Positions 1 through 64,000 of a stretch of 64,000 nt of DNA are shown here, piece after piece; position 1 is the stretch's first letter, and every line of letters starts with the position of its first letter. The position numbers were made by a program, and so were the translations under genes. The stretch comes from Nitrospirales bacterium (GTDB lineage: Bacteria > Nitrospirota > Nitrospiria > Nitrospirales > UBA8639), in assembly GCA_965223295.1 (NCBI GenBank), contig CBDCWC010000003.1, positions 96,001-160,000 of the forward strand. The letters are read 5' to 3'. The notes under the pieces were generated by a model. That model was not told where the DNA came from, searched no databases, and worked only from the letters and a program-made list of their open reading frames with translations.

Positions 1-94
1 CGGCGCCTTTCCTGTGGCTTCTATTGTCAATATTCCCATTCAATTTGATTTAGTGAAGTAATTGGCCTACAAGAGACCTAAAAGGACTGAATAT

Positions 95-1141
95 ATGAAT
101 CACCTTCGATATTCGTATTTCATGATATGCTCGGTCATCGTGCTATGCCTCAGCCCTCCACTATATAGCCATGCTGGAGAGGCGCAGGACCTCCTCGCTC
201 AAGCTCATTCGACCTACAAAGAACAGCAATGGGCTTCGGCGAAATCTCCCTTGGAACGCGCCATTGCGCTTTATCCTCAATATGCCGAAGCCCATCATCT
301 TTTGGGTCTCGTGTTGACGAAACTTGATCAACCTAAACTGGCTATTGCCTCGCTACAACAAGCGGTCGAGGCCTATCCCGCCTTTGCTCAAGCCTATATG
401 GATTTAGGGTTTGCGTTTCAGGATCAAGGACAATTCGAAGACGCCGAGCAGGCATTCCGACAAGCCTCTATTATTTACCCCACGTACCTGGAAAGTTGGA
501 CGGCGCTGGCCACACTCTTTGATCAACAACAAGACGCTTCCAAGGCCATCCAGGCTCATCAAAAAGTTTTAGAAATCGATCCGCATCATGCTGACTCACT
601 GTACGGATTAGCCTATTGGTTCGTCCGTGAAGGAAATCCCCAAAAGGCACAGCCATATGTGGAGCAGCTCACGACCCAAGATCCCAAACATGTAAATGGA
701 TGGCTTATTACAGGGTCATTGGCACAGCAAACCAATCAGACTGAAAAAGCTATTTCGGCCTATCAACGAGTCGTGGCTCTCCAGCAACAACTTGTTGAGC
801 CATACTTTAATTTGGGCATCTTATACCAACAACAAGAACAGCATACCGAAGCCGCCGAAGCGTTTAAGAATGTGCTTCGCCTGGACAAGAACAATCCAGA
901 AGCCCATATCAACTTAGGTGTGGTCTACACGGCGCTTTCCAAACTGTCAGAGGCAGAGGAACACTATCAGGCCGCCTTAGCCCTCAATCCTCAATTGTCA
1001 GAAGTCCATTACAACCTGGGATTACTGTATGAGTTTCATCATAATGCGCCTCAAAAGGCGCTGGAATACTACAAGGAATATGTCAAACTCGGGGGACAGG
1101 ATGAACGAATTACCAAACTTCTCACACGAGTCGGGTCGTGA
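95..1141 (+). CDS. Secreted tetratricopeptide-repeat protein
   Basis: Signal peptide, then many TPR motifs (AHHLLG, AYMDLG, PYFNLG, AHINLG, VHYNLG). ATG at 95 follows AAAGGA. Paralog of 9138-10196. Confidence 0.9.
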   Translation: MNHLRYSYFMICSVIVLCLSPPLYSHAGEAQDLLAQAHSTYKEQQWASAKSPLERAIALYPQYAEAHHLLGLVLTKLDQPKLAIASLQQAVEAYPAFAQAYMDLGFAFQDQGQFEDAEQAFRQASIIYPTYLESWTALATLFDQQQDASKAIQAHQKVLEIDPHHADSLYGLAYWFVREGNPQKAQPYVEQLTTQDPKHVNGWLITGSLAQQTNQTEKAISAYQRVVALQQQLVEPYFNLGILYQQQEQHTEAAEAFKNVLRLDKNNPEAHINLGVVYTALSKLSEAEEHYQAALALNPQLSEVHYNLGLLYEFHHNAPQKALEYYKEYVKLGGQDERITKLLTRVGS

Positions 1142-2031
1142 CAACCACGTTTCCTGAGCAGCATGCAGATACCCGTATCTTGGCGCTGAGTGCATTGGGC
1201 AGTCTTGCACTACATGGGTTCATCATCTTTGGTTTGGCCAATATCCCGAAAGTGGCAGCCGTGAAGGATGATCCTCCAACTGTTACCGTAACCTTATTAC
1301 CAACATCAGAAGTTTCTCCGACACCACCAACCTCTGAACCAGTCGTTCAGCCCCGCACGGCGATGCCAAAGACACAATCTCTCCCTACTCCTCACTCGCC
1401 ACCACAACGATCTCATCCTGTGCTACCGCCCATGCAAGCTACATTGACCCCGTCGCTGCCCAAAACACCGGCTCCATTACCACCCCCAACCCTGACAAAA
1501 CCGATTTTGAAAGATACGCGGGCATCACAAGCCATGAAAGCCAGAAACCTAATGAAAATGCGAGTGCCCTCTCAAACTCAACAAGCGGCACCTTCCTTGC
1601 TGAAAGTGAATCCTCGCACAGACTCAACACCGCATCTCTTCGCGCCAATACCGAGGGTGCAAGAAAAGCGTACAAACACTCCCTCTCTTCCTGCGCTACC
1701 CGCATTCACAACACCGAAAACCCTCGCCCCCCCGTCACCGGCGCAAGCCGCACCCGGCATGACTCGGCCAACAATCATTTCATCATCCAAGCCCGTATAC
1801 CCACGGGTGGCCAGAGAGTCTGGATGGGAGGGCACCGTCATTGTCCGAACCCTGATCAATACACATGGAGTGCCCAGTCAGGTCAAAATCCAAAAAAGTT
1901 GTGGGTATCCTACGCTGGATCAAGCAGCGCAAGAGGCCGTCTCGACCTGGACCTTTCAACCTGCCAAAGACGGGAACATCCCCATCACCAAGTGGGTTGA
2001 TATTCCCATTAAGTTTAATCTCAAGAGTTAA
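1138..2031 (+). CDS. tonB: Energy transducer TonB
   Basis: N-terminal TM helix (SLALH), Pro-rich linker, TonB_C motif PVYP..ARESGWEGTV..., LDQAA..W.F.PA. Directly upstream of exbBD. Confidence 0.92.
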   Translation: MTTTFPEQHADTRILALSALGSLALHGFIIFGLANIPKVAAVKDDPPTVTVTLLPTSEVSPTPPTSEPVVQPRTAMPKTQSLPTPHSPPQRSHPVLPPMQATLTPSLPKTPAPLPPPTLTKPILKDTRASQAMKARNLMKMRVPSQTQQAAPSLLKVNPRTDSTPHLFAPIPRVQEKRTNTPSLPALPAFTTPKTLAPPSPAQAAPGMTRPTIISSSKPVYPRVARESGWEGTVIVRTLINTHGVPSQVKIQKSCGYPTLDQAAQEAVSTWTFQPAKDGNIPITKWVDIPIKFNLKS

Positions 2032-2057
2032 TAAACCGATCGAGAGAAAGATACAAC

Positions 2058-2669
2058 GTGGGATTTCTCAACATGCTGATGAGCGGCGGCTGGATGATGA
2101 TTCCGATCATGGCCTGTTCTGTCCTAGCCCTAACAATTAGCATTGAACGGTTGATCTATTTCAAGAAATTTCAATCAAGCCGGCTTGCGCCCAAAATGCT
2201 CGCATTGACCGAACAAGAGAAATTTACGGATGCCTTGGCTCTTGCCGAACAACACCCTAGCCCTACTCTGAGGGTGATTGCCAGCGGGATCCAGCAACGC
2301 ACCAACTTTCCTAGTAAAGCCATGGAAGCCTCAGGCATCGTCGAACTCACCAAGATGAAACGAGGCCTCCCTATCTTGGATACCGTGATTACCCTTGGAC
2401 CACTTCTAGGCTTGCTTGGAACCATCATCGGAATGATTGATTCATTCGGACTCATGTCCGAATCTGGCTTGGGCAACCCGCATGCTGTCACCGGCGGCGT
2501 TGCAGAGGCATTAATTTGCACGGCCGCCGGAATTATTGTGGCCGTCACCACGTTAATTCCCTACAATTTTTTTCTGGCGCGCGTAGAGCAAGAAACTGAA
2601 AACATTGAACATTACGCAACTAAGACCGAGGCCGCGCTCCAACGCGAAAGCCATCGAGCGAGACCATGA
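2058..2669 (+). CDS. exbB: MotA/TolQ/ExbB proton channel
   Basis: GGWMMIPI, PLLGLLGTIIGMI and GVAEALICTAAG motifs. Confidence 0.93.
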   Translation: MGFLNMLMSGGWMMIPIMACSVLALTISIERLIYFKKFQSSRLAPKMLALTEQEKFTDALALAEQHPSPTLRVIASGIQQRTNFPSKAMEASGIVELTKMKRGLPILDTVITLGPLLGLLGTIIGMIDSFGLMSESGLGNPHAVTGGVAEALICTAAGIIVAVTTLIPYNFFLARVEQETENIEHYATKTEAALQRESHRARP

Positions 2670-3076
2670 AACTTTCTGCTGCTGTCAAAAAGAAACCGCG
2701 GATTGAGATCATTCCCATGATCGACACGATGTTTTTTTTGCTTGTCTTTTTCATGATTGCCACACTATCAATGACCATACAACATGGTATGCCTGTGAAT
2801 CTTCCTGAAGCCAGCTCCACAACCGACGACGTGAAGGAGCCGGTTTCGTTGACCATTACAGAAAATGGAGACTTGTTTTACAACAAAGAAATGATTACGA
2901 TTCAGGAGCTTCAAACAAGGCTCACAGGGCTTATCCAAAAAAATCCGGAGCCAACGATTGTGATCAATGCAGATGAACAGGTAACGCACGGCTTGGTCGT
3001 GACTGTTATGGATAAATTCCGACTGAGCGGCATTCAGCACATGGCGATTGCCACAAAACCTGAAGCCACACAATGA
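2666..3076 (+). CDS. exbD: ExbD/TolR biopolymer transporter
   Basis: IEIIPMIDTMFFLLVFFM, VNLP, INAD motifs. ATGA overlap with exbB. Confidence 0.93.
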   Translation: MKLSAAVKKKPRIEIIPMIDTMFFLLVFFMIATLSMTIQHGMPVNLPEASSTTDDVKEPVSLTITENGDLFYNKEMITIQELQTRLTGLIQKNPEPTIVINADEQVTHGLVVTVMDKFRLSGIQHMAIATKPEATQ

Positions 3077-3417
3077 GAATGTCTTCAAAAATGAGTCACA
3101 TACGGTCAGGGGGGATCTTTCTCTCTTCTCTGTATGTATTTCTCCTGGGCGCCGCATCATTTTGCATGTTCGCCCATTCCACTCCTCTGAACGAAGAAAG
3201 CCACCATACCCAACACACTGCGACCCATTCCACGTTATGTACCTGGGCTTGTCAGGTCAGTTCCTCTCCTTCAAACGGGCAGGTTGCCTCAACGCCTGAG
3301 ACAAAGCCAGATTTGTTGCTTATTGCTCTTCTTCCAAACTTTTCTAGCATTCCACTTCCGTATGAGATCGCTTCTGCTCCATCTCGCGCCCCACCTCGGG
3401 TATTCCTTTCTCTGTAG
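3073..3417 (+). CDS. DUF2946-like (CruR/CutF-type) leader protein with C-terminal RAPP motif
   Basis: TM/signal segment, His-rich stretch (HHTQHTATH), CTWAC, then SRAPP near the C-terminus. ATGA overlap with exbD. Confidence 0.65.
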   Translation: MRMSSKMSHIRSGGIFLSSLYVFLLGAASFCMFAHSTPLNEESHHTQHTATHSTLCTWACQVSSSPSNGQVASTPETKPDLLLIALLPNFSSIPLPYEIASAPSRAPPRVFLSL

Positions 3418-3616
3418 TTCCTGACTCACATTATTCGAATGTTGGTAGCGGGCTCGTTTTTCGAAAGATTGAAGAGCTTGTTTCTCATGTAGACATTTAT
3501 CTGACCCAGCAGCTTTCCCTCTGCAGGTCATGAAAATTTTCCTACCGAAACTTCGAATCAACGTGATTTCTTATGTCTTGCATGTCTTATTTCGTATTGA
3601 GAGGAGGACAGTCATC

Positions 3617-3823
3617 ATGGATCAACAATTATTACGCGTCGGCGAAGCCGCACGGGAATTAAACGTGAGTCGGTGGACTATTTACCGTTGGGTAGATGAA
3701 GGGCGACTCAAAGCCACGAAAATCGGAAAAGGAAGCTTACGAATTTTTGGGGAATCCGTCACGACTCTTGTGCAAGCAAACCGCAAAGACTGCTGGGAAC
3801 CTGTTCTCACACAAACACGATAA
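3617..3823 (+). CDS. Small HTH_17 (excisionase/MerR/BldC-like) DNA-binding protein
   Basis: LLRVGEAARELNVSRWTIYRWVDEGRLKA..G.GSLRI. SD GAGGAGG before ATG 3617. Confidence 0.88.
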   Translation: MDQQLLRVGEAARELNVSRWTIYRWVDEGRLKATKIGKGSLRIFGESVTTLVQANRKDCWEPVLTQTR

Positions 3824-3914
3824 TTTCCCGACCAAAGTGTTGTATGTGACGGCATCTATCGGTAGCAAAAGATGCACCAAAAACCTATGATGTTTTAGAT
3901 TGGGTTGTTTATCA

Positions 3915-4265
3915 ATGTCCATCAAATTTGTGATGAGAATTCCATCTCTTCAAAAATTTTTTGTGATCGGGTTAGGACTATGGCTTCTTATCATGAGTGC
4001 TGTTTTAGCCTATCCGATCACAAGTCATGCTATTGATCACCAGCACACGCCGCACAACCATTCCCAAACATGGTGTGACTGGATGTGTAAGGCCAGTCAT
4101 GTAATTCACACACCATCTGTTGTTCTGGCAGAATCATCTTACGTTCTCACATCAAGGTTTCTCTCCTATTCAATCCATCACCTTTCCTCTCTCCTTTTCT
4201 CACCAGACTCTCGTGCTCCTCCAGCGATGCCTCTCTCCTCATCGACCTTACACATATCTGATTGA
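3915..4265 (+). CDS. Second DUF2946-like leader protein with RAPP motif
   Basis: TM segment, His-rich stretch (HAIDHQHTPHNH), CDWMC, DSRAPP. Start codon uncertain. Confidence 0.65.
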   Translation: MSIKFVMRIPSLQKFFVIGLGLWLLIMSAVLAYPITSHAIDHQHTPHNHSQTWCDWMCKASHVIHTPSVVLAESSYVLTSRFLSYSIHHLSSLLFSPDSRAPPAMPLSSSTLHISD

Positions 4266-4326
4266 AGGGTCTAGCTCAAAGTGTCTGGCTGACTTCGGAT
4301 GCGATTTGAGAGCAATCAGACAAAGA

Positions 4327-4514
4327 AGGACTGTTGAATAATCTAATTTCAAGTTACGAACACGCTTCCAGTGCAGTGGAGGGTTCGATGCGACGGGAAT
4401 GGTCAAAAAAGTCCGCCCCCCTGCGCGAAGCCGCTTTCAGCCTTCGTAGCCACTTCGGCGAAGGAAGCCCGGCGAAGGCAGGGAACGCCGGTGGCGGATT
4501 TTTTCAACATTCCC
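4327..4514. mobile_element. MITE family A, copy 1
   Basis: Ends AGGACTGTTGAA...TTCAACATTCCC. 5-bp TSD AAAGA at 4322-4326 and 4515-4519. Confidence 0.85.
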
Positions 4515-4577
4515 AAAGACACAATACCCGGTGCAAGAGACGCCTGCTCGTTCATGACTTTGGAGGAGGTTGCAAAC

Positions 4578-5327
4578 ATGCTTCTCACTCAAGCCATCAT
4601 TCGACATTGGATACCGATATCTTTCTTTGTTCTCGCGAATCTATTCAGCATATCTGTCCTCACTTTTTCAGTGCATGCCGAGCATGTACTGGCCCTTCGA
4701 TTAGCCGCGACCCCATTGAATCGCAGCATGTGTGGCATATCGAATGAACATTCCTCTATTCGTATTCTTGCAGCCAAGCATAGAGATCTGTTTCTCCAAA
4801 AAGTTCCTGGCCAACACCGTCCCAAGAATAACCAGGACGCCAGAAAAAAAGACTATGTACACTTTGTCACGATAGCTGACCTCACTGGCGGCCAAATACC
4901 CAATGGCGCCATTGCATTTGACGACCGCCATGCCGTGATCTTTGATGACACACACCCCAAAGGTCTCGCGCGACCAAGATTTTTGTCTCAACTTACTGAC
5001 CATCAACGTCTCATAGCCGAATTGGCATTGAATACTTTTTTGCGCCTCCATCAGGTGTTCAATGCTGCCATTGATACCTGTCGACCCCATCCTGCCTTTT
5101 CGGACTATGAAAATGATGATGATGTGTTACGAATTGAAAAAGGGAAGCGGACATTCAAAAATCTTGTTCAACAATACAACAGCCACCCTTCTTTCCCTCA
5201 AAACACCTCACTTCATGAGCCAGGAACCATAGGAGGATTTGTTGATCCTCATGCAGGCAAAAAATCATATTCGGACTATCAAGCGATGAATCCATTGAAT
5301 TTTTACGTCCCCACGTCGCTTCGTTAA
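4578..5327 (+). CDS. Secreted hypothetical protein
   Basis: SD GGAGGAGGT before ATG 4578, signal peptide ending VHA. The longer ORF call from 4371 runs through the MITE. Confidence 0.65.
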   Translation: MLLTQAIIRHWIPISFFVLANLFSISVLTFSVHAEHVLALRLAATPLNRSMCGISNEHSSIRILAAKHRDLFLQKVPGQHRPKNNQDARKKDYVHFVTIADLTGGQIPNGAIAFDDRHAVIFDDTHPKGLARPRFLSQLTDHQRLIAELALNTFLRLHQVFNAAIDTCRPHPAFSDYENDDDVLRIEKGKRTFKNLVQQYNSHPSFPQNTSLHEPGTIGGFVDPHAGKKSYSDYQAMNPLNFYVPTSLR

Positions 5328-5508
5328 CACTGGCAGGTATGATTCGTATAAGAAAGCCGTAGCATATGTATGTAAACTTAGGTAGACAGACTTATAGCAT
5401 CCACCCTATGCTGTGAGAGAAAACTGGACAGACGAACTCCATTAAAGGGGACCATCGTCTCTCTGTATACTCACAGGGTTTCAATACAATACTAGGAGGT
5501 TGCGGTTC

Positions 5509-6057
5509 ATGAAAAAGTTTGTTTGGCTAACTGTCATGTTGGTGTTCATGGGGTGTGCGTCAACATCAATGGCTCCGAGTACACAATCAGGCAAAATGCC
5601 TCAGGATGGGGAATTAGTATTTCCCAAAAATTACAAAACGTTCTCAACATTTTTACACGGCATCCAAAAACCTAATGCTGTCCGTGATCTTTATATCAAC
5701 AACATAGGAGCCCAAGCACATCATGGCGAATCCTTTGCCAACGGATCTATCCTAGTCATGGAAATCTACAATGCTAAGAAAGGCCCCGGCGATACGTTAC
5801 AAAAAGACGGTCAAGGGAATCTGATAAAGGATGGTCTTGCGAAAGTCTATGTCATGCAAAAAGGCAAGGGCTGGGGCCAACAAGCACCACAAGGTTTAAG
5901 AAATGGAGATTGGATCTACTCGGCATTCAAGCCCAATGGGGATCGATTAGATGTTGATTATACAACATGCCGTGGCTGTCACATGCCATTAGGTGACGCC
6001 AAGGATTATGTGCATCACTACGACGAATATTTCGAAAAACGAGTACATATGCATTAA
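5509..6057 (+). CDS. Cytochrome P460 / c'-beta family lipoprotein
   Basis: Lipobox FMGC, F.NGSILVMEIY, NGDW.Y..F, C-terminal CRGCH heme motif and DYV. Confidence 0.85.
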   Translation: MKKFVWLTVMLVFMGCASTSMAPSTQSGKMPQDGELVFPKNYKTFSTFLHGIQKPNAVRDLYINNIGAQAHHGESFANGSILVMEIYNAKKGPGDTLQKDGQGNLIKDGLAKVYVMQKGKGWGQQAPQGLRNGDWIYSAFKPNGDRLDVDYTTCRGCHMPLGDAKDYVHHYDEYFEKRVHMH

Positions 6058-6077
6058 TCCAACAACCAAACACATAT

Positions 6078-6218
6078 GGGCATCTCTAAAAACTGGTGTT
6101 TTGTTCTGAGGGCAAGGAAGCGGCGCGCGGAAAGCCGGAGTGTATGGGCCAATACATGAGGATTTGAGCACGCCGCTGACGCCGCCATCGGGAAAAAGGA
6201 CAGTTTTTAGAGGTGCCC
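6078..6218. mobile_element. MITE family B (IS-derived, non-autonomous)
   Basis: 18-bp TIRs GGGCATCTCTAAAAACTG / CAGTTTTTAGAGGTGCCC (17/18 match). No ORF inside. Confidence 0.75.
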
Positions 6219-6220
6219 AT

Positions 6221-6312
6221 GTATCAAGGTAGGCTCTTCTTCCTCCTAACCTTTGATACGACAGGGTGAAGGCATATTGGACCGACCTCCTTGGCCTTCA
6301 CCCTGGCCTTTT
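6221..6312 (+). ncRNA. Putative two-hairpin sRNA with anti-SD loops, copy 1
   Basis: Hairpins at 6221-6259 and 6262-6305. Second copy at 8887-8972 with compensatory stem changes. Confidence 0.55.
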
Positions 6313-6883
6313 ACCATACGCCTTTCGTCTCGCGAATGACCTCTTGCCCAGGAGGCATCAGATGAACAATCAATATCCAACTTCTTCTCAACAGCGTTTA
6401 CACCAAATGAGAGTCCAAAACCTTCAAAATCGGTGACGCCATGTCTCCAGCCTGTGCCTCTGCGACTTTGCACGACTCTGGAACGAAACCATTGGCGAGC
6501 TACGTGATCTAAGAACTTCCCAAGAACCGGGTAAGATTCAATACGAGAAAGACTCCATTAAGAATGCGTCTACGAATAATCCCTACCTTAGATAAAGAAA
6601 AGGACTCAATTCTCAAGAACTGAGTCCCTTCCAATCCACTTTCATCATCATTTTTCTTATTGTTGACTATGACTTGTTAAGACCTGCTCTCCTCACATCC
6701 TTCACCATATTCTACAACGTTCGAAGAAAATTATTGACAAGCATGTCTTGCTAAATACCAGCATCGCACACTAAAAAAACACCTCCACTATCTCCCCTGA
6801 CCTGGTCCCATGGACACTATATAGCTACATCTATTTTTCATAGCAAAAACAACATGGGGGAAATTTAGACCTACGAACAAGAG

Positions 6884-7546
6884 TCACGTTCTGCTCTTAT
6901 TCCATCGCCAAAGCCCGAGCCCTAGCAAACCTGAACTCATCAACATAACCGTTGATGGCTCGGGAACTGGTTGCTGAGTCGCTGTTGCCACTCCCTCAAT
7001 ATCCAACGCCCAGGCACCCATTCGATTATTCCCATCAGCGTCACAAAACGACCCATTCGAACAACCAAAAAACTCCGTAAAATCTCCAATGCCCTCTTGA
7101 GCAAACCCATCTGAAATTGTCGAACCTAGTGCCAGATTATCAAACTGCGTCAGCGCCACACGGTATTCACCAGGTTCTAACGAAGCTTCTAGAAAGGAAT
7201 CAAAGGCATTTTCACTCATGGGATCAACGCCAACATCAAGAATATCACCATCCTCGTTTTCCAAGCGGAACAGTCCACTCAAATCAAAGAGAGAGACAAC
7301 AGGATCAAAGCCACCGGCAGAAACAATATCGCCAGCGGCATTGGTTCCTCCGCCATACGATAAGGTTTTCACTGTCACTGTTGATGGAGCCGTAAGAGAA
7401 AAATCGAACAATTTTACATCATCATCCAAAGTAAACTGTCCAGTAAAGGAAAGATTGACAGCTAACACAACCTGTGGGAGAGCGAATACTGTTCCCAGAC
7501 AAGAGAGAAGACTGAGTAACCATTGATTAGAATATCTATAACCCAT
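6884..7546 (-). CDS. PEP-CTERM protein, DVUA0089 (FDP_PEP)-like
   Basis: Signal peptide, TLSYGGGTNAAG..GGFDP motif, C-terminal VPEPST + TM + RWNKSR. Confidence 0.88.
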   Translation of the reverse strand: MGYRYSNQWLLSLLSCLGTVFALPQVVLAVNLSFTGQFTLDDDVKLFDFSLTAPSTVTVKTLSYGGGTNAAGDIVSAGGFDPVVSLFDLSGLFRLENEDGDILDVGVDPMSENAFDSFLEASLEPGEYRVALTQFDNLALGSTISDGFAQEGIGDFTEFFGCSNGSFCDADGNNRMGAWALDIEGVATATQQPVPEPSTVMLMSSGLLGLGLWRWNKSRT

Positions 7547-7664
7547 GGTACATTCCTTTCAACGCAAATGATGAGGAAGATGACTGACTCAATTCAAGCA
7601 GGATAACGAGCCGTGATAACTTCCTGTCGATTGCCAGCCCGTTACCTTCTCTGCATTTCACATA

Positions 7665-8486
7665 CTATTTTTTTGCTGGCCAAAACCCCCTGATAGGTAA
7701 ATATTCATCAATCTCATGGGCAGCGGGAGACACCTCCACACCAAATCCCTCACCACAGTTCGCCGGCAGTGGATTGTTTTCTAAGTCACGGATCACGGTA
7801 ATTTGAGGCCAAAACCCTTCGGCCACAATCGTTGGATCGTCAAAGGCAGGCGTGAGATTGGCCATCCAAACATCCGCACGATCAGCACCCTTCTTTGAAT
7901 GCGTGCAGTAATTCGCAATAGCAATATTAATTTGAAGTTTGGCGATACACGACGTTTCTTGAAATTGAGGATAGGACGCTCTCCAAGGAACAAGCCCCAC
8001 CAACTCTGGATCTAATTTTCCTTTAGTGTACCGAAACGCCCGGACATCTGAACTGACCGTGTTTCCTCGAGACACATAGGGAGCGACAGAACCTTCCACA
8101 CGTCTAATTTTTCGGAATACGTTGTGATCCTGCACAGGGCGGGCACCCATAATAGGATTCCCTTTGATATGACTGCCCAAAGCCACGTCTTCACCAGTAT
8201 CCATGCGCTTTGCCACGGTAGAACTCCCATTCGGGAATACGGCACTCATCGCTCGAATAGCTGTCCCATTGCATCCATGCGGAACACTGAATGAATTCAC
8301 GACGCTGCTAGCTCCTTCTAATTCGACCCGTTCAGCAAATGCATTTGGCGTATTTTTGGGAAGGACTGTCGTGTGAGGATTAGCCAACACATCACTCAGA
8401 CCCACACCAGGCCCCACTATGAGTCCACCCAATATCAAACCCATCACCATTTCTTTTCGCAAGCTCAATTGATGCCCCCTCTTCAT
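7665..8486 (-). CDS. YcnI/DUF1775-like secreted copper-binding protein
   Basis: Signal peptide, His near the mature N-terminus (NPHTTV), FSVPHGC motif typical of YcnI family. SD AGGAGG. Confidence 0.6.
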   Translation of the reverse strand: MKRGHQLSLRKEMVMGLILGGLIVGPGVGLSDVLANPHTTVLPKNTPNAFAERVELEGASSVVNSFSVPHGCNGTAIRAMSAVFPNGSSTVAKRMDTGEDVALGSHIKGNPIMGARPVQDHNVFRKIRRVEGSVAPYVSRGNTVSSDVRAFRYTKGKLDPELVGLVPWRASYPQFQETSCIAKLQINIAIANYCTHSKKGADRADVWMANLTPAFDDPTIVAEGFWPQITVIRDLENNPLPANCGEGFGVEVSPAAHEIDEYLPIRGFWPAKK

Positions 8487-8886
8487 AGATCCCCTCCTTA
8501 CAATAAGATAAACACGTGAATTGCGGTTGATAAAAACGCTGGAAATGAGACGTTTTCTTCAGAAAAAAACAGGAGAGTCCAATGTATCGATACACCAGGA
8601 GAATTTCTACTGATGCATATCAAAAGATACTACAGTTTGCTACATCTCGTTCTTCAATTTTTACAGTCAATGTTTCAAAAATAAAAAATATGCCATTCCC
8701 AAAGCGCCATTATAAGCATAAAATTTGGCCATTTTTCCCTCAATTCACCGAAGGAGAATGAGACTTGTTGCATCCATAAGCAAGTATGTCTAGACAAATT
8801 TTTACCTTTTTCGATAACTTGAAAAAATCGCGACTCTACAAGCACCTGAGGCATAGGGCCGCCAACATCACTCGACACCAGAACAA

Positions 8887-8972
8887 CTCCAAGGTGGGGT
8901 CTTCCTCCTGGCTTTGGAGATAACAGGGTGAAGGCATTTGGACCGACCTCCTTGGCCTTCACCCTGTTTTTA
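8887..8972 (+). ncRNA. Putative two-hairpin sRNA with anti-SD loops, copy 2
   Basis: Hairpins at 8887-8919 and 8922-8968, followed by a T-tract. G-U pairs favour the + strand. Confidence 0.55.
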
Positions 8973-9137
8973 TTCCACTACTGAAACGTAAAGGCTTCGT
9001 CCATCAAGACCGCATAACTGATTTGCATACGGATTGTTCTCAAGTTTTCCCACCCAATTTTCTTTCCACCCTCGTTCTTGATAATCTGCCTATACTCTAT
9101 TTTCTTCCCCTTTCACTCCATCCGGCTGGAGGTCTGC

Positions 9138-10196
9138 ATGAATGCAGTTTGTCCATCTTTCGACATTGGTCCACTCATTCGTCTTGTCACCGTATTACTT
9201 TCATTTTGTGTTGGTTCCTGGCCCCTAACAGGATTCGCTCACCCAGCAGGAGACTTTTACCACCAAGCGGTCGAAGCCATTCAGACTCAGAATCTTCAAG
9301 AGGCTGAATCTTTACTTCATAAGGCCATTTCTGAATTCCCCGCCTATGCCAAGGCTCATCATCTACTGGGACTGGTGCACTACCAGCTTACACAGGACCC
9401 TCATACCGCAATTTCTTCACTTCAACAGGCTGTTCACTTCAATTCCAACTTTGCTCAAGCCCACCATGACTTGGGTCTACTATTGTTAAAAGAAAAAAAG
9501 ATGGGAGAAGCACAACAAGCGCTTCAACAAGCCTTGACCCTGTACCCAAAATTTTGGGAAGCCCGGCTCACATTAGCCAAAACCTTAGACCAAACCGGAG
9601 CAACAGACAAAGCTCTGGAAGAATATGAAACCGTCTTGGACCAAGAGCCTTCCTCCACGGAGGCACTATTTCATTTGGCCTATCATCTTATGCAAAGGAA
9701 TCAACACAACCAGGCTCATGCTCTCCTTACCCGTCTGACAACCCATGACCCACAACATGCTGAAGGCTGGCATTTACTCGGCCGTCTTTTCGAGCAGACC
9801 CAGCAAATCGATCAAGCCACTGATGCCTACCGGCACGTTTTGAAGAACAACCCAGAGCATGCCGAAGCCCATTACAATTTGGGGTTTCTCTATCAACAAG
9901 ACAATGAAACGCAAAAAGCTATTGCGCACTTTCAGCAAGTGGTGCAATTAACACCCACAGATGCTGAAGCCTATTTTAATTTGGGTGTACTCTTTGTCTC
10001 AGAAAAGCAGTTGGATCAGGCAGAGGTCGCCTATCAGAAAGGCCTAGAATTACAGCCAGAATCCATGGAGGGGCAATTCAATATGGGAGCTTTTTATGAA
10101 TTTCATAAAGAAGATCTGCAAAAGGCCAAACATCATTATAAAAAATATCTAGAACTGGGCGGCACTGATACACGCATTCAAAAACTCATGAAGTAA
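9138..10196 (+). CDS. Secreted TPR protein (paralog of 95-1141)
   Basis: TPR motifs. Shared C-terminus YEFH....KA...YK.Y..LGG.D.RI.KL. SD GGAGG before ATG 9138. Confidence 0.9.
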   Translation: MNAVCPSFDIGPLIRLVTVLLSFCVGSWPLTGFAHPAGDFYHQAVEAIQTQNLQEAESLLHKAISEFPAYAKAHHLLGLVHYQLTQDPHTAISSLQQAVHFNSNFAQAHHDLGLLLLKEKKMGEAQQALQQALTLYPKFWEARLTLAKTLDQTGATDKALEEYETVLDQEPSSTEALFHLAYHLMQRNQHNQAHALLTRLTTHDPQHAEGWHLLGRLFEQTQQIDQATDAYRHVLKNNPEHAEAHYNLGFLYQQDNETQKAIAHFQQVVQLTPTDAEAYFNLGVLFVSEKQLDQAEVAYQKGLELQPESMEGQFNMGAFYEFHKEDLQKAKHHYKKYLELGGTDTRIQKLMK

Positions 10197-10290
10197 TGGG
10201 AAAATCAGCAGTCTTAGCTACTGATAAATATTACATCTCTAGAAGGACAAGATTCATGGGAATACTCCCCTTTTCTCATATGAAGATTAT

Positions 10291-12390
10291 CTAGAAACTA
10301 AATTCTGTTGAAAAAATAGCATTGATGCCAGGAGCATTGATGCCCGATCCATGTTCCTGATAAGGCTGATCTAATATATTCAGGAGTGAAAGTCTAGCAA
10401 TCACGCCTGATCCAAAGTCATAACTTGAACGAAAATTCAGTGTGACCCAACCTGGAGTGCCATCAGGGTCGATCCGAGAATCGGACTGATCGCGGGGACT
10501 GAGACGGTCTTGTCGATTCGCAAATCGCACGAATGATTCCAACCGAAGTTTTGGTGTGAATTGATACGCTGCCCCAAATCGGCCATAGAGTGGAGAAATG
10601 CGATCAGCTGGGTTGGTCCGACCTCCACTAACGGTTTCCTTGCCCCAGGTAAAAGTAAGATTCCCAAAGACTTCCCCTTGTTCATGCCATAGCCATCGAA
10701 CACCCGTTTCAAATCCTAAAAGTGCCACTGCATTCACATTGGCATTTTGGACCACGACTCTCCCGTCATTGGTTATGGCCCCAGTAGGCACGGATTCAAT
10801 TTTATCCTCAATGTTGATGAGAAACCCAATCAATTCCCCCGAAAATTTTGGTGTTTCCCATTTGATGCCCGAGTCAACGCTCCATGCCTTTTCGGGCCCT
10901 AAATTCGTATTTGGAACATTGAACCGATTCCCTGGTCTCGCTCCTAAGGTTGAGAGGTCAAAAATATTTGGAGTGCGAATGGCTCTCCCAAAATTGGCAA
11001 CCAAATTTACAGACTTTGTCAAATGAAAAATTGTCCCCACATCCCCTGTAAATTCAGAGACCGACAAGTGCGTCCCAACAGAACGATCGGCTCTGGGTAC
11101 ATCAATATCGACATAACTCCAACGACCTCCCACTGTGACCTCCCATAGGGAAGAAAGTTGTACGGTCGTTTGTAGGTACACAGCTCCACTCGTGATCGAT
11201 GAATGATTGGCAAACCGGCTGGACACAGAGACAGTGTCCCCTGTGACCACATTTTGGCGTAGACGACGACTTCGTACTTCATCCCGGAGGACTTGAACGC
11301 CGTATTGAAACATTGCATACTCTTTCCAGTGGGAGAGCACTTTCAAATTAAACTCTAACAAGCGATCGCGATTTTCCTCTCGATCAACTTCAAGGCTGTC
11401 AAAATCGCGAATCTGCCGATCGTCGTTGATTTCTTGGAAACTCAGGTTAGCTTCAAGCCGATCAAAGAAAAAAGAATTCAGATTGTGGAGGTAGCGACCA
11501 TGAATAAACAGGCGGTTATTGGGTTTAAAAAAAAACTCAGAAGCACTGGGCTGCTCTTGCCCAAAGCCAGCATGTAATTGGTCAAAACGCGGAGTCTTCG
11601 GTTGTTCAAGGAATTGGACGTTTAGTAAAAAGTTTTGGTATTCGTCACCAATGAAGATTTTTCCATCTCCGGCAAAAGCATTAAAAGCAGAAGGACGTTG
11701 GTGACCGATATCACCCCCTCCCCGAACATCTTCATGGCCTTGATACGTAAATCCTCCACTTAGGCCTAGTCCTTCATAGCCGCCCTTTAGAGCTAATCGA
11801 GTCATCCGTGATAAATCCGCACTGCGAAACCCGCCATGAAGCGTTCCATCCCACGTCCAATTCGTTGTCTGAAAACGGGGGATGGGGGTCTGCACATTTA
11901 CCACTCCACCTATGGCTCCATTGCCATAGAGAGTAGGACTCGCTCCTCGGATCAAGTCAATCTGGTCTACGTTATGTGGATCTATTAAGGCAAAGTATTG
12001 GTTGGGAGCTGATCGAAAAATGGCATTATTCAAGCGCATGCCATCAACGAGCATCACAGTTGAACTGCCCAACAACCCTCGAAGAATCGGTGTTCCCTGT
12101 CCAGGTGTGGTTTCTTGAATGAACACCCCTGTTTCCCCACGAAGGGCATCAGAAAGAGTGTGTGGAGCTCGTTCTTTGATGATTTCCTTCTCGATCACGC
12201 TTTTTGCGGAAGAGACTTCAAACCAGGTTGGCTTTCCTTCTTTGGCCGATACCGTAACTACATCTAATTGCTCCACGCCGTCTTCTTGAAGAGGGATCTC
12301 CTGTGTTTCATGAGGATAATTTTTCCCTGATACCAAACTAGGTAAGGCTAATATTGAAACAAGGAAGATAAAGAGTAGAACACTTTTCAT
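10291..12390 (-). CDS. TonB-dependent outer-membrane receptor
   Basis: TonB box LDVVTVSA, plug motifs (PILRGL, LVDGMRLN, LYGNGAIGGVVN), terminal Phe. Start taken at MKSVLLF; the ORF is open to 12480. Confidence 0.93.
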   Translation of the reverse strand: MKSVLLFIFLVSILALPSLVSGKNYPHETQEIPLQEDGVEQLDVVTVSAKEGKPTWFEVSSAKSVIEKEIIKERAPHTLSDALRGETGVFIQETTPGQGTPILRGLLGSSTVMLVDGMRLNNAIFRSAPNQYFALIDPHNVDQIDLIRGASPTLYGNGAIGGVVNVQTPIPRFQTTNWTWDGTLHGGFRSADLSRMTRLALKGGYEGLGLSGGFTYQGHEDVRGGGDIGHQRPSAFNAFAGDGKIFIGDEYQNFLLNVQFLEQPKTPRFDQLHAGFGQEQPSASEFFFKPNNRLFIHGRYLHNLNSFFFDRLEANLSFQEINDDRQIRDFDSLEVDREENRDRLLEFNLKVLSHWKEYAMFQYGVQVLRDEVRSRRLRQNVVTGDTVSVSSRFANHSSITSGAVYLQTTVQLSSLWEVTVGGRWSYVDIDVPRADRSVGTHLSVSEFTGDVGTIFHLTKSVNLVANFGRAIRTPNIFDLSTLGARPGNRFNVPNTNLGPEKAWSVDSGIKWETPKFSGELIGFLINIEDKIESVPTGAITNDGRVVVQNANVNAVALLGFETGVRWLWHEQGEVFGNLTFTWGKETVSGGRTNPADRISPLYGRFGAAYQFTPKLRLESFVRFANRQDRLSPRDQSDSRIDPDGTPGWVTLNFRSSYDFGSGVIARLSLLNILDQPYQEHGSGINAPGINAIFSTEFSF

Positions 12391-12961
12391 GGGAAAGGAA
12401 GACCCGTAACTTCTCCAGGAATTTATCAGGGTTTCTTTGAGAAACGTCCTGAAGGGGAGAAAGTGCAGAGCCAACGACATTCGTGAAATGGCCTTGAGAC
12501 GATTTTGCGTAGTTATGGCCTAAGGGTAGCCATGGAGACTCTTGACACTCTTCGACAGACTGCAGAAGGAAACTTCAGACGAGATGATCAGTGAGCGGGG
12601 AATTTCCCGTGAGCACTGAAAAACCCTTCAAGGGGTACAACGATATAGTTCGGGGTTCGAAAAGAGGAATTGAATGGCTTCTCCTCAAGAGGAAATTTTT
12701 CTTATTTCTATGGGGATCTTCACGGAAACAGACGAAAATTCCTATAGATTCAAAAAAACCATTTACAAACAACAACTTGTACAAGCTCACTTGGAACGCG
12801 TGAAGGCAAAACTATGTATATATCTAACGCCTTTAAAATAAAGGATAATTTTCGTTTTGCGAGACTTTTTGTCCATTTGCATGAACAAACCCTAAAGGGA
12901 AGGAGAGTCTTTCGAGGCTAGTGGTAGAGTCCCGATTCAGCAAAAAGGCCCTTTAAAGTTC

Positions 12962-15900
12962 CTATTCCCTCCCTTCGTCCTCATCCTCATTACCTTCGTC
13001 ATCGCAACAAGCGTCTAGGCTCTGCGCGCTACAAACTTCATTATGATGCTTTTCACAACATCCTTTGTGACAATCGTCACAGCAATTCTTACAGCCGCAG
13101 TCGCCCCAGACCGTATAAGCCATAACGTCGAGAGTCTTTATGGGTGTATCAGGGTCATCGCTGGTGATGACCAATTCGCAACATCTCGGACATTTCTCGG
13201 TAGCCTTATACCGAATCAAGATATCCAAGCATGATCCTGGTTGGAGCGTTGCGGGAAATGGGTTATTGACCAACTTCCAATGCTTGCTCTTGCGTTTGAA
13301 CGCAACACTCATAACGTGTAGCTTACAATCACCCACGTTGCAGATAGAAATGGTGCGCTCCCCGAGACAACATGCTTTCACTCCCCCGATACACGTCGAG
13401 CCCGTGATGGCAAGTTTTCCAGAAGGCACATTTCCGGCTACGGCAATGCTCTTCGCACCAGTCGGATCGTCGCTTATGATCGTGATCGTACCCACTTTCG
13501 TTCCAAAACTGGTTGGTTCAAAGCGAATAGGAACCTGAACTGCGGTTCCGGCTGCAATCCGTATTGGATATGCCAAAACGTTAGGAACAATAAACTCTGC
13601 TGTAGCAGACGCAATGTTCGTTACCGTCAAGGTACATGCACCGCTATTCAGCAATGTCAAAGGTTGATCCATGAACGAGCCGATGCAGACATCACCGAAG
13701 TGGCCGGTATTAGCGACAATTAGGTCCAATTCCGGTGCTGGAGCTGACCCACGTACTTGTATCTGGGCAGGACTTGCCGGGTCATTGCTGAAGACGCGGA
13801 TCGTTGCGGCAGCAGCGCCCAACGCCGTCGGCTGGAAGCGAAGTGGAAGCTTGATCGATCCACCCCCACTGACAACGAGCGGGAAGGACACTACGCCGGG
13901 CACGATGAAGTCTGCCGGTGACGAAGAGGTGATCGAGTTGATTTCGAGCCGGCAGATGCCGGAATTGTTGATAACTAGATCGCGATCGATAAAGGAACCG
14001 AGGCAGGCCTCGCCGAAGTCGCCTGCGTCGGCGATGGCAATTTCGGCAGTGGCTACCCCACCGGTGCCGGTGGCCATCAGATCAACGTTCGGTGCGCCCG
14101 GGTCGTTGCTCCTGATCCGGATGGTCGCTGAATCGGTCACGCCTGGTGCCGTTGGCGTATAGCGAATAGTGAAATCGATCTCGCCGCCAGGTAATATTAA
14201 CAGCGGCGTGGCCGGAAATGGATCCACGTCGAATGCAGGCGAGCCCATGAGGCGCTGCACGCTGTGGATCACCAAGTTGTCGGTGCCGACATTGAAGATT
14301 TGCAACATCAGGTGGGCCGGCCCTTCGCACACCGTTCCGAAATCGAAGAATCCGAAGCTATTCTCAAGATTGACCGCAATCGACGGTCCAGTTGGCTTCA
14401 CAAATGAGAACACACCTCGGCCGAACGTCGCGGCCCGCAGCTCGCCCTGGTGATAGACCAGTTCAAACACCGGCGCGCCTGGGAAGTGAATGTCGTCGAG
14501 CACACTCCAATTCGCGCCGCCGTCGACGGAACGCAGCACGCCGAAGTCCGTCCCGGTATAGAGGGCCGTGGGCGTCTCGCTGCCATCGAGCGCGATGGCG
14601 TTGTGCGGAAGGTCAAGCGGCGGGGAGATGTCCGTCCAGGTCGCCGCTGTAAGCGAGGTACGGTAGACGTGCCCGCTGGGAGCGCCACTGAGCCCGCTGA
14701 GCACGGCGTAGATAGTCGCCGGATCGTTGGGATCGAAGGCAACACCCCCGACGGATCGACCGGGAAGGTTGCGAGTGATGTCACTGAAGGTGAAACCTCC
14801 CGGCTCGAGCGCGTTGGTGGAGACGAGAACCCGCCCCCCAACAGCGACGACCACGTTGTTGCTGTTGGTCATCGCGACGTCCACTTCACTGGCCCTTCCG
14901 GAGATCGACACCTGGTTCGGCCACGTCGCCCCGCCATCGGTGCTTTGCCAAAGGTTCTGGTTACTGCTTGCGTACACGACGCCGCCCGTGTTCGGGTCGG
15001 TCGCGACGGCGGCCAAAAAGATCCCCACTTCGGCGGGCGGCCACGGCGGCGAGATGCTTGCGTAGGAGACACCATCATCGATCGATCGCAGGATTGTCGC
15101 GTTGCTCCTCCCGTAAACCTGCGCCGGTATTTGCCCGTCGTGCGCAACCTCGAAGCCGTCGCCACCAACACCCCACTTCCAGGTCGGGGCGACTGCGTCG
15201 GCCGTCGTGACGATCCCGTTGTCCTGCAAAGCGCCATGTGTGACGCTCGCTGTTGCGTCCGGTTTGACGTCAAGGTTGTAGAACAGAGCGGCCTGGAAGC
15301 CGCCGCCATTGAGCGATGTGAAGTTGACGCCGCCCGTACTCCTGAAGATTCCTCCGTCATTGCCGGAGTATACGACGGAGAAGGGACCGGCCTGCGGCGC
15401 GAAACCCCATGTGTGGGTGTCGACGTGAAGCCCGTTCAACCCCGCGAAGCTCGAACCTGCGTCGGTGGACCTCGCTTGACTCTGCGCGCCGTAGTAGATC
15501 GTGTCGCTCACTCCATCTCCAGGGGACTGAGGATCGACCGCCATGTGGAAGGCGTAACCGCGGAAGCTCGTGCCGACAGCTGCCGCCAGCACCGCAGCTG
15601 TCGCTCGCGTGGTCCAGGCGCCGCCCTGGTTTGTGCTCTGAAACAGCCCAATTGAATCCGGCGTGCCGAACGGGACGCCTGTTCCGACCATCGTGGCGTA
15701 GAGCACCTGGATGCCCGCTGGGTTGGGCGGCAAAGTGGGCGGTGCCAACGCGACGACAACCTTGCTGAATCCGGTGAATCCGCCGCCCGCAATGGCGCCG
15801 GACACCGCCGGGTCGGTGGCGTTGAGGATCGTCGTCCAGTTCTGCCCACCATCGGTGGACTGCACCACGCCGACGCCGGTGACGCCAGCAAACAAGATGC

Positions 15901-16492
15901 GGTTGGCGGCAGGCGAGGTCTGGTCCAGGACCAACGAACGTACGTCTCCGGAAGGAACTATCCCCGGGGTCCAATTCAACCCGGCATCTATCGAAACAAA
16001 GAGGCCGCGATTGGACGCGAGGTAAATGATCTGGCTGTTAGCAGGATCGACGATGACGACGTTGATAGTCTGATTGAAGAAGATGCTCGCGTTACTGGGA
16101 GTGCTCAACGGGTAGGCGGAGCCGAGACGGATCCAACTCGCACCACCATCGGTCGACTTGAACAGCCCAGCCGACGGTTGTGTCGTATCGGTCGAGAACT
16201 GCGAGCCCTCTCGGTTGCTGGTTCCTACATAGAGAATGTCGGTATTGGTTGGGTCAATCGCTATCGCGCCGGGTCCGCCAATACCTAGGGACGGCGCGCG
16301 ATCGAAGATTGGCTTCCAATTCGTGCCACCATCCTGCGTTCGCCAGACTCCGCCCCACGCCGTGCCGATGAAAATGATGTTGGGATTGTTTGGGTTGACT
16401 CCGATGGCAGTGACTTGGCCATTCGCGGTAATCGCCCCTTCATCGATGGGGCTCGGACCTATGGGGGTCCACACCGTCCCGTTCAGGCTCAT
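12962..16492 (-). CDS. 1176-aa BNR/VPS10-type beta-propeller protein with four choice-of-anchor D/ASH Ig-like repeats and a Cys-rich acidic tail
   Basis: Repeated S.DGG..W Asp-boxes. Repeats of DFG.VC.G...I.N.G...L.I..I and SNDP. Tail CGCKNCCDDCHKGCC...CCDDEGNEDEDE. No signal peptide. Confidence 0.8.
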   Translation of the reverse strand: MSLNGTVWTPIGPSPIDEGAITANGQVTAIGVNPNNPNIIFIGTAWGGVWRTQDGGTNWKPIFDRAPSLGIGGPGAIAIDPTNTDILYVGTSNREGSQFSTDTTQPSAGLFKSTDGGASWIRLGSAYPLSTPSNASIFFNQTINVVIVDPANSQIIYLASNRGLFVSIDAGLNWTPGIVPSGDVRSLVLDQTSPAANRILFAGVTGVGVVQSTDGGQNWTTILNATDPAVSGAIAGGGFTGFSKVVVALAPPTLPPNPAGIQVLYATMVGTGVPFGTPDSIGLFQSTNQGGAWTTRATAAVLAAAVGTSFRGYAFHMAVDPQSPGDGVSDTIYYGAQSQARSTDAGSSFAGLNGLHVDTHTWGFAPQAGPFSVVYSGNDGGIFRSTGGVNFTSLNGGGFQAALFYNLDVKPDATASVTHGALQDNGIVTTADAVAPTWKWGVGGDGFEVAHDGQIPAQVYGRSNATILRSIDDGVSYASISPPWPPAEVGIFLAAVATDPNTGGVVYASSNQNLWQSTDGGATWPNQVSISGRASEVDVAMTNSNNVVVAVGGRVLVSTNALEPGGFTFSDITRNLPGRSVGGVAFDPNDPATIYAVLSGLSGAPSGHVYRTSLTAATWTDISPPLDLPHNAIALDGSETPTALYTGTDFGVLRSVDGGANWSVLDDIHFPGAPVFELVYHQGELRAATFGRGVFSFVKPTGPSIAVNLENSFGFFDFGTVCEGPAHLMLQIFNVGTDNLVIHSVQRLMGSPAFDVDPFPATPLLILPGGEIDFTIRYTPTAPGVTDSATIRIRSNDPGAPNVDLMATGTGGVATAEIAIADAGDFGEACLGSFIDRDLVINNSGICRLEINSITSSSPADFIVPGVVSFPLVVSGGGSIKLPLRFQPTALGAAAATIRVFSNDPASPAQIQVRGSAPAPELDLIVANTGHFGDVCIGSFMDQPLTLLNSGACTLTVTNIASATAEFIVPNVLAYPIRIAAGTAVQVPIRFEPTSFGTKVGTITIISDDPTGAKSIAVAGNVPSGKLAITGSTCIGGVKACCLGERTISICNVGDCKLHVMSVAFKRKSKHWKLVNNPFPATLQPGSCLDILIRYKATEKCPRCCELVITSDDPDTPIKTLDVMAYTVWGDCGCKNCCDDCHKGCCEKHHNEVCSAQSLDACCDDEGNEDEDEGRE

Positions 16493-16495
16493 TGT

Positions 16496-16852
16496 TCAAT
16501 CTCCTTTCCGACCCTCCTTTCCGTCCGCTTGCGCCTGACCCTCCTTTCCGTCCGCTTGCGCCTGACCCCGGGGGTGTTTCTCACCGGGAGTGGAATCGCC
16601 GACTGGATTCATTGGCGGCCTCACAATAGAGCCGGGTAGTCGATTCCACTGCTCGAGGGCGCGTGCGTACAATTCGGGGGTCGCCGGCAGTCCCCCTCGG
16701 AACCTTTGTCTCTCTATCTCGCGGTGCACCTCGGGATCGTCGTACGACTCTCGCTCAGGCTCATCCAGGCCATGCGGTTTGTCTCTCCGGTAGTCGTCCC
16801 TACCACCCTTGCCTTTGCCCTTTTCTTTGTCTTTGCCATTATCTTTCGCCAT
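16496..16852 (-). CDS. Small charged protein resembling a propeller pro-region
   Basis: SD GGAGG before ATG 16852. Motif RFRGGLPATPELYARALEQW. Stop lies 3 nt before the large gene's ATG. Confidence 0.7.
   Translation of the reverse strand: MAKDNGKDKEKGKGKGGRDDYRRDKPHGLDEPERESYDDPEVHREIERQRFRGGLPATPELYARALEQWNRLPGSIVRPPMNPVGDSTPGEKHPRGQAQADGKEGQAQADGKEGRKGD
16511..16564. repeat. 27-bp perfect tandem duplication
   Basis: ACCCTCCTTTCCGTCCGCTTGCGCCTG x2, encoding QAQADGKEG twice. Confidence 0.95.
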
Positions 16853-16864
16853 GGAACCCTCCAC

Positions 16865-17110
16865 TCACGTTGACTGAGGTTGAGTACCCGCTCGCTGCCA
16901 CTCGGTCCGAGCGAGCACGGAAAATGTCACCATCACTCCAATGAGTGCCACAACGAGCGCCCGCTCGAATGACCCGTCGCCGCCATCCGGCTCGACTCCG
17001 AACAGCACTTCGATCCAGTTGTGCCAGAATAGTGTGAGCACGAGGAGGATGCCGCTCACGAAAGCTAGGGTGCACTCGATCCAGAAACGGTTTCTAAGGT
17101 TTCTACGCAT
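16865..17110 (-). CDS. Small two-TM membrane protein
   Basis: Two hydrophobic segments flanking WIE.LFG.EPDGGDGSFE. SD AGGAG. First gene of the island operon. Confidence 0.75.
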   Translation of the reverse strand: MRRNLRNRFWIECTLAFVSGILLVLTLFWHNWIEVLFGVEPDGGDGSFERALVVALIGVMVTFSVLARTEWQRAGTQPQST

Positions 17111-17946
17111 GTCGACTCCTAATGTTCTATTATAATTACAGTTACGTCCCCGCGTTGGACTTCCTCATCTTTTTACAGTCTCACTTACATTTTCTAACAA
17201 ATTATTCCGTCATGCTATTTATCTCTTGCCGGCCGGTCAAAAAGATTAGTCGACGCAAAATTCTCTTTCTGTGTACGAAGAACATTTTAATGCCTGACCA
17301 TAGATCATGACGCATCATTGTGCTCACCTTAAGGTTCATAATTTTCATGAGATTTTGGCTGTTTTCTCTTCATGTCCACTTTCCTTCCTACCTATATTTG
17401 CTGCAATACATAGACCAGGTTTCCCCTTTAATTTTCGATGCCTAAAAAAGTTATACAATGCTTAAAAAGCTGTGTGTTTTGAGAAGATATAAAAGTGGTT
17501 AGGCAACGACAAATTGAGTAGTCCGTCCTGGAAAACGTATCCTTTTAGATACCTTCTTGTATCTAAATGGATAACAAATCTATTTGGGATTATTGAATAA
17601 GATAAGAAATTAAAATATCCATTCAGATATGAGCTTTTGGCTCTTTTCTCATGACTGCTCAACTTTGGTGTTCCCTTAAGTGCACCAAATGTGATCATAT
17701 TCGTTGAATAACATCAACCCTCAAATTTCGCTTGCCCCAATGTCCGAAGAACGCAGAACAAGAATACAGGCCGAGAGTGTAAAAGTTATGAATAGTGGGA
17801 GAGCGACCAAGTGAAAATATTTCGTAAAACTTAATCCTTTCGGGCAACGAATGCGGACAAATGTGCTGCTTCTCAAAGAACCTCTCGGAAATGATGTCTA
17901 TTTCCCAATCGGTTATATGGGCGGCAGACCGCGTTCTACAGTTCCA

Positions 17947-17975
17947 TTGACAGATATACGGCATTGCCGTACTAT
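17947..17975 (+). promoter_or_regulatory. Sigma70 promoter with antitoxin operator (leaderless transcript)
   Basis: TTGACA-17nt-TACTAT. Palindrome TACGGCA-T-TGCCGTA at 17957-17971. ATG begins 7 nt after the -10. Confidence 0.8.
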
Positions 17976-17981
17976 ATAGAT

Positions 17982-18326
17982 ATGCAGACCGTCGTAGAAT
18001 TGCCAGAATTTTTACGGCGGGCAAAACAAGTCGGCCTCTCCGAGGAAGAACGAGCAAACATCATTGAGAAGCTCGCGGCTCAGCCGGATCTAAGCGATGA
18101 AAGAGCAGAAACCGGAGGAATGCGAAAACTCCGTGTCGCAGCGAAGGGAAAGGGGAAGAGTCGAGGATACCGGGTGATCACCTTTTTTACTGGCTCTCTG
18201 ATGCCTGTCTTTCTGGTGACCGTTTACGCAAAGAACCAAAAGGACGATATTACCGATAAGGAGAAACAGACGATGAAATCCTTGTCAGCAATTCTCATCG
18301 ATTCATACAAGAGGGAAAGAACATGA
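17982..18326 (+). CDS. RelE/HigB2-type toxin
   Basis: MQTVVELPEF, TGGMRKLR, GKGKSRGYRVI.F, L.TVYAKN.K.DIT. Confidence 0.9.
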   Translation: MQTVVELPEFLRRAKQVGLSEEERANIIEKLAAQPDLSDERAETGGMRKLRVAAKGKGKSRGYRVITFFTGSLMPVFLVTVYAKNQKDDITDKEKQTMKSLSAILIDSYKRERT

Positions 18327-18625
18327 GCGAAATCGGCGAAAGCATGATGAAGGGAATGGAAGAAGCCGTGGCCTTTGCTAAAGGGGAACAAAAAAAAGGG
18401 ACCGTTGTTCATATTCCTGAAGAAATCAATGTCCAGCGGATCCGTAAAAAGCTGAATATGAGCCAAAATACGTTTGCCGAGTATTTTGGGGTTCCTGTAA
18501 AAACAATACAGGACTGGGAACAGGGTCGACGCGTTCCGTCGGGAGCCTCAAAAAATTTTCTCTTTGTCATTGACCAAGAACCTGAAGCGGTACGCCGAGC
18601 GCTCACAACGGCCACACCCGCTTAA
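18323..18625 (+). CDS. HigA2-type XRE antitoxin
   Basis: IRKKLNMSQ..FA..FGV...TIQDWEQGRR.PSG. ATGA overlap with the toxin gene. Confidence 0.9.
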   Translation: MSEIGESMMKGMEEAVAFAKGEQKKGTVVHIPEEINVQRIRKKLNMSQNTFAEYFGVPVKTIQDWEQGRRVPSGASKNFLFVIDQEPEAVRRALTTATPA

Positions 18626-19059
18626 CTCTTCCAGGGAACTCACAATTCCATACAGGTGTCTTCCCATCAAGAGGACACCGATCAGTCAACTCTGGTACTG
18701 GCGGAAGTATCACCAACCATGCTTTAGGGCCAATAGTAGTGACGAACCATTTATGGCCCGCACCATTTCAGCTCTCACCGTCTGTCACGTTTGCACATGC
18801 CTCCCTGTATTCCACTATGCTCCGCTACTTCGCCATTGTTCAAGCTGACAACCTTCCCGTTTGTTCATTTGTATGTTCTTCTGGCTGGAAAACAAATCAA
18901 GATCATTTCAGAAGATTCCTGCTAGAGGCTCTCGACTATGTTGAACACCACACCCAACACCTCTTCGTAATCGAATGATGCTCTTACTTTCTCACAAAGC
19001 CGGATTACAAGCCAAAGGCATCAGCGCCTTGCAATGGATTATGGTAACGGATGGGAAAG

Positions 19060-19260
19060 GAAATCTATTGGATGCGTTAGAGCTTCACGATTCGGCAACG
19101 AAAGGAAAGAACGGTCCATCCCGCTTCACCGAGCATTACATGCCGCTTTGATCCTCTTGAACCATAGTCGTTGTCCGAGTTTAGAAGATCCCATCATTGC
19201 GTCATCAGATAGTGGACCAATGACTGCAGCAAGCGTCGTAAATTGGTTTTGGTATCTGGT
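19060..19260 (+). pseudogene. Tyrosine recombinase/integrase fragment
   Basis: KERSIPLH..L.AAL...PII.S..GPMTA.SVVNWF resembles the integrase mid-region. No catalytic HxxR or Tyr region present. Confidence 0.55.
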
Positions 19261-19924
19261 TTCGTCTTCACTCCCTTCGTAAGAAAAAAATCTGAGAATA
19301 ACTATTAAACGCTTAATCTTATAGCCCCCAGCTGAACTCACACATCAACATGAAAGAGAAAAGAGGCGCTGAACAAAGCAAGAAGCAGTATGCAGAAAAA
19401 CTCTTGGGTGGGACTATTCGTAGGCTAGCGAAACCATTTTGTTGAAGACGATCTTGGTGTTTATCGGCCTCTAATTTTTTGCGAGGCTACTGTAGGCTAA
19501 GAGCGGATTGTGGTGGTTGTGCGAGAGATGAATTCTTCCCCTCCAACAAAAGCGTGATTACTGTTCGACTTTTCTGAGCCTACAGTTCAGGCAGGTAGGT
19601 ACCTTATGCAAAAACGTTAATCAGCGTCCACGCAATAACCATGACAATTGCGATGAACCCTAACTCGTACAATGACTCCAGTTCCTGCTCCCACGTCCAA
19701 ACCGTTGACCTTATGAATTTTTGTAAAAGTTGAAAATTTAACATCATGCATCACGTCCGTTAGGAATACGTCATGAACTGATGGGGCCAATCCGTTCGGA
19801 TTCACTCCTCACCTCCTGTGCATATCCGCACAATTTTTCAGCTCTAGAGGTATGAGTCTACCCAAGCAAATGACGCACGAAAGAACCTATACCCGAAGAT
19901 TTTTTGGATTGTGAGTTCAGCAAA

Positions 19925-20248
19925 TCAGGCGAGTTTTAATCCCACCACACCGGAAATGATGAGAAGAATCGAGACCATGCGAATAGTCGTGAGCGCATCA
20001 CCAAAAAACATGACGCCAACCGCAAAGGTTCCGGCTGCTCCAATTCCCGTCCACACGGCATAGGCCGTCCCAATGGCAATGGTTCGTTGAGCAAACAGAA
20101 GCAAAGCCCCGCTAATCACAATACACCCTCCTGCAAACAAGAGCCAAGGGAGACTGGCTCCGTCATTTGTCCATCCATTCTTCAATCCTACCGGCCACCC
20201 GATTTCAAACAGCCCTGCCAGTAGCAGGCATATCCAAGCCACACTCAT
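19925..20248 (-). CDS. SMR family exporter (Gdx/SugE-like)
   Basis: AW..L..AGLFEIGW..GLK and IGTAYAVWTGIGA motifs. Four TM helices. Confidence 0.9.
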   Translation of the reverse strand: MSVAWICLLLAGLFEIGWPVGLKNGWTNDGASLPWLLFAGGCIVISGALLLFAQRTIAIGTAYAVWTGIGAAGTFAVGVMFFGDALTTIRMVSILLIISGVVGLKLA

Positions 20249-20433
20249 CGTCTCATCTCCTTTTCATATGTTGGCATCCTCTTTCACCTGACAAGAAAGA
20301 ATGCCCACCTACTACGATCGAGGGAAAAGCAGAATCTCAGAGGGACGGTCCACAGGATTTGCCAACGATAACCTCAATGGTACAATCAAGAAGACGTTCA
20401 CCTATCCTATTCACCAATTTCTGAGGAATCCTT

Positions 20434-20739
20434 ATGACGGCATTACTTGTTACGATGATCTTTGGACTGGTCTTTGTTTCTACTTCGACCCAGGCGGAGA
20501 CAAAAGAGAACTCTCTTTCTCGTTGCGAACAGTTAGCACTTGATTATTCACAACACCCTGACACGCTAGACATCACCCGCTTAAAACAACTCCAGTTCTG
20601 CATTAATCAGACACTCGCCAAACGTGAGACAACTGACCCTCCAACGATGCTGAGAGGAACGATTATTGAACCGCTCTCGCCTTCCGGCAACACCTCTGTG
20701 CCAGAGGCACCCGACCTTGGAAGCCCAGGAAAAAACTAA
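20434..20739 (+). CDS. Small secreted hypothetical protein
   Basis: SD GAGGA, signal peptide, two Cys residues. Confidence 0.6.
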   Translation: MTALLVTMIFGLVFVSTSTQAETKENSLSRCEQLALDYSQHPDTLDITRLKQLQFCINQTLAKRETTDPPTMLRGTIIEPLSPSGNTSVPEAPDLGSPGKN

Positions 20740-20818
20740 ACAGTGCCATAATTTCTTATAACCATCTTGTTTGGCATGCGATGTTTCTCATACACACCCG
20801 CAAGCGGATTACCTGAAT

Positions 20819-20991
20819 GGGACTGTTGAATCATTCAATTTCAAGTTACGATAAGGCCTTCAGAGCCATGGGGGCTTCAATTCGACGGGAATGGTCAAAA
20901 AAGTCCGCTCGCCTGCACGAAGCCGCCTTCAACCTTCATAGCCCATCGGGTTACTCCGGCGGAGTAGGCGGCGGATTTTCTCAACATTCCC
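20819..20991. mobile_element. MITE family A, copy 2
   Basis: GGGACTGTTGAA...TCAACATTCCC. TSD TGAAT on both sides. Confidence 0.85.
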
Positions 20992-20998
20992 TGAATTT

Positions 20999-22348
20999 CT
21001 AAACGACACCATACGCAAGCATGGCATTAGCGACTTTTGAAAAACCTGCGATATTGGCTCCTTTCACATAGTCAATATACCCATGTTCTTGGCCATGCCG
21101 CACGCATTCTTCATGAATGTTTGTCATAATGCCGCGTAGGCGTTTTTCTAGTTCCTCGTTAGACCACGACATACGAATACTGTTCTGCGTCATTTCTAGC
21201 CCAGAAACGGCCACACCCCCAGCATTAGAAGCCTTTCCTGGTGAGAATAAAATTTTCGCATGTTGAAATACATTGATGGCTTCTATTGTCGTTGGCATAT
21301 TGGCTCCCTCAGCAATGCCGATACAGCCATTTTTTATTAGCTCTTTCGCATCCTCATCATTCACTTCATTTTGTGTCGCGCAGGGAAAGGCTAATCGACA
21401 TGGCACAGCCCACGGCTTTTCATCCACGTGAAAGACGAGATTGTATTCTCGAGCATATTCGGCGAGTGACTGGCGCTTCACGGTTTTCAAATCAATGATA
21501 AAATTAAGCTTTTCTTGATCGATTCCATTGGGATCATGTACAAATCCTGTAGAGTCCGACATAGCAATGACCTTGGCACCGAGATGTAGTAATTTCAAAG
21601 CGGCATATTGTGCGACATTACCCGATCCTGAAATGACGCAGGTCTTTCCGGCCAAATCATCAGATTGATGTTTTAACATTTCTTCCATAAAGTACACGCA
21701 TCCAAATCCCGTCGCTTCCTTACGAATCTGGCTCCCCCCAAATTCCAGACCTTTGCCAGTCATGGTTCCTGTAAATTCATTCTTCAGGCGTTTGTATTGC
21801 CCAAACAGATAACTAATTTCTCGAGCGCCAACGCCAATATCGCCTGCAGGCACATCAATATCTTCGCCAATATGCTTGGCCAGCTCTATCATGAACGCTT
21901 GACAGAACCGCATCACCTCTCGAGCTGACTTTCCCTTAGGATTAAAATCCGCTCCACCCTTACCGGCTCCCATAGGAAGTGTCGTTAAACTGTTTTTAAA
22001 AATTTGTTCGAATCCCAAAAATTTCAGAATGCTCAGATTGACCGAGGGGTGGAAACGTAACCCTCCCTTGTAGGGGCCAATCGCGTTGTTAAATTGGACA
22101 CGATATCCGCGATTGACTCGGACGGTGCCTTCGTCGTCTTCCCAACAGACTCGAAAGATGATGATTCTATCCGGCTCGGTGAGACGTTCGAGTATTCGCT
22201 CTCTCTGGTACTGCGGAAACTTTTTGATATGGGGAATGAGATAGGTTGCCACTTCTTCCACCGCTTGATGGAATTCTGTTTCTCCAGGATTTCTTCGTTT
22301 CAAACCTGTCATGAACGTATCGAGAGATAAATCAGTGAATGCAGGCAT
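20999..22348 (-). CDS. gdhA: NADP-specific glutamate dehydrogenase
   Basis: GPYKGGLRFHP, GAGKGG, DVPAGDIGVG, GSGNVAQ, EGANMP motifs. Confidence 0.97.
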   Translation of the reverse strand: MPAFTDLSLDTFMTGLKRRNPGETEFHQAVEEVATYLIPHIKKFPQYQRERILERLTEPDRIIIFRVCWEDDEGTVRVNRGYRVQFNNAIGPYKGGLRFHPSVNLSILKFLGFEQIFKNSLTTLPMGAGKGGADFNPKGKSAREVMRFCQAFMIELAKHIGEDIDVPAGDIGVGAREISYLFGQYKRLKNEFTGTMTGKGLEFGGSQIRKEATGFGCVYFMEEMLKHQSDDLAGKTCVISGSGNVAQYAALKLLHLGAKVIAMSDSTGFVHDPNGIDQEKLNFIIDLKTVKRQSLAEYAREYNLVFHVDEKPWAVPCRLAFPCATQNEVNDEDAKELIKNGCIGIAEGANMPTTIEAINVFQHAKILFSPGKASNAGGVAVSGLEMTQNSIRMSWSNEELEKRLRGIMTNIHEECVRHGQEHGYIDYVKGANIAGFSKVANAMLAYGVV

Positions 22349-22528
22349 GACATCTCTCCTATTAGAACAAAATCAAACTTTTAACCTAGTCAATCTCTTG
22401 GACATGATACCGGTAGAAATTCCTCATTTGTCTACTAGGCAAATTTTTGCTGAGGTGCTATCAATAAAGCAAGCTTGCTTGAAATCAGAAATGCATGCGA
22501 AACCATTAAACAACTAAGGAGGTGCAGA

Positions 22529-22693
22529 ATGTTAAGTTGGGCAATTACTTTTCTCATTATCGCATTAATCGCTGGTGCAATAGGGCTGACGGGAGTAGCT
22601 GGCACCGCATCAAATATTGCTTGGATACTTTTTGTGGTATTTCTCATTATTTTTGTTGTGAGTTTGGTGATGGGCCGCCGACCTCCCGCATAG
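22529..22693 (+). CDS. DUF1328 (YtjA-like) small membrane protein
   Basis: [37 protein letters not shown]. Confidence 0.92.
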
Positions 22694-23047
22694 CGAATCA
22701 ATCCCTCTCTTCCACTTTCTTTACAAGCATTAGATCGAATGCACCCAAACTAACTAATTTGATCTTTGTTGACCTTACGGATGGATAGTCGAGGAAGGAC
22801 CCGTTATTGTTCGGAAAGCGGATCTGATGAGCAAGAGGTTAGAACCTTTTTGATGAAAAATGCATTAATCCTCTAATCTTATTCACTGATGTCGCCATGA
22901 AGCAAAACCATGGCCAACCCCAATAATTCTTTTTCATTTTTCTCACTAGTAGTCAGTTGCCAGCTTTCACCTTTCCCTGTAAACTTTCTCGCAGTTTAAC
23001 TTTAACTCAGAGCTCTCTCCTCCCCAAAAATTGAATTCTCTGGCTCC

Positions 23048-23893
23048 ATGCCACACACTATTGTTCATACAAAGGAAGAATATGTTCAATTTCTTGAGAA
23101 GGCAATGCCCTTGTTACTCAGTCGAGCAAGTGACTATGCGAAGAAAATTCTTCGGGAAACAGAGCAATGGAAAGACGACGTTAGGCATGAAAAACTTGCT
23201 CTCCGTCTGGGGTACGAATTAGTTGAACGATTTATAGAATATGCACGCCATGAAATTCCTTGTCGTCCCTTTCTCTTACTAGACAGCTTTGTCGCAAAGT
23301 ATTTCAGCCAACCAAATTCCTTTCCTTACAATGATCAGGCACATACGCCGCTAGGAATCTTTATTGAGGGTCTTACTTCAAGGGCAGTCGTCAGCCGTGA
23401 CGCGCTCATAGCACAATTTACTCATTTCTATCGCCTCACACCATCACAGGTTATTCGACTGCTAGGTCTGTCAGATGAACAAAGTCAGCGAATTTACAAA
23501 AATGTGACTCGTTGGCGTCAGTCGGGCTGGCTTCGAACTATGAGAGATATTGGCTTGCCTCTACCCTCGATCACCACTCTAGAGCAGCAGCTGCAAGCCG
23601 ATCCAGATACCATCAATAACAATGCAAAGAACCTACTACTTCAGTTTCAGTCTTATTACCGAAAGAGTGAGCCGGAGCACTATCCTTGCAATAGTAAAGA
23701 AAAGTTGGAGGAGATGTTCATAGAAGGACATAGCCAGGACTATCGGACCTGGCATCTCGCGATGTGCTATACCTGCCTGGAACTAGTTTATGAATTGGGG
23801 ATCGAAGCAATATCCGACAGTGATCCGTTTAATCTCAAACTTCAAATACAGCCAACGAGCCTCGTTTCTAATATACCAATGGCAAATTTTTAA
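23048..23893 (+). CDS. Divergent sigma/HTH-like protein with C-terminal zinc anti-sigma (ZAS) motif
   Basis: Region-4-like HTH (LTPSQVIRLLGLS) and H-x24-H-x3-C-x2-C (HYPC...HLAMCYTC). Confidence 0.5.
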   Translation: MPHTIVHTKEEYVQFLEKAMPLLLSRASDYAKKILRETEQWKDDVRHEKLALRLGYELVERFIEYARHEIPCRPFLLLDSFVAKYFSQPNSFPYNDQAHTPLGIFIEGLTSRAVVSRDALIAQFTHFYRLTPSQVIRLLGLSDEQSQRIYKNVTRWRQSGWLRTMRDIGLPLPSITTLEQQLQADPDTINNNAKNLLLQFQSYYRKSEPEHYPCNSKEKLEEMFIEGHSQDYRTWHLAMCYTCLELVYELGIEAISDSDPFNLKLQIQPTSLVSNIPMANF

Positions 23894-23905
23894 GGATAAA
23901 CAGTC

Positions 23906-25093
23906 GTGAGTCATAATGAAGAGTTACTAAGATACGAGGGGCATCTTGTTCAGGCCTTATTGGATCAGCCTGAGCGAAGACAAACAGAGCCTCCTGGTTC
24001 ATTTCAAGTCTTTATCGGGACTCAAAGCCTAGGAGCATTAGAATGCGATGGGAATGCAAAAATCGAAAAAACTTTTACAGAAATTCCTGTTCAAGAGCTA
24101 ATTGAACTACGTTCTTCCTCCGGTCTTCTGTTAGGATCCCTGTATTCTGAACCTCGCAAACAAAAAACCGCAGAATTTCAGGCAGGAAATTTTTCACTGC
24201 GGCTTAAACTACAGACTGAGGATAACAAAGGGGTACTCCTTCTCACAGCCCAAAATCTCTTCAATTTTAACGGCATTTCACCTTTTCAGAGTTCGTTAAT
24301 AAACTCTACTAAACAAACCGAAAAAGACAGGAATGCATGGTCAATGGTGGCTCTTGCCGCTCAACTTCTTTTACTTGCAGGAGTCATATTCTTGGTTGTC
24401 GACCGACTTTACCACAGCAACTTCCGCATGAATGATGTCAGTAGAATTGTAGCCTCCCAAGATCAGCAACTACAAAAGATGTCACAGCAACTTTTAGACC
24501 TTCAAAGTAAATTGGAAAAGTCTCCAAGCATAATGGTGAATGATACATCCAACACATCAAAATCAGAAGGAGGCATCGTAAAAGAGAAAGGGTTAAAGGA
24601 AGCAGTTGGAGATTCTATCCTAGCCAAAAAACCTGAAACTTTAGAGCAGGGACTTTTGAAAAACCGCCCCGTGTGGGTGCGATTTAAGAAGGATCTGCCT
24701 GATTCAAGAATTCAGGAAATCTTAGCCCAAGTCCCTACACAACAACGTTATAGGACGGGACGTTGGTATACTCTCAATTTCGATCAATCTAATTCTCGAA
24801 CACCGGATTTGCCATTCAAGTCTTGGAAAGAAAGAGGAGATATTGAAATTGTCACCACCTCGACAGTTACTCACAGAGTTCAAGTCCGATTCCGAAAAGA
24901 CGCTCCAGACAATGCAGTAAATAGATTTTTCGAAGAAATTCGTGTCAAAAGGACAAAGCCAAATAACAACTGGTATGACATCGATCTCGCTCTTCCGGAT
25001 TCCGAAGAGCCAAGAGCTTTCATTGACGAATTGCCTTCGAAAAAGATAATTGATGGGATAAAAGTCGATATGGCACATTTGCCTTCTCGTTAA
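23906..25093 (+). CDS. Single-TM protein with coiled coil and duplicated periplasmic domain (anti-sigma-like)
   Basis: TM helix at about aa 145-168. Repeats V.VRF.KD.PD.....WY... Confidence 0.6.
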   Translation: MSHNEELLRYEGHLVQALLDQPERRQTEPPGSFQVFIGTQSLGALECDGNAKIEKTFTEIPVQELIELRSSSGLLLGSLYSEPRKQKTAEFQAGNFSLRLKLQTEDNKGVLLLTAQNLFNFNGISPFQSSLINSTKQTEKDRNAWSMVALAAQLLLLAGVIFLVVDRLYHSNFRMNDVSRIVASQDQQLQKMSQQLLDLQSKLEKSPSIMVNDTSNTSKSEGGIVKEKGLKEAVGDSILAKKPETLEQGLLKNRPVWVRFKKDLPDSRIQEILAQVPTQQRYRTGRWYTLNFDQSNSRTPDLPFKSWKERGDIEIVTTSTVTHRVQVRFRKDAPDNAVNRFFEEIRVKRTKPNNNWYDIDLALPDSEEPRAFIDELPSKKIIDGIKVDMAHLPSR

Positions 25094-25753
25094 CTTAAGA
25101 TCGTGTTGACAATGACCGGTCATTAAACCTCAAAGAAAGACTAGGAACGCAACAAAACGAGGGGGCGTTAGTCGCCTCTCTTTAGCATTCGAAAGACCAC
25201 TCGCACAGTCACTCACACTCATGTCCATCACCTCACTTCCAATCATTTCCTCGTCTTTTTCACAACAATATCTCTTTGAACCATCCCTAGGCCTTCACTA
25301 ACCGCGTCAAAATTGAGTCAAGTTTATTCAGACGTGAGTTAAGTAGACAATTTGGCAATAGAAGTGCCTTGTCTCTTGGGCTAGACCAGATTTCGACTTA
25401 GGATTTTACAAATACGGAGAAAAGAGTTGGCACGATCCCATGTTGCAGTTGCAACTAATCGGATTAGCTCTGCTGGTAGGAAAGGAAGTCAATGCCAGAA
25501 TTGAAAACCCATACACCATAGCGTAAAGATACGTTCCCACCTCTCTCCTACTCACTAGACTTACCACATCTTTCCCTTTTCCTTCCGCCACGATCACAAA
25601 TCTAAAATAAAGAGAGATCTAAGCACTAGACATTTGTAGATTGAATTGCTGCGTTTTGTCCGTTGTATCTCTGCGCTCGTCCCAGTTACAAGTACTCATG
25701 TAGCTTGTTCAGCAACAGCAAAACTAACCCATTCATTAACCAAGGAGGTCATT

Positions 25754-25954
25754 GTGAACCAGGAACAATTTAAAGGCAAATGGAACCAATTCAAAGGGGA
25801 GGTCAAGCAACAGTTCGGCAAACTAACCGACGATGACTTGCTCGAAATTGAAGGCGACTACGATAAATTTAAAGGGAAAGTCCAAGAACGCTATGGAGAT
25901 CAGAAAGAAGCCATTGAAGATTGGGTAGAACAATGGCACAAATCCAACACCTAA
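25754..25954 (+). CDS. CsbD family stress protein
   Basis: N..QFKGKWNQFKG.VKQ.FGKLTDDDL..I.G....GK.QERYG. GTG start with SD AAGGAGG. Confidence 0.93.
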   Translation: MNQEQFKGKWNQFKGEVKQQFGKLTDDDLLEIEGDYDKFKGKVQERYGDQKEAIEDWVEQWHKSNT

Positions 25955-26037
25955 TCCCTCACAAGAAAACCGTTAGTGTAAAATTTGAAGGGTTCATAGA
26001 GCGTAGAAATAAGTGTCAGTAATCATGAGGAGGAAAT

Positions 26038-26427
26038 ATGCGAAACAATAAACACCTAACAATTATGACAGTCTTGTTGGGCTTGATAATAGTCGGAGGC
26101 CCACATTCAGCTTTGGCTAATTGGTGGATTGAGAATCCGAATCCACACATGTCTTCCTCAAAGGAGGGTCACATCTTTTTGGTCGTGAATCAAGACCAGT
26201 TTGAGGGGCAGTGGAAACAATTCAAAGGAGAATTAAAAAAACAATGGGGGAATTTTACCGACGATGATCTACTTCAAATTGAAGGAAAGATGGAAAAGCT
26301 TGAAGGGAAAATTCAGGAAAGATATGGAGATAGAAAAGAAGAACTGAAAGAATGGATGGATGAATGGTTTGATCAGCACGCCCTTGAAGCCCAATCACCT
26401 AACACCTCGAACCTTGAGAATGATTAA
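26038..26427 (+). CDS. CsbD family protein with N-terminal signal peptide
   Basis: Signal peptide ending ALA, then NQDQFEGQWKQFKG..K.QWG.FTDDDL. Confidence 0.88.
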   Translation: MRNNKHLTIMTVLLGLIIVGGPHSALANWWIENPNPHMSSSKEGHIFLVVNQDQFEGQWKQFKGELKKQWGNFTDDDLLQIEGKMEKLEGKIQERYGDRKEELKEWMDEWFDQHALEAQSPNTSNLEND

Positions 26428-26599
26428 ATTCTTAGGAAAGATATTGAAATGTTGGGATAACTCACCTTCAAGTAAAAAAGGAACGTTTTTATTGTTTTCC
26501 ATCTAGCGATCCAATAGTAATCTTTAGGGCTTACAACGTATATAAAGAGCGCTTTCGAAAAATCTCTTCTTAAATCAAGGATTAACCATTGTTGGTTCA

Positions 26600-27019
26600 T
26601 TAACAACCCACACACACCTCCATCATTCCGGGAGAGACATGTGCGCCCGATTTGGTCGAGATGACAATGATATCATCTAGTGCATGAAGTATGATTTGGT
26701 CTATGGGTCCGTTCCGAAGCTCTGGTTGGGACAAAAGACTTTTGTAAAGCTCGTCAGCTAATTCTTCAGCTGAAAGTGGCCGTTTCATTGTGACGATGAG
26801 CCCAGTTGAATTGTAGAGATGGTCAAGACCAGCTAAGAATCCGAAAACAAAAGCGGCACGACTTCGTGTTGGTAGCTCCATCCGCTTTTTTGCTTCGGTT
26901 TCATCAGCATTCAGTATGAAGCGATTTTCGGCTGTTGAAGATACTGAAAGAAAAAGTACAAGAAAAAAAATCAAGAATTGGATACAGCCTGTTAGAGGTA
27001 GTCTGCATTTTAGTTTCAT
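26600..27019 (-). CDS. Secreted hypothetical protein
   Basis: 139-aa ORF with N-terminal hydrophobic segment and GAGG upstream. Confidence 0.55.
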   Translation of the reverse strand: MKLKCRLPLTGCIQFLIFFLVLFLSVSSTAENRFILNADETEAKKRMELPTRSRAAFVFGFLAGLDHLYNSTGLIVTMKRPLSAEELADELYKSLLSQPELRNGPIDQIILHALDDIIVISTKSGAHVSPGMMEVCVGC

Positions 27020-27455
27020 AGCAATGCCTCAGTTGAATGAGAAATCCCACAATCAAACGTTAAATAGTAACTACGTCTCTCTCAGGCGAGCAAACAATCT
27101 CTAATTGCCGATTGCTTGGATGGAATTCAGAACGATTAATAAATAATGTGACCATTGTCCATAAAAAATTGTTAACTACTCAAGTTTCAGTAAGTACAGA
27201 TAGGTTAATGCTCTCTAGAAAACTTCATCATCGACATATACGCAATGTTATTCAATCAATGACTTGAGAAACTTAGAGTTTAGTGAATGCTACGTAGTTT
27301 TCAATCTTTTTTCGGATTTTCCATTCGTACAATGGATGGTCATATAGGGACCTTAAAAGATGTGTATTTTGAAGATCAACAGTGGCTTATTCGACATCTC
27401 GTGGCTGATACAGGTCATTGGCTTTCTGGCACCTCGTCCTTTTAGGCACGGATCA

Positions 27456-27597
27456 TTTGCACAGGCTTTTGGTTCCAGCAGTATCGACTTTGAAGTAACG
27501 TGGTGGACGGACTCTAAACCGGTAGAAGTGCGGTGATCGAGTGGTAGCGGCGGTCAAAAAAGCCTTAAACGAAACTAGAATTGAAATTTCCTTTCCT
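27456..27597 (+). pseudogene. MscS mechanosensitive channel C-terminal remnant
   Basis: FAQAFGSSSIDFEVTWWTDSKPVEVR, then after a frameshift DRVVAAVKKALNETRIEISFP (MscS F..SSIDF...IEIPFP motif). Confidence 0.7.
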
Positions 27598-27702
27598 GAA
27601 CCTTGATATTTGCAGAACCATTGAAAGCATTGATAGAGCAGAATAATTTTCGTTAGTAAAAACTTACAGAAAGAAAAAAATCGCAGATGACGTATCAGGC
27701 TC

Positions 27703-28149
27703 ATGCTACTAGAAGATATTAAGTGGGCAGAAATACTATCTCACCTTTATCATCTTGTTATTGCTTATCTATTGGCGGTTCCCATTGGTTGGGATCGTGA
27801 ATACAGATCTCTGGGGGCCGGAATCCGAACCTTCCCTCTTGTTGCAATGGCTTCTTGTGGATATATGTTAACCGGAATTTACGTTCTGGAGTTAGATGAT
27901 GCAAGGTCAAGAGTAATGTATGGAATTTTGACAGGCATTGGATTCATAGGTGGTGGAGCCATCATAAAAGAAAAAGGAAATGTGGCCGGCACCGCCACAG
28001 CAGCCAGCGTTTGGAGTACTGGAGCTATTGGAATGGCCGTGGCCTGGAATCGTTTTGAAATTGCATTAGTTCTTAGCATCATGACATTTTTCTCTCTGCG
28101 ATTTGGGAAATTCCCTGCAAGCGAAACACATGCTGAAAAGTCTAAATGA
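27703..28149 (+). CDS. MgtC/SapB family membrane protein
   Basis: PIGWDRE, AGIRTFPLV, GIGFIGGGAI, GTATAASVW.TGAIG. Confidence 0.92.
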   Translation: MLLEDIKWAEILSHLYHLVIAYLLAVPIGWDREYRSLGAGIRTFPLVAMASCGYMLTGIYVLELDDARSRVMYGILTGIGFIGGGAIIKEKGNVAGTATAASVWSTGAIGMAVAWNRFEIALVLSIMTFFSLRFGKFPASETHAEKSK

Positions 28150-28755
28150 AATTTAAATTTAGCCGGGGAGAAAAAAATGATGTGCTCGTACCTCTCACCT
28201 AATCATTGATCAGCCTGAACTAGGAAAATATATCCCGAATGATTTTGGTGCTCCTATTTGGTGTTAGAGCACTATGACGACCTGCATTAGAATCCTTCCC
28301 AAATCTTGCTACCGAAAAGCCGACATGGGATGGAAGCAGGTAAAAGTTCAGAAAACTATCGGGTGCAACGATAAAGAAAAAGTTTGGGAGAATGAAGAAA
28401 AATGGCTCAATTACAACAGTGCCTATTTGTGGTCTAATAAATGTGCCTGAAAACTTTCGACGGCAAAATCCACTCCCTCCTGGACATTTAAAAGCATGCC
28501 ACCAGATTCCTTTATCGAATACAATCTGGATAACCAATTCGCTCGGTTCGTTATTTGAATATTCAGAACTGGGCGAGCATTGCCTTCCAATAGAAGAGGA
28601 CATTTAATTTTATCCAAAACGATGTCAACGCCTAAGGTGCCAAAGGCATTCTCGTTGAGAGGCGACCCATTGCCATCACCGGAACACCTAATAGAACAAT
28701 AACCCGCATGTCGCCCCCCCTTGATAGCTAATTAACTCAAAAAACAGGTCAGCAT

Positions 28756-30432
28756 TCACTTGCGTTGAATAACTTCAGGAGTCTGTTCCAGGAAAAAGAC
28801 ACATTTTTCGACATATACCTTGACCTGTGGGTCCGTAGTCACAATGACCAAGGTCCAAGGACAATCTTTCGAGCTAAGATGAAACAAGAGGGGTTCCCTG
28901 ATATGACTTGGAACTTCATGCATCCCGCCATCTAAAATTAAGAGTGGAGGACGAGTAATAATGGCTCTTGCCAACAGTATTCGTAATCGTTGGCTGGGGG
29001 TAAAATCCCTTCCCCGTTCCGTGACCATCGTCTCTAACCCATCGGGCATGGCTTCAAGCTCCTGATCCAATTGGGTCAGTTTTAAGGCCCACATCACATC
29101 CTGTGACTCAAGGCCCGGTCGACCGACAATAATATTGTCAGCCACGGATCGTTCAAACAAGGTTAAATCTCGACCAAACACAATACCTCGTTGTGCATTA
29201 AGTTGATCTCTGGATAAAGTTTTCAGATCAAGACCGTTGTAGCGAACAACCCCAGTAGGAGGCCGATGAAATCCAGCTAACACTAAAGACACCCGATGAC
29301 GTACAGATTCCGTTGAACACACAAGCGCCACTTTCTCTCCCGGCAATGCTTCAAAATTTGCTGTGGGCTCATGCAATGTCGACTCACTGGCCCAATTCAT
29401 ATGACTACATGTCAGATGTAGTCCAGTGGAGTCGGAGGGAGGAATAGAAAAGTCTGTCTCTTGGGGAATGGCGTCTTTAGGAAGAGAAAACAGATGATCG
29501 AGTTCCGTTAAGGCTGTAAAAAAATAATACATCACATACGTTCGCTTCACGACTGAATCAAGCTTCAAAAGCAAACTTGCGACAATGACTTCAGCGGCAA
29601 CTAGTTGCCCCAAAGTCAACTCCCCTTGACTCAGCAACCATCCAGCCGTCCCCAACAAACCGGTGTGCAAAACCACTTGAATTAAAAGAGAGCCAATATA
29701 TTGGCGAAGTAACACCCGGAACCGGGATTGACGCGCATGGACATAGTGGGTGGCTAATGTATCAGCATTGTCAACAATAAATTCCGAACTGCTGGTAGCT
29801 TTAAATTGCAAAAGGTTATCGGCCACTTCTTGAAGCCAATGAAACACCTCGTATTTCGCCTCAGACATATGGAGTGTTGTTCGAAGCCCACCCTTACCTA
29901 AGATGGCAATAAGCAGCATTGACCCGACAAGAACCAGATCAAAGATGACGAAATAGGGATGATAGAGCGCCAAAAGGGTCATGCCTATCAGTCCGCCGAT
30001 CACCACATTCGTAAAGTCTACGACGAGACTCGACAAGGCTCGCTGCAGAAAGACCGTTTCAAAAAATCGACTGATTGAATCAGACGGAAACGTGGCCTCG
30101 TTAAAACGAGGTAAGACTCGCGCAACAGCAAGAGTGACGCGAACAAAGATTCGCCGTTCGAGAATATCCGTCGCATAAAATTGTAAGACTCGAAAGATCC
30201 CGACGATCAATAGAATCCCTGCCATAATACCCACAATGGTGACGACCATCAGTGGAGAGACGGAGAAAGCAAACGTGTTGACCAGTTCCTGAACAGTCAG
30301 GGGAATGATAAGGGAGAACAAGGCTACCGCGACAGCATATGTAAGAATAGTTAAAAGAAGAGAGCGCTCTTGCTTTAGGAAGAGGCCCAATCGGTCAAGT
30401 GTTTCCCTCAAAAGTGGAAGACGTTGGCTCAT
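28756..30432 (-). CDS. Type I secretion-like ABC transporter (TMD + degenerate NBD)
   Basis: ABC TMD with G.LTLGQLVAAE. NBD has non-canonical Walker A, signature and Walker B motifs. Confidence 0.85.
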   Translation of the reverse strand: MSQRLPLLRETLDRLGLFLKQERSLLLTILTYAVAVALFSLIIPLTVQELVNTFAFSVSPLMVVTIVGIMAGILLIVGIFRVLQFYATDILERRIFVRVTLAVARVLPRFNEATFPSDSISRFFETVFLQRALSSLVVDFTNVVIGGLIGMTLLALYHPYFVIFDLVLVGSMLLIAILGKGGLRTTLHMSEAKYEVFHWLQEVADNLLQFKATSSSEFIVDNADTLATHYVHARQSRFRVLLRQYIGSLLIQVVLHTGLLGTAGWLLSQGELTLGQLVAAEVIVASLLLKLDSVVKRTYVMYYFFTALTELDHLFSLPKDAIPQETDFSIPPSDSTGLHLTCSHMNWASESTLHEPTANFEALPGEKVALVCSTESVRHRVSLVLAGFHRPPTGVVRYNGLDLKTLSRDQLNAQRGIVFGRDLTLFERSVADNIIVGRPGLESQDVMWALKLTQLDQELEAMPDGLETMVTERGRDFTPSQRLRILLARAIITRPPLLILDGGMHEVPSHIREPLLFHLSSKDCPWTLVIVTTDPQVKVYVEKCVFFLEQTPEVIQRK

Positions 30433-31910
30433 GACTCTCCTGAGGCTTGTTCGCTTTCTCGTGACAATCCTTTAAAGGCAGATCCATTCACCCATGCACC
30501 GATGGCCCATTGATACAGTGCGAGAGCTTTCTGGTAGTCCGCAAGAGCCGTCAACCATCCCTCCGCAGCCTGAAGGACATTCCGTTCACGAAGATTGACA
30601 AACAGTAAACTCGTTGCACCCATTTTAAACCGAGTCCGTTCGCCTTTTTCCAATGCTTTTGCTAATTGAAAGGCTTCCTCGGAGACCTGAATTCGTTCCT
30701 GAGCTCGGGTAATGGCTGATTCAGCATTGGCCACATCCATGGTGACCTGTTGAAGGCGATAGTCTTGCAGAAGCTTCAGGCGTTGAGCTTTCCCCTCCAT
30801 CTGCAGTCGATCTCCACGCGCCTCACGCTGCAAAAAAGGAATGCTAAATAGAACACCAAACCGATAGCCAAGACCCAACACAAATTCCCCTGGTTTCCTC
30901 GTTGGCTGTGCTTCCGCGGTCAAGTTGGGAAGGAAATTGTTTTCAGCAACCTCCAAATCGATATGATTAAATTCCGCCTCCAACTTCACGAGTTGCACTT
31001 CTGGACGGATAGACAAGGCACGCTCCTTTTCTTGTTCGCCAGAACGCAACATATCGTCCAGATCGACAGAGGGAAAGGGCGGTGCGACGACTTGCTCAGG
31101 GACGATCAAATCAGTCCCTTCCCATAAAAATAAAGCAAGCTTATATTGCTCTTGCTCAACCAGTCGTTCAGCTTTAATCACGCCATCGCGGCGTCGCTGG
31201 ACCTCTTGATTTGCCTCAACGACGTCAAATTGCGCTCGCGCTCCCTCTTTGGCCTGCTTCGTCAATTGGCCAACGCGTGCCTCGGCAACGGAAACAGCTT
31301 TTTTTTGAATATCCATAAATTTCCACGCTGCTACCCAATTCCAATATTGAGTTGCCGCTCCCAGATACAGATCTTGGCGCGTCTGTTGGATCTCCAATTC
31401 GGCTTGCCTATCAGCTAATGAAGACTTTTGTAATTCAGCATGATCAGGGTTCGTGATAAATCCTCGAAGGAGTGGCAGAGCAATACCGAGCAATGGCTGA
31501 TTGGTCGTGTTAATCGCAAGATCAGCCACTTCAACATCTCCGATTCCAGCCCGATATCCTGCAAACCCTTTGACACCCCAAGGATGACGCATCTCCACAA
31601 AGGTGTCATTGAACCCCACGCTGGTCGTTTTGCCATCTTTCACCAGACGTTCCAACTCCCAATCATTGACCAGCTTTGGTTCGAACTTGCCCAGGGCTGA
31701 TAGCAATTTCCCGCGTGCCACTACCTTTTGGGTTTGACTGCCTTGAAGAAGAGGGTGACCTTGTTCTACCCGCTTCAACACGGCCTGAAGTGTCAACACA
31801 GAAGTTTGAGGGGTTGAGGTAGATGGGCTGACAACGTCATCGGCCCATAAAGGAGTCACGATTAAAGCTGCCAGACTCACAACACATGCTATCGTGGAAA
31901 CTCTCTTCAT
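30429..31910 (-). CDS. TolC family outer-membrane protein
   Basis: Signal peptide, OEP repeats, GE..RF..G..SLL.VNLRE. SD GGAGG before ATG 31910. Confidence 0.9.
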   Translation of the reverse strand: MKRVSTIACVVSLAALIVTPLWADDVVSPSTSTPQTSVLTLQAVLKRVEQGHPLLQGSQTQKVVARGKLLSALGKFEPKLVNDWELERLVKDGKTTSVGFNDTFVEMRHPWGVKGFAGYRAGIGDVEVADLAINTTNQPLLGIALPLLRGFITNPDHAELQKSSLADRQAELEIQQTRQDLYLGAATQYWNWVAAWKFMDIQKKAVSVAEARVGQLTKQAKEGARAQFDVVEANQEVQRRRDGVIKAERLVEQEQYKLALFLWEGTDLIVPEQVVAPPFPSVDLDDMLRSGEQEKERALSIRPEVQLVKLEAEFNHIDLEVAENNFLPNLTAEAQPTRKPGEFVLGLGYRFGVLFSIPFLQREARGDRLQMEGKAQRLKLLQDYRLQQVTMDVANAESAITRAQERIQVSEEAFQLAKALEKGERTRFKMGATSLLFVNLRERNVLQAAEGWLTALADYQKALALYQWAIGAWVNGSAFKGLSRESEQASGES

Positions 31911-31965
31911 ATTTACCTCCTCAGATATTCTGATAAACCAAATGAACGGCTTGATATCTCGCTCG

Positions 31966-33396
31966 CTATTTCCCCGGCCTTCCCGCCTTGGGCAATAACA
32001 CATCCGTCAAATGTTTTTCGCCAGACTCATAGTCTGCAGGAAATAGGTTGAAGCGTCGCCACATTTCATACCATAACGGTACACGATTTAAGATGACCCA
32101 CCCCATCACTTGAGTCCCTTGTCGTACATGTTCTTGAGGAGGCCAACTTCGTTTTTCAGAGTCAGGCACGACCCAGAACCGAAATTTCCCATTCGCCGAG
32201 GCTGATTGATCCACTACTTGGATCCGGCCATCATATGTTCCAGCCATCAATTCAGGCCAAGCGGGAAGTGGAATGGCGGGGACACCGTGAAACAGTATCC
32301 GAACCGAACGCCCTGGGCTTAAGAGAGGAGCATCAATTGAATTTGCCCACATTTCTATGGCCGGGGTCGCCTCGCCAGGAACAATCGTGAACAACAGATC
32401 TCCAGGATGAACGATTTCCCCAGGCCCAATCCGCGTCAGACGAACAACGGTCCCATCAACAGGCGCAATAACCCGACTGGCCACTCGCCGCTGAAGAGCA
32501 TTCGAGCGAGTCAACTCTAAATCCGCAATCTCTTTTGAAGCTTTAGCAGCCTCACCAAGGGCCGACGCTCGTTGAGACCGTGTCTCTAAGAGACGCTGAA
32601 CCAATTCCGCATCAATCTGTTCACGATTATGAGCTAACGCACGTCGAGCTTGTTCCGCTTCACGGAGAGAGGCCTCAGCGGCTTTGACGTCGGCAGCAGC
32701 AGCTGTTGCCGACTGAATGGCCAGTTCTAACTCTCGGCGAGAAAGTAACCCTTCGACTTCTAACAGACGTGATCGATCAAGATTTAATTTCGCCGTCTCT
32801 TCTGCAACTTTGGCAGCAGCCACCCGTTGTTCGGCACTTTGAACTTTATGCTCAGCTTCAGCAACTCGAGCCTCTGCCGATGTCGTGGCAGCCTGCGTCA
32901 ACGTCGACATTTCTTTCAAACGTTCCGCTAAAATATCAGCTCGCTCCAGAGCAGCTTGCCTTCGCTGTTCGAGCGCGTCACGAGATTGATCCAACCGTTC
33001 CAAGAGATCCTGCGCCAAAAATTGGGGGTTAACATCCTCTAGTTCGAGAATCAAATCTCCTTTTTTTACAGACATTCCCTCATTCACATGCCAAGTTCGA
33101 ATACTCCCGTTAATTTGTGCGTGAATTTCTTGTGGCCTTTCTGTGGGAGAATATGCTGAAAGATTTCCTTGAACGGTCACCGTCTGGGTCCAGGGCACAA
33201 AACTCAGTATCACAACAAAAACGATGAACATGATAAGCGCTGAACGGGCCCATATACCTAAAGCTCGAGGAATTTTCACCAAATTTGCCGACTGCAATTT
33301 CCTATGATCAGACAGCGGCAATTCCCCCAAAGACTTGCTTCCTTCATCTGACTCAACCAACCTTGGTGCGTCATGTTCCAAAGTAGAAATATCCAT
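31966..33396 (-). CDS. HlyD family periplasmic adaptor
   Basis: TM + PWTQTV..G, lipoyl half-motifs (V.EG..VKKGD and APVDG.V), long coiled coil. Confidence 0.92.
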   Translation of the reverse strand: MDISTLEHDAPRLVESDEGSKSLGELPLSDHRKLQSANLVKIPRALGIWARSALIMFIVFVVILSFVPWTQTVTVQGNLSAYSPTERPQEIHAQINGSIRTWHVNEGMSVKKGDLILELEDVNPQFLAQDLLERLDQSRDALEQRRQAALERADILAERLKEMSTLTQAATTSAEARVAEAEHKVQSAEQRVAAAKVAEETAKLNLDRSRLLEVEGLLSRRELELAIQSATAAAADVKAAEASLREAEQARRALAHNREQIDAELVQRLLETRSQRASALGEAAKASKEIADLELTRSNALQRRVASRVIAPVDGTVVRLTRIGPGEIVHPGDLLFTIVPGEATPAIEMWANSIDAPLLSPGRSVRILFHGVPAIPLPAWPELMAGTYDGRIQVVDQSASANGKFRFWVVPDSEKRSWPPQEHVRQGTQVMGWVILNRVPLWYEMWRRFNLFPADYESGEKHLTDVLLPKAGRPGK

Positions 33397-33537
33397 ATCT
33401 TGTTAAACCTTTTCTTGATATTCAAAAATTCTAAGAATTTTTGGCACATTCATTTCTGTCTTACATGACCATCTCACTTAAAAAATGGCGCACAGATACG
33501 GCAACTTCATTAGTAGTTAATATAACAACTTTTTCAA

Positions 33538-33583
33538 ATAAGACAAATATATAATGCTTACTTGTTTCATTTAATATTTTTAT
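33538..33583 (-). promoter_or_regulatory. LysR-type operator/promoter, site 1
   Basis: ATAAGACAAATATAT overlapping -35 TTGTCT, plus an AT-N11-AT box 31 bp away. Repeated at 39933 and 52416. Confidence 0.7.
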
Positions 33584-33598
33584 GTATATTTTGGAATT

Positions 33599-34498
33599 AT
33601 GAACTGGCTGAACTACCACCATTTACTCTACTTCTGGGTCATTGCTCGCGAAGGTTCAATCAAGAAGGCATGTGAAGTCCTCACCCTATCACAGCCTGCG
33701 CTGAGCGCTCAGCTCCATACCCTAGAAAATACCATTGGTGAGAAGTTATTCACTCGTCTAGGACGAAGACTAGTCCTTACTGAAGTAGGACAGGTCACGT
33801 TTCGCTATGCTGATGAAATCTTTTCCCTGGGCCAGGAATTGACCAACACGTTACAGGGCCGCGAATCATCCCATCCTATCCGTCTCGTTGTGGGGATAGC
33901 TGAAGTGGTCCCGAAAATGGTCGCCTACAAGCTTCTGAAAGTCGCATTCAAGAAATTTGAGCACATTAAGGTCGTATGTTGGGAAGGACGCTTAGAACGG
34001 CTACTTGGAGAACTGGCTCTACATTCGTTGGACATTGTGTTGACTGATGCACCAGTGCCACCTACGGTCAGTATCAAAGCTCATAGTCATTTGCTGGGTG
34101 AAACCCACGTCACGATCTTTGGGACGGAACGTTTAGCTCTTCAATATCGACGAAATTTTCCTCAGTCACTCGATGGCGCACGCTTTCTTTTACCAACAAA
34201 TAACTCTGTTCTCAGACGTGGGATGGAGGAATGGTTTCGCAAGGAACACATTACTCCTCTCATTGTCGGAGAGTTCGAAGATGGAGCAACTATGAAAGCA
34301 TTCGGACAAGAAGGTCATGGACTCTTTCCTGGCTCATCCGTTGTCGCTAAGGAAATTACTCGCCAGTATCAAGTGCGTTCTGTCGGCCATATTCCCGATC
34401 TGACTGAGCGCTTTTACGGCATTACGGTAGAACGTCGCATTCATCATCCAGCGGTATTGGCCATTTCGAAATCTGCGAAAGAATCAGTCTTTATATAG
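33599..34498 (+). CDS. nhaR: NhaR-like LysR transcriptional regulator
   Basis: LNYHHLLYFW..AREGS...A...L...QP, GEFED.A.MKAFG, FY.ITVERR..HPAV.AI. Confidence 0.9.
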   Translation: MNWLNYHHLLYFWVIAREGSIKKACEVLTLSQPALSAQLHTLENTIGEKLFTRLGRRLVLTEVGQVTFRYADEIFSLGQELTNTLQGRESSHPIRLVVGIAEVVPKMVAYKLLKVAFKKFEHIKVVCWEGRLERLLGELALHSLDIVLTDAPVPPTVSIKAHSHLLGETHVTIFGTERLALQYRRNFPQSLDGARFLLPTNNSVLRRGMEEWFRKEHITPLIVGEFEDGATMKAFGQEGHGLFPGSSVVAKEITRQYQVRSVGHIPDLTERFYGITVERRIHHPAVLAISKSAKESVFI

Positions 34499-34595
34499 CA
34501 CATATGTGTTCTACTAGAGAGCGCCAACAGTGGTTACTGACCCCAATGTTGGCCTGAGCCAGAAATATGCTCCGAAAAAAGAAGGGAGTAATTGT

Positions 34596-35555
34596 ATGAA
34601 CATCTTATTGGCAGTAGATGATTCCCCAGATTCCCAAGCCGCAGCACACTTTCTACAACGAATCCAGTTTCCCGCCAAGTCGACACTCTATCTTCTCCAT
34701 GTCAATCCACTCGATGAATGGCTCCGGCTGGGAACAGCAGGGCGTACCCGACGCATGGTTGAGCAAATCAGCCGTATTCGTTCAGCAGCAGACGCGACGA
34801 TGCGAAACATTCTCAATAAAATGGAGGATACGTTTCGGAGCTCCAATTTGACCGTCCACTCTATCGTGACAGATGGTTCGCCAGGAGCAGAAATTCTGAG
34901 AGCCATAACCAAACATCACATCGACCTCGTAGTCTTGGGAACACGGGGGCTCTCTAAAATTTCGGGAGTGCTGCTTGGAAGCGTAAGTGAGTGGGTCTTG
35001 AATGAAGCACCCTGCTCTGTATTGATCGTTCGGGGAAAGACTCGGCCTAAAAAATCCACAAAAGGTTTGAATATTTTGATTGGCACTGATGGTTCGCTTG
35101 CTGCTCAGGAGGGTATCAAGTTTTTAAACAAGATCGTCATGCCCTCTTCTACAGTGCTTACCATTCTACATGTTGTGAGGAAGAAAGTTCATCAAACAGC
35201 ACAACTACTCACGACAAACCACGCTCAACATACTGAATTTAAAAAATTAGCTGAAGACCTCTTGAAAGCCCGAGGCCGAGAAGGAGTGCAACTGTTAGAA
35301 GCGACAAAAAAGGCCTTAAATCGTCATGAGCTTAAGACTGTTGAGAATCTTGCTTTTGGTCATGAAGCCGAAGAAATTCTCAAAGCTGTCAAACGGACCC
35401 GTGCTGATCTTGTCGTAGTGGGGTCTAGAGGTTTAACAGGGTTGCGACGCCTCCTTTTGGGAAGTGTGGCTCACAAATTGGCTCACCACGCACAATGCTC
35501 TGTTTTGGTGGTAAAACAAATAACCCCGAAAGGCAAAACCGGGACAAAAAGATAA
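34596..35555 (+). CDS. Tandem-domain universal stress protein
   Basis: ILLAVD.S and two copies of DLVV.G.RG...LLGSV...A.CSVL.V. Confidence 0.93.
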   Translation: MNILLAVDDSPDSQAAAHFLQRIQFPAKSTLYLLHVNPLDEWLRLGTAGRTRRMVEQISRIRSAADATMRNILNKMEDTFRSSNLTVHSIVTDGSPGAEILRAITKHHIDLVVLGTRGLSKISGVLLGSVSEWVLNEAPCSVLIVRGKTRPKKSTKGLNILIGTDGSLAAQEGIKFLNKIVMPSSTVLTILHVVRKKVHQTAQLLTTNHAQHTEFKKLAEDLLKARGREGVQLLEATKKALNRHELKTVENLAFGHEAEEILKAVKRTRADLVVVGSRGLTGLRRLLLGSVAHKLAHHAQCSVLVVKQITPKGKTGTKR

Positions 35556-35782
35556 GCCTCATTTTCACATGAAGCATTTTCAAGGCCATTATGATGCTAG
35601 GCAGTTAGGTCTCTAAGAAGACCTATACCTGAGCTTCCTTTGTCAATTGCTAAATACTTCCAGTGTGTTACCCCATTCATTAAACAACTCACACCAAACG
35701 TCTGAATCTAGCCTAAGATAAACGAAAATTCCGTTGGTGAGAAATTATTCACTTGCCGAGGAGGACGAAGACTCGTCTGAAG

Positions 35783-36007
35783 GGGTCTGTTGAAAAAATC
35801 CGCCAGCGGCGTTTTCGCCCTTTTTCCGTGCTCACGTCATACCAGTATGCTCCGCGCGCAAACATGGCTGCGGCTTTGCTGGGCCTGGCTTCGCCGAAGC
35901 GGCTTCGCGCAGGCGAGCGGATTTTTTTGAACAGACCCGAGGCCTCCAACATGTGACGTCGCAGAGACGAAATGTGGCCATTGATATCATCATTATTCAC
36001 CAGCCCC
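35783..36007. mobile_element. MITE family A, copy 3
   Basis: GGGTCTGTTGAA...TTCACCAGCCCC. TSD TGAAG. Confidence 0.85.
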
Positions 36008-36021
36008 TGAAGTAGGACAGG

Positions 36022-36576
36022 TCAAGGCCTGGGCAACGCTTGTTTCAACGCATAAAGCCCAAAGGGCTTAATCAAGAAGCCCTGTGCCCCCTCGTTCAGC
36101 AGGCGTCGAAGAGCTTGGGACTCCATTCCCCCAGACATAACCAATACCGGCATGGTATGCCCCGCCCACCGCAGCTCATTGAGCATGGTGCGCCCATCCA
36201 TCACCGGCATACGTAGGTCCAGTAGAATGGCAGCTATGGAATAGGTGTCCAGGAGCACCAAACCCTCTTGTCCATTCCGAGCCACACACACCTCATAGCC
36301 CCATGACCTAAGAGCCGCTTGCAGCATGGCGGCAAGAGACTGATTATCCTCAACCACCATAATAACAGGAAGAGAGGAGCCGAAACTTCTGGGAAGCCGA
36401 GTCGATTGGAGATCGTCATGGAGTGTATCGATCCTCCGATTTTCTTTACCCTGTAGACCGAATGGCACAAGATGGCTTTTCTGAACCAAGTTGCCCGTTC
36501 GATGGACCGAAGCTGCTGGTTGGCTTTCTACTTGTAATCTTGGTTTCGGTAACAAGAGGGGGTTTTTAACTTCCAT
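36022..36576 (-). CDS. Receiver-domain response regulator with N-terminal extension
   Basis: VVEDN, LLDLRMPVMDG, MSG, KPF motifs. SD AAGGAGG before ATG 36576. Confidence 0.88.
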   Translation of the reverse strand: MEVKNPLLLPKPRLQVESQPAASVHRTGNLVQKSHLVPFGLQGKENRRIDTLHDDLQSTRLPRSFGSSLPVIMVVEDNQSLAAMLQAALRSWGYEVCVARNGQEGLVLLDTYSIAAILLDLRMPVMDGRTMLNELRWAGHTMPVLVMSGGMESQALRRLLNEGAQGFLIKPFGLYALKQALPRP

Positions 36577-36757
36577 AATGCTTGCCCTCCTTTCTGTCCC
36601 AACTTCTTGTGGCGTCACCCGGTGCCCTCTGCTGCGCCAAAGCACGTATGGTTTCAACAAAAAGATAATGCCTCTTAGAAAATGGTCAAGTCCTCTAGTC
36701 CATTAGATGACAGACACAGGTATGACCCTGGATGCCGTGGACGGTGGAAAACTAGAA

Positions 36758-36947
36758 GGGCCTGTTGAAAAAAGCCGCCAGCAACGTTCTCGCCATTTTT
36801 CCGTGCTCACGTATTGCCAGTACGCTCCGCGCGCAAAAATGACTGTGGCCTTGCTAGACGACATTTTTGAACAGCCCCAATGTTGTTGATGGCGAACTGC
36901 TTCCAGGCGAAATATGGCCCTTGATATCTTCATTATTCAACACTCCC
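36758..36947. mobile_element. MITE family A, copy 4
   Basis: GGGCCTGTTGAA...TTCAACACTCCC. TSD TAGAA. Confidence 0.85.
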
Positions 36948-37111
36948 TAGAAGGAATAACTCATTTTCCAAGGCACCTATTGGAAGAGCCGGGCATAAAT
37001 GTCAAAAAAAATTTTTTTAATTCTCTTCACTTTTTTTGAGAAGAATTTATCTCCCACACTAGGAAGGGCAGTTACCTAATCAATTTATCAAGCAGAAAGG
37101 AGGTCTCTCAC

Positions 37112-37528
37112 ATGACGTATGCAGCCTATGCACCAATGAATGCACAAATTGACCAATTGTTAAACGACGCAGTTCAGAAATTGTCGGGGTCGGTGTCGAC
37201 TTGGGTCCCGGCCTGTAACGCCTGGGAGGAATCCGATAAATTTTGTATCGAAATGGCCTTACCAGGATGGGCGTCTGATGAAGTCTCGCTACAAGTCGAA
37301 AAGGATACGTTGACTGTCACCGGAAAAAAAGAACGCTCTCCCGATGCTGAAAAGCCTCGACGAGTCTACACCTTACAAGAGGTTGAAACGGGCACCTTTG
37401 TGCGCTCCTTCCGGTTAGCCTCGAACATCGACCATGATCAAACCAAAGCCAGTTTCACCAATGGGATGTTGCTGATTCAATTTCCCAAGAGTGAAAGTGC
37501 GAAACCTCGCCAGATTGCCATCGAGTAA
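37112..37528 (+). CDS. Hsp20/alpha-crystallin small heat-shock protein
   Basis: W.PA.N..E, LPG, F.RSF.L, A...NG.L.I..PK, I.I tail. Confidence 0.93.
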   Translation: MTYAAYAPMNAQIDQLLNDAVQKLSGSVSTWVPACNAWEESDKFCIEMALPGWASDEVSLQVEKDTLTVTGKKERSPDAEKPRRVYTLQEVETGTFVRSFRLASNIDHDQTKASFTNGMLLIQFPKSESAKPRQIAIE

Positions 37529-37551
37529 GGGGGAGGATTTTACCGGTGTCG

Positions 37552-37586
37552 ACCCGGGGCGGTTTTTTTAGGAGCCGCCCCGGGGT
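37552..37586 (+). terminator. Terminator-like hairpin after hsp20
   Basis: CCCGGGGCGG...CCGCCCCGGG stem. Confidence 0.6.
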
Positions 37587-37844
37587 TCGTCCTTTCGCTC
37601 TTAGAATATCGTGTATTCTTGCTTAAAAGGAGTTAAAAGGCTCGGAGTTCATCATGTAGAGAAATCATCTCGTTTCTATAGATGAAAATGGCTCTCACAT
37701 TCAAAAAAAATCAAGGGAAAGATAACCTCTTGTAGAGTTTTCATTGAAGAACCCCTTCAGTAGGTCATCCAGCTTTTCGACTTGAAAGGACCAGGCAAGC
37801 AATCAGCCATGAAGATTCCTATGCGCGATATCTTTTCTTAATTT

Positions 37845-39253
37845 TCAATTATAGAGTTTGTTATAGGCATCGAGGGCCGCAACTTTATAACATTCTGCCA
37901 AAGTGGGATAGTTGAAAACCGTCTTTATAAAATAATCTAATCCTCCACCTAAACCCATCACGGCTTGACCCACATGAATGAGTTCAGTGGCTCCCGTGCC
38001 AATCGCATGCACTCCCAACAGTCGGTGATCATCCCGATGGAATAACATTTTAAACAAGCCGGTATGGTCACCCATGATAGCGCCACGGGCAATCTCCCGG
38101 TAACGAGCGATGCCGGTCTCATACGGCACCTTATTCTGAGTTAAGCGTTGCTCAGTTTTCCCAACCATGGAGAGTTCGGGAATCGAATAGATTCCAATGG
38201 GGAAATACTCGACCATAGGATGGGCGGGACAATCAAACGCATAACAGGCTGCTAATCGTCCCTGCTCAGAGGAGGTGGCCGCTAAACTTGGGTATCCAAT
38301 CACATCGCCAGCTGCATAAATGTACGGCACCGCTGTTTGGAAATGGTCATTGACCGCCAAACGTCCTCGTCCATCAGCCTCTAGACCAACTGCTTTCAAA
38401 TTCAGTGTTTCTGTGGCTCCTAACCGCCCAATGGAGTAGAGCACTAAGTCCGAGAGCAATCGCTTACCTGAGTCGAGCTGGACAACGGCGCGTGTTCGAG
38501 GGCCGGAAGAAATTTCAAGTTGTTCGACGCTTTCACTTAAGCGAAATGTTACATTCTTGTTACGCATCTGATGTATCAATTCATCTACAATTTCTAAATC
38601 AATAAACTCTAGAGGGCGGTCCCGGCTATCGACCACAATCACTTCCACACCTAACTCAGCAAACATGGAAGCATATTCCATCCCGATGACTCCTGCCCCC
38701 ACCACAGTCATTGACTTTGGTAATCGTTTAAGACTCAAGACTCCATCACTATTGATAATCATGGTCCCATCCGTCGGAACTCCTGGAGGGGGAGTGGGAA
38801 TGGTACCGACAGCTATAAGAAACTTGCAGAAGTAATCTGTTGACCTGCAAACTCATCTAGGATGCCAAGGGTGTGGGGACCGAGAAAGGACGCATCCCCT
38901 CGGATCATCTCCACGTCATTTCTCAAGAGCTGATCCTCCAACACCTCCCCCTCATGTCGAATGACTTCTATGACACGGGAAAGAAGAAGGTTGGCTGATG
39001 GACGACTAGTTGAAACTCGTTCTGATTGGGAACGGATACCTGAGCCACGGGAAAAGGCCAAAACCGCTTCTCGAAAGGTCTTACTAGGGATGGTGCCCGT
39101 GTCAAGACAAGTCCCCCCAATCACACGGTTTTTTTCGATGACCGCAACCTTTTTCCCAAGCTTGGCAGCTTGGATTGCGGCCCTCTGCCCAGCCGGGCCG
39201 CTACCGATACAGACGAGATCGAATTGATAGTTGCTCGTCGTAGGGATGATCAT
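37845..39253 (-). pseudogene. sthA: Soluble pyridine nucleotide transhydrogenase, frameshifted
   Basis: GSGPAG, GGTCLDTGTIPSKT, GAGVIG, FNYPTLAECYKVAA. One base missing near 38824 splits the gene into two ORFs. Confidence 0.85.
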
Positions 39254-39437
39254 CTTTCTTATTCTGGTTAATGCTTTATGGTGGTTCCCAGCAGCTATCG
39301 ATTCTAACCCCTCATCTGTCAGATCTTTTTCATTCCCATGAGCCCAAATGCTGGACAACGTGAGCTAACAAAACCAATAAAGAAAGGGTCGGTTATCATA
39401 TTTTATAGTTCCCACATTCGAAAATCCCCTCGCATCC

Positions 39438-39836
39438 CTAGCTCCGCTCCTCCATCAAGACGCCATGTCTTGTAGCAGAAGTCTGTATTTTCGCAAGCTC
39501 ATGAGTATGCCAGGTAATTCGCTGACGAAGTGTATTCACTTCTTTCTCCCATCTCCCCTTGAGAGTGTTCCATCCAGATCGCCTAAACCCTTTTGGATCC
39601 AGATAAGGCGTTTGTGTATATCTGTCAATAAGTGTTTCCAGCTTTTGAAGCTCGGGGCTCAACATAGCCAATTTGCCTTCATGTTCTTCAAGTGCGGCAA
39701 CATGGTAGCTCACTGGATCTACCTGTTTAGATTGGGGAAAGCCTTCACCAGAGCCATTGCCATGAGAAATGCACCCTGTCAACGTCAACCCAACTCCCAA
39801 AATCAATCTTGCGAAAAGAGTAGTTCTGGCATTCAT
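39438..39836 (-). CDS. Helical lipoprotein with PYLDPK motif
   Basis: Lipobox LTGC. PYLDPK..RR.G and WH motifs. Paralog of 51888-52328. Confidence 0.75.
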   Translation of the reverse strand: MNARTTLFARLILGVGLTLTGCISHGNGSGEGFPQSKQVDPVSYHVAALEEHEGKLAMLSPELQKLETLIDRYTQTPYLDPKGFRRSGWNTLKGRWEKEVNTLRQRITWHTHELAKIQTSATRHGVLMEERS

Positions 39837-39932
39837 GTTATTCTCCTTTCTTCAATGAGCCTGGGATCCCATAGACATCTTTTCATGTATTTCTATTAAC
39901 CTCTTCTGCCTTACTATAGAGACATTTTTATC

Positions 39933-39978
39933 ATAAGACAAATATATAACTTATCACTATATCATTTAAAATATTTAT
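39933..39978 (-). promoter_or_regulatory. LysR-type operator/promoter, site 2
   Basis: ATAAGACAAATATATAA identical to site 1. TTGTCT-17-TATAGT on the minus strand. Confidence 0.7.
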
Positions 39979-40352
39979 CTTTTCACGATTCTGCCAAACG
40001 TCATTATCCCTACCTTAGGAAATCTCACCTCGATACGACTTCCACATAGCAAGACACTATCGCGCTTCTGCGCGCAGCACCATGTGAGAGGGTTGACTGC
40101 GGACTACTGCAAGGGTCGGAGCTAAATACGTGAGTCCTGAATCAAGCCAGGGCTGTCATTGTCATATTCACGAAGCCGACGCTCACCTTTGAGAAAGAAA
40201 AGCCTACGGCCTAGAATCACACACTGGATTCCCTTGCCCTTAGCGTAAAACTGATTGAAGTCGCACGAATCTGATGCTAGTAGAGCACTCTTTTACTGGA
40301 TACAACCAGTCAATGTGAGGAAGGTACAATCTGTTGTCGTGGACACGTTGCA

Positions 40353-40688
40353 TTAAGATTCTGCTGAATCAAAGTGCTCTTTTCTGAGCACACATGCATC
40401 GATGACAAATATACTACCAGAATGACGTTCTAGAAAGGGCCTCAGACCTGACAGAATCGGATCGACTTTCTCTTCTGGAACGACAGTCAAGACCATTTGC
40501 AAGCTACTCGTGTCGTTAAACATCAAGTGCCCTTCATGAAATCCGCTATGGCCTTTGCCGGATAAATTACTGAAGATGGTATAGCCACTCGCCTTGATTT
40601 GATCGAGCACTTCCGTCACGAAGTTTATGTGCTCGCCATCTACAATGACCTTGATCTCTTTCATCGGATGAAGCTTAATGCTGCTCAT
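40353..40688 (-). CDS. PII-like (SbtB-type) signalling protein
   Basis: MKEIKVIV.GE, GYTI...SGKG.SG, TVV.EE, GSIFV.D. SD GAGGAGG before ATG 40688. Confidence 0.85.
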   Translation of the reverse strand: MSSIKLHPMKEIKVIVDGEHINFVTEVLDQIKASGYTIFSNLSGKGHSGFHEGHLMFNDTSSLQMVLTVVPEEKVDPILSGLRPFLERHSGSIFVIDACVLRKEHFDSAES

Positions 40689-40721
40689 GATTGCTTGGTC
40701 CTCCTCAACCTGATGGATTAT

Positions 40722-40843
40722 GAGAATGTTAAAAAAAGCTGCCAGCTTCGTTCTCGCCGTTTTGCCGTGTTCACGTGCAATATCCACGCTCCACGCGTGA
40801 AAGCCAGTGCGGCCTTGCCGGGCAAACTTTTTTGAACATTCCC
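40722..40843. mobile_element. MITE family A, copy 5 (short form)
   Basis: GAGAATGTTAAAAA...TTTTTGAACATTCCC. TSD ATTAT contains the dabA stop codon. Confidence 0.8.
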
Positions 40844-40844
40844 A

Positions 40845-43800
40845 TTATTGAATGAGTTGCCAATCCCCCTGTGGATCGTGAAAAAAGAACTCTTTGATGG
40901 CCGGATCTAACGCCACGAGATTAATCCATTGATTGCCAATGAGTCGTTTAAGAATATCATGCCGAGAAATGATCGCGCTGATTCGTTCCCGTGGCGCTTC
41001 AATAATAACAAATAATCGCATGGGTTCATGATAGGGCTCTTCTCCGTTGAGAACTGTCTGGACTGGCAGTCCTACACAGAGATCACTTTGAGACCCATAC
41101 ATTACCCCCACGCGACTAACCACATTATGATAGACTTTACTGCCAGCGCCATACACCAAGGGATCCACCGTGGAGAAATAATGTTCCATATTGATCCAAT
41201 TACCAACGATCATCGGCGCGGTCATGATAATTTCTAAATATTTTCCTGTTCGATCTTGCAAATGATCATATGAGTGCAAAAACGTTCGCCCTTCAAGATT
41301 GACTCCTTGCGTCAAGAGACGCCGTCCCACAATAAACGCCGTATGTCGCGAAAGACCCCATTCGGGTCGAACTTGAGACCAATCGATGCTGCGCTGTTTG
41401 GTTCGCTCAGAAGCCTCACGTAAAGACTGGCAGCCTGCCTCGTCAGGAAAGCGGGTTAATCGTTCCATGCTATTTCGGCGAGTGGCTTCTTCCAAGTCAT
41501 GGTGCAATCTCAGTAAATCTTTACGATGCGTGGCTGGGACATCTTCCAGATCAAACAATTCGACTTCGTCAGTGGTGGTGTCGTGTTGGCCTGGAAGGAA
41601 ATGGGTATCAGGAGGAATATGAATGCCTTTCTGTGCCAGAACTTGTCGCACCTGTCCTTTGTTGGCCATGGCCGCAAAGGCTCGAGCATTCGAGACGCCA
41701 TGGTTCCCTCCACAAGCCCCACAATCTAACGCTGATTCATAGGGGTTGTTGTCCGATACACTGCCGTGTGCACAGATTAAGACTAATCTGGAAAATATTT
41801 TGGTAAAACCTAAAGCCCGAAGAGCGGTTTCCACAAAATGCGCCTGCTCGGTTGTCGTGAATCCTGTCTGCGTAATACGATGCATTCGATTGGTGACTGC
41901 GCGTTCGTGCACACCATATTGGCCCCTTAAGCCTTGAATAAATTGCTTGTGGTCAGATTCCGTCCACTGGAGCTTGCTGAGTAATTCCCTGTCTTCATGG
42001 GGATCAAAGGCTATTTGACCCAGTGTCTGCTTGCGAAGTCGTTCGACTTGGTCATGTGAAACGGCATTGCCTTGCCTACCGAATCGTTCAATGAGCATGC
42101 GATAGATCGTCGCACGGTGCTCTGAGGCAACCATTTCCTCTGCCTCCTGGTATGTGAGTTTTTCAACGGTTAACGTTGTTCCAATAGGAATGGAAAACCG
42201 CTCTTTAAACCAGGAGGTGATCCGCTTAAACCATAAGGGACTCAAGGTTTGGCCAAAGAGCCTGAACCCGAAAAACCAGCCAATGGCTTCAACCATGACA
42301 TAAGGAGTAATGACATTCTCTTTCAAATCATGAAGCAGCGTGTGCCCAGTTTTGGCTAACTGTTGTCGTTCAAGAAATTGTTCCGCAGCCTTTCCTTGAT
42401 AGGCGCGTGGAATTTCTTTTACCACATGTTTGGGTTTGAGGAGCACCGGACATTGATCGGTCTCTTGCTCACTGCCAAACGCCTGATAGGAAAGGGGAAC
42501 GCCGAAAAATCCGGCGAACCCAAAGGTCTCATTGCCCCCGACTTCTTCGAAATGTCGACGAAAACCTTCCGACCGAACATCAATGCAGAAAATCCCTTGA
42601 GCCAACGGACGTGATTTAGCGGGTTGCTCCTCTGACTCATCAATTTTTTCGAGTTTCTCAAGATTCGGAGAAAAACGTGGAAGAAAATCCTTGATGTACG
42701 TGAGTTCAAATGCTTTTAACCAAAGCGGACCATGTTGTGACTCTGGAAATTTTGACACCCATTCAAGCAATCCCTCCAAGGCTTGGTTGGAACTGGCGAC
42801 TAACTCTTTGACAGGGCAGTCAAGGGATTTGGCGAGGTGCAACACAATTAAGGCCTTTTGATGAATGTCTTGTTCCCGGCGAATCGATTGCCATGTTTCG
42901 CTGATGTGGACGGCACTATAATCCAGGGCATCAATACGCAAAGGGCGTTCCACGAAAAGCGAAAGACTAAGATCGTTTACAACTTTTTCCGGCAAGCCTG
43001 TGAGCTTCCATTCCTTGTAAAGTCCGTATCCAGTAGGATGACTTTCTAGATAGGAACAAATCGAAGGATACGTTCCTGGGATGCCGAGTTGGCCTTGACA
43101 AGCCAATGCAACCAGCTCTCTTTCATAAAACAAGCGAACCGCGAGGTATTTGACCAGATCGATGCGATTGACATTCTGCCATGGATAATCCAACTGTTCC
43201 GATCGCCATTTGATGAACCCAGCCCATCCTGAGAGCTGGGCCAAATGCATGGTAAAATAATCAATCCACAATTCATGGGGAATGGCCATGCTCTCAAGGC
43301 TTTCGGCGATGGTATCCTCGGGTCGGTTTGGAAGATTTCGAATTTTGGACTGCCATTGTGGAATGCCTAACACCGAGCCAGACCGATCCTCCTGGGCCAA
43401 GACTTTCCATCCGCCATAAAAGGTTTTTTCTCGAAAAGGCATGGGCCAGGGAGCATGTCCTTCATCCAGGAAACCGCCACACCACTTAATGAGCTCTTGG
43501 TTAACAAGGTCTTGAACCGAGGTACTGAGAGTTTGATCGCACCAGGAAGACAATGTGTAGGCCGACGCAAGTTCTTTTTGCTCAATGGCTGCATGGTCAT
43601 TGAAAGAAAACGTGGGCGGTTTCGAATCGAACAGAGCGTCGAGTTTGTTAATAAGCTCAGTGATATCACTATCCCGTTTGGCATTCTGCACGATGGCTGA
43701 AGCTACGTCCGGTGCTGTATAACCAGTTCCAGAAATGAGCATCGTGCGTAAGGCTTCCAGATGGGATATTTTTCGATTGCCGATGGCAACGAGTTGATTT

Positions 43801-44090
43801 TGAACCTGCTCCTTCAAGACCTCATTAATAGCGTCTTGTGTGATGCGGCCTTGTTGGCAGTAGTTCCGGTATTCTTCATTCGATAGATACCCTTTGCCAC
43901 CAAGAAACCTTGTCCCTTGGTTAATGGCCTCATTGAAGGATAGATGTTCTAATCCGTGGAGGGGATTATGGTGAATAAAGGTTTGCATGGGCCAAAAATG
44001 AGAAATGGGCTCACTCGCCAATTTGACGAGCGAGCGAATTTCCATTCGCTGACCTTCTTTTGATTGAACCAGTTCTTTGACTTCAGCCAC
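40845..44090 (-). CDS. dabA: DabA (DUF2309) inorganic-carbon pump catalytic subunit
   Basis: WPM.TFIHHNPL.G.E, FCIDVRSE, HGS, LDCGACGG, RPEWGL, FLHSYD, HEPMRL. Confidence 0.93.
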   Translation of the reverse strand: MAEVKELVQSKEGQRMEIRSLVKLASEPISHFWPMQTFIHHNPLHGLEHLSFNEAINQGTRFLGGKGYLSNEEYRNYCQQGRITQDAINEVLKEQVQNQLVAIGNRKISHLEALRTMLISGTGYTAPDVASAIVQNAKRDSDITELINKLDALFDSKPPTFSFNDHAAIEQKELASAYTLSSWCDQTLSTSVQDLVNQELIKWCGGFLDEGHAPWPMPFREKTFYGGWKVLAQEDRSGSVLGIPQWQSKIRNLPNRPEDTIAESLESMAIPHELWIDYFTMHLAQLSGWAGFIKWRSEQLDYPWQNVNRIDLVKYLAVRLFYERELVALACQGQLGIPGTYPSICSYLESHPTGYGLYKEWKLTGLPEKVVNDLSLSLFVERPLRIDALDYSAVHISETWQSIRREQDIHQKALIVLHLAKSLDCPVKELVASSNQALEGLLEWVSKFPESQHGPLWLKAFELTYIKDFLPRFSPNLEKLEKIDESEEQPAKSRPLAQGIFCIDVRSEGFRRHFEEVGGNETFGFAGFFGVPLSYQAFGSEQETDQCPVLLKPKHVVKEIPRAYQGKAAEQFLERQQLAKTGHTLLHDLKENVITPYVMVEAIGWFFGFRLFGQTLSPLWFKRITSWFKERFSIPIGTTLTVEKLTYQEAEEMVASEHRATIYRMLIERFGRQGNAVSHDQVERLRKQTLGQIAFDPHEDRELLSKLQWTESDHKQFIQGLRGQYGVHERAVTNRMHRITQTGFTTTEQAHFVETALRALGFTKIFSRLVLICAHGSVSDNNPYESALDCGACGGNHGVSNARAFAAMANKGQVRQVLAQKGIHIPPDTHFLPGQHDTTTDEVELFDLEDVPATHRKDLLRLHHDLEEATRRNSMERLTRFPDEAGCQSLREASERTKQRSIDWSQVRPEWGLSRHTAFIVGRRLLTQGVNLEGRTFLHSYDHLQDRTGKYLEIIMTAPMIVGNWINMEHYFSTVDPLVYGAGSKVYHNVVSRVGVMYGSQSDLCVGLPVQTVLNGEEPYHEPMRLFVIIEAPRERISAIISRHDILKRLIGNQWINLVALDPAIKEFFFHDPQGDWQLIQ

Positions 44091-44102
44091 AATCGATACT
44101 CT

Positions 44103-45179
44103 CTAATACAACAGCCCACTATAACCGGCTGCAGCAATGAGTAGAGCAAGAGCGCCGATTTCGCTTCCGGTCAAGTCCGTGTAGGGAATATCCGGTCTGG
44201 CCCTTCCAAAAGCTGTTTGATGCAGCAAGTGTGAAAAATACCAACTACCAAAAGTCCACACAACGAATATGATTACGCAAATGATGATAAGGGAGACATA
44301 TTGACCGTCCATTGTTGGCAAGGCAGGTAACCCTGACAACATTGGAACAATGGGAAGCGCTACAGCGATACTGATCAGAATAATCAATAACACCCCAAGT
44401 CGGGGCATGACCAAGGCTAAGCCTGGCAGGGTTCCTAACGCATGTGAACCAAACCTCTGCTGAATGCAGTGATACGTGAAAAAAAGACCAGTTAAGACCA
44501 AGGCAATGGTTAATCCAAATGGCAGTAACCATTGGGAAAACGTGGAGAACACCGTAGCGATCCCCCACAACATGGATACGTGCGCAATGACAGCGTACGT
44601 GAGTAAGGACCGAACTTGGCTTTGTCCCAAGCATTTGACTGAGGAATACAGCGCACTACCTAAAGCTAACCAGGAAATCGCGGCTAGCATTCCTTCCGAC
44701 AAGAAATTTTGGAGCTCCGTGAGCTCAGCCAATCCAAGAGAAAGGAACACGGTCGTCCATAGACCGGATACTGCTCCATAAGAAGAACTCACGAGTAACG
44801 CGAACGGTATATGGAAAGGAAGGAGTGGCAGGAATGTCACCGTCAGAAACAATCCAGCGTATAGGGCTAAGGAATTTTCCGTGAATGTAGCACCCAGGGT
44901 AAGAAGAATCGCCAGAGCTAGCTGAGCGAGACTGATTGTTTTTAGCGAAGCAGGACAATGAGACTTAAAGAGAGAATACGCTGCAAAGCTAAGAACACCA
45001 ACAAGACAATATCGATTGAAGGGCGAGGGTATCAGCAAAGCTCCAAGCCCCAGTCCAGACACAACAAGAATTTCCACAAGTGTCGTTGACGAAGAATTTG
45101 AACGATGTTGCGCAAGGATTGCGCACAAAGCTGAAAGGATGATTGCACATGAAAGTATGGCAGAAGTTTCTAAAGTCAT
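44103..45179 (-). CDS. Proton-translocating membrane subunit (NuoM/MrpD-like, shortened)
   Basis: Highly hydrophobic. PL.PFH and G.LPGLA..MPR motifs. Lies between dabB and dabA. Confidence 0.75.
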   Translation of the reverse strand: MTLETSAILSCAIILSALCAILAQHRSNSSSTTLVEILVVSGLGLGALLIPSPFNRYCLVGVLSFAAYSLFKSHCPASLKTISLAQLALAILLTLGATFTENSLALYAGLFLTVTFLPLLPFHIPFALLVSSSYGAVSGLWTTVFLSLGLAELTELQNFLSEGMLAAISWLALGSALYSSVKCLGQSQVRSLLTYAVIAHVSMLWGIATVFSTFSQWLLPFGLTIALVLTGLFFTYHCIQQRFGSHALGTLPGLALVMPRLGVLLIILISIAVALPIVPMLSGLPALPTMDGQYVSLIIICVIIFVVWTFGSWYFSHLLHQTAFGRARPDIPYTDLTGSEIGALALLIAAAGYSGLLY

Positions 45180-45208
45180 GAGAGTCTCAGTCTAACCCAG
45201 GGCTGCGC

Positions 45209-46903
45209 TTAATACCGATTCCCGATTTTTTGAGCCCATTGAAAGAGTGCGTTCCCCCACTTCATATATATGAGGTCCACATAAAGCCGGTTGCTCAGAA
45301 ACATATACATTTTTTGTTGAATGGCTTGACTCCAGTCTGGATTCAGGATCTTTTGTCCTTTCGCATCGGTATAGCCATAAATCCACCCAAAAAGAATTAA
45401 GACTGTGGCAAGCAACACGAATACATCAAATACCGTTGGATTCAAGGCCGCCGCCACGAAGAAGGCATCTGCAACGCCCGGTTCGGGGTAGAGAAAATGG
45501 GTAAAAAGTTCGCCAGCCCACAAGTACGTAAACCCAATGAGAAATAATGCGGCAATCATTGCGCTGGCCACTTTCCACGAAGCCACGGCATGCAATCGAT
45601 ACAAGCTGAAAATGGCTTGGGAGGCCGTGACCCAACTGAAAAAGAGAAAGATGACTGCCCCGTGGGCATCCTGAAGTGGGACCTCCAACAGATCATGAGC
45701 CACCATCAAAATAATAAAGGGCATGATCAACGTCACAATCAACCCCGTCACCCACGTTGCTTGGGCAGGCAGTCTGGTTGGTTCATGGCTAGAAGAAGCT
45801 GGAAACTTGGGTTCGTAACGAGCGCTATGAATCACATTGCCGGCGCTGAGGAATAGAGAGGCTTTAAAGAGTCCATGAGCAATGAGGTGGAATATGGCAA
45901 GCGCAAAAGCTCCCAGCCCACATTCCATGATCATATAGCCCATTTGACCCATTGTTGAGTATCCGAGGGTTTTCTTAATGTCGTTTTGGACGAGCATCAT
46001 GGATGCACCCAACAGCACGGTCAGCGCACCAATGACAAACACAATATGTAGAGTGTTGGGTGAAAGAGCATAAAGCGGAGCCAGCCGATTGAGAAGGAAT
46101 CCTCCTGCATTGATGATTCCCGCGTGCATAAGGGCCGAGACAGGAGTGGGAGAATCCATAGTATCGGGCAGCCACACATGTAGAGGAAATTGGGACGACT
46201 TGGCGATGGCTCCAACAAAGATCAGCAAGGTAATGACTGAGACGGCACTGACGTTGAAGAGATTTCCTGGCAGAAGCGAAATCACATGAGAGTGTTGTGC
46301 AGCTTGCTCAAAGAGTTCATGAAACTCAAGGGTCCCGAAATATTTGTACGTCAGAAAGATCCCACAAAGAAAGGCGACATCGCCAACGCGATGCACCATA
46401 AAGGTCTTAAACGCATTCTGATAGGCAGGTACATGCGAATAATTAAATGCAAGAATCAGATACAGGGTCCAACTTAAGAGCTGCCAAAACACGAACAACA
46501 TCAGAAGGTTCGGGCTAGAAACCAGCGAAAGAATAACAAAGGTCATGAGACCCAGTAAGGCAAAGAATCGAGCATAGCCAGGATCGCCTTCTAGGTACCG
46601 AACGGAGTACACATGAATAACGGTGCTGACACTCGTGATCAACACCATCATGACGGCCGTTAAACGATCAATCAACATGCCAATCTTCAGGACGGCAGAG
46701 TTTTCAGATCCAAAAGGCCACAACGTGATATGTATGTCACCTACCGTACTCACATAGTAAAGCGTCCACAAAGAAAACAAACATGAGCTCATGATGGCGA
46801 TCACACCAATTTTTGCTACATGAGTGACGATACGGTTCCCAAATGAACCAATGAGAATTCCGGATGAGAGAGGGAAAAGAAGAATAAGAATCGAAATCAT
46901 CAT
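45209..46903 (-). CDS. dabB: DabB (NuoL/ND5-like) membrane subunit
   Basis: KSSQFPLHVWLP.TM..PTPVSALMHAG, K..LGYST.GQMG, HLIAHGLFKA.LFL.AG. Confidence 0.9.
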   Translation of the reverse strand: MMISILILLFPLSSGILIGSFGNRIVTHVAKIGVIAIMSSCLFSLWTLYYVSTVGDIHITLWPFGSENSAVLKIGMLIDRLTAVMMVLITSVSTVIHVYSVRYLEGDPGYARFFALLGLMTFVILSLVSSPNLLMLFVFWQLLSWTLYLILAFNYSHVPAYQNAFKTFMVHRVGDVAFLCGIFLTYKYFGTLEFHELFEQAAQHSHVISLLPGNLFNVSAVSVITLLIFVGAIAKSSQFPLHVWLPDTMDSPTPVSALMHAGIINAGGFLLNRLAPLYALSPNTLHIVFVIGALTVLLGASMMLVQNDIKKTLGYSTMGQMGYMIMECGLGAFALAIFHLIAHGLFKASLFLSAGNVIHSARYEPKFPASSSHEPTRLPAQATWVTGLIVTLIMPFIILMVAHDLLEVPLQDAHGAVIFLFFSWVTASQAIFSLYRLHAVASWKVASAMIAALFLIGFTYLWAGELFTHFLYPEPGVADAFFVAAALNPTVFDVFVLLATVLILFGWIYGYTDAKGQKILNPDWSQAIQQKMYMFLSNRLYVDLIYMKWGNALFQWAQKIGNRY

Positions 46904-47246
46904 GACGTGAATACAAACTTCTGCACGAGGCTCATAGCAAAGATGCCCGCGCGTTCACTACCAACTTTAGTCATAGAGATTTTGATGAAAGTTCTACACT
47001 AATTTATCAAGCATTCCCATGAAGTTACGCAATCTATCTTTAGACCCATGACTTATAGGGCATTGGAGGAAACACCTTTAGTATATTTGGTCCAAGAAAG
47101 TTAGGGGGAAATCTTTCCTGTTTGAGAAGGATGATAAGATATATCTTGATGACGTTGTCGCCTTACGTTGAAGTGGCTTACAAAACCAGTCCACAAAGGT
47201 TTCCGGAATCTCAATTAATTCAATATTGCCAAAATTATCTTCTTAA

Positions 47247-47468
47247 GGGAATATTGAAGAAAGTCGCCAGCGTCGTTCTCATCATTGTTCCGTGCTCATG
47301 TCGTCCCAGTACGCTCCGCGCAAAAATGGTTGTGGCCTTGCCGGACCTGGCTTCGCCGAATCGGCTTCGCGCAGGCGAGCGGACTGTTTTGACCATTCCC
47401 ATCGCATTGAAGTCGCCATGGCTCTGAAGGCCTTTTTGTAACTGGAAAGTGAGTGATGCAACAGTCCC
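47247..47468. mobile_element. MITE family A, copy 6
   Basis: GGGAATATTGAA...GCAACAGTCCC. TSD CTTAA. Confidence 0.85.
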
Positions 47469-47544
47469 CTTAAGATCAATCCGATACGAGGTCAGATAAC
47501 ACGACGACACTCCCAGCATAAGCCAGGAGTGTCGTCGTGAATGG

Positions 47545-49059
47545 TTACGGCGTGATGGATAAGAAGATCGTACTTCCGCCTCTTTGAATGAGCAGCAAGA
47601 CACGATCATCGGCATCAAGCTTTTTGGTCAGACGTTGAAAATCTGAGATATCTCTGACAGACTGCCGATTGATTTCTCGAATAATATCGCCTGCACGAAT
47701 CCCTGCACGGCTGGCTGCACTACCAGACTTCACCTCTGTGACTTCAACGCCTTTTTCTCCAGAGGAATACGGCTTAACCGTGATCCCACTCAACACATGC
47801 TTTCCTCGTGCTTCACCACTAGAGGCAAACGTTTCAAGATCTTTGGGCATCTCCGCAATCGTCACGTCCACATTCTGCTCATCTCCATCCCTCAGCACAT
47901 GAATCGTAACTGAACTATTGGGTTGGGTTTCGGCCACCAGTGATCGTAAATGTCGCGAATCTTTGACATCCTGAGAATCATATTTTCGAATAATATCCCC
48001 ACGCTTGAGGCCAGCATCTTCCGCAGGGCTATCATCGACAACATCGCTCACGAGCACTCCGCGTTGATCGGGAGCATCAAACTGCTCTTGTAGATCAGCA
48101 TTAAGATCTTGAATAGACACACCTAACCACCCTCGCACGACTTTGCCGTGCTCGATCAAATTCGTCTGAATGGCCTTGCCCATATGACTAGGGATGGCAA
48201 ACCCAATCCCCATATAGCCTCCAGATCGACTAAAAATCGCGGTATTGATCCCCACTAACTCTCCTTGCAGATTTACTAAGGCTCCACCAGAATTCCCCGG
48301 ATTAATCGCCGCGTCCGTCTGAATGAAATCTTCGTAATCCACAATACCGACATTTGCTCGTCCCACGGCGCTGACAATGCCCATCGTAACCGTTTGGTTC
48401 AAGCCAAAGGGATTGCCAATCGCCATCACAATTTCGCCAACTTCCAACTCCTGTGAGTCTCCCCAGTGCAACACAGGTAGATCATCGGCCTCTATTTTGA
48501 TAAGTGCTAAATCGGTTTTAGGATCAGTGCCAATCACTTCCGCCTCAAACTGCCGTTTATCCGAGAGGGTCACCTGAATCTCATCTCCAGACTCAACCAC
48601 ATGATTATTGGTGATAATGTACCCATCTTTTCTGACAATGACACCTGACCCCGCGCCTTGTTGACGAGGCGAATCTTGGGGTCGAAATCTTTTTTCAAAT
48701 TCCTCTCCAAAGAAACGACGGAAAAACGGATCATCAAAGAACGGTGACTGTCTTAAGTCTTGATTTTTTCCTGAAAATGTTGTGGAGATATTGACGACTG
48801 CCGGACGGGCCTTTTTTGCAACTTGAATAAGAGTGCTATTGCGGGCTTCGATATCACCTTCTCCCCTAAGCAGCGCTCCCGAAAGCAACGGCTTTCCAGA
48901 AGAGGATGTGTCAATACCCTCTGTTTCAGCTCCCTGCGAAAAGCTGAGGTCTCCACTAAGCCCCACCCCCAAAAGTATTCCAACGACAAGGAACCCTACC
49001 CCTACGATGGTCAATAAGATTCCATGCTGCTGCTTGTTGGCTCTTAAGATATTTTTCAT
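47545..49059 (-). CDS. DegQ/DegP (Do) serine protease
   Basis: TNNHV, DLALIK, DAAINPGNSGG, two PDZ domains. Confidence 0.95.
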   Translation of the reverse strand: MKNILRANKQQHGILLTIVGVGFLVVGILLGVGLSGDLSFSQGAETEGIDTSSSGKPLLSGALLRGEGDIEARNSTLIQVAKKARPAVVNISTTFSGKNQDLRQSPFFDDPFFRRFFGEEFEKRFRPQDSPRQQGAGSGVIVRKDGYIITNNHVVESGDEIQVTLSDKRQFEAEVIGTDPKTDLALIKIEADDLPVLHWGDSQELEVGEIVMAIGNPFGLNQTVTMGIVSAVGRANVGIVDYEDFIQTDAAINPGNSGGALVNLQGELVGINTAIFSRSGGYMGIGFAIPSHMGKAIQTNLIEHGKVVRGWLGVSIQDLNADLQEQFDAPDQRGVLVSDVVDDSPAEDAGLKRGDIIRKYDSQDVKDSRHLRSLVAETQPNSSVTIHVLRDGDEQNVDVTIAEMPKDLETFASSGEARGKHVLSGITVKPYSSGEKGVEVTEVKSGSAASRAGIRAGDIIREINRQSVRDISDFQRLTKKLDADDRVLLLIQRGGSTIFLSITP

Positions 49060-49430
49060 AGCTCTCCCTCCCACATGAACCAGTCAGCGTACAACATGAA
49101 CTACCCGCTTACACATCTTTAATCGCGCTGCCACGGAGCCACCACCCGACAAGCATAATTTTCTAATAATGTTAAAGGAGAAAAAGTCAAGCCCCATGCC
49201 GCTGGCCGCCTTTCAGGTAAGGCAATCACCAAATGATTTCGGTGATCGATCGATAAAAGTTCCGACGGAAACCAGCCGAGGAACCTGTTCATAATTGTTC
49301 AATAGATGCCCTCAAAGTACGCCAAGGGGGCGAAGGTTATGGACTAAATCTTGACATCATGGGCAGAGTGTTTAACTGAGGGTTAAGAATACAGAATGAC
49401 CAAACTCATCAAAACAGAAAGGAGGAACCC

Positions 49431-50444
49431 ATGAAGATTCAGCATGCTTTCAAAAGTCTAGTGATAGGAGCGTTTATCCTTGGACTCAGCTTTGCCGTAC
49501 ACACATCATGGGCAAAGACAACCTCAAGCCCTATTGCAGTGAACCAGGAAACCACGACAAAAGCAGAAGAAGAAACACAGTCCGTGGAGTCAGAAGTGAC
49601 ATCTAAGGGAAATGAGGAAGTGGCAAAGAAACGTCAGGCATTGGTCAAAGAAGCCCTGACGGCTCTTTCGGAAACCAAGAAAGCGTTGAAAGCGCTCGAA
49701 GATGAGCGGCCCAAGGATGCGCTCACAGCATTGGCGGAAGTCACCGGCCAATTGGAAATCATCGTGTCACGTGACCCCAAACTGGCTTTTGTGCCTATTG
49801 ATATCGATGTCACTTCACATGACATTTATGCTGACCTAGACACGATCAATCGAGCTAAAGAACAAGCTGAAGAATTTCTGAAAAACGGCGACATACAAAA
49901 AGCCAGAGTTCTCCTGTCAGGTCTTGCCAGTGAGCTGGTGATGAGCACAATCAGTCTTCCGCTGGCAACCTATCCTGATGCCATCAAAGCAGTGGTGCCC
50001 TTGATCGATAAAGGAAAAATCGAAGAAGCAAAAGAAGCGTTGCAAGCCGCGTTACAAACCTTGGTGGTGACGAATAAGCTTGCCATCCCTCTGCCTGTGC
50101 TGCGAGCAGAAGCCATGATTCATCAAGCTGAAGAGTTGGCCCAAGATATAGAGACTCCGGAGATCGCAACAGATACGAAAAATCTTGAGGAAACGAACGA
50201 TTCAGCAGCAGAAAATGAAAATGTTCAAAAGGAAGAAATCTTGGCACAACTGCAGAATGCCCGGCAGCAATTACAAATGGCAGAAGCCTTGGGCTATGGC
50301 ATCAAAGAAGATCGCTACCAAGAATTTGAGAACACAATCGAAACCCTTGAGGCAAAGGTTCGGGACAAGGAATCGACAAGTAGCATCTTTGCGTCGCTGA
50401 AACAATCCCTATCCCAATTCAAAGAATTCCTCTTTGATGGATAA
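49431..50444 (+). CDS. YfdX family periplasmic protein
   Basis: Signal peptide, AR..L..LASE, PLATYPDAIK, PLP.LRAE, A..LGYG. Confidence 0.85.
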   Translation: MKIQHAFKSLVIGAFILGLSFAVHTSWAKTTSSPIAVNQETTTKAEEETQSVESEVTSKGNEEVAKKRQALVKEALTALSETKKALKALEDERPKDALTALAEVTGQLEIIVSRDPKLAFVPIDIDVTSHDIYADLDTINRAKEQAEEFLKNGDIQKARVLLSGLASELVMSTISLPLATYPDAIKAVVPLIDKGKIEEAKEALQAALQTLVVTNKLAIPLPVLRAEAMIHQAEELAQDIETPEIATDTKNLEETNDSAAENENVQKEEILAQLQNARQQLQMAEALGYGIKEDRYQEFENTIETLEAKVRDKESTSSIFASLKQSLSQFKEFLFDG

Positions 50445-50702
50445 AATGGTGTTTTGTTTCAGAAACGGATAGGCCAAATACAAGACAGGGGCGGAAAGTG
50501 ATCGTGCCAACAAATAGCAATGATTATGTTGGAACGCTTTCCGCCCTTGTCCTTTCTCTTGGCATACATCCATCCAGTTTTTAGCATCTGACTAACAAAA
50601 CATTTCTATTCTACAGATCGTTGCTATGCAACAAGATAGGGTCGATACCCCCATCTCTATTCAGACACAAAACTTGTTTCAAATCGTGATGGACATAACA
50701 CG

Positions 50703-51653
50703 ATGGAATGGCTGAACTATCATCATCTACTCTATTTTTGGGTCGTTGCACGAGAAGGCAGTATCAAAAAAGCCTGTGAGGAGCTGCACATCACCCAACC
50801 CACCATCAGCAGTCAATTGCAAGCCTTGGAAGACGCCCTCGGGCACCAACTCTTCATCCGACGCCCTCGCCAGCTCGAGCTGACAGAAGCCGGCCAGGTT
50901 GTTTTTCGCTATGCAGAAGAGATTTTTTCGCTGGGGCAAGAAATGACACACGTACTGAAAGGGCAGTCATCTGACCGGCCTCTTCGGCTGAGAGTTGGTG
51001 TGATTGATTCCCTTCCGAAAATGATTGTCTATGAATTGCTCGAAGCAGCACTAAAAGCTGAGAAGCCAAATCATTTGATATGCGAAGAGGGCAAGCTCGA
51101 ACAGCTTCTTTCCGAGTTAGCCATCCACAAGTTGGACTTGGTTCTTTCCGATATGCCCATTCCTCCAACCATCCATATTCAAGCATACAATCATCTATTA
51201 GGAGAATCGGGAGTTCTTCTATTCGCGACACCTCACTTAGCTAAGACCTACCGCAAAAACTATCCGAAATCTTTGAACACCGCACCCTTATTACTTCCCA
51301 AACCCCATACGATTCTTCGGAAAGATGCCGAGAGTTGGTTGGCGCTGAATGAAATTCACCCCCACGTCGTAGGAGAGTTTGAGGACAGTGCTATGCAAAA
51401 GGCATTTGGACAGGCAGGACTGGGAATTTTTCCTGGGTCGGAAATCATGAAAGAAGAAATTTGTCGCCAATACCAAGTGGAGGTAGTTGGAGAAGTAGAA
51501 AACGTTATCCAACAATTCTATGCCCATACAGTAGACCGACGACTCAAACATCCCGCGATCGTGGCCATCTCTCAATTAGCGAAACATCGAACATTTGTAA
51601 AGAACAGAAAGAAAATTCTCAAAAAAGCAAACCGGACTCACCCGAAAGAGTGA
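50703..51653 (+). CDS. nhaR: Second NhaR-like LysR regulator
   Basis: LNYHHLLYFW.VAREGS, GEFEDSA..KAFG, RRLKHPAI.AI. Confidence 0.9.
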   Translation: MEWLNYHHLLYFWVVAREGSIKKACEELHITQPTISSQLQALEDALGHQLFIRRPRQLELTEAGQVVFRYAEEIFSLGQEMTHVLKGQSSDRPLRLRVGVIDSLPKMIVYELLEAALKAEKPNHLICEEGKLEQLLSELAIHKLDLVLSDMPIPPTIHIQAYNHLLGESGVLLFATPHLAKTYRKNYPKSLNTAPLLLPKPHTILRKDAESWLALNEIHPHVVGEFEDSAMQKAFGQAGLGIFPGSEIMKEEICRQYQVEVVGEVENVIQQFYAHTVDRRLKHPAIVAISQLAKHRTFVKNRKKILKKANRTHPKE

Positions 51654-51673
51654 GTCCGGTTCTTGTCGCTCGA

Positions 51674-51808
51674 TTATGCAGCGATTTTTTTCTTGAATGA
51701 GACTGAGCGGAAATTTTCTCTAGGCTCCTCTTGGAAGGAAGCCCATACAGCAGCACCCCACATTCCGCCCATTAATAATAACATGGCAATTGTCGCTTCA
51801 AATAACAT
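51674..51808 (-). CDS. 44-aa single-TM protein ending KKIAA
   Basis: SD AAAGGAGG before ATG 51808. One TM helix. Confidence 0.7.
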   Translation of the reverse strand: MLFEATIAMLLLMGGMWGAAVWASFQEEPRENFRSVSFKKKIAA

Positions 51809-51887
51809 GGCCGTTCCTCCTTTCGTTTTACAGTGTTTAGGTTGATGATCCCAGAACCTCACTGGTTGCCTGATTAATAGATTTCCC

Positions 51888-52328
51888 CTATCCTTGATTA
51901 CCGGTCCAAGTCACCGATTTACTTACACTTTCTTTACTTGAAAGCGACTGCTTCTCCCTCAAAGAGTCGAGACTCGCTAACCGGGAGGCTTGGGCACGAT
52001 GCCAGACGACTTTTTCCTGAAGAGTCTCTATCTTGTTGAGGTTTGCCCCCCGGAGAATCTTCAAGCCATCCCGTCGAACATGTTTCGGATCTAAATATGG
52101 TTTCTGGTCAAAACCTGCGACTTTCTGGTCAATTCGAGCCGTCTGTTCTTCTAAGCGCTGAAGGTCTTGCTCAAGCATTTGTGCATAGCTCAGATGGTCC
52201 TCCGCACTGAGAAGAGGCTTCTCAAATGGATCAACAGGCATGACTGAGTTCATAAGTGGCGTCGTAGAACATCCACTGAGTCCGACGAAGAAAAGCCCAA
52301 TGAGGATCAACATTTTCAATCTTTTCAT
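51888..52328 (-). CDS. Helical lipoprotein with PYLDPK motif
   Basis: Lipobox LSGC. PYLDPK..RR.G and WH motifs. Confidence 0.8.
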   Translation of the reverse strand: MKRLKMLILIGLFFVGLSGCSTTPLMNSVMPVDPFEKPLLSAEDHLSYAQMLEQDLQRLEEQTARIDQKVAGFDQKPYLDPKHVRRDGLKILRGANLNKIETLQEKVVWHRAQASRLASLDSLREKQSLSSKESVSKSVTWTGNQG

Positions 52329-52415
52329 CTTGCTCCTCCTTTCTAAAATTCTGTCTAGTTTCTTAAGTCCAGTTTTGTGTTTCTTGTACTACTCTTAACA
52401 TAACGATCAATTGCA

Positions 52416-52461
52416 AAATGACAAATTGATTTTATTTTCAAAATGGATAGAAAATTTCTAT
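52416..52461 (-). promoter_or_regulatory. LysR-type operator/promoter, site 3
   Basis: GACAAAT at the same offset as in sites 1 and 2. Palindromic ATAGAAAATTTCTAT at 52447-52461. Confidence 0.55.
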
Positions 52462-52595
52462 GAACTTCCAATCTGGACCTAGAGGGAGCAGGCTCACTCG
52501 CGCACAAATAAGAAGAAATGGGATGGGCTAGGCTGGGGGAACTATCTCGGCGTGAAAACTTATAAATTAAAACAACGAAAGATTTTCTTGAGGGC

Positions 52596-52636
52596 TTGAT
52601 TACCCTCGTATCATCGCAAGATACGAGGGTAATCAA
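52596..52636. terminator. Terminator hairpin after hsp20
   Basis: TTGATTACCCTCGTATC...GATACGAGGGTAATCAA perfect stem. Confidence 0.75.
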
Positions 52637-52660
52637 ATTCCGACTGGTCAGATAATTCGC

Positions 52661-53197
52661 TTAGCCGATTGTAATTTTTCGTACTGGAGGCTTGGCCTTA
52701 GGATCTTTCGCAATGATAATCGTGAGAACGCCATCCGAAAATTTGGCTTTAACGGTGTTTTCGTCAGCATCAGTGGGCAAAGACAGGATACGCTGAAATG
52801 ATCCGTAAGACCGCTCGATCCGATGATAATGTTTATCATGTTCTTCTTGTTCCTCACGTTTTTCTCCTCGGATGGTCAAGGTGCCATCAATCAACGTCAA
52901 ATCAATATCTTTCTCCTTGACCCCGGGAACCTCTACGGTAATTGTGTAGTCCTTCTGACTTTCCCCGATATCTACCTGCGGCATGAGCAGACTTCCCCAC
53001 CTTTTACGCTCCTGTTTGCGAACAGGCGAAAAAGGAAAGCCCTGAAACGCCCGATCAAACAATGTGTCAAGATCATGGTGCAATCGACTCAGAGGGTGTT
53101 CTCTTGATTGCAACGAATTGTGACCTTGACTCGTGTGTGATTGCTCCTCTTCTTTTTTAAACCAATTCCACGGTGTCAACAGATTTTTGAGTTCCAT
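52661..53197 (-). CDS. Hsp20 small heat-shock protein
   Basis: PWNWF N-terminus, P.VDI.E, ERSYGSFQR.LSLP, DGVL, I.I tail. Confidence 0.95.
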   Translation of the reverse strand: MELKNLLTPWNWFKKEEEQSHTSQGHNSLQSREHPLSRLHHDLDTLFDRAFQGFPFSPVRKQERKRWGSLLMPQVDIGESQKDYTITVEVPGVKEKDIDLTLIDGTLTIRGEKREEQEEHDKHYHRIERSYGSFQRILSLPTDADENTVKAKFSDGVLTIIIAKDPKAKPPVRKITIG

Positions 53198-53347
53198 AAT
53201 GGCAGCCTCCTTTCTTTTGGATTTATCGCCTGAATGTCCTGAGTCCCCTCTTCCTTGATCATTTATTTTTTAGGGGACACGAGCATTGTTCTACCTCTAG
53301 AGGTAAGCTCTTTTATGAAAAAATCAAGCTGTGAAGAAACACCTCTG

Positions 53348-53406
53348 ACATGGTACGTCGCAGAGACGAAATGTGGCCGTTGATATCCTCATTATTCAAC
53401 ACTCCC
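53348..53406. mobile_element. MITE family A, truncated end fragment
   Basis: Matches the end of copy 3 (ACGTCGCAGAGACGAAATGTGGCC...TTATTCA) and terminates TTCAACACTCCC. Confidence 0.7.
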
Positions 53407-53543
53407 AGCATCGAAATGTGCCGCTCTACTTCACAGCCCCCTCTTGACTTTTTTTCATTGGGAATTATTACAAAAAATCATGAAGAGAACAGAAGAACAG
53501 TTGAGAGACCCTGCAGACAACACGATGAAAGGAGGTGAATGCT

Positions 53544-53711
53544 ATGGGTGAATTTATGGAAGGGCTGATGGCCGTCATGGGGATCATGGCGGGCATGATG
53601 GTTGCCATCACCGCACTGTTGGACGGTAACGCTCCACGTAGCGGTCAAGGAGATGAGTCCCGTCATGCGCCCCGTACCATTCGCCCACAACAAGGACGGA
53701 TGGCTGCATAA
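53544..53711 (+). CDS. 55-aa Met-rich single-TM protein ending RMAA (absent from the ORF track)
   Basis: SD AAGGAGGTG. MGEFMEGLMAVMGIMAGMMVAITALLD...GRMAA*. Confidence 0.65.
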   Translation: MGEFMEGLMAVMGIMAGMMVAITALLDGNAPRSGQGDESRHAPRTIRPQQGRMAA

Positions 53712-53800
53712 GACGAAGACGCGGGGCCAGCGCACTCGCAATCTGTCCTCTCAATATTCTCCTATTCCTGGTCAAATCAACTTGAAAGGAGGAATTGATT

Positions 53801-54121
53801 ATGAAAAAGATTCTATTCGTTGCCACAATCGTCATGAGTGTTGTGTTGGTCAGCTCGCTGGCCCTTGGGAGCCCTGCCCTGCTCCCAAAACATCCAGGGT
53901 ACCCAATGGGTGAATTCAAAGATCCTGTTTCGGGAATGCCCACAGCCAATGACCCAGGACAATCAGTGCCTTCACCTGAAGAGGCGATACAATTGGCATC
54001 TCAGTTTCATGATGCCTATGTCGTCAATCAGGTAAAGGAATATCGTCCAAACATCGTGCACGACTTCATGGAGAGTGGAGAGGCAAACCAGACAAACACC
54101 TCTCAGGAAAGTGATAGCTAA
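53801..54121 (+). CDS. Small secreted hypothetical protein
   Basis: SD AAGGAGG, signal peptide, PALLPKHPGYPM...ANDPGQ. Confidence 0.75.
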   Translation: MKKILFVATIVMSVVLVSSLALGSPALLPKHPGYPMGEFKDPVSGMPTANDPGQSVPSPEEAIQLASQFHDAYVVNQVKEYRPNIVHDFMESGEANQTNTSQESDS

Positions 54122-54189
54122 GCATGGAGTCTGAAACGACCACAATCCACCTACTTATCAACAACTAACAGGAATAGGGGAACTCATGA

Positions 54190-54221
54190 AAGAGGGGATC
54201 GGATGATCCCCTCTTTTTTTT
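54190..54221 (+). terminator. Intrinsic terminator
   Basis: AAGAGGGGATC-GGAT-GATCCCCTCTT followed by a T-tract. Confidence 0.85.
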
Positions 54222-54362
54222 GCGCTCAAGACTTGACTCATGAATTTTTGAATTTATTTCTAAGCATAGAGAGGGTATATGAGTGAGACTTTTGGCACAT
54301 AATACGAAGCAAGCTTCAGACCTGAGGAATTCTCATTTCTTACAGAAAAGGAGGGAAAAGTT

Positions 54363-54824
54363 ATGCTGATTCGACGAGTAAAAAGTTGGCCTTTGGAACA
54401 CCAGCTGAATGGACTTTCAGATTTTGATCGGTTACGGCGTGACTTGAGTCAAATCCTCACAACCCCAGGAGGGCAAGTAGGGCTAGATTCACCGGCTGGC
54501 GTGTATCCTTTTCTCAATGTGACCCAGGATCAAGACAATTTCTATGTTCGATCAGAAATTCCGGGGATGACCTTAGATGAGTTAGACGTTTCTGTGACAG
54601 GACGAAATGTGACCATTTCTGGTGAAAGAACGATCCCATCTGAGGAGCAAGAAGTACGCTATCATCGACGGGAACGAGAAGCCGGAAAATTTCGACGGCA
54701 ATTTAACCTGCCCACAGATGTTGAAGCCGAAAAAGTTGAGGCGAAATATCGCCATGGCATGCTCATGATTGTGCTACCCAAAGCAGAAAGTGCAAAGCCG
54801 AGGAAAATCTCTATAAATGGCTGA
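54363..54824 (+). CDS. Hsp20 small heat-shock protein
   Basis: GVYP..N, E.PG, YHRRER..G.F.R...LP, G.L.I.LPK...KPRKI. Confidence 0.95.
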   Translation: MLIRRVKSWPLEHQLNGLSDFDRLRRDLSQILTTPGGQVGLDSPAGVYPFLNVTQDQDNFYVRSEIPGMTLDELDVSVTGRNVTISGERTIPSEEQEVRYHRREREAGKFRRQFNLPTDVEAEKVEAKYRHGMLMIVLPKAESAKPRKISING

Positions 54825-54878
54825 TGAAGAATTGAACAAGAGCAATATTTTTTTCATACGAAAGAAAGGAGAATAGTC

Positions 54879-55286
54879 ATGGCGGCAGCAACACAAGATA
54901 TTCAAGCTCGAGATAAGCAAGAAGTGCAATCCACGTCAGAACAAACCACACCCGGTCGAGTGTTTTCTCCACTTGTGGATATTTTTGAAGATGATCAGGC
55001 GTTAACAATTGTCGCCGATATGCCGGGAGTCCCATCAGATAATGTCAGCATTGACCTTCAAGAGGATATCCTCACACTCACAGGCGTTCCAACCTTGTCG
55101 GTTCCCGACAACGAGGAAGTCGTCGTGCAGGAGTTTGAAACAGGAAAATACTTTCGACAATTTACACTCTCTGAAGTCATTGATCAGCCAAATATTAAAG
55201 CCAACTTGAATCATGGGGTGCTTCGCGTCACACTTCCAAAAGTTGGCCCCGCCAAACCACGCAAGATTCAGATCACGGAAAACTAA
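54879..55286 (+). CDS. Hsp20 small heat-shock protein (tandem partner)
   Basis: P.VDIFE, ADMPGV, YFRQFTLS..ID, GVL..TLPK...KPRKI. Confidence 0.95.
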   Translation: MAAATQDIQARDKQEVQSTSEQTTPGRVFSPLVDIFEDDQALTIVADMPGVPSDNVSIDLQEDILTLTGVPTLSVPDNEEVVVQEFETGKYFRQFTLSEVIDQPNIKANLNHGVLRVTLPKVGPAKPRKIQITEN

Positions 55287-55297
55287 GTCTGGCGCAA

Positions 55298-55337
55298 AAA
55301 GAAACGGGAGCTGATTTCGATCAGCTCCCGTTTCTTT
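55298..55337. terminator. Bidirectional intrinsic terminator
   Basis: AAAGAAACGGGAGCTGAT-TTCG-ATCAGCTCCCGTTTCTTT. Confidence 0.85.
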
Positions 55338-55450
55338 ATTTTGGCCAATAGTATTCTCTACTCTCTATGTCTCTCGAAAGGCTTTATGATTTATCAAGTA
55401 TGTCATCTTACACATGGAACCCCGATTAAATATGGCTGAAAAGACAACAT

Positions 55451-55640
55451 GGGTTTGTTGAAAAAAGCCGTCAGCGGCGTTCTCGCCATTGTTCCGTGCT
55501 CACTACTGCCAGTATGCTCCGCACGAAAAAATAGCTACGGCCTTGCTGAACGGACTGTTTTGAACAGACCCGACGTTGTTGATCGCCAAGGGCTTCCTGA
55601 CGAAAGATGGCTTTTGATATCTTCACTATTCAACGCTCCT
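55451..55640. mobile_element. MITE family A, copy 7 (eroded)
   Basis: GGGTTTGTTGAA...TTCAACGCTCCT. Flanks AACAT/ATCTT match at only 3 of 5 positions. Confidence 0.75.
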
Positions 55641-55698
55641 ATCTTAGGCTTCATCGAACATTGTCAGAGAGATGGAATCTAAGTTTCTACAGTTGTCA

Positions 55699-57216
55699 CT
55701 ATATCTTCACAGTCAAGTAGAGCGCGCCTTTTCCACGATGAATAAAGATGAGGGCATCTTTTTCTTGTTCTAAGTGAGACACCACTTTCCTGAAGTCTTT
55801 CTCCGATCGAACCGGTTGACGATTAATTTCGGAAATCACATCGCCCTGAGCCAAGCCAGCTCGTTCAGCATCACTACCTGGCCTCACCTCCATCACCACA
55901 ACACCGTTGACCTCCTCAGTGATTCCTAACTGTTGAGCCATTCGTCCATCCAAATCCTGAACGGCCACACCAGCCAAGGGGCCATCATGATTCATTGAAT
56001 GAGTTCGTGCCACTCGTGTCGGCTGATCTTGTTCACGAATAACTGGATGAAGATTCACCTTTTTTCCTTCTCGCATGACAATCAGAGAAATTTCGTTTCC
56101 CACAACTGTCCCAATCACCTGGCCTTGTAACATCCGTGGATCATCTACAGTTTGACCTTCGTATTCCACAATCACATCGCCACGTTGAATCCCCGCTTGA
56201 TCGGCAGGGCTCCCGGGTATCACATTCGTCACTAAGGCTCCATGTGCATTCTCTAGATTGAATGACTCAGCTAAATCCGACGTCACGGCTTGAATCCCAA
56301 CTCCCAAGTAACCTCGAACTACCGATCCGGTCTTGACGAGACTGCCATAGATAGGTTTGGCCAATTTCGTAGGAACCGCAAACCCTACACCCTGATAGCC
56401 GCCTGTACGAGAGAAAATAGCCGTGTTGATCCCAACAAGTTCCCCTCGAGTATTGACTAAGGCTCCTCCGGAATTCCCTGGGTTAATTGCCGCATCCGTC
56501 TGGATAAAATCTTCGTATTGAGTAATCCCCATCCCGCCACGGCCTAACGCACTCACAATTCCCAAGGTAACCGTGGAATTCAACCCAAAAGGATTACCTA
56601 CTGCCAACACATACTCTCCCACTTTCAGACTGGATGAATCGCCCCATGGGACAAAGGGAAGATCAGAGGCTTCCAATTTAATCACTGCCAGATCGGTTTG
56701 CGGATCAAGCCCCACAACTGTTCCTTGAAATTCCCGTTTATCTGGCAGAGTCACCGTAATCTCTTCAGCATTCTCCACGACATGATTATTGGTTAGGACA
56801 TAGCCATCAGTTGAAACAATGACACCGGAACCAGCACCCTGTCGCTCCGGAAGAGGCATCTCCTTGTGACGAGGTGGATACTGAGGAGTGCCTGGCAACC
56901 CAAAGAACTCCCTCATGGGATCAAATGGCAAACCAGACATAGGAACAGCAGCTTGTTTGCTGACTGTGATATTCACCACTGCGGGTGTCACACGTTGAGC
57001 AATATCCGCAAATCCCCCTTTCTGAAAATACGGGGGATCCGTCGTGCTCATACTCTGATTGGCATGCGCACTATGAGCTAAGGTCGGAACTGAAGTATTC
57101 CAGGAACCAAACAACAAGGCCCCGACAAGAATACCTATCCCTGCCAAACCTAAACTTTTTTGCCATACTGGCCTCAAGTTCCATTGAGCGATAGATTCTT
57201 TTTCGTTCTGCTTCAT
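55699..57216 (-). CDS. Second DegQ/DegP serine protease
   Basis: TNNHV, DLAVIK, DAAINPGNSGG, two PDZ domains. SD AAGGAGG before ATG 57216. Confidence 0.95.
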   Translation of the reverse strand: MKQNEKESIAQWNLRPVWQKSLGLAGIGILVGALLFGSWNTSVPTLAHSAHANQSMSTTDPPYFQKGGFADIAQRVTPAVVNITVSKQAAVPMSGLPFDPMREFFGLPGTPQYPPRHKEMPLPERQGAGSGVIVSTDGYVLTNNHVVENAEEITVTLPDKREFQGTVVGLDPQTDLAVIKLEASDLPFVPWGDSSSLKVGEYVLAVGNPFGLNSTVTLGIVSALGRGGMGITQYEDFIQTDAAINPGNSGGALVNTRGELVGINTAIFSRTGGYQGVGFAVPTKLAKPIYGSLVKTGSVVRGYLGVGIQAVTSDLAESFNLENAHGALVTNVIPGSPADQAGIQRGDVIVEYEGQTVDDPRMLQGQVIGTVVGNEISLIVMREGKKVNLHPVIREQDQPTRVARTHSMNHDGPLAGVAVQDLDGRMAQQLGITEEVNGVVVMEVRPGSDAERAGLAQGDVISEINRQPVRSEKDFRKVVSHLEQEKDALIFIHRGKGALYLTVKI

Positions 57217-57476
57217 AGATATTCCTCCTTGATGAAAATTAGCTGACAGCATATCTTGTTCTTTCAAGAAGAATACCGCCTCTCTATGATATGCAGATTA
57301 AACACAGATTAAAAATTTTTAAGACTGGCGAAGAAAGATGAGAAGGTCTGGTGAATTACGCTAGCGGGAAGGGAGAGATTGCAGGCATGAGACGAGTAGA
57401 GAGCAGCCTGCTAAAGTCTGGCCACCAGAACATAGCTGAATGTTTCCTGGTGGCCGGGGTTCGAGTCTTAATCTTT

Positions 57477-58244
57477 TTACACGACACCAGAGTAGTATCG
57501 GATGACATCAGACACTGATACGACTCCGACAATTCGGCTACTTTCGGTGACAGCTAAATGTCGCGTACTTTTTTCTTTCATCAGACGGACGGCTTCAACA
57601 ATCGGATCACTCGTTTCGATGGTGACCAAGGGTTCCCGCATACAGGTCTTTACCGTGGTCGTTGAAGGATCGGCACCTAAGGCCACGACTTCATGCGTTA
57701 ACTCGGTCTCAGAAATCGATCCGATGTAGTCATCACCACTTTGGACTAGCAGCGACCCAATTTTCCATTTCTGCAAGGCTTGCCCAGCCTCCCGAAGCGT
57801 GGAATCGAGAGAGATAGCACGAACGGATTTTGCCATAAAATCGGAAACACGAGGTCCAGTCTTTTTTGGCCTTCGCGATTCCTTGGCCAACGAAGCCCGG
57901 CGAGCTTCCAAATCAGCAACCGCACTTTCCAGCACACGATGCCGTTGACGAATCGTTTCTCGTTGAGTCTGAGCATTGGCCCCTTCAGGCGCCTCATCCG
58001 TCAAATTCAGAAGGCCAGCCGCTTCGCCCACTTCAGCATATGCATAGGTATCTAAAATTGAGGAAGAACTTCCAAACACGTCGGCCAACAAATCCTCTGC
58101 TACCGTATCAAACTGGTCTAAGGTTTCTGCCGAGGGCTCATTCATTAAATGTTTTTTCAAGACATCCAACTGCTGACGCAAGCGTTGGATGTCCTGATCT
58201 AACGACTGGGCTCGATCAGGTTTCGTGGCCAACTGGGAATCCAT
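57477..58244 (-). CDS. CBS-domain protein with helical N-terminal domain
   Basis: C-terminal CBS pair (V.DFM, IGSLLV, RHLAV, GVVS..D). Confidence 0.85.
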   Translation of the reverse strand: MDSQLATKPDRAQSLDQDIQRLRQQLDVLKKHLMNEPSAETLDQFDTVAEDLLADVFGSSSSILDTYAYAEVGEAAGLLNLTDEAPEGANAQTQRETIRQRHRVLESAVADLEARRASLAKESRRPKKTGPRVSDFMAKSVRAISLDSTLREAGQALQKWKIGSLLVQSGDDYIGSISETELTHEVVALGADPSTTTVKTCMREPLVTIETSDPIVEAVRLMKEKSTRHLAVTESSRIVGVVSVSDVIRYYSGVV

Positions 58245-58374
58245 AAAGCCTCCTCTGCTGGAAAGATAAAAAGTTGTTTGATCCTAACCGACCCGAAAAA
58301 GTTGGGCAACCTACCATCAATAGTCGCTCCAATTCAGTACAACATGTTGGCATTTCTCAACCCATCTGACCCTG

Positions 58375-58412
58375 CCCCCTCACCTTTATCCTCTCCCCCA
58401 AGGAGCGAGAAG
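58375..58412. repeat. Degenerate REP-like palindrome (CCCTCACC..CCTCTCCC type)
   Basis: Left arm CCCCCTCACCTTTATCCTCTCCCC with an eroded purine-rich right arm. Confidence 0.35.
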
Positions 58413-58546
58413 ATAGGAGAACACCACGACAAGACTCTCCAGAGAGTATCAACGGAAGTTATCTGTGGTAATACGATAGACCCACTCAAGGGAACGAGTG
58501 CGATCGAGCTACGTCATAGAAGAAAACTAATAAACTCTATGGAGTG

Positions 58547-59881
58547 TTAGGGTTCCAATAAACCAGAGAGGAGTGTAGCAAGGCCCAAGAAGCTAAAAAA
58601 TCCCACGACATCGGTGACCGTCGTGAGAACAATCGAAGAAGATTGAGCAGGGTCCTGTTTCATGGCTTTTAACGCAATAGGAATAATGGCTCCGGATAAC
58701 CCTGCAATCACCATCGACACAACCATCGACAATCCGATAATAAGGGTTAGGCCCAACGAACGACTCCAAATCGCAACAGCAAGACAGGCCGTGGCAGAAA
58801 CCGCCAATCCATTCAAAAACGCCACGTATACTTCTTTCCCACTGACACGTAACCATTGAGAAGGTCGAATATCCCGCAACGCAAGCCCCCGAATCACAAC
58901 CGCTAAGGATTGCGCTCCCGTATTGCCGGATTGTCCAGCCACGACAGGGAGTAACACAGCCAGCGCGGTGAATTTCGCAATGGTGCCCTCAAACATTCCC
59001 ACGACAAACGCGGCGAAAAAAGCTGTGACCAAATTCAACTGCAACCACGGCAATCGCTTCCGAACCGAAAACCATACAGGGGACAACGCCCGCTCGTCCT
59101 TATTGGCTCCGACCATGGTCAACAAGTCGGCACTGGCATCTTCCTGACTTGCTTTAATAATATCTTCGTTCCGCACAACCCCTAACAGCCGATTATCCAG
59201 GTCAACCACGGGAATCGTGAAGAAATGGCGTTCACCGAATAGCTCAACAATTTCGTCACGAGGTTCTAGGGGATGGATGGTGGGCAAATCGGGACTCATG
59301 ACGGCTTGCAATTTTTCATCAGGGTCAACGAGCAACAAATCCCGCACGGAGAACTTCCCGACCAGTTTTTGATGGCGATCGATCACATAGACATCATGCA
59401 CATCCTTCTGAGCACGCGACCGCACATGCAGCATTGCATCGCGGACCGTGATTTCTTCCTGTAACACAAAAAATTTCGGATCCATGATGCTGCCAACTGA
59501 CTCTGGCGGATACGTCATATACGATCGAATTTCTTCGGCATACCGCTCCGGCACGCGAAATAAAATGGCGCGCTGGAGATCTTCATCCAACCGTTGAAAC
59601 AGCGTGGCCGCTAGCACAGGCGACATATGCGGAATCACTTGCTTGAGCATATCGGTGGGCATCAAGGAGAGAGCATCAGCCGCGATAGGTGGAGTAATAC
59701 TCGAGAGAAGATTGGCCGAATTTTTCGCGCTCGTTCCCTGCAAGACCCGCAAGATATCTGCAGCGGGATAGGCTTCTAATATTCGAGCCGCATCCTGATG
59801 ATGCTTATGAAAAAAAGCTTCATTTAAGATATGGGTTCCGCTTCGCCGAACTGCGGTCGTGTCAACGGCAGGGTTACTCAT
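58547..59881 (-). CDS. mgtE: Magnesium transporter MgtE
   Basis: MgtE_N, CBS pair, RLPWL, GNTGAQS, DPA..S...TTVTDV.GF. Confidence 0.93.
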   Translation of the reverse strand: MSNPAVDTTAVRRSGTHILNEAFFHKHHQDAARILEAYPAADILRVLQGTSAKNSANLLSSITPPIAADALSLMPTDMLKQVIPHMSPVLAATLFQRLDEDLQRAILFRVPERYAEEIRSYMTYPPESVGSIMDPKFFVLQEEITVRDAMLHVRSRAQKDVHDVYVIDRHQKLVGKFSVRDLLLVDPDEKLQAVMSPDLPTIHPLEPRDEIVELFGERHFFTIPVVDLDNRLLGVVRNEDIIKASQEDASADLLTMVGANKDERALSPVWFSVRKRLPWLQLNLVTAFFAAFVVGMFEGTIAKFTALAVLLPVVAGQSGNTGAQSLAVVIRGLALRDIRPSQWLRVSGKEVYVAFLNGLAVSATACLAVAIWSRSLGLTLIIGLSMVVSMVIAGLSGAIIPIALKAMKQDPAQSSSIVLTTVTDVVGFFSFLGLATLLSGLLEP

Positions 59882-60714
59882 TAGACATTCTTCCGTTCAT
59901 GAAGCGTCTGGGCAACATCGGTCATTAATCGAATCCCAGTGATGGAATAGGCTTCCCATAGTTGCATCAGCGAGTCGCTTACAGTCCCGAGGGGCGCCTT
60001 CCCTTCGACATCTTTTTCAATCCGGCGCAGCATACGATACCGCAAAGCTCCAAAAAACGTTCCCCACCGATCCACGACTGGCAGGGTATGAAACCGGCTC
60101 CATTCTGGATGTTTGATGATTTCCTCTAGGTTTGCTTCGGCAGACAATGTGGTGATTTGGCTTTCCATCAGCGTTCCCACTAAATGCGCAGTGGTATTCA
60201 CCAACAATTGTCTGAGCGTCACCACGCCTTCTAATTTACCGTCGCGATCAATGACATAAATATAATACATGGCTTTCTGCCCATAGGTTCGAATCCGGGA
60301 GAGCGCTTCATCCACCGGAATATCAGGTGGAAGCGTAAAGACCTGGGGATCAGCCAAACTTCCAGCCGTATTAGGAGAATACCGCAAGGCCCGGCGGAGC
60401 GTCGCCCCCATGGAATTATCCAAGCCTTCTAAAATGTCAAAACGAGTTGTCTCATCGAACTGACGTAGAATACCAATGGCTGATGTGGCATTCATCACCC
60501 CTAAGACCTTTGCGCTGAGCTCTTTGGGCAGTTCTTCCAAAATTTTGGCCGTCGATACGGGCAAGCTATGCTCTAAAACGTTGGCAATTTCTTCAGCATC
60601 TAAAACAGCTAAAAGTGCGCCAGCTTCCTGCGGGCCCAAGGATTCAAGGTGTTTGGCCGCTTCGACGGGATGGGCATGAAAATATCCCAGGGTGAGGTGA
60701 TGTTCGAGTTCCAT
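59881..60714 (-). CDS. Soluble MgtE N-terminal + CBS domain protein
   Basis: MgtE_N-like helices, Y...TAG.L, YIYVID..GKL.G, LPVVD. No TM domain. Confidence 0.85.
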   Translation of the reverse strand: MELEHHLTLGYFHAHPVEAAKHLESLGPQEAGALLAVLDAEEIANVLEHSLPVSTAKILEELPKELSAKVLGVMNATSAIGILRQFDETTRFDILEGLDNSMGATLRRALRYSPNTAGSLADPQVFTLPPDIPVDEALSRIRTYGQKAMYYIYVIDRDGKLEGVVTLRQLLVNTTAHLVGTLMESQITTLSAEANLEEIIKHPEWSRFHTLPVVDRWGTFFGALRYRMLRRIEKDVEGKAPLGTVSDSLMQLWEAYSITGIRLMTDVAQTLHERKNV

Positions 60715-60716
60715 AC

Positions 60717-61565
60717 TTATTGTTCCGGATGCGTGATCACCGCAGTAGACTCAGAAAACTGGGAAGCCGGAATGATCACTCTCCCTTCTTTCGTTTCCAA
60801 CACGACTGAAATCGGGGTAATCGACACAACCGTCCCTTGGGTGTCTCCGACCTTCACCGCCATTCCAACCCGGACAACAGATCCCAAATAATGAGCCGCA
60901 ATTAAATTGGCGACCGCACTGCGGGAACCCAGACCAAAAGACAGGGCTGCGCCACCAATAAGCCCAGCCAACAAAATCACAATTGTGCTATTGAGCAATT
61001 CCGTATCGATCCCTAACGCATCAATAGCCGTCACCACGATGAGTAAGACCACAGCAACATAAACAGCTTGCGCCACCATGGTGCCATGTGTGATACCTGC
61101 CGAACTGCAGGTCATGGTAATGAGTTCCCTCACAAAATTGGCCGCAATCAATCCCAGAATCAGCACTAAGACGGCAATGCCTACCTTGGGGATATAATGG
61201 GCAATGCCGGTCAACGCATCAGACACCATAGATAAACCTAGAGTGTCGGATGCCTTAATCAAAAACACTAGAAAGATAATCCAAAATCCAATCAAGCCAA
61301 GAATTTCGGAAGATTTCTGCTTCGTTCCAGACCGCTCTAACAACGTTTGAATGGCTGTGCGGCTGAGTAGCCGATCAAACCCCATCAACTGCAGCAAGCG
61401 TATGGCAGCAATGGACACGACTCTCGCGAGAAAATACCCAAACCCCAGCAACATCAGCGCCAAAATAATGGCCGGCAAAAAATCTAGAATTTGATTAAGG
61501 CTCGCGGTGACCGCTTCCACCAGCCCTTCCCACCACCCGGCCAATGTCACACCTTTTTCTTCCAT
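60717..61565 (-). CDS. CmpX-like / small-conductance mechanosensitive channel membrane protein
   Basis: TM_helix repeats (FLP.I..A, YIP.V..A), LSFGLGSR..VAN, C-terminal MscS beta-domain. Confidence 0.8.
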   Translation of the reverse strand: MEEKGVTLAGWWEGLVEAVTASLNQILDFLPAIILALMLLGFGYFLARVVSIAAIRLLQLMGFDRLLSRTAIQTLLERSGTKQKSSEILGLIGFWIIFLVFLIKASDTLGLSMVSDALTGIAHYIPKVGIAVLVLILGLIAANFVRELITMTCSSAGITHGTMVAQAVYVAVVLLIVVTAIDALGIDTELLNSTIVILLAGLIGGAALSFGLGSRSAVANLIAAHYLGSVVRVGMAVKVGDTQGTVVSITPISVVLETKEGRVIIPASQFSESTAVITHPEQ

Positions 61566-61695
61566 GAGAATAAGAACCCTTGTCTATCGAGTGCCTTAGA
61601 ACAATGCCACTAATAATTGTGACCTGATGTTTTTACCCCATGTCTCATCATAGTCTCCTGCTTAGTATGCCGCAACAGGCTTATGGAATTAGCAA

Positions 61696-61892
61696 GAGTC
61701 TGTTGAAAAAAGCCACCGCCTACTCCGCCGGAGTAACTCAGTAGGTTACGAAGGCCGGGAGCGGCGTTCCCTGCCTTCGCCGAAGCGGCTTCGCGCAGGA
61801 GAGCGGACTTTTTGAACAGACCCAGCGCTGTTGATCGCTAAGGGTGTGATGGCGAAATATGGCCTTTGATATCCTCATTATTCAACACTCCC
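61696..61892. mobile_element. MITE family A, copy 8
   Basis: GAGTCTGTTGAA...TTCAACACTCCC. TSD AGCAA. Confidence 0.85.
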
Positions 61893-61942
61893 AGCAATCA
61901 TTTTCGCGATGAGCCTTAGCATGTCTTTAGAAAAGAACAGAC

Positions 61943-64000
61943 TCAACACAACGACGCATTCTCATTTCGACGCACAGCAGAAACCCGTCGCCGCCGTTCC
62001 TTCAAGATCACTTGAGAAAAGTCCTTGACGTCTGGAGCTTTGAGCCATGTTGTCAAATCCCTGGTCAATCTTAAACGCCACGAGGGATACGCAGAATCTG
62101 ATGCCCCAGGTAAATTTGGCGTATCCAGCTCACCCAACAAATCTTCCAATTGAACCATCAGTAAACGTGAAGGAGCTCGCGCGATAAACTGATACACCAA
62201 TTTCATCTGCTCATGGGAAAGACTGGACGGAAGTGCATCGGATCCTACCAACCCATTTCGATACAAGGCTTCCCATAACGCATATCGGTCTGCTTTTCGA
62301 GTCTCAAGATCTCGTGTCCAGTCTTCTTCTAACGGGTAGAGCTTCGCCTCCGCCTTCACGCCGATATCGCGTCCAGCCCAATATCCCTTAAGCGTGGGAA
62401 GATCATGTGTTGTGACTGCCGCCAGTGCCTGTGCCGGAAATTGAGAAGGTGCATGAAACGCTCCATGACGATCCCGCTCAAAAAATAACAATCGATAGGA
62501 AAGAATTCCTGCCTCTTCCAATTTCCCTCGAATAACAGGTGTGACCGTCCCTAAATCTTCACCAACCACCATCACCTTATGACGAACACTTTCTAAGGCT
62601 AGCACCGCTAACATTTCATCCACGTAGGTTTTGACATACAGACCTTCAAGCCCACTCTTCCCGAACGGAATCCAAAGCATGCGAAACAATCCCAGCGCAT
62701 GATCAATGCGCAAAACCCCGCCATGCCTCATGTTTTGGCTGAGCGTTTGACGAAAAAAATCATACTGATGCTTTCGCAGCACATGAGGATTTGGAGCCAG
62801 CAACCCCCAGTTTTGCCCTTGCAGGTTAAACGAATCTGGCGGCGCGCCAATGGTGGCATCCTGTCCCAATTGTTCTATAAAGTTCCAGGCATCCGCTCCA
62901 TCAGGGTGAACACCCACCGGCAAGTCATGATAGAGCCCTAAGCAGAGCGATGCCTTCTGTGCCACTTGATCCAATCGAGTCAACTGTAACTCACACAACC
63001 ATTGCACATAATAAAAATAGTAAAGGCGATCGGTATGCTCATGTTTAAATCGCTCAACGGCGGAAGAGGTTGACGCTTGAAATTCTCGAGGCCATTGCCG
63101 CCATGACGCACCTTGGAAATATTCACGGAGGCACTGGTACGTACAAAAATTCATTAAGTAAGAAGGACTTTGTTTAACAAATCGAAGAAATGATCGAGCA
63201 CGCGGCGTCCCTGCTTTAAGATGAATCCGCTTAAAAACGCGATACATATCTTCCAGAACTGACAGCTTTACATGCTCAACCGCGTCATAGTCTACGAGAC
63301 GGCTGGACCGCAGAGCCTTCAACAACCCTTGAAACTTCTTTGTCTTGGCCATGCGTTGCAATTTTGCTGAGGCACGAAATTCGGCTACTTGCTCCAAATT
63401 TAAATACAACGGATTCCAACAGAGTCGACTGGACGGCGAGTACGGACTTCGGAGGCCCGGGGTTAAACTATGAAGCGGCTGTAGACCAATCGTCGACGCT
63501 TTCAACGTTTTCCCGGCCGTTTTCATGATGCGTTCCAAATCGCGAAAATCCCCAATGCCCCAATTATCGCAAGAACGCACACCATAGAGTTGTACCCCAA
63601 TTCCCCATGCCTTCTTTGACTGTCGAGGAAGATAACAGCGCCGGGGAGCCGCAATCACAAAACTCTGCACTTCCAACAGACGAGACCCAAGACTGATGGC
63701 AAGGTGTAGTTCGTAATATCCTAAACGAAGGCGCTCGTGCACACTGACCTGAATTCGCACATAGCGAAAACCTCGAATCTGATTTTCTTCAAGCAAGACA
63801 CAGGACGATCCTTTCACACGAAAGGATCGAACTTTCCCTTGTTCATCTTTCAGACCACATTGGAGTGAGATAGTCTCAAAAGCCTCATTTCCTAACGGAA
63901 GCGCCAGCGTAAAGCACAAGGGAGTACGCGCTTCTACATAGTGCAAGAGCACGGGCTCGATTACTTGAGTCCACTGTTTTTCTTGAATGCATACCCACTC
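61943..64000 (-). CDS. malQ: 4-alpha-glucanotransferase (GH77), 5'-truncated by the window edge
   Basis: WGIGDF.DL, SPYSPSSR, GAPPD.F...GQNWG, RIDH.LG, GEDLG, THD.PT, N.PG. Frame stays open to 64000. Confidence 0.95.
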   Translation of the reverse strand, partial: EWVCIQEKQWTQVIEPVLLHYVEARTPLCFTLALPLGNEAFETISLQCGLKDEQGKVRSFRVKGSSCVLLEENQIRGFRYVRIQVSVHERLRLGYYELHLAISLGSRLLEVQSFVIAAPRRCYLPRQSKKAWGIGVQLYGVRSCDNWGIGDFRDLERIMKTAGKTLKASTIGLQPLHSLTPGLRSPYSPSSRLCWNPLYLNLEQVAEFRASAKLQRMAKTKKFQGLLKALRSSRLVDYDAVEHVKLSVLEDMYRVFKRIHLKAGTPRARSFLRFVKQSPSYLMNFCTYQCLREYFQGASWRQWPREFQASTSSAVERFKHEHTDRLYYFYYVQWLCELQLTRLDQVAQKASLCLGLYHDLPVGVHPDGADAWNFIEQLGQDATIGAPPDSFNLQGQNWGLLAPNPHVLRKHQYDFFRQTLSQNMRHGGVLRIDHALGLFRMLWIPFGKSGLEGLYVKTYVDEMLAVLALESVRHKVMVVGEDLGTVTPVIRGKLEEAGILSYRLLFFERDRHGAFHAPSQFPAQALAAVTTHDLPTLKGYWAGRDIGVKAEAKLYPLEEDWTRDLETRKADRYALWEALYRNGLVGSDALPSSLSHEQMKLVYQFIARAPSRLLMVQLEDLLGELDTPNLPGASDSAYPSWRLRLTRDLTTWLKAPDVKDFSQVILKERRRRVSAVRRNENASLC

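Follow-up and report, generated by a model that had tools for sequence, protein, structure and literature searches.

Two copies of a two-hairpin RNA element (copy 1, 6221-6305; copy 2, 8887-8966; both on the + strand) are encoded in the window, the 64,000-nucleotide stretch of Nitrospirales DNA that was analysed. As the preliminary description of this DNA had proposed, they belong to a structured RNA family, in which the stems covary, the CCUCC loops stay fixed and for which Rfam holds no match. With about even confidence, the two copies can be read as a chaperone-independent anti-Shine-Dalgarno small RNA (sRNA) of an undescribed Nitrospiraceae family, co-regulated with the uptake locus in which it lies.

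In copy 1, hairpin 1 occupies positions 6221-6259 (arms 6221-6229 and 6250-6259, with CCTCC in the loop at 6242-6246; sequence, fold and covariance model), while hairpin 2 (6262-6305; sequence and fold) consists of a 12-bp stem (arms 6262-6273 and 6294-6305) enclosing a loop (6274-6293) that carries the octamer ACCTCCTT at 6285-6292. The first hairpin of copy 2 is located at 8887-8919 (arms 8887-8895 and 8910-8919, CCTCC at 8904-8908; sequence, fold and covariance model), and the second at 8924-8974, where the arms (8924-8935 and 8955-8966, with ACCTCCTT at 8946-8953) are followed from 8967 by the T-tract TTTTTATT, giving an intrinsic-terminator-like end. The preliminary description had placed both copies here, with hairpin 2 in common and a hairpin 1 that differs in sequence and keeps its pairing. 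This is correct: the 12-nt arms of hairpin 2 are identical between the copies, and the differing outer stems of hairpin 1 (GTATCAA/TTGATAC versus CTCCAA/TTGGAG) are both paired on the basis of sequence and fold. Both copies form two adjacent hairpins in the minimum free energy (MFE) and centroid folds, with CCUCC in each loop. The folding energies on the + strand are -39.3 kcal/mol for copy 1 and -48.3 kcal/mol for copy 2 (z -4.4 and -5.9, respectively; 0/200 shuffles as good), and the z values of the minus strand are -3.0 and -4.8. The element pattern occurs twice in the window against 0.00 expected matches (100 shuffles), and these are the only two copies in the 3.78-Mb genome of the organism when searched with the pattern (up to two mismatches) or with the covariance model, which matches 6214-6313 with 74.9 bits and 8879-8974 with 96.2 bits.

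Blastn comparison (E<=1e-8) identified matches in 25/36 genomes of the same genus and in 0/24 genomes from three other families. The covariance model search advocated in the preliminary description recovered the family (model R1) in 53/115 Nitrospiraceae genomes, belonging to 7/13 genera, with between one and seven matches per genome. The Rfam check advocated there shows that the element is absent from that database, with nothing relevant at E<=10 across positions 5000-10500 of the window or 7500-10000 of locus L042, and a literature search found no description of a two-hairpin CCUCC-loop element. A pattern scan across genomes returned at least 113 stretches, and among the 80 that were listed 44 carry Nitrospir* titles; the matches from other phyla that were inspected are without hairpin 1 and the locus, and were taken as chance occurrences or GGGTGAGGG-type repeats.

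Pairing was assessed in two alignments. Alignment A2 comprises 45 sequences of paralog types A and C, obtained from 79 regular-expression matches by removing ten non-family loci and handling 24 type-B/B2 matches apart, while alignment A4 comprises 68 hairpin-2 sequences (67/89 matches plus L175, which was added by hand; 22 non-family or reverse-strand matches were dropped). In A2, 93.0 % of the cells pair and six pairs change on both sides, and in A4 98.6 % pair, against 30-55 % in slid controls, and 7/12 pairs change on both sides. The covariation score was reached by 0/500 shuffles in either alignment, counts that overstate independence because the family sequences are related to one another. 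The CCTCC motif is invariant in 45/45 rows of A2. Furthermore, 7/12 hairpin-2 stem pairs never vary in this alignment, and these invariant pairs may hint at sequence-specific protein binding. The hairpin-2 stem is replaced in L168/L176/L177/L187, in L174 and in L175, with the loop keeping CAACCTCC, or CATCTCC in L174. Similarly, two type-B copies (B2) have a wholly different hairpin-1 stem, with CTGACC kept in the loop. CCUCC has been lost from a few loops, which read GATCTCC, GAGCTCC and GACATCC (L051, L050 and L051, respectively). An inner GGA/UCC helix within the hairpin-2 loop was also considered and is unsupported, with 73.5 % of cells paired and no compensatory change. The + strand is taken as the transcribed strand, since G.U cells outnumber A.C cells (51 versus 5) and T-tracts follow hairpin 2, which agrees with the earlier argument from G-U pairs and the T-tract. 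Covariance model scores range from 29.6 to 100.2 bits on the forward strand and reach at most 29.0 bits on the reverse strand, for a model itself built on the + strand.

All the copies placed by the synteny comparison belong to one TonB/ExbB/ExbD/TonB-dependent-receptor locus and are oriented as their flanking genes. The locus encodes TonB, TPR, ExbB, ExbD, cytochrome P460 and BNR proteins as well as TonB-dependent receptors. PAS-LuxR and response-regulator genes are present in some of the loci. In the window, the cytochrome P460 gene (5500-6057, + strand; Pfam 7e-18) closes the conserved tonB-TPR-tonB-exbB-exbD-c1-c2-c5-(P460) array which, on the basis of synteny, type A and C copies follow, and copy 1 is situated within its 3' region, right after a MITE-like repeat. 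The two copies flank a PEP-CTERM gene and a 273-aa gene (7665-8486, minus strand), a pair that is variable in the synteny comparison, and copy 2 is followed by a TPR gene (9139-10196, + strand; ATG at 9139 by our own reading, preceded by GGAGGTC), an sRNA-TPR gene order that recurs in relatives. The designation of this region as a copper-uptake locus in the preliminary description finds no backing in the receptor of the window, which scores best, below cut-off, against heme (164 bits) and siderophore (159 bits) receptor models, and only 70 bits against the copper receptor model. Copper is hinted at solely by the 273-aa neighbour, which resembles DUF1775 below threshold (0.89). Eukaryotic DENN clusters, which appear at low recognition for the 318-aa c5 protein in the protein atlas, were treated as noise.

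The copies differ in context, a point missed in the preliminary description, with copy 1 representing a 3' region and copy 2 bearing a promoter-like element. The latter (8766-8818, + strand) consists of TGTTGCAT...TAGACA (8791-8796), a 16-nt spacer and GATAAC (8813-8818), and predicts a transcription start near 8825. The resulting 5' leader of copy 2 (8825-8886, + strand), predicted from pairwise alignment with the nearest relative (G137) and from likeness to the type-B leader, is variable in its first ~35 nt and conserved in G137 from CAACATCACTCG onward. The promoter-like element is likewise conserved in this relative, with the flanking DNA diverged, and its architecture recurs in 28 aligned type-B upstream regions. 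A TGTwGCA..GTAGA..TAnAnT block precedes hairpin 2 in 10/12 scanned type-B copies (the distance is constant at 138 nt, with two at 142 and 150 nt), and also precedes copy 2 of the window. The full promoter expression has the copy 2 site as its sole match in the genome, and a nhmmer profile of the motif found the window site weakly (E 1.3). The loose core expression is unspecific, because the reversed genome gives more sites (27 versus 6). The same type of motif (TGTAGTAT..ATCAGTAGAAA..GATACATT; 8580-8634, minus strand) forms a divergent promoter-like element for the 273-aa gene, and the motif was also found before neighbouring uptake genes. At the other end of the element, the 8 nt that follow hairpin 2 include at least five T in 14/23 type A, 18/24 type B and 3/22 type C copies. 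Copy 2 has the make-up of an intrinsic terminator, with a 12-14 bp stem followed by TTTTTATT, and copy 1 has it weakly, with hairpin 2 followed by the weak T-tract GCCTTTTAC; a simple terminator scan omits hairpin 2 because its 19-20-nt loop exceeds the permitted length. The start of type A and C copies coincides with, or closely follows, the stop codon of the operon's last gene, and a terminator-like hairpin forms their end; type A copies start 0-50 nt past the stop of the c5 or P460 frame upstream, or overlap it.

The loops carry TCTTCCTCCT and ACCTCCTT. The latter octamer recurs unchanged within the 3' end of the organism's own 16S rRNA, which reads ...GGATCACCTCCTTTCT at C3:1350687, so that the 16S anti-Shine-Dalgarno likeness reported earlier extends to 8 nt of the hairpin-2 loop. 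However, the picture of free loops must be corrected, as the CCUCC motifs are only about half unpaired in the predicted ensembles (mean unpaired probability of 0.55 in hairpin 1 and 0.42 in hairpin 2 for types A/C; 0.76 and 0.41, respectively, for type B).

In the anti-Shine-Dalgarno sRNA reading, expression, signal, action in trans and targets would be as follows. The RNA would be transcribed from the + strand, with hairpin 1 preceding hairpin 2 as the long 3' end that usually doubles as an intrinsic terminator. Its paralogs would arise by two routes, namely as the 3' tail of the tonB-exbBD-c5-(P460) operon (copy 1) or from their own conserved promoter (copy 2 and the type-B paralogs). As the promoter motif is shared with neighbouring uptake genes, the level of the RNA would be expected to change in step with the TonB-dependent uptake regulon. 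Both loops would offer CCUCC(U), the letters used by the 3' end of 16S rRNA to dock on Shine-Dalgarno sequences. They could pair with mRNAs at ribosome-binding sites of the GGAGG type and so prevent translation from being initiated, while the loop flanks and the 5' leader would add target specificity. Neither Hfq nor ProQ was found in the genome, which is rated 100 % complete, and the RNA would therefore act without a chaperone.

A search for targets among 3288 crude reading frames of at least 90 aa, with starts picked by Shine-Dalgarno score, supported no specific mRNA, as the best start-region matches do not exceed shuffled controls. The longest perfect match to start regions is 13 nt for the hairpin-2 loop of both copies (equalled by 40-67/1000 flank-shuffled control loops), 13 nt for the hairpin-1 loop of copy 1 (121/1000) and 11 nt for the hairpin-1 loop of copy 2 (637/1000). 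Duplex energies were uninformative in this search, in which stem letters had been included. The best exact matches are to a DUF1579 gene (13 nt), a 271-aa gene (13 nt), a DUF1264 gene (11 nt) and a hemerythrin gene (11 nt). Orthologues of the DUF1579 gene carry GGAGG(T/C)(C/T)GG in five lineages with CCGACCTCC-like sRNA loops (G000, G016, G034, G004 and G009), while GGAGGC(A/G)T is found at these orthologues in 15 genomes from the type-B/C clade. This lineage match, among genomes related to each other, makes DUF1579 a target candidate at the level of a lead.

The element shares several features with the Cuckoo RNAs of the Alphaproteobacteria (RSs0680a-d/CcsR1-4, SmelA075). These likewise have adjacent hairpins with C/U-rich anti-Shine-Dalgarno-like loops and occur as several paralogs per genome, often clustered; the family is defined by two to four hairpins without a multiloop, the loop motif CCUCCUCCC and highly variable stems, its hosts are Rhizobiales and Rhodobacterales, and RSs0680a binds Hfq (PMC4615179). 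Two adjacent hairpins without a multiloop are also present in both window copies (MFE and centroid), but the 9-mer CCUCCUCCC occurs in no member of A2 or A4, no curated Rfam model matches at E<=10 and the hosts are Nitrospirales. The Nitrospiraceae element further differs in its CCUCC(U) motif, 8-nt 16S match, largely conserved hairpin-2 stem, the absence of Hfq and the TonB/ExbBD context. AbcR1/2 and NfeR1 of rhizobia, the Neisseria sibling sRNAs and the staphylococcal RNAIII and UCCC-loop sRNAs similarly have C/U-rich loops, for which pairing with ribosome-binding sites is proposed or has been shown, and include paralogous siblings. Their sequences, structures and hosts are, however, unrelated to those of the element, their targets and regulators are known, and no Rfam model of these families matched it. 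RyhB, PrrF1/2, NrrF and OmrA/B are metal-responsive sibling sRNAs from the vicinity of uptake genes, in some cases tandem duplicates, that are tied to iron or TonB-dependent uptake regulons, with OmrA/B acting on TonB-dependent receptors; the element bears no sequence or structural likeness to them, and no Fur-type operator was identified at it. In sRNAs of the CpxQ/SdhX type, which derive from 3' UTRs, the terminator of the operon is put to a second use. The copies of types A and C resemble these in starting at the last stop of the operon and ending in a terminator-like hairpin, whereas the Nitrospiraceae module also occurs with its own promoter-like element (type B and copy 2 of the window).

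Bacteria of the genus Nitrospira oxidise nitrite in oceans, soils and wastewater plants, and a literature search found no small-RNA regulator described for this genus. A conserved, multi-copy RNA at a TonB/ExbBD/receptor locus would provide a handle on post-transcriptional control of nutrient and metal uptake in organisms that are hard to grow, and the shared promoter motif points to a testable regulon. The family would represent a second, phylogenetically remote case of the two-hairpin, anti-Shine-Dalgarno-loop design known from the Alphaproteobacteria. It is conceivable, although on balance doubtful, that it forms the first riboregulator family of nitrite-oxidising Nitrospira, in which mimics of the 16S tail, produced from operon 3' ends and a dedicated promoter, would be switched on by a regulator together with the TonB-dependent uptake regulon and compete with ribosomes for strong GGAGG starts without Hfq or ProQ, thereby re-budgeting translation under nutrient or metal scarcity.

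Several observations weigh against a trans-acting sRNA, namely the partly paired CCUCC motifs, target matches at the level of controls, the few loops without CCUCC and the invariant stem pairs. Furthermore, type C copies are mostly without a T-tract, and co-orientation with the flanking genes is as compatible with co-transcription and a role in cis as with an sRNA derived from a 3' UTR. A realistic if less than probable alternative is a cis-acting module of the uptake locus, which would serve as terminator, attenuator, leader or intercistronic stabiliser, with no free sRNA or distant targets. Such a module would set the flow from the tonB-exbBD-c5-P460 block into the next one (TPR, BNR-c1-TonB-dependent receptor, VKOR, PepSY), and its CCUCC loops would either capture Shine-Dalgarno sites in the vicinity or be bound by a factor. 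This is consistent with the placement of the mapped copies, co-oriented between the genes of a single locus type in seven genera, with the close spacing of type A copies to the c5/P460 stop, and with copies situated inside an apparent operon (c1-sRNA-c2; L168 and L181). The type-B order of promoter, leader and terminator-like hairpin followed by BNR-c1-receptor genes corresponds to the layout of an attenuator, and the GGAGGTC before the TPR gene downstream of copy 2 is a 7-nt complement of the hairpin-2 loop. However, the L042 gene after the type-B copy starts ~330 nt downstream with its own copy of the promoter-like motif, inspection by eye revealed no antiterminator pairing between the conserved leader and hairpin 2, and conservation resides in the loops more than in the stems, a pattern not required of a plain terminator. 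In addition, several copies are without a co-oriented downstream gene, with a convergent gene in its place (copy 1 of the window; L170, L171 and L178), and others without a co-oriented upstream gene, with a divergent gene there (copy 2 of the window; type B of L037; L186). That copies are not always tied to one neighbour supports the sRNA reading. Even if the cis-acting reading is true, the element would add a new means of regulating TonB-dependent uptake genes.

It is improbable that the hairpin loops act as a decoy that titrates CsrA or another RNA-binding protein, a role that the preliminary description had raised for CsrA on the minus strand. The genome does encode CsrA (78 bits), the minus-strand loops read AAGGAGG and AGGAGGAAGA, which contain GGA and are Shine-Dalgarno-like, and the sequence of the hairpin-2 stem is unusually conserved. 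The strand evidence weakens the minus-strand version: on that strand the 51 G.U cells would turn into C.A mismatches, whereas the opposite choice of strand costs only 5; the T-tracts are located behind hairpin 2 on the + strand, and neither window copy shows an A-tract ahead of hairpin 1. On the + strand, GGA is present in many hairpin-2 and type-C hairpin-1 loops, with TTTGGAC conserved in hairpin 2 of types A/B and ACGGAC in hairpin 1 of type C, but it is missing from the type-C hairpin-2 loops, L174, L175 and L037:9848. With zero to two GGA per + strand RNA, and not in all members, the element falls outside the CsrB/Rsm-type sponges, and one or two sites per RNA are far below those of known sponges. 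Finally, csrA adjoins fliW (C2:1140236-1140592 and 1139902-1140057), and the antagonist of FliW-partnered CsrA in Bacillus and Campylobacter is the FliW protein rather than a sponge RNA, which further weakens the earlier suggestion. A small protein encoded on the minus strand was also considered, where an ATG after AAGGAGG opens 33 codons in copy 2 and nine in copy 1, and was rejected because the length is not conserved; the minus-strand frames 6246-6473 and 8675-8962 gave no Pfam match.

It is scarcely credible that the element has no RNA function and is instead a DNA repeat duplicated locally (REP/MITE-like, or debris of recombination) or a DNA palindrome to which a protein binds: copy 1 does abut a true MITE-like repeat and the window copies flank the variable PEP-CTERM and 273-aa gene pair, but two copies in the 3.78-Mb genome and one to seven in relatives, in one locus type and one orientation, contradict the dispersed REP/MITE that the preliminary description had named as the outcome speaking against an RNA, and DNA palindromes need neither the compensatory changes and strand-specific wobble pairs nor loops conserved more than stems. 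The abutting MITE-like palindromic repeat, which was missed in the preliminary description, is 143 nt long (6078-6220), separates copy 1 from the P460 stop (6057), falls outside the RNA family and folds at -79 kcal/mol. Including this one, 38 copies of at least 100 nt occur in the genome at 87-96 % identity.

Both two-hairpin elements placed in this region by the preliminary description were recovered, with two matches to the hairpin-2 arm pattern in the window where 0.00 would be expected. From the sequence, copy 1 (6221–6305, +) carries its hairpin-1 arms at 6221–6229 and 6250–6259 and its hairpin-2 arms at 6262–6273 and 6294–6305. The arms of copy 2 (8887–8966, +) lie at 8887–8895 and 8910–8919 for hairpin 1, and at 8924–8935 and 8955–8966, followed by TTTTTATT, for hairpin 2. 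Genome-wide searching and a covariance model identified these as the only members in the 3.78-Mb, three-contig genome. Predicted + strand fold energies are −39.3 and −48.3 kcal/mol for copies 1 and 2, respectively (z −4.4 and −5.9), and the minus-strand folds give z-scores of −3.0 and −4.8. As had been proposed, the hairpin-1 stems of the two copies differ in their outer pairs and form in both. The proposed identity of the loop with the anti-Shine-Dalgarno (anti-SD) sequence likewise holds, the octamer ACCTCCTT being part of the 16S rRNA 3' end (...GGATCACCTCCTTTCT) of the same genome.

Hairpin 2 is common to all family members, with a 12-bp stem, mostly CAGGGTGAAGG(C/T)/(G/A)CCTTCACCCTG, and a loop of 17–27 nt incorporating CCTCCT toward its 3' side. 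Hairpin 1 takes three forms: type A (CCAAGG..TCTTCCTCCT..CCTTGG), to which both window copies belong, type C (CCAGGG-ACGGACCGGCCTCCAA-CCTTGG) and type B (GGAGCGGCG-TGACTCATCCCTGACCCA-CCCCGCTCC), the last with a conserved leader CTGAAAGATCATTGCACTCTTCC in front. These modules are mixed, with type-B-style loops paired with a type-A hairpin 1 in genus g21 and also combined with a type-C hairpin 1. In a MAFFT alignment of 45 type A and C sequences (A2), 93.0 % of cells are paired and 6 pairs are altered on both sides. Among 68 hairpin-2 sequences of all types from seven genera (A4), 98.6 % are paired and 7/12 pairs are altered on both sides, such as CG/UA (47/14), GC/AU (61/5) and CG/UA/UG (40/8/16). 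Covariation, proposed earlier as a test, was found in both alignments, the score being reached by 0/500 shuffles of each. As the aligned sequences are kin, the shuffle controls overstate independence, and the stronger argument for structure is provided by slid-partner controls, in which A2 pairing falls to 29–55 %, and by complete stem swaps. In more distant genera, most or all of the hairpin-2 stem has been exchanged (CCGAGTGAAGG/CCTTCACTCGG, AGAGTGAAAG/CTTTCACTCT, GGGAAAGCTCG/CGAGCTTTCCC) and the loop retains CAACCTCC (once CATCTCC), while two copies of B2, a type B variant, have a completely different hairpin-1 stem and retain CTGACC within the loop. CCTCC is invariant in 45/45 A2 rows, with single changes in a few hairpin-2 loops outside this alignment.

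Judged from base composition and pairing, the + strand is the transcribed strand, as had been favoured. The two main helices of A2 contain 51 G.U cells vs 5 A.C cells, so that mismatches would be about tenfold more numerous on the minus strand. Five or more T among the 8 nt 3' of hairpin 2 occur in 14/23 type A, 18/24 type B and 3/22 type C copies, and in neither window copy is hairpin 1 preceded by an A-tract.

BlastN with copy 2 yielded matches at E ≤ 1e-8 in 25/36 same-genus genomes and in 0/24 genomes from three further families of its order. Scanning all species genomes for the pattern gave 113 stretches; 44 of the 80 listed loci are titled Nitrospira, Nitrospirales or Nitrospiraceae, and the other listed loci are scattered across phyla, those inspected lacking the remaining features. 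The covariance-model search suggested in the preliminary description, using a model trained on 45 sequences (R1), located the element in 53/115 genomes of the family, with between one and seven matches per genome. These include genera g1 (37/49), g21 (7/7), g19 (4/4), g18 (1/1), g13 (1/1), g15 (1/2) and g23 (1/7), with none in g12 (0/38) or five other genera (0/1 each). In one g18 locus (L171 5680–5919, −) two members occur in tandem, 45 nt apart, after a cytochrome P460 gene, the second with a divergent hairpin-2 loop (CACCGCTCCC). Rfam, also proposed as a check, gave no match at E ≤ 10, either to the copies in the window or to type B and C copies from a relative, and no description of such a Nitrospira sRNA was found in a full-text literature search at the level of titles and listings. 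The Nitrospira family would act in the manner of the cuckoo/CcsR, AbcR/NfeR1 or Neisseria sibling sRNAs, but is a member of none of these. The cuckoo/CcsR family is defined, in the portion of PMC4615179 consulted, by 2–4 hairpins with CCUCCUCCC loops; relative to that definition, the present family lacks the CCUCCUCCC motif, occurs in another host phylum and matches no curated model. It would best be filed as a new family of the known anti-SD sRNA kind, distinguished by matching 8 nt of the 16S tail, by occurring in a host that lacks Hfq and ProQ, by modular paralogs that are partly operon 3' ends and partly stand-alone genes, and by fixed residence in a TonB/ExbBD/receptor locus.

Crude reading frames of the window and of 40 further loci were clustered, and the clusters named by Pfam; this revealed a conserved array, TonB–TPR–TonB–ExbB–ExbD–c1–c2–c5, often with cytochrome P460. 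The c1, c2 and c5 proteins, encoded in the window at 3073–3417, 3900–4265 and 4371–5327 (+), match neither Pfam nor NCBIfam, and c1 recurs beside TonB-dependent receptors. A type A or C copy lies 3' of the TonB-to-c5/P460 array, and type B upstream of genes for a BNR-repeat protein, c1, a TonB-dependent receptor and a TPR protein, in both cases in the same orientation. This arrangement holds in g1, g13, g15, g18, g19, g21 and g23, every copy mapped in these loci being co-oriented with its neighbours, while VKOR, PepSY_TM and thioredoxin-like genes join the locus in some genomes. For type A in g1, hairpin 2 begins 23–97 nt past the stop of the upstream frame, and hairpin 1 thus starts at or just past that stop. 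The copper-uptake function previously assigned to the locus is unsupported. The window receptor (10291–12480, −) scores best, below cut-off, against heme/hemoglobin and siderophore receptor models and reaches just 70 bits against the copper receptor model. A secreted-looking protein of 273 aa that falls in no Pfam or NCBIfam family (7665–8486, −), and whose homologues (cluster c20) vary in position within the locus in relatives (L036, L038, L186), shows a likeness of 0.89 to DUF1775 (YcnI-like) clusters, the nearest named ones, which is below the tool's threshold and a lead only. Given these receptor scores, and with the DUF1775 likeness as the sole copper hint, the copper label is unproven; at the level of gene content, the data show a TonB-dependent uptake locus and no more. 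The family, strand and anti-SD identity of the earlier interpretation stand.

The window copies are of two different kinds. Copy 1 lies 165 nt past the stop of the P460 gene (5500–6057, +), and no promoter-like element was detected upstream of it by regular expression. A strong terminator-like hairpin (6597–6632, −; 16 pairs, then a T-run), downstream of a PEP-CTERM gene, faces it across a convergent gap. Copy 2 sits in a divergent intergenic region and is preceded by a promoter-like block (8766–8818, +; TGTTGCAT..TAGACA-16 nt-GATAAC), from which an RNA of ~148 nt (about 8825–8972) is predicted. The same architecture (TGTwGCA..ATCrGTAGA.., ~17 nt, TAyATyT, conserved leader) occurs in 28 aligned type-B upstream regions. 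By regular expression the block precedes hairpin 2 in 10/12 type-B copies (at 138 nt in eight and at 142 and 150 nt in two others), 1/26 type A copies (window copy 2) and 0/14 type C copies. The copy-2 homologue in the nearest relative (G137) also carries it, missed by the expression because one letter differs; in the pairwise comparison the block is kept, as is the RNA from CAACATCACTCG to the terminator, and ~35 nt separating the two diverge. A block of the same kind precedes the 273-aa gene (8580–8634, −, from 8634 downward), and a similar one the BNR-c1-receptor operon of locus L042 (about 7720–7760, −). The shared form, TGTwGyA..GTAGA..TAnAnT, before copy 2, type B and the 273-aa gene, and its likeness before the BNR operon, suggest, without proving, a common regulator or regulon. 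A 12-bp perfect palindrome, TGTATCGATACA, lies at 8583–8594 and covers the −10 predicted for the 273-aa gene.

The RNA may act in trans as an anti-SD sRNA, its CCUCC loops contacting SD sites without a chaperone, a reading to which we give about an even chance. Two hairpins, C/U-rich loops with the anti-SD core sequence itself, a terminator-like 3' hairpin, siblings and, for some, an own promoter match the known anti-SD sRNA design, as in the cuckoo/CcsR family of Alphaproteobacteria. The Hfq and ProQ Pfam models have no match in the genome, which is rated 100 % complete, and loop-to-SD pairing would therefore be chaperone-independent. Against it count the CCUCC motif being only half accessible in predicted ensembles, the type C copies mostly without terminator (T-tract 3/22) and the strict co-orientation with neighbours. 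The latter, together with positions inside operons, would be accounted for by a cis-acting terminator, leader or intercistronic module, which we consider possible though rather unlikely, since some copies have no co-oriented gene on one side, loops rather than stems are conserved, and the gene downstream of type B has a separate promoter-like motif. A further point against the anti-SD sRNA is that a search for mRNA complementarity to the loops gave no target that stands out. Around the start of a DUF1579 gene (G000:C2:224355–224951, −), 13 nt are complementary to the hairpin-2 loop both in this genome and in G016; the orthologue in G034 (among orthologues L196–L223) forms 15 bp, including one G.U, while fifteen genomes of the type-B/C-loop clade have other letters after GGAGG; this complementarity alone is not significant.

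A decoy for CsrA or another protein, put forward earlier as a minus-strand CsrA sponge, is improbable, being weakened by the strand evidence and by the adjacency of fliW and csrA, which adjoin at G000:C2:1139902–1140592 (−). A non-functional repeat is the most improbable of all, given the few copies, their constancy of locus and the compensatory changes; a dispersed REP/MITE had been named as the observation that would count against an sRNA, and the element has 2 copies in this genome vs 38 for the repeat adjoining it. This MITE-like, near-perfect palindrome of 143 nt (6078–6220), inserted between the P460 stop and hairpin 1 of copy 1, has 18-bp terminal arms, a fold of −79 kcal/mol and 38 genome copies ≥ 100 nt long, with 87–96 % identity, on contigs C2 and C3. 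One copy lies beside csrA (L188 824–972) and one occurs in G137 (L186 8860–9001).
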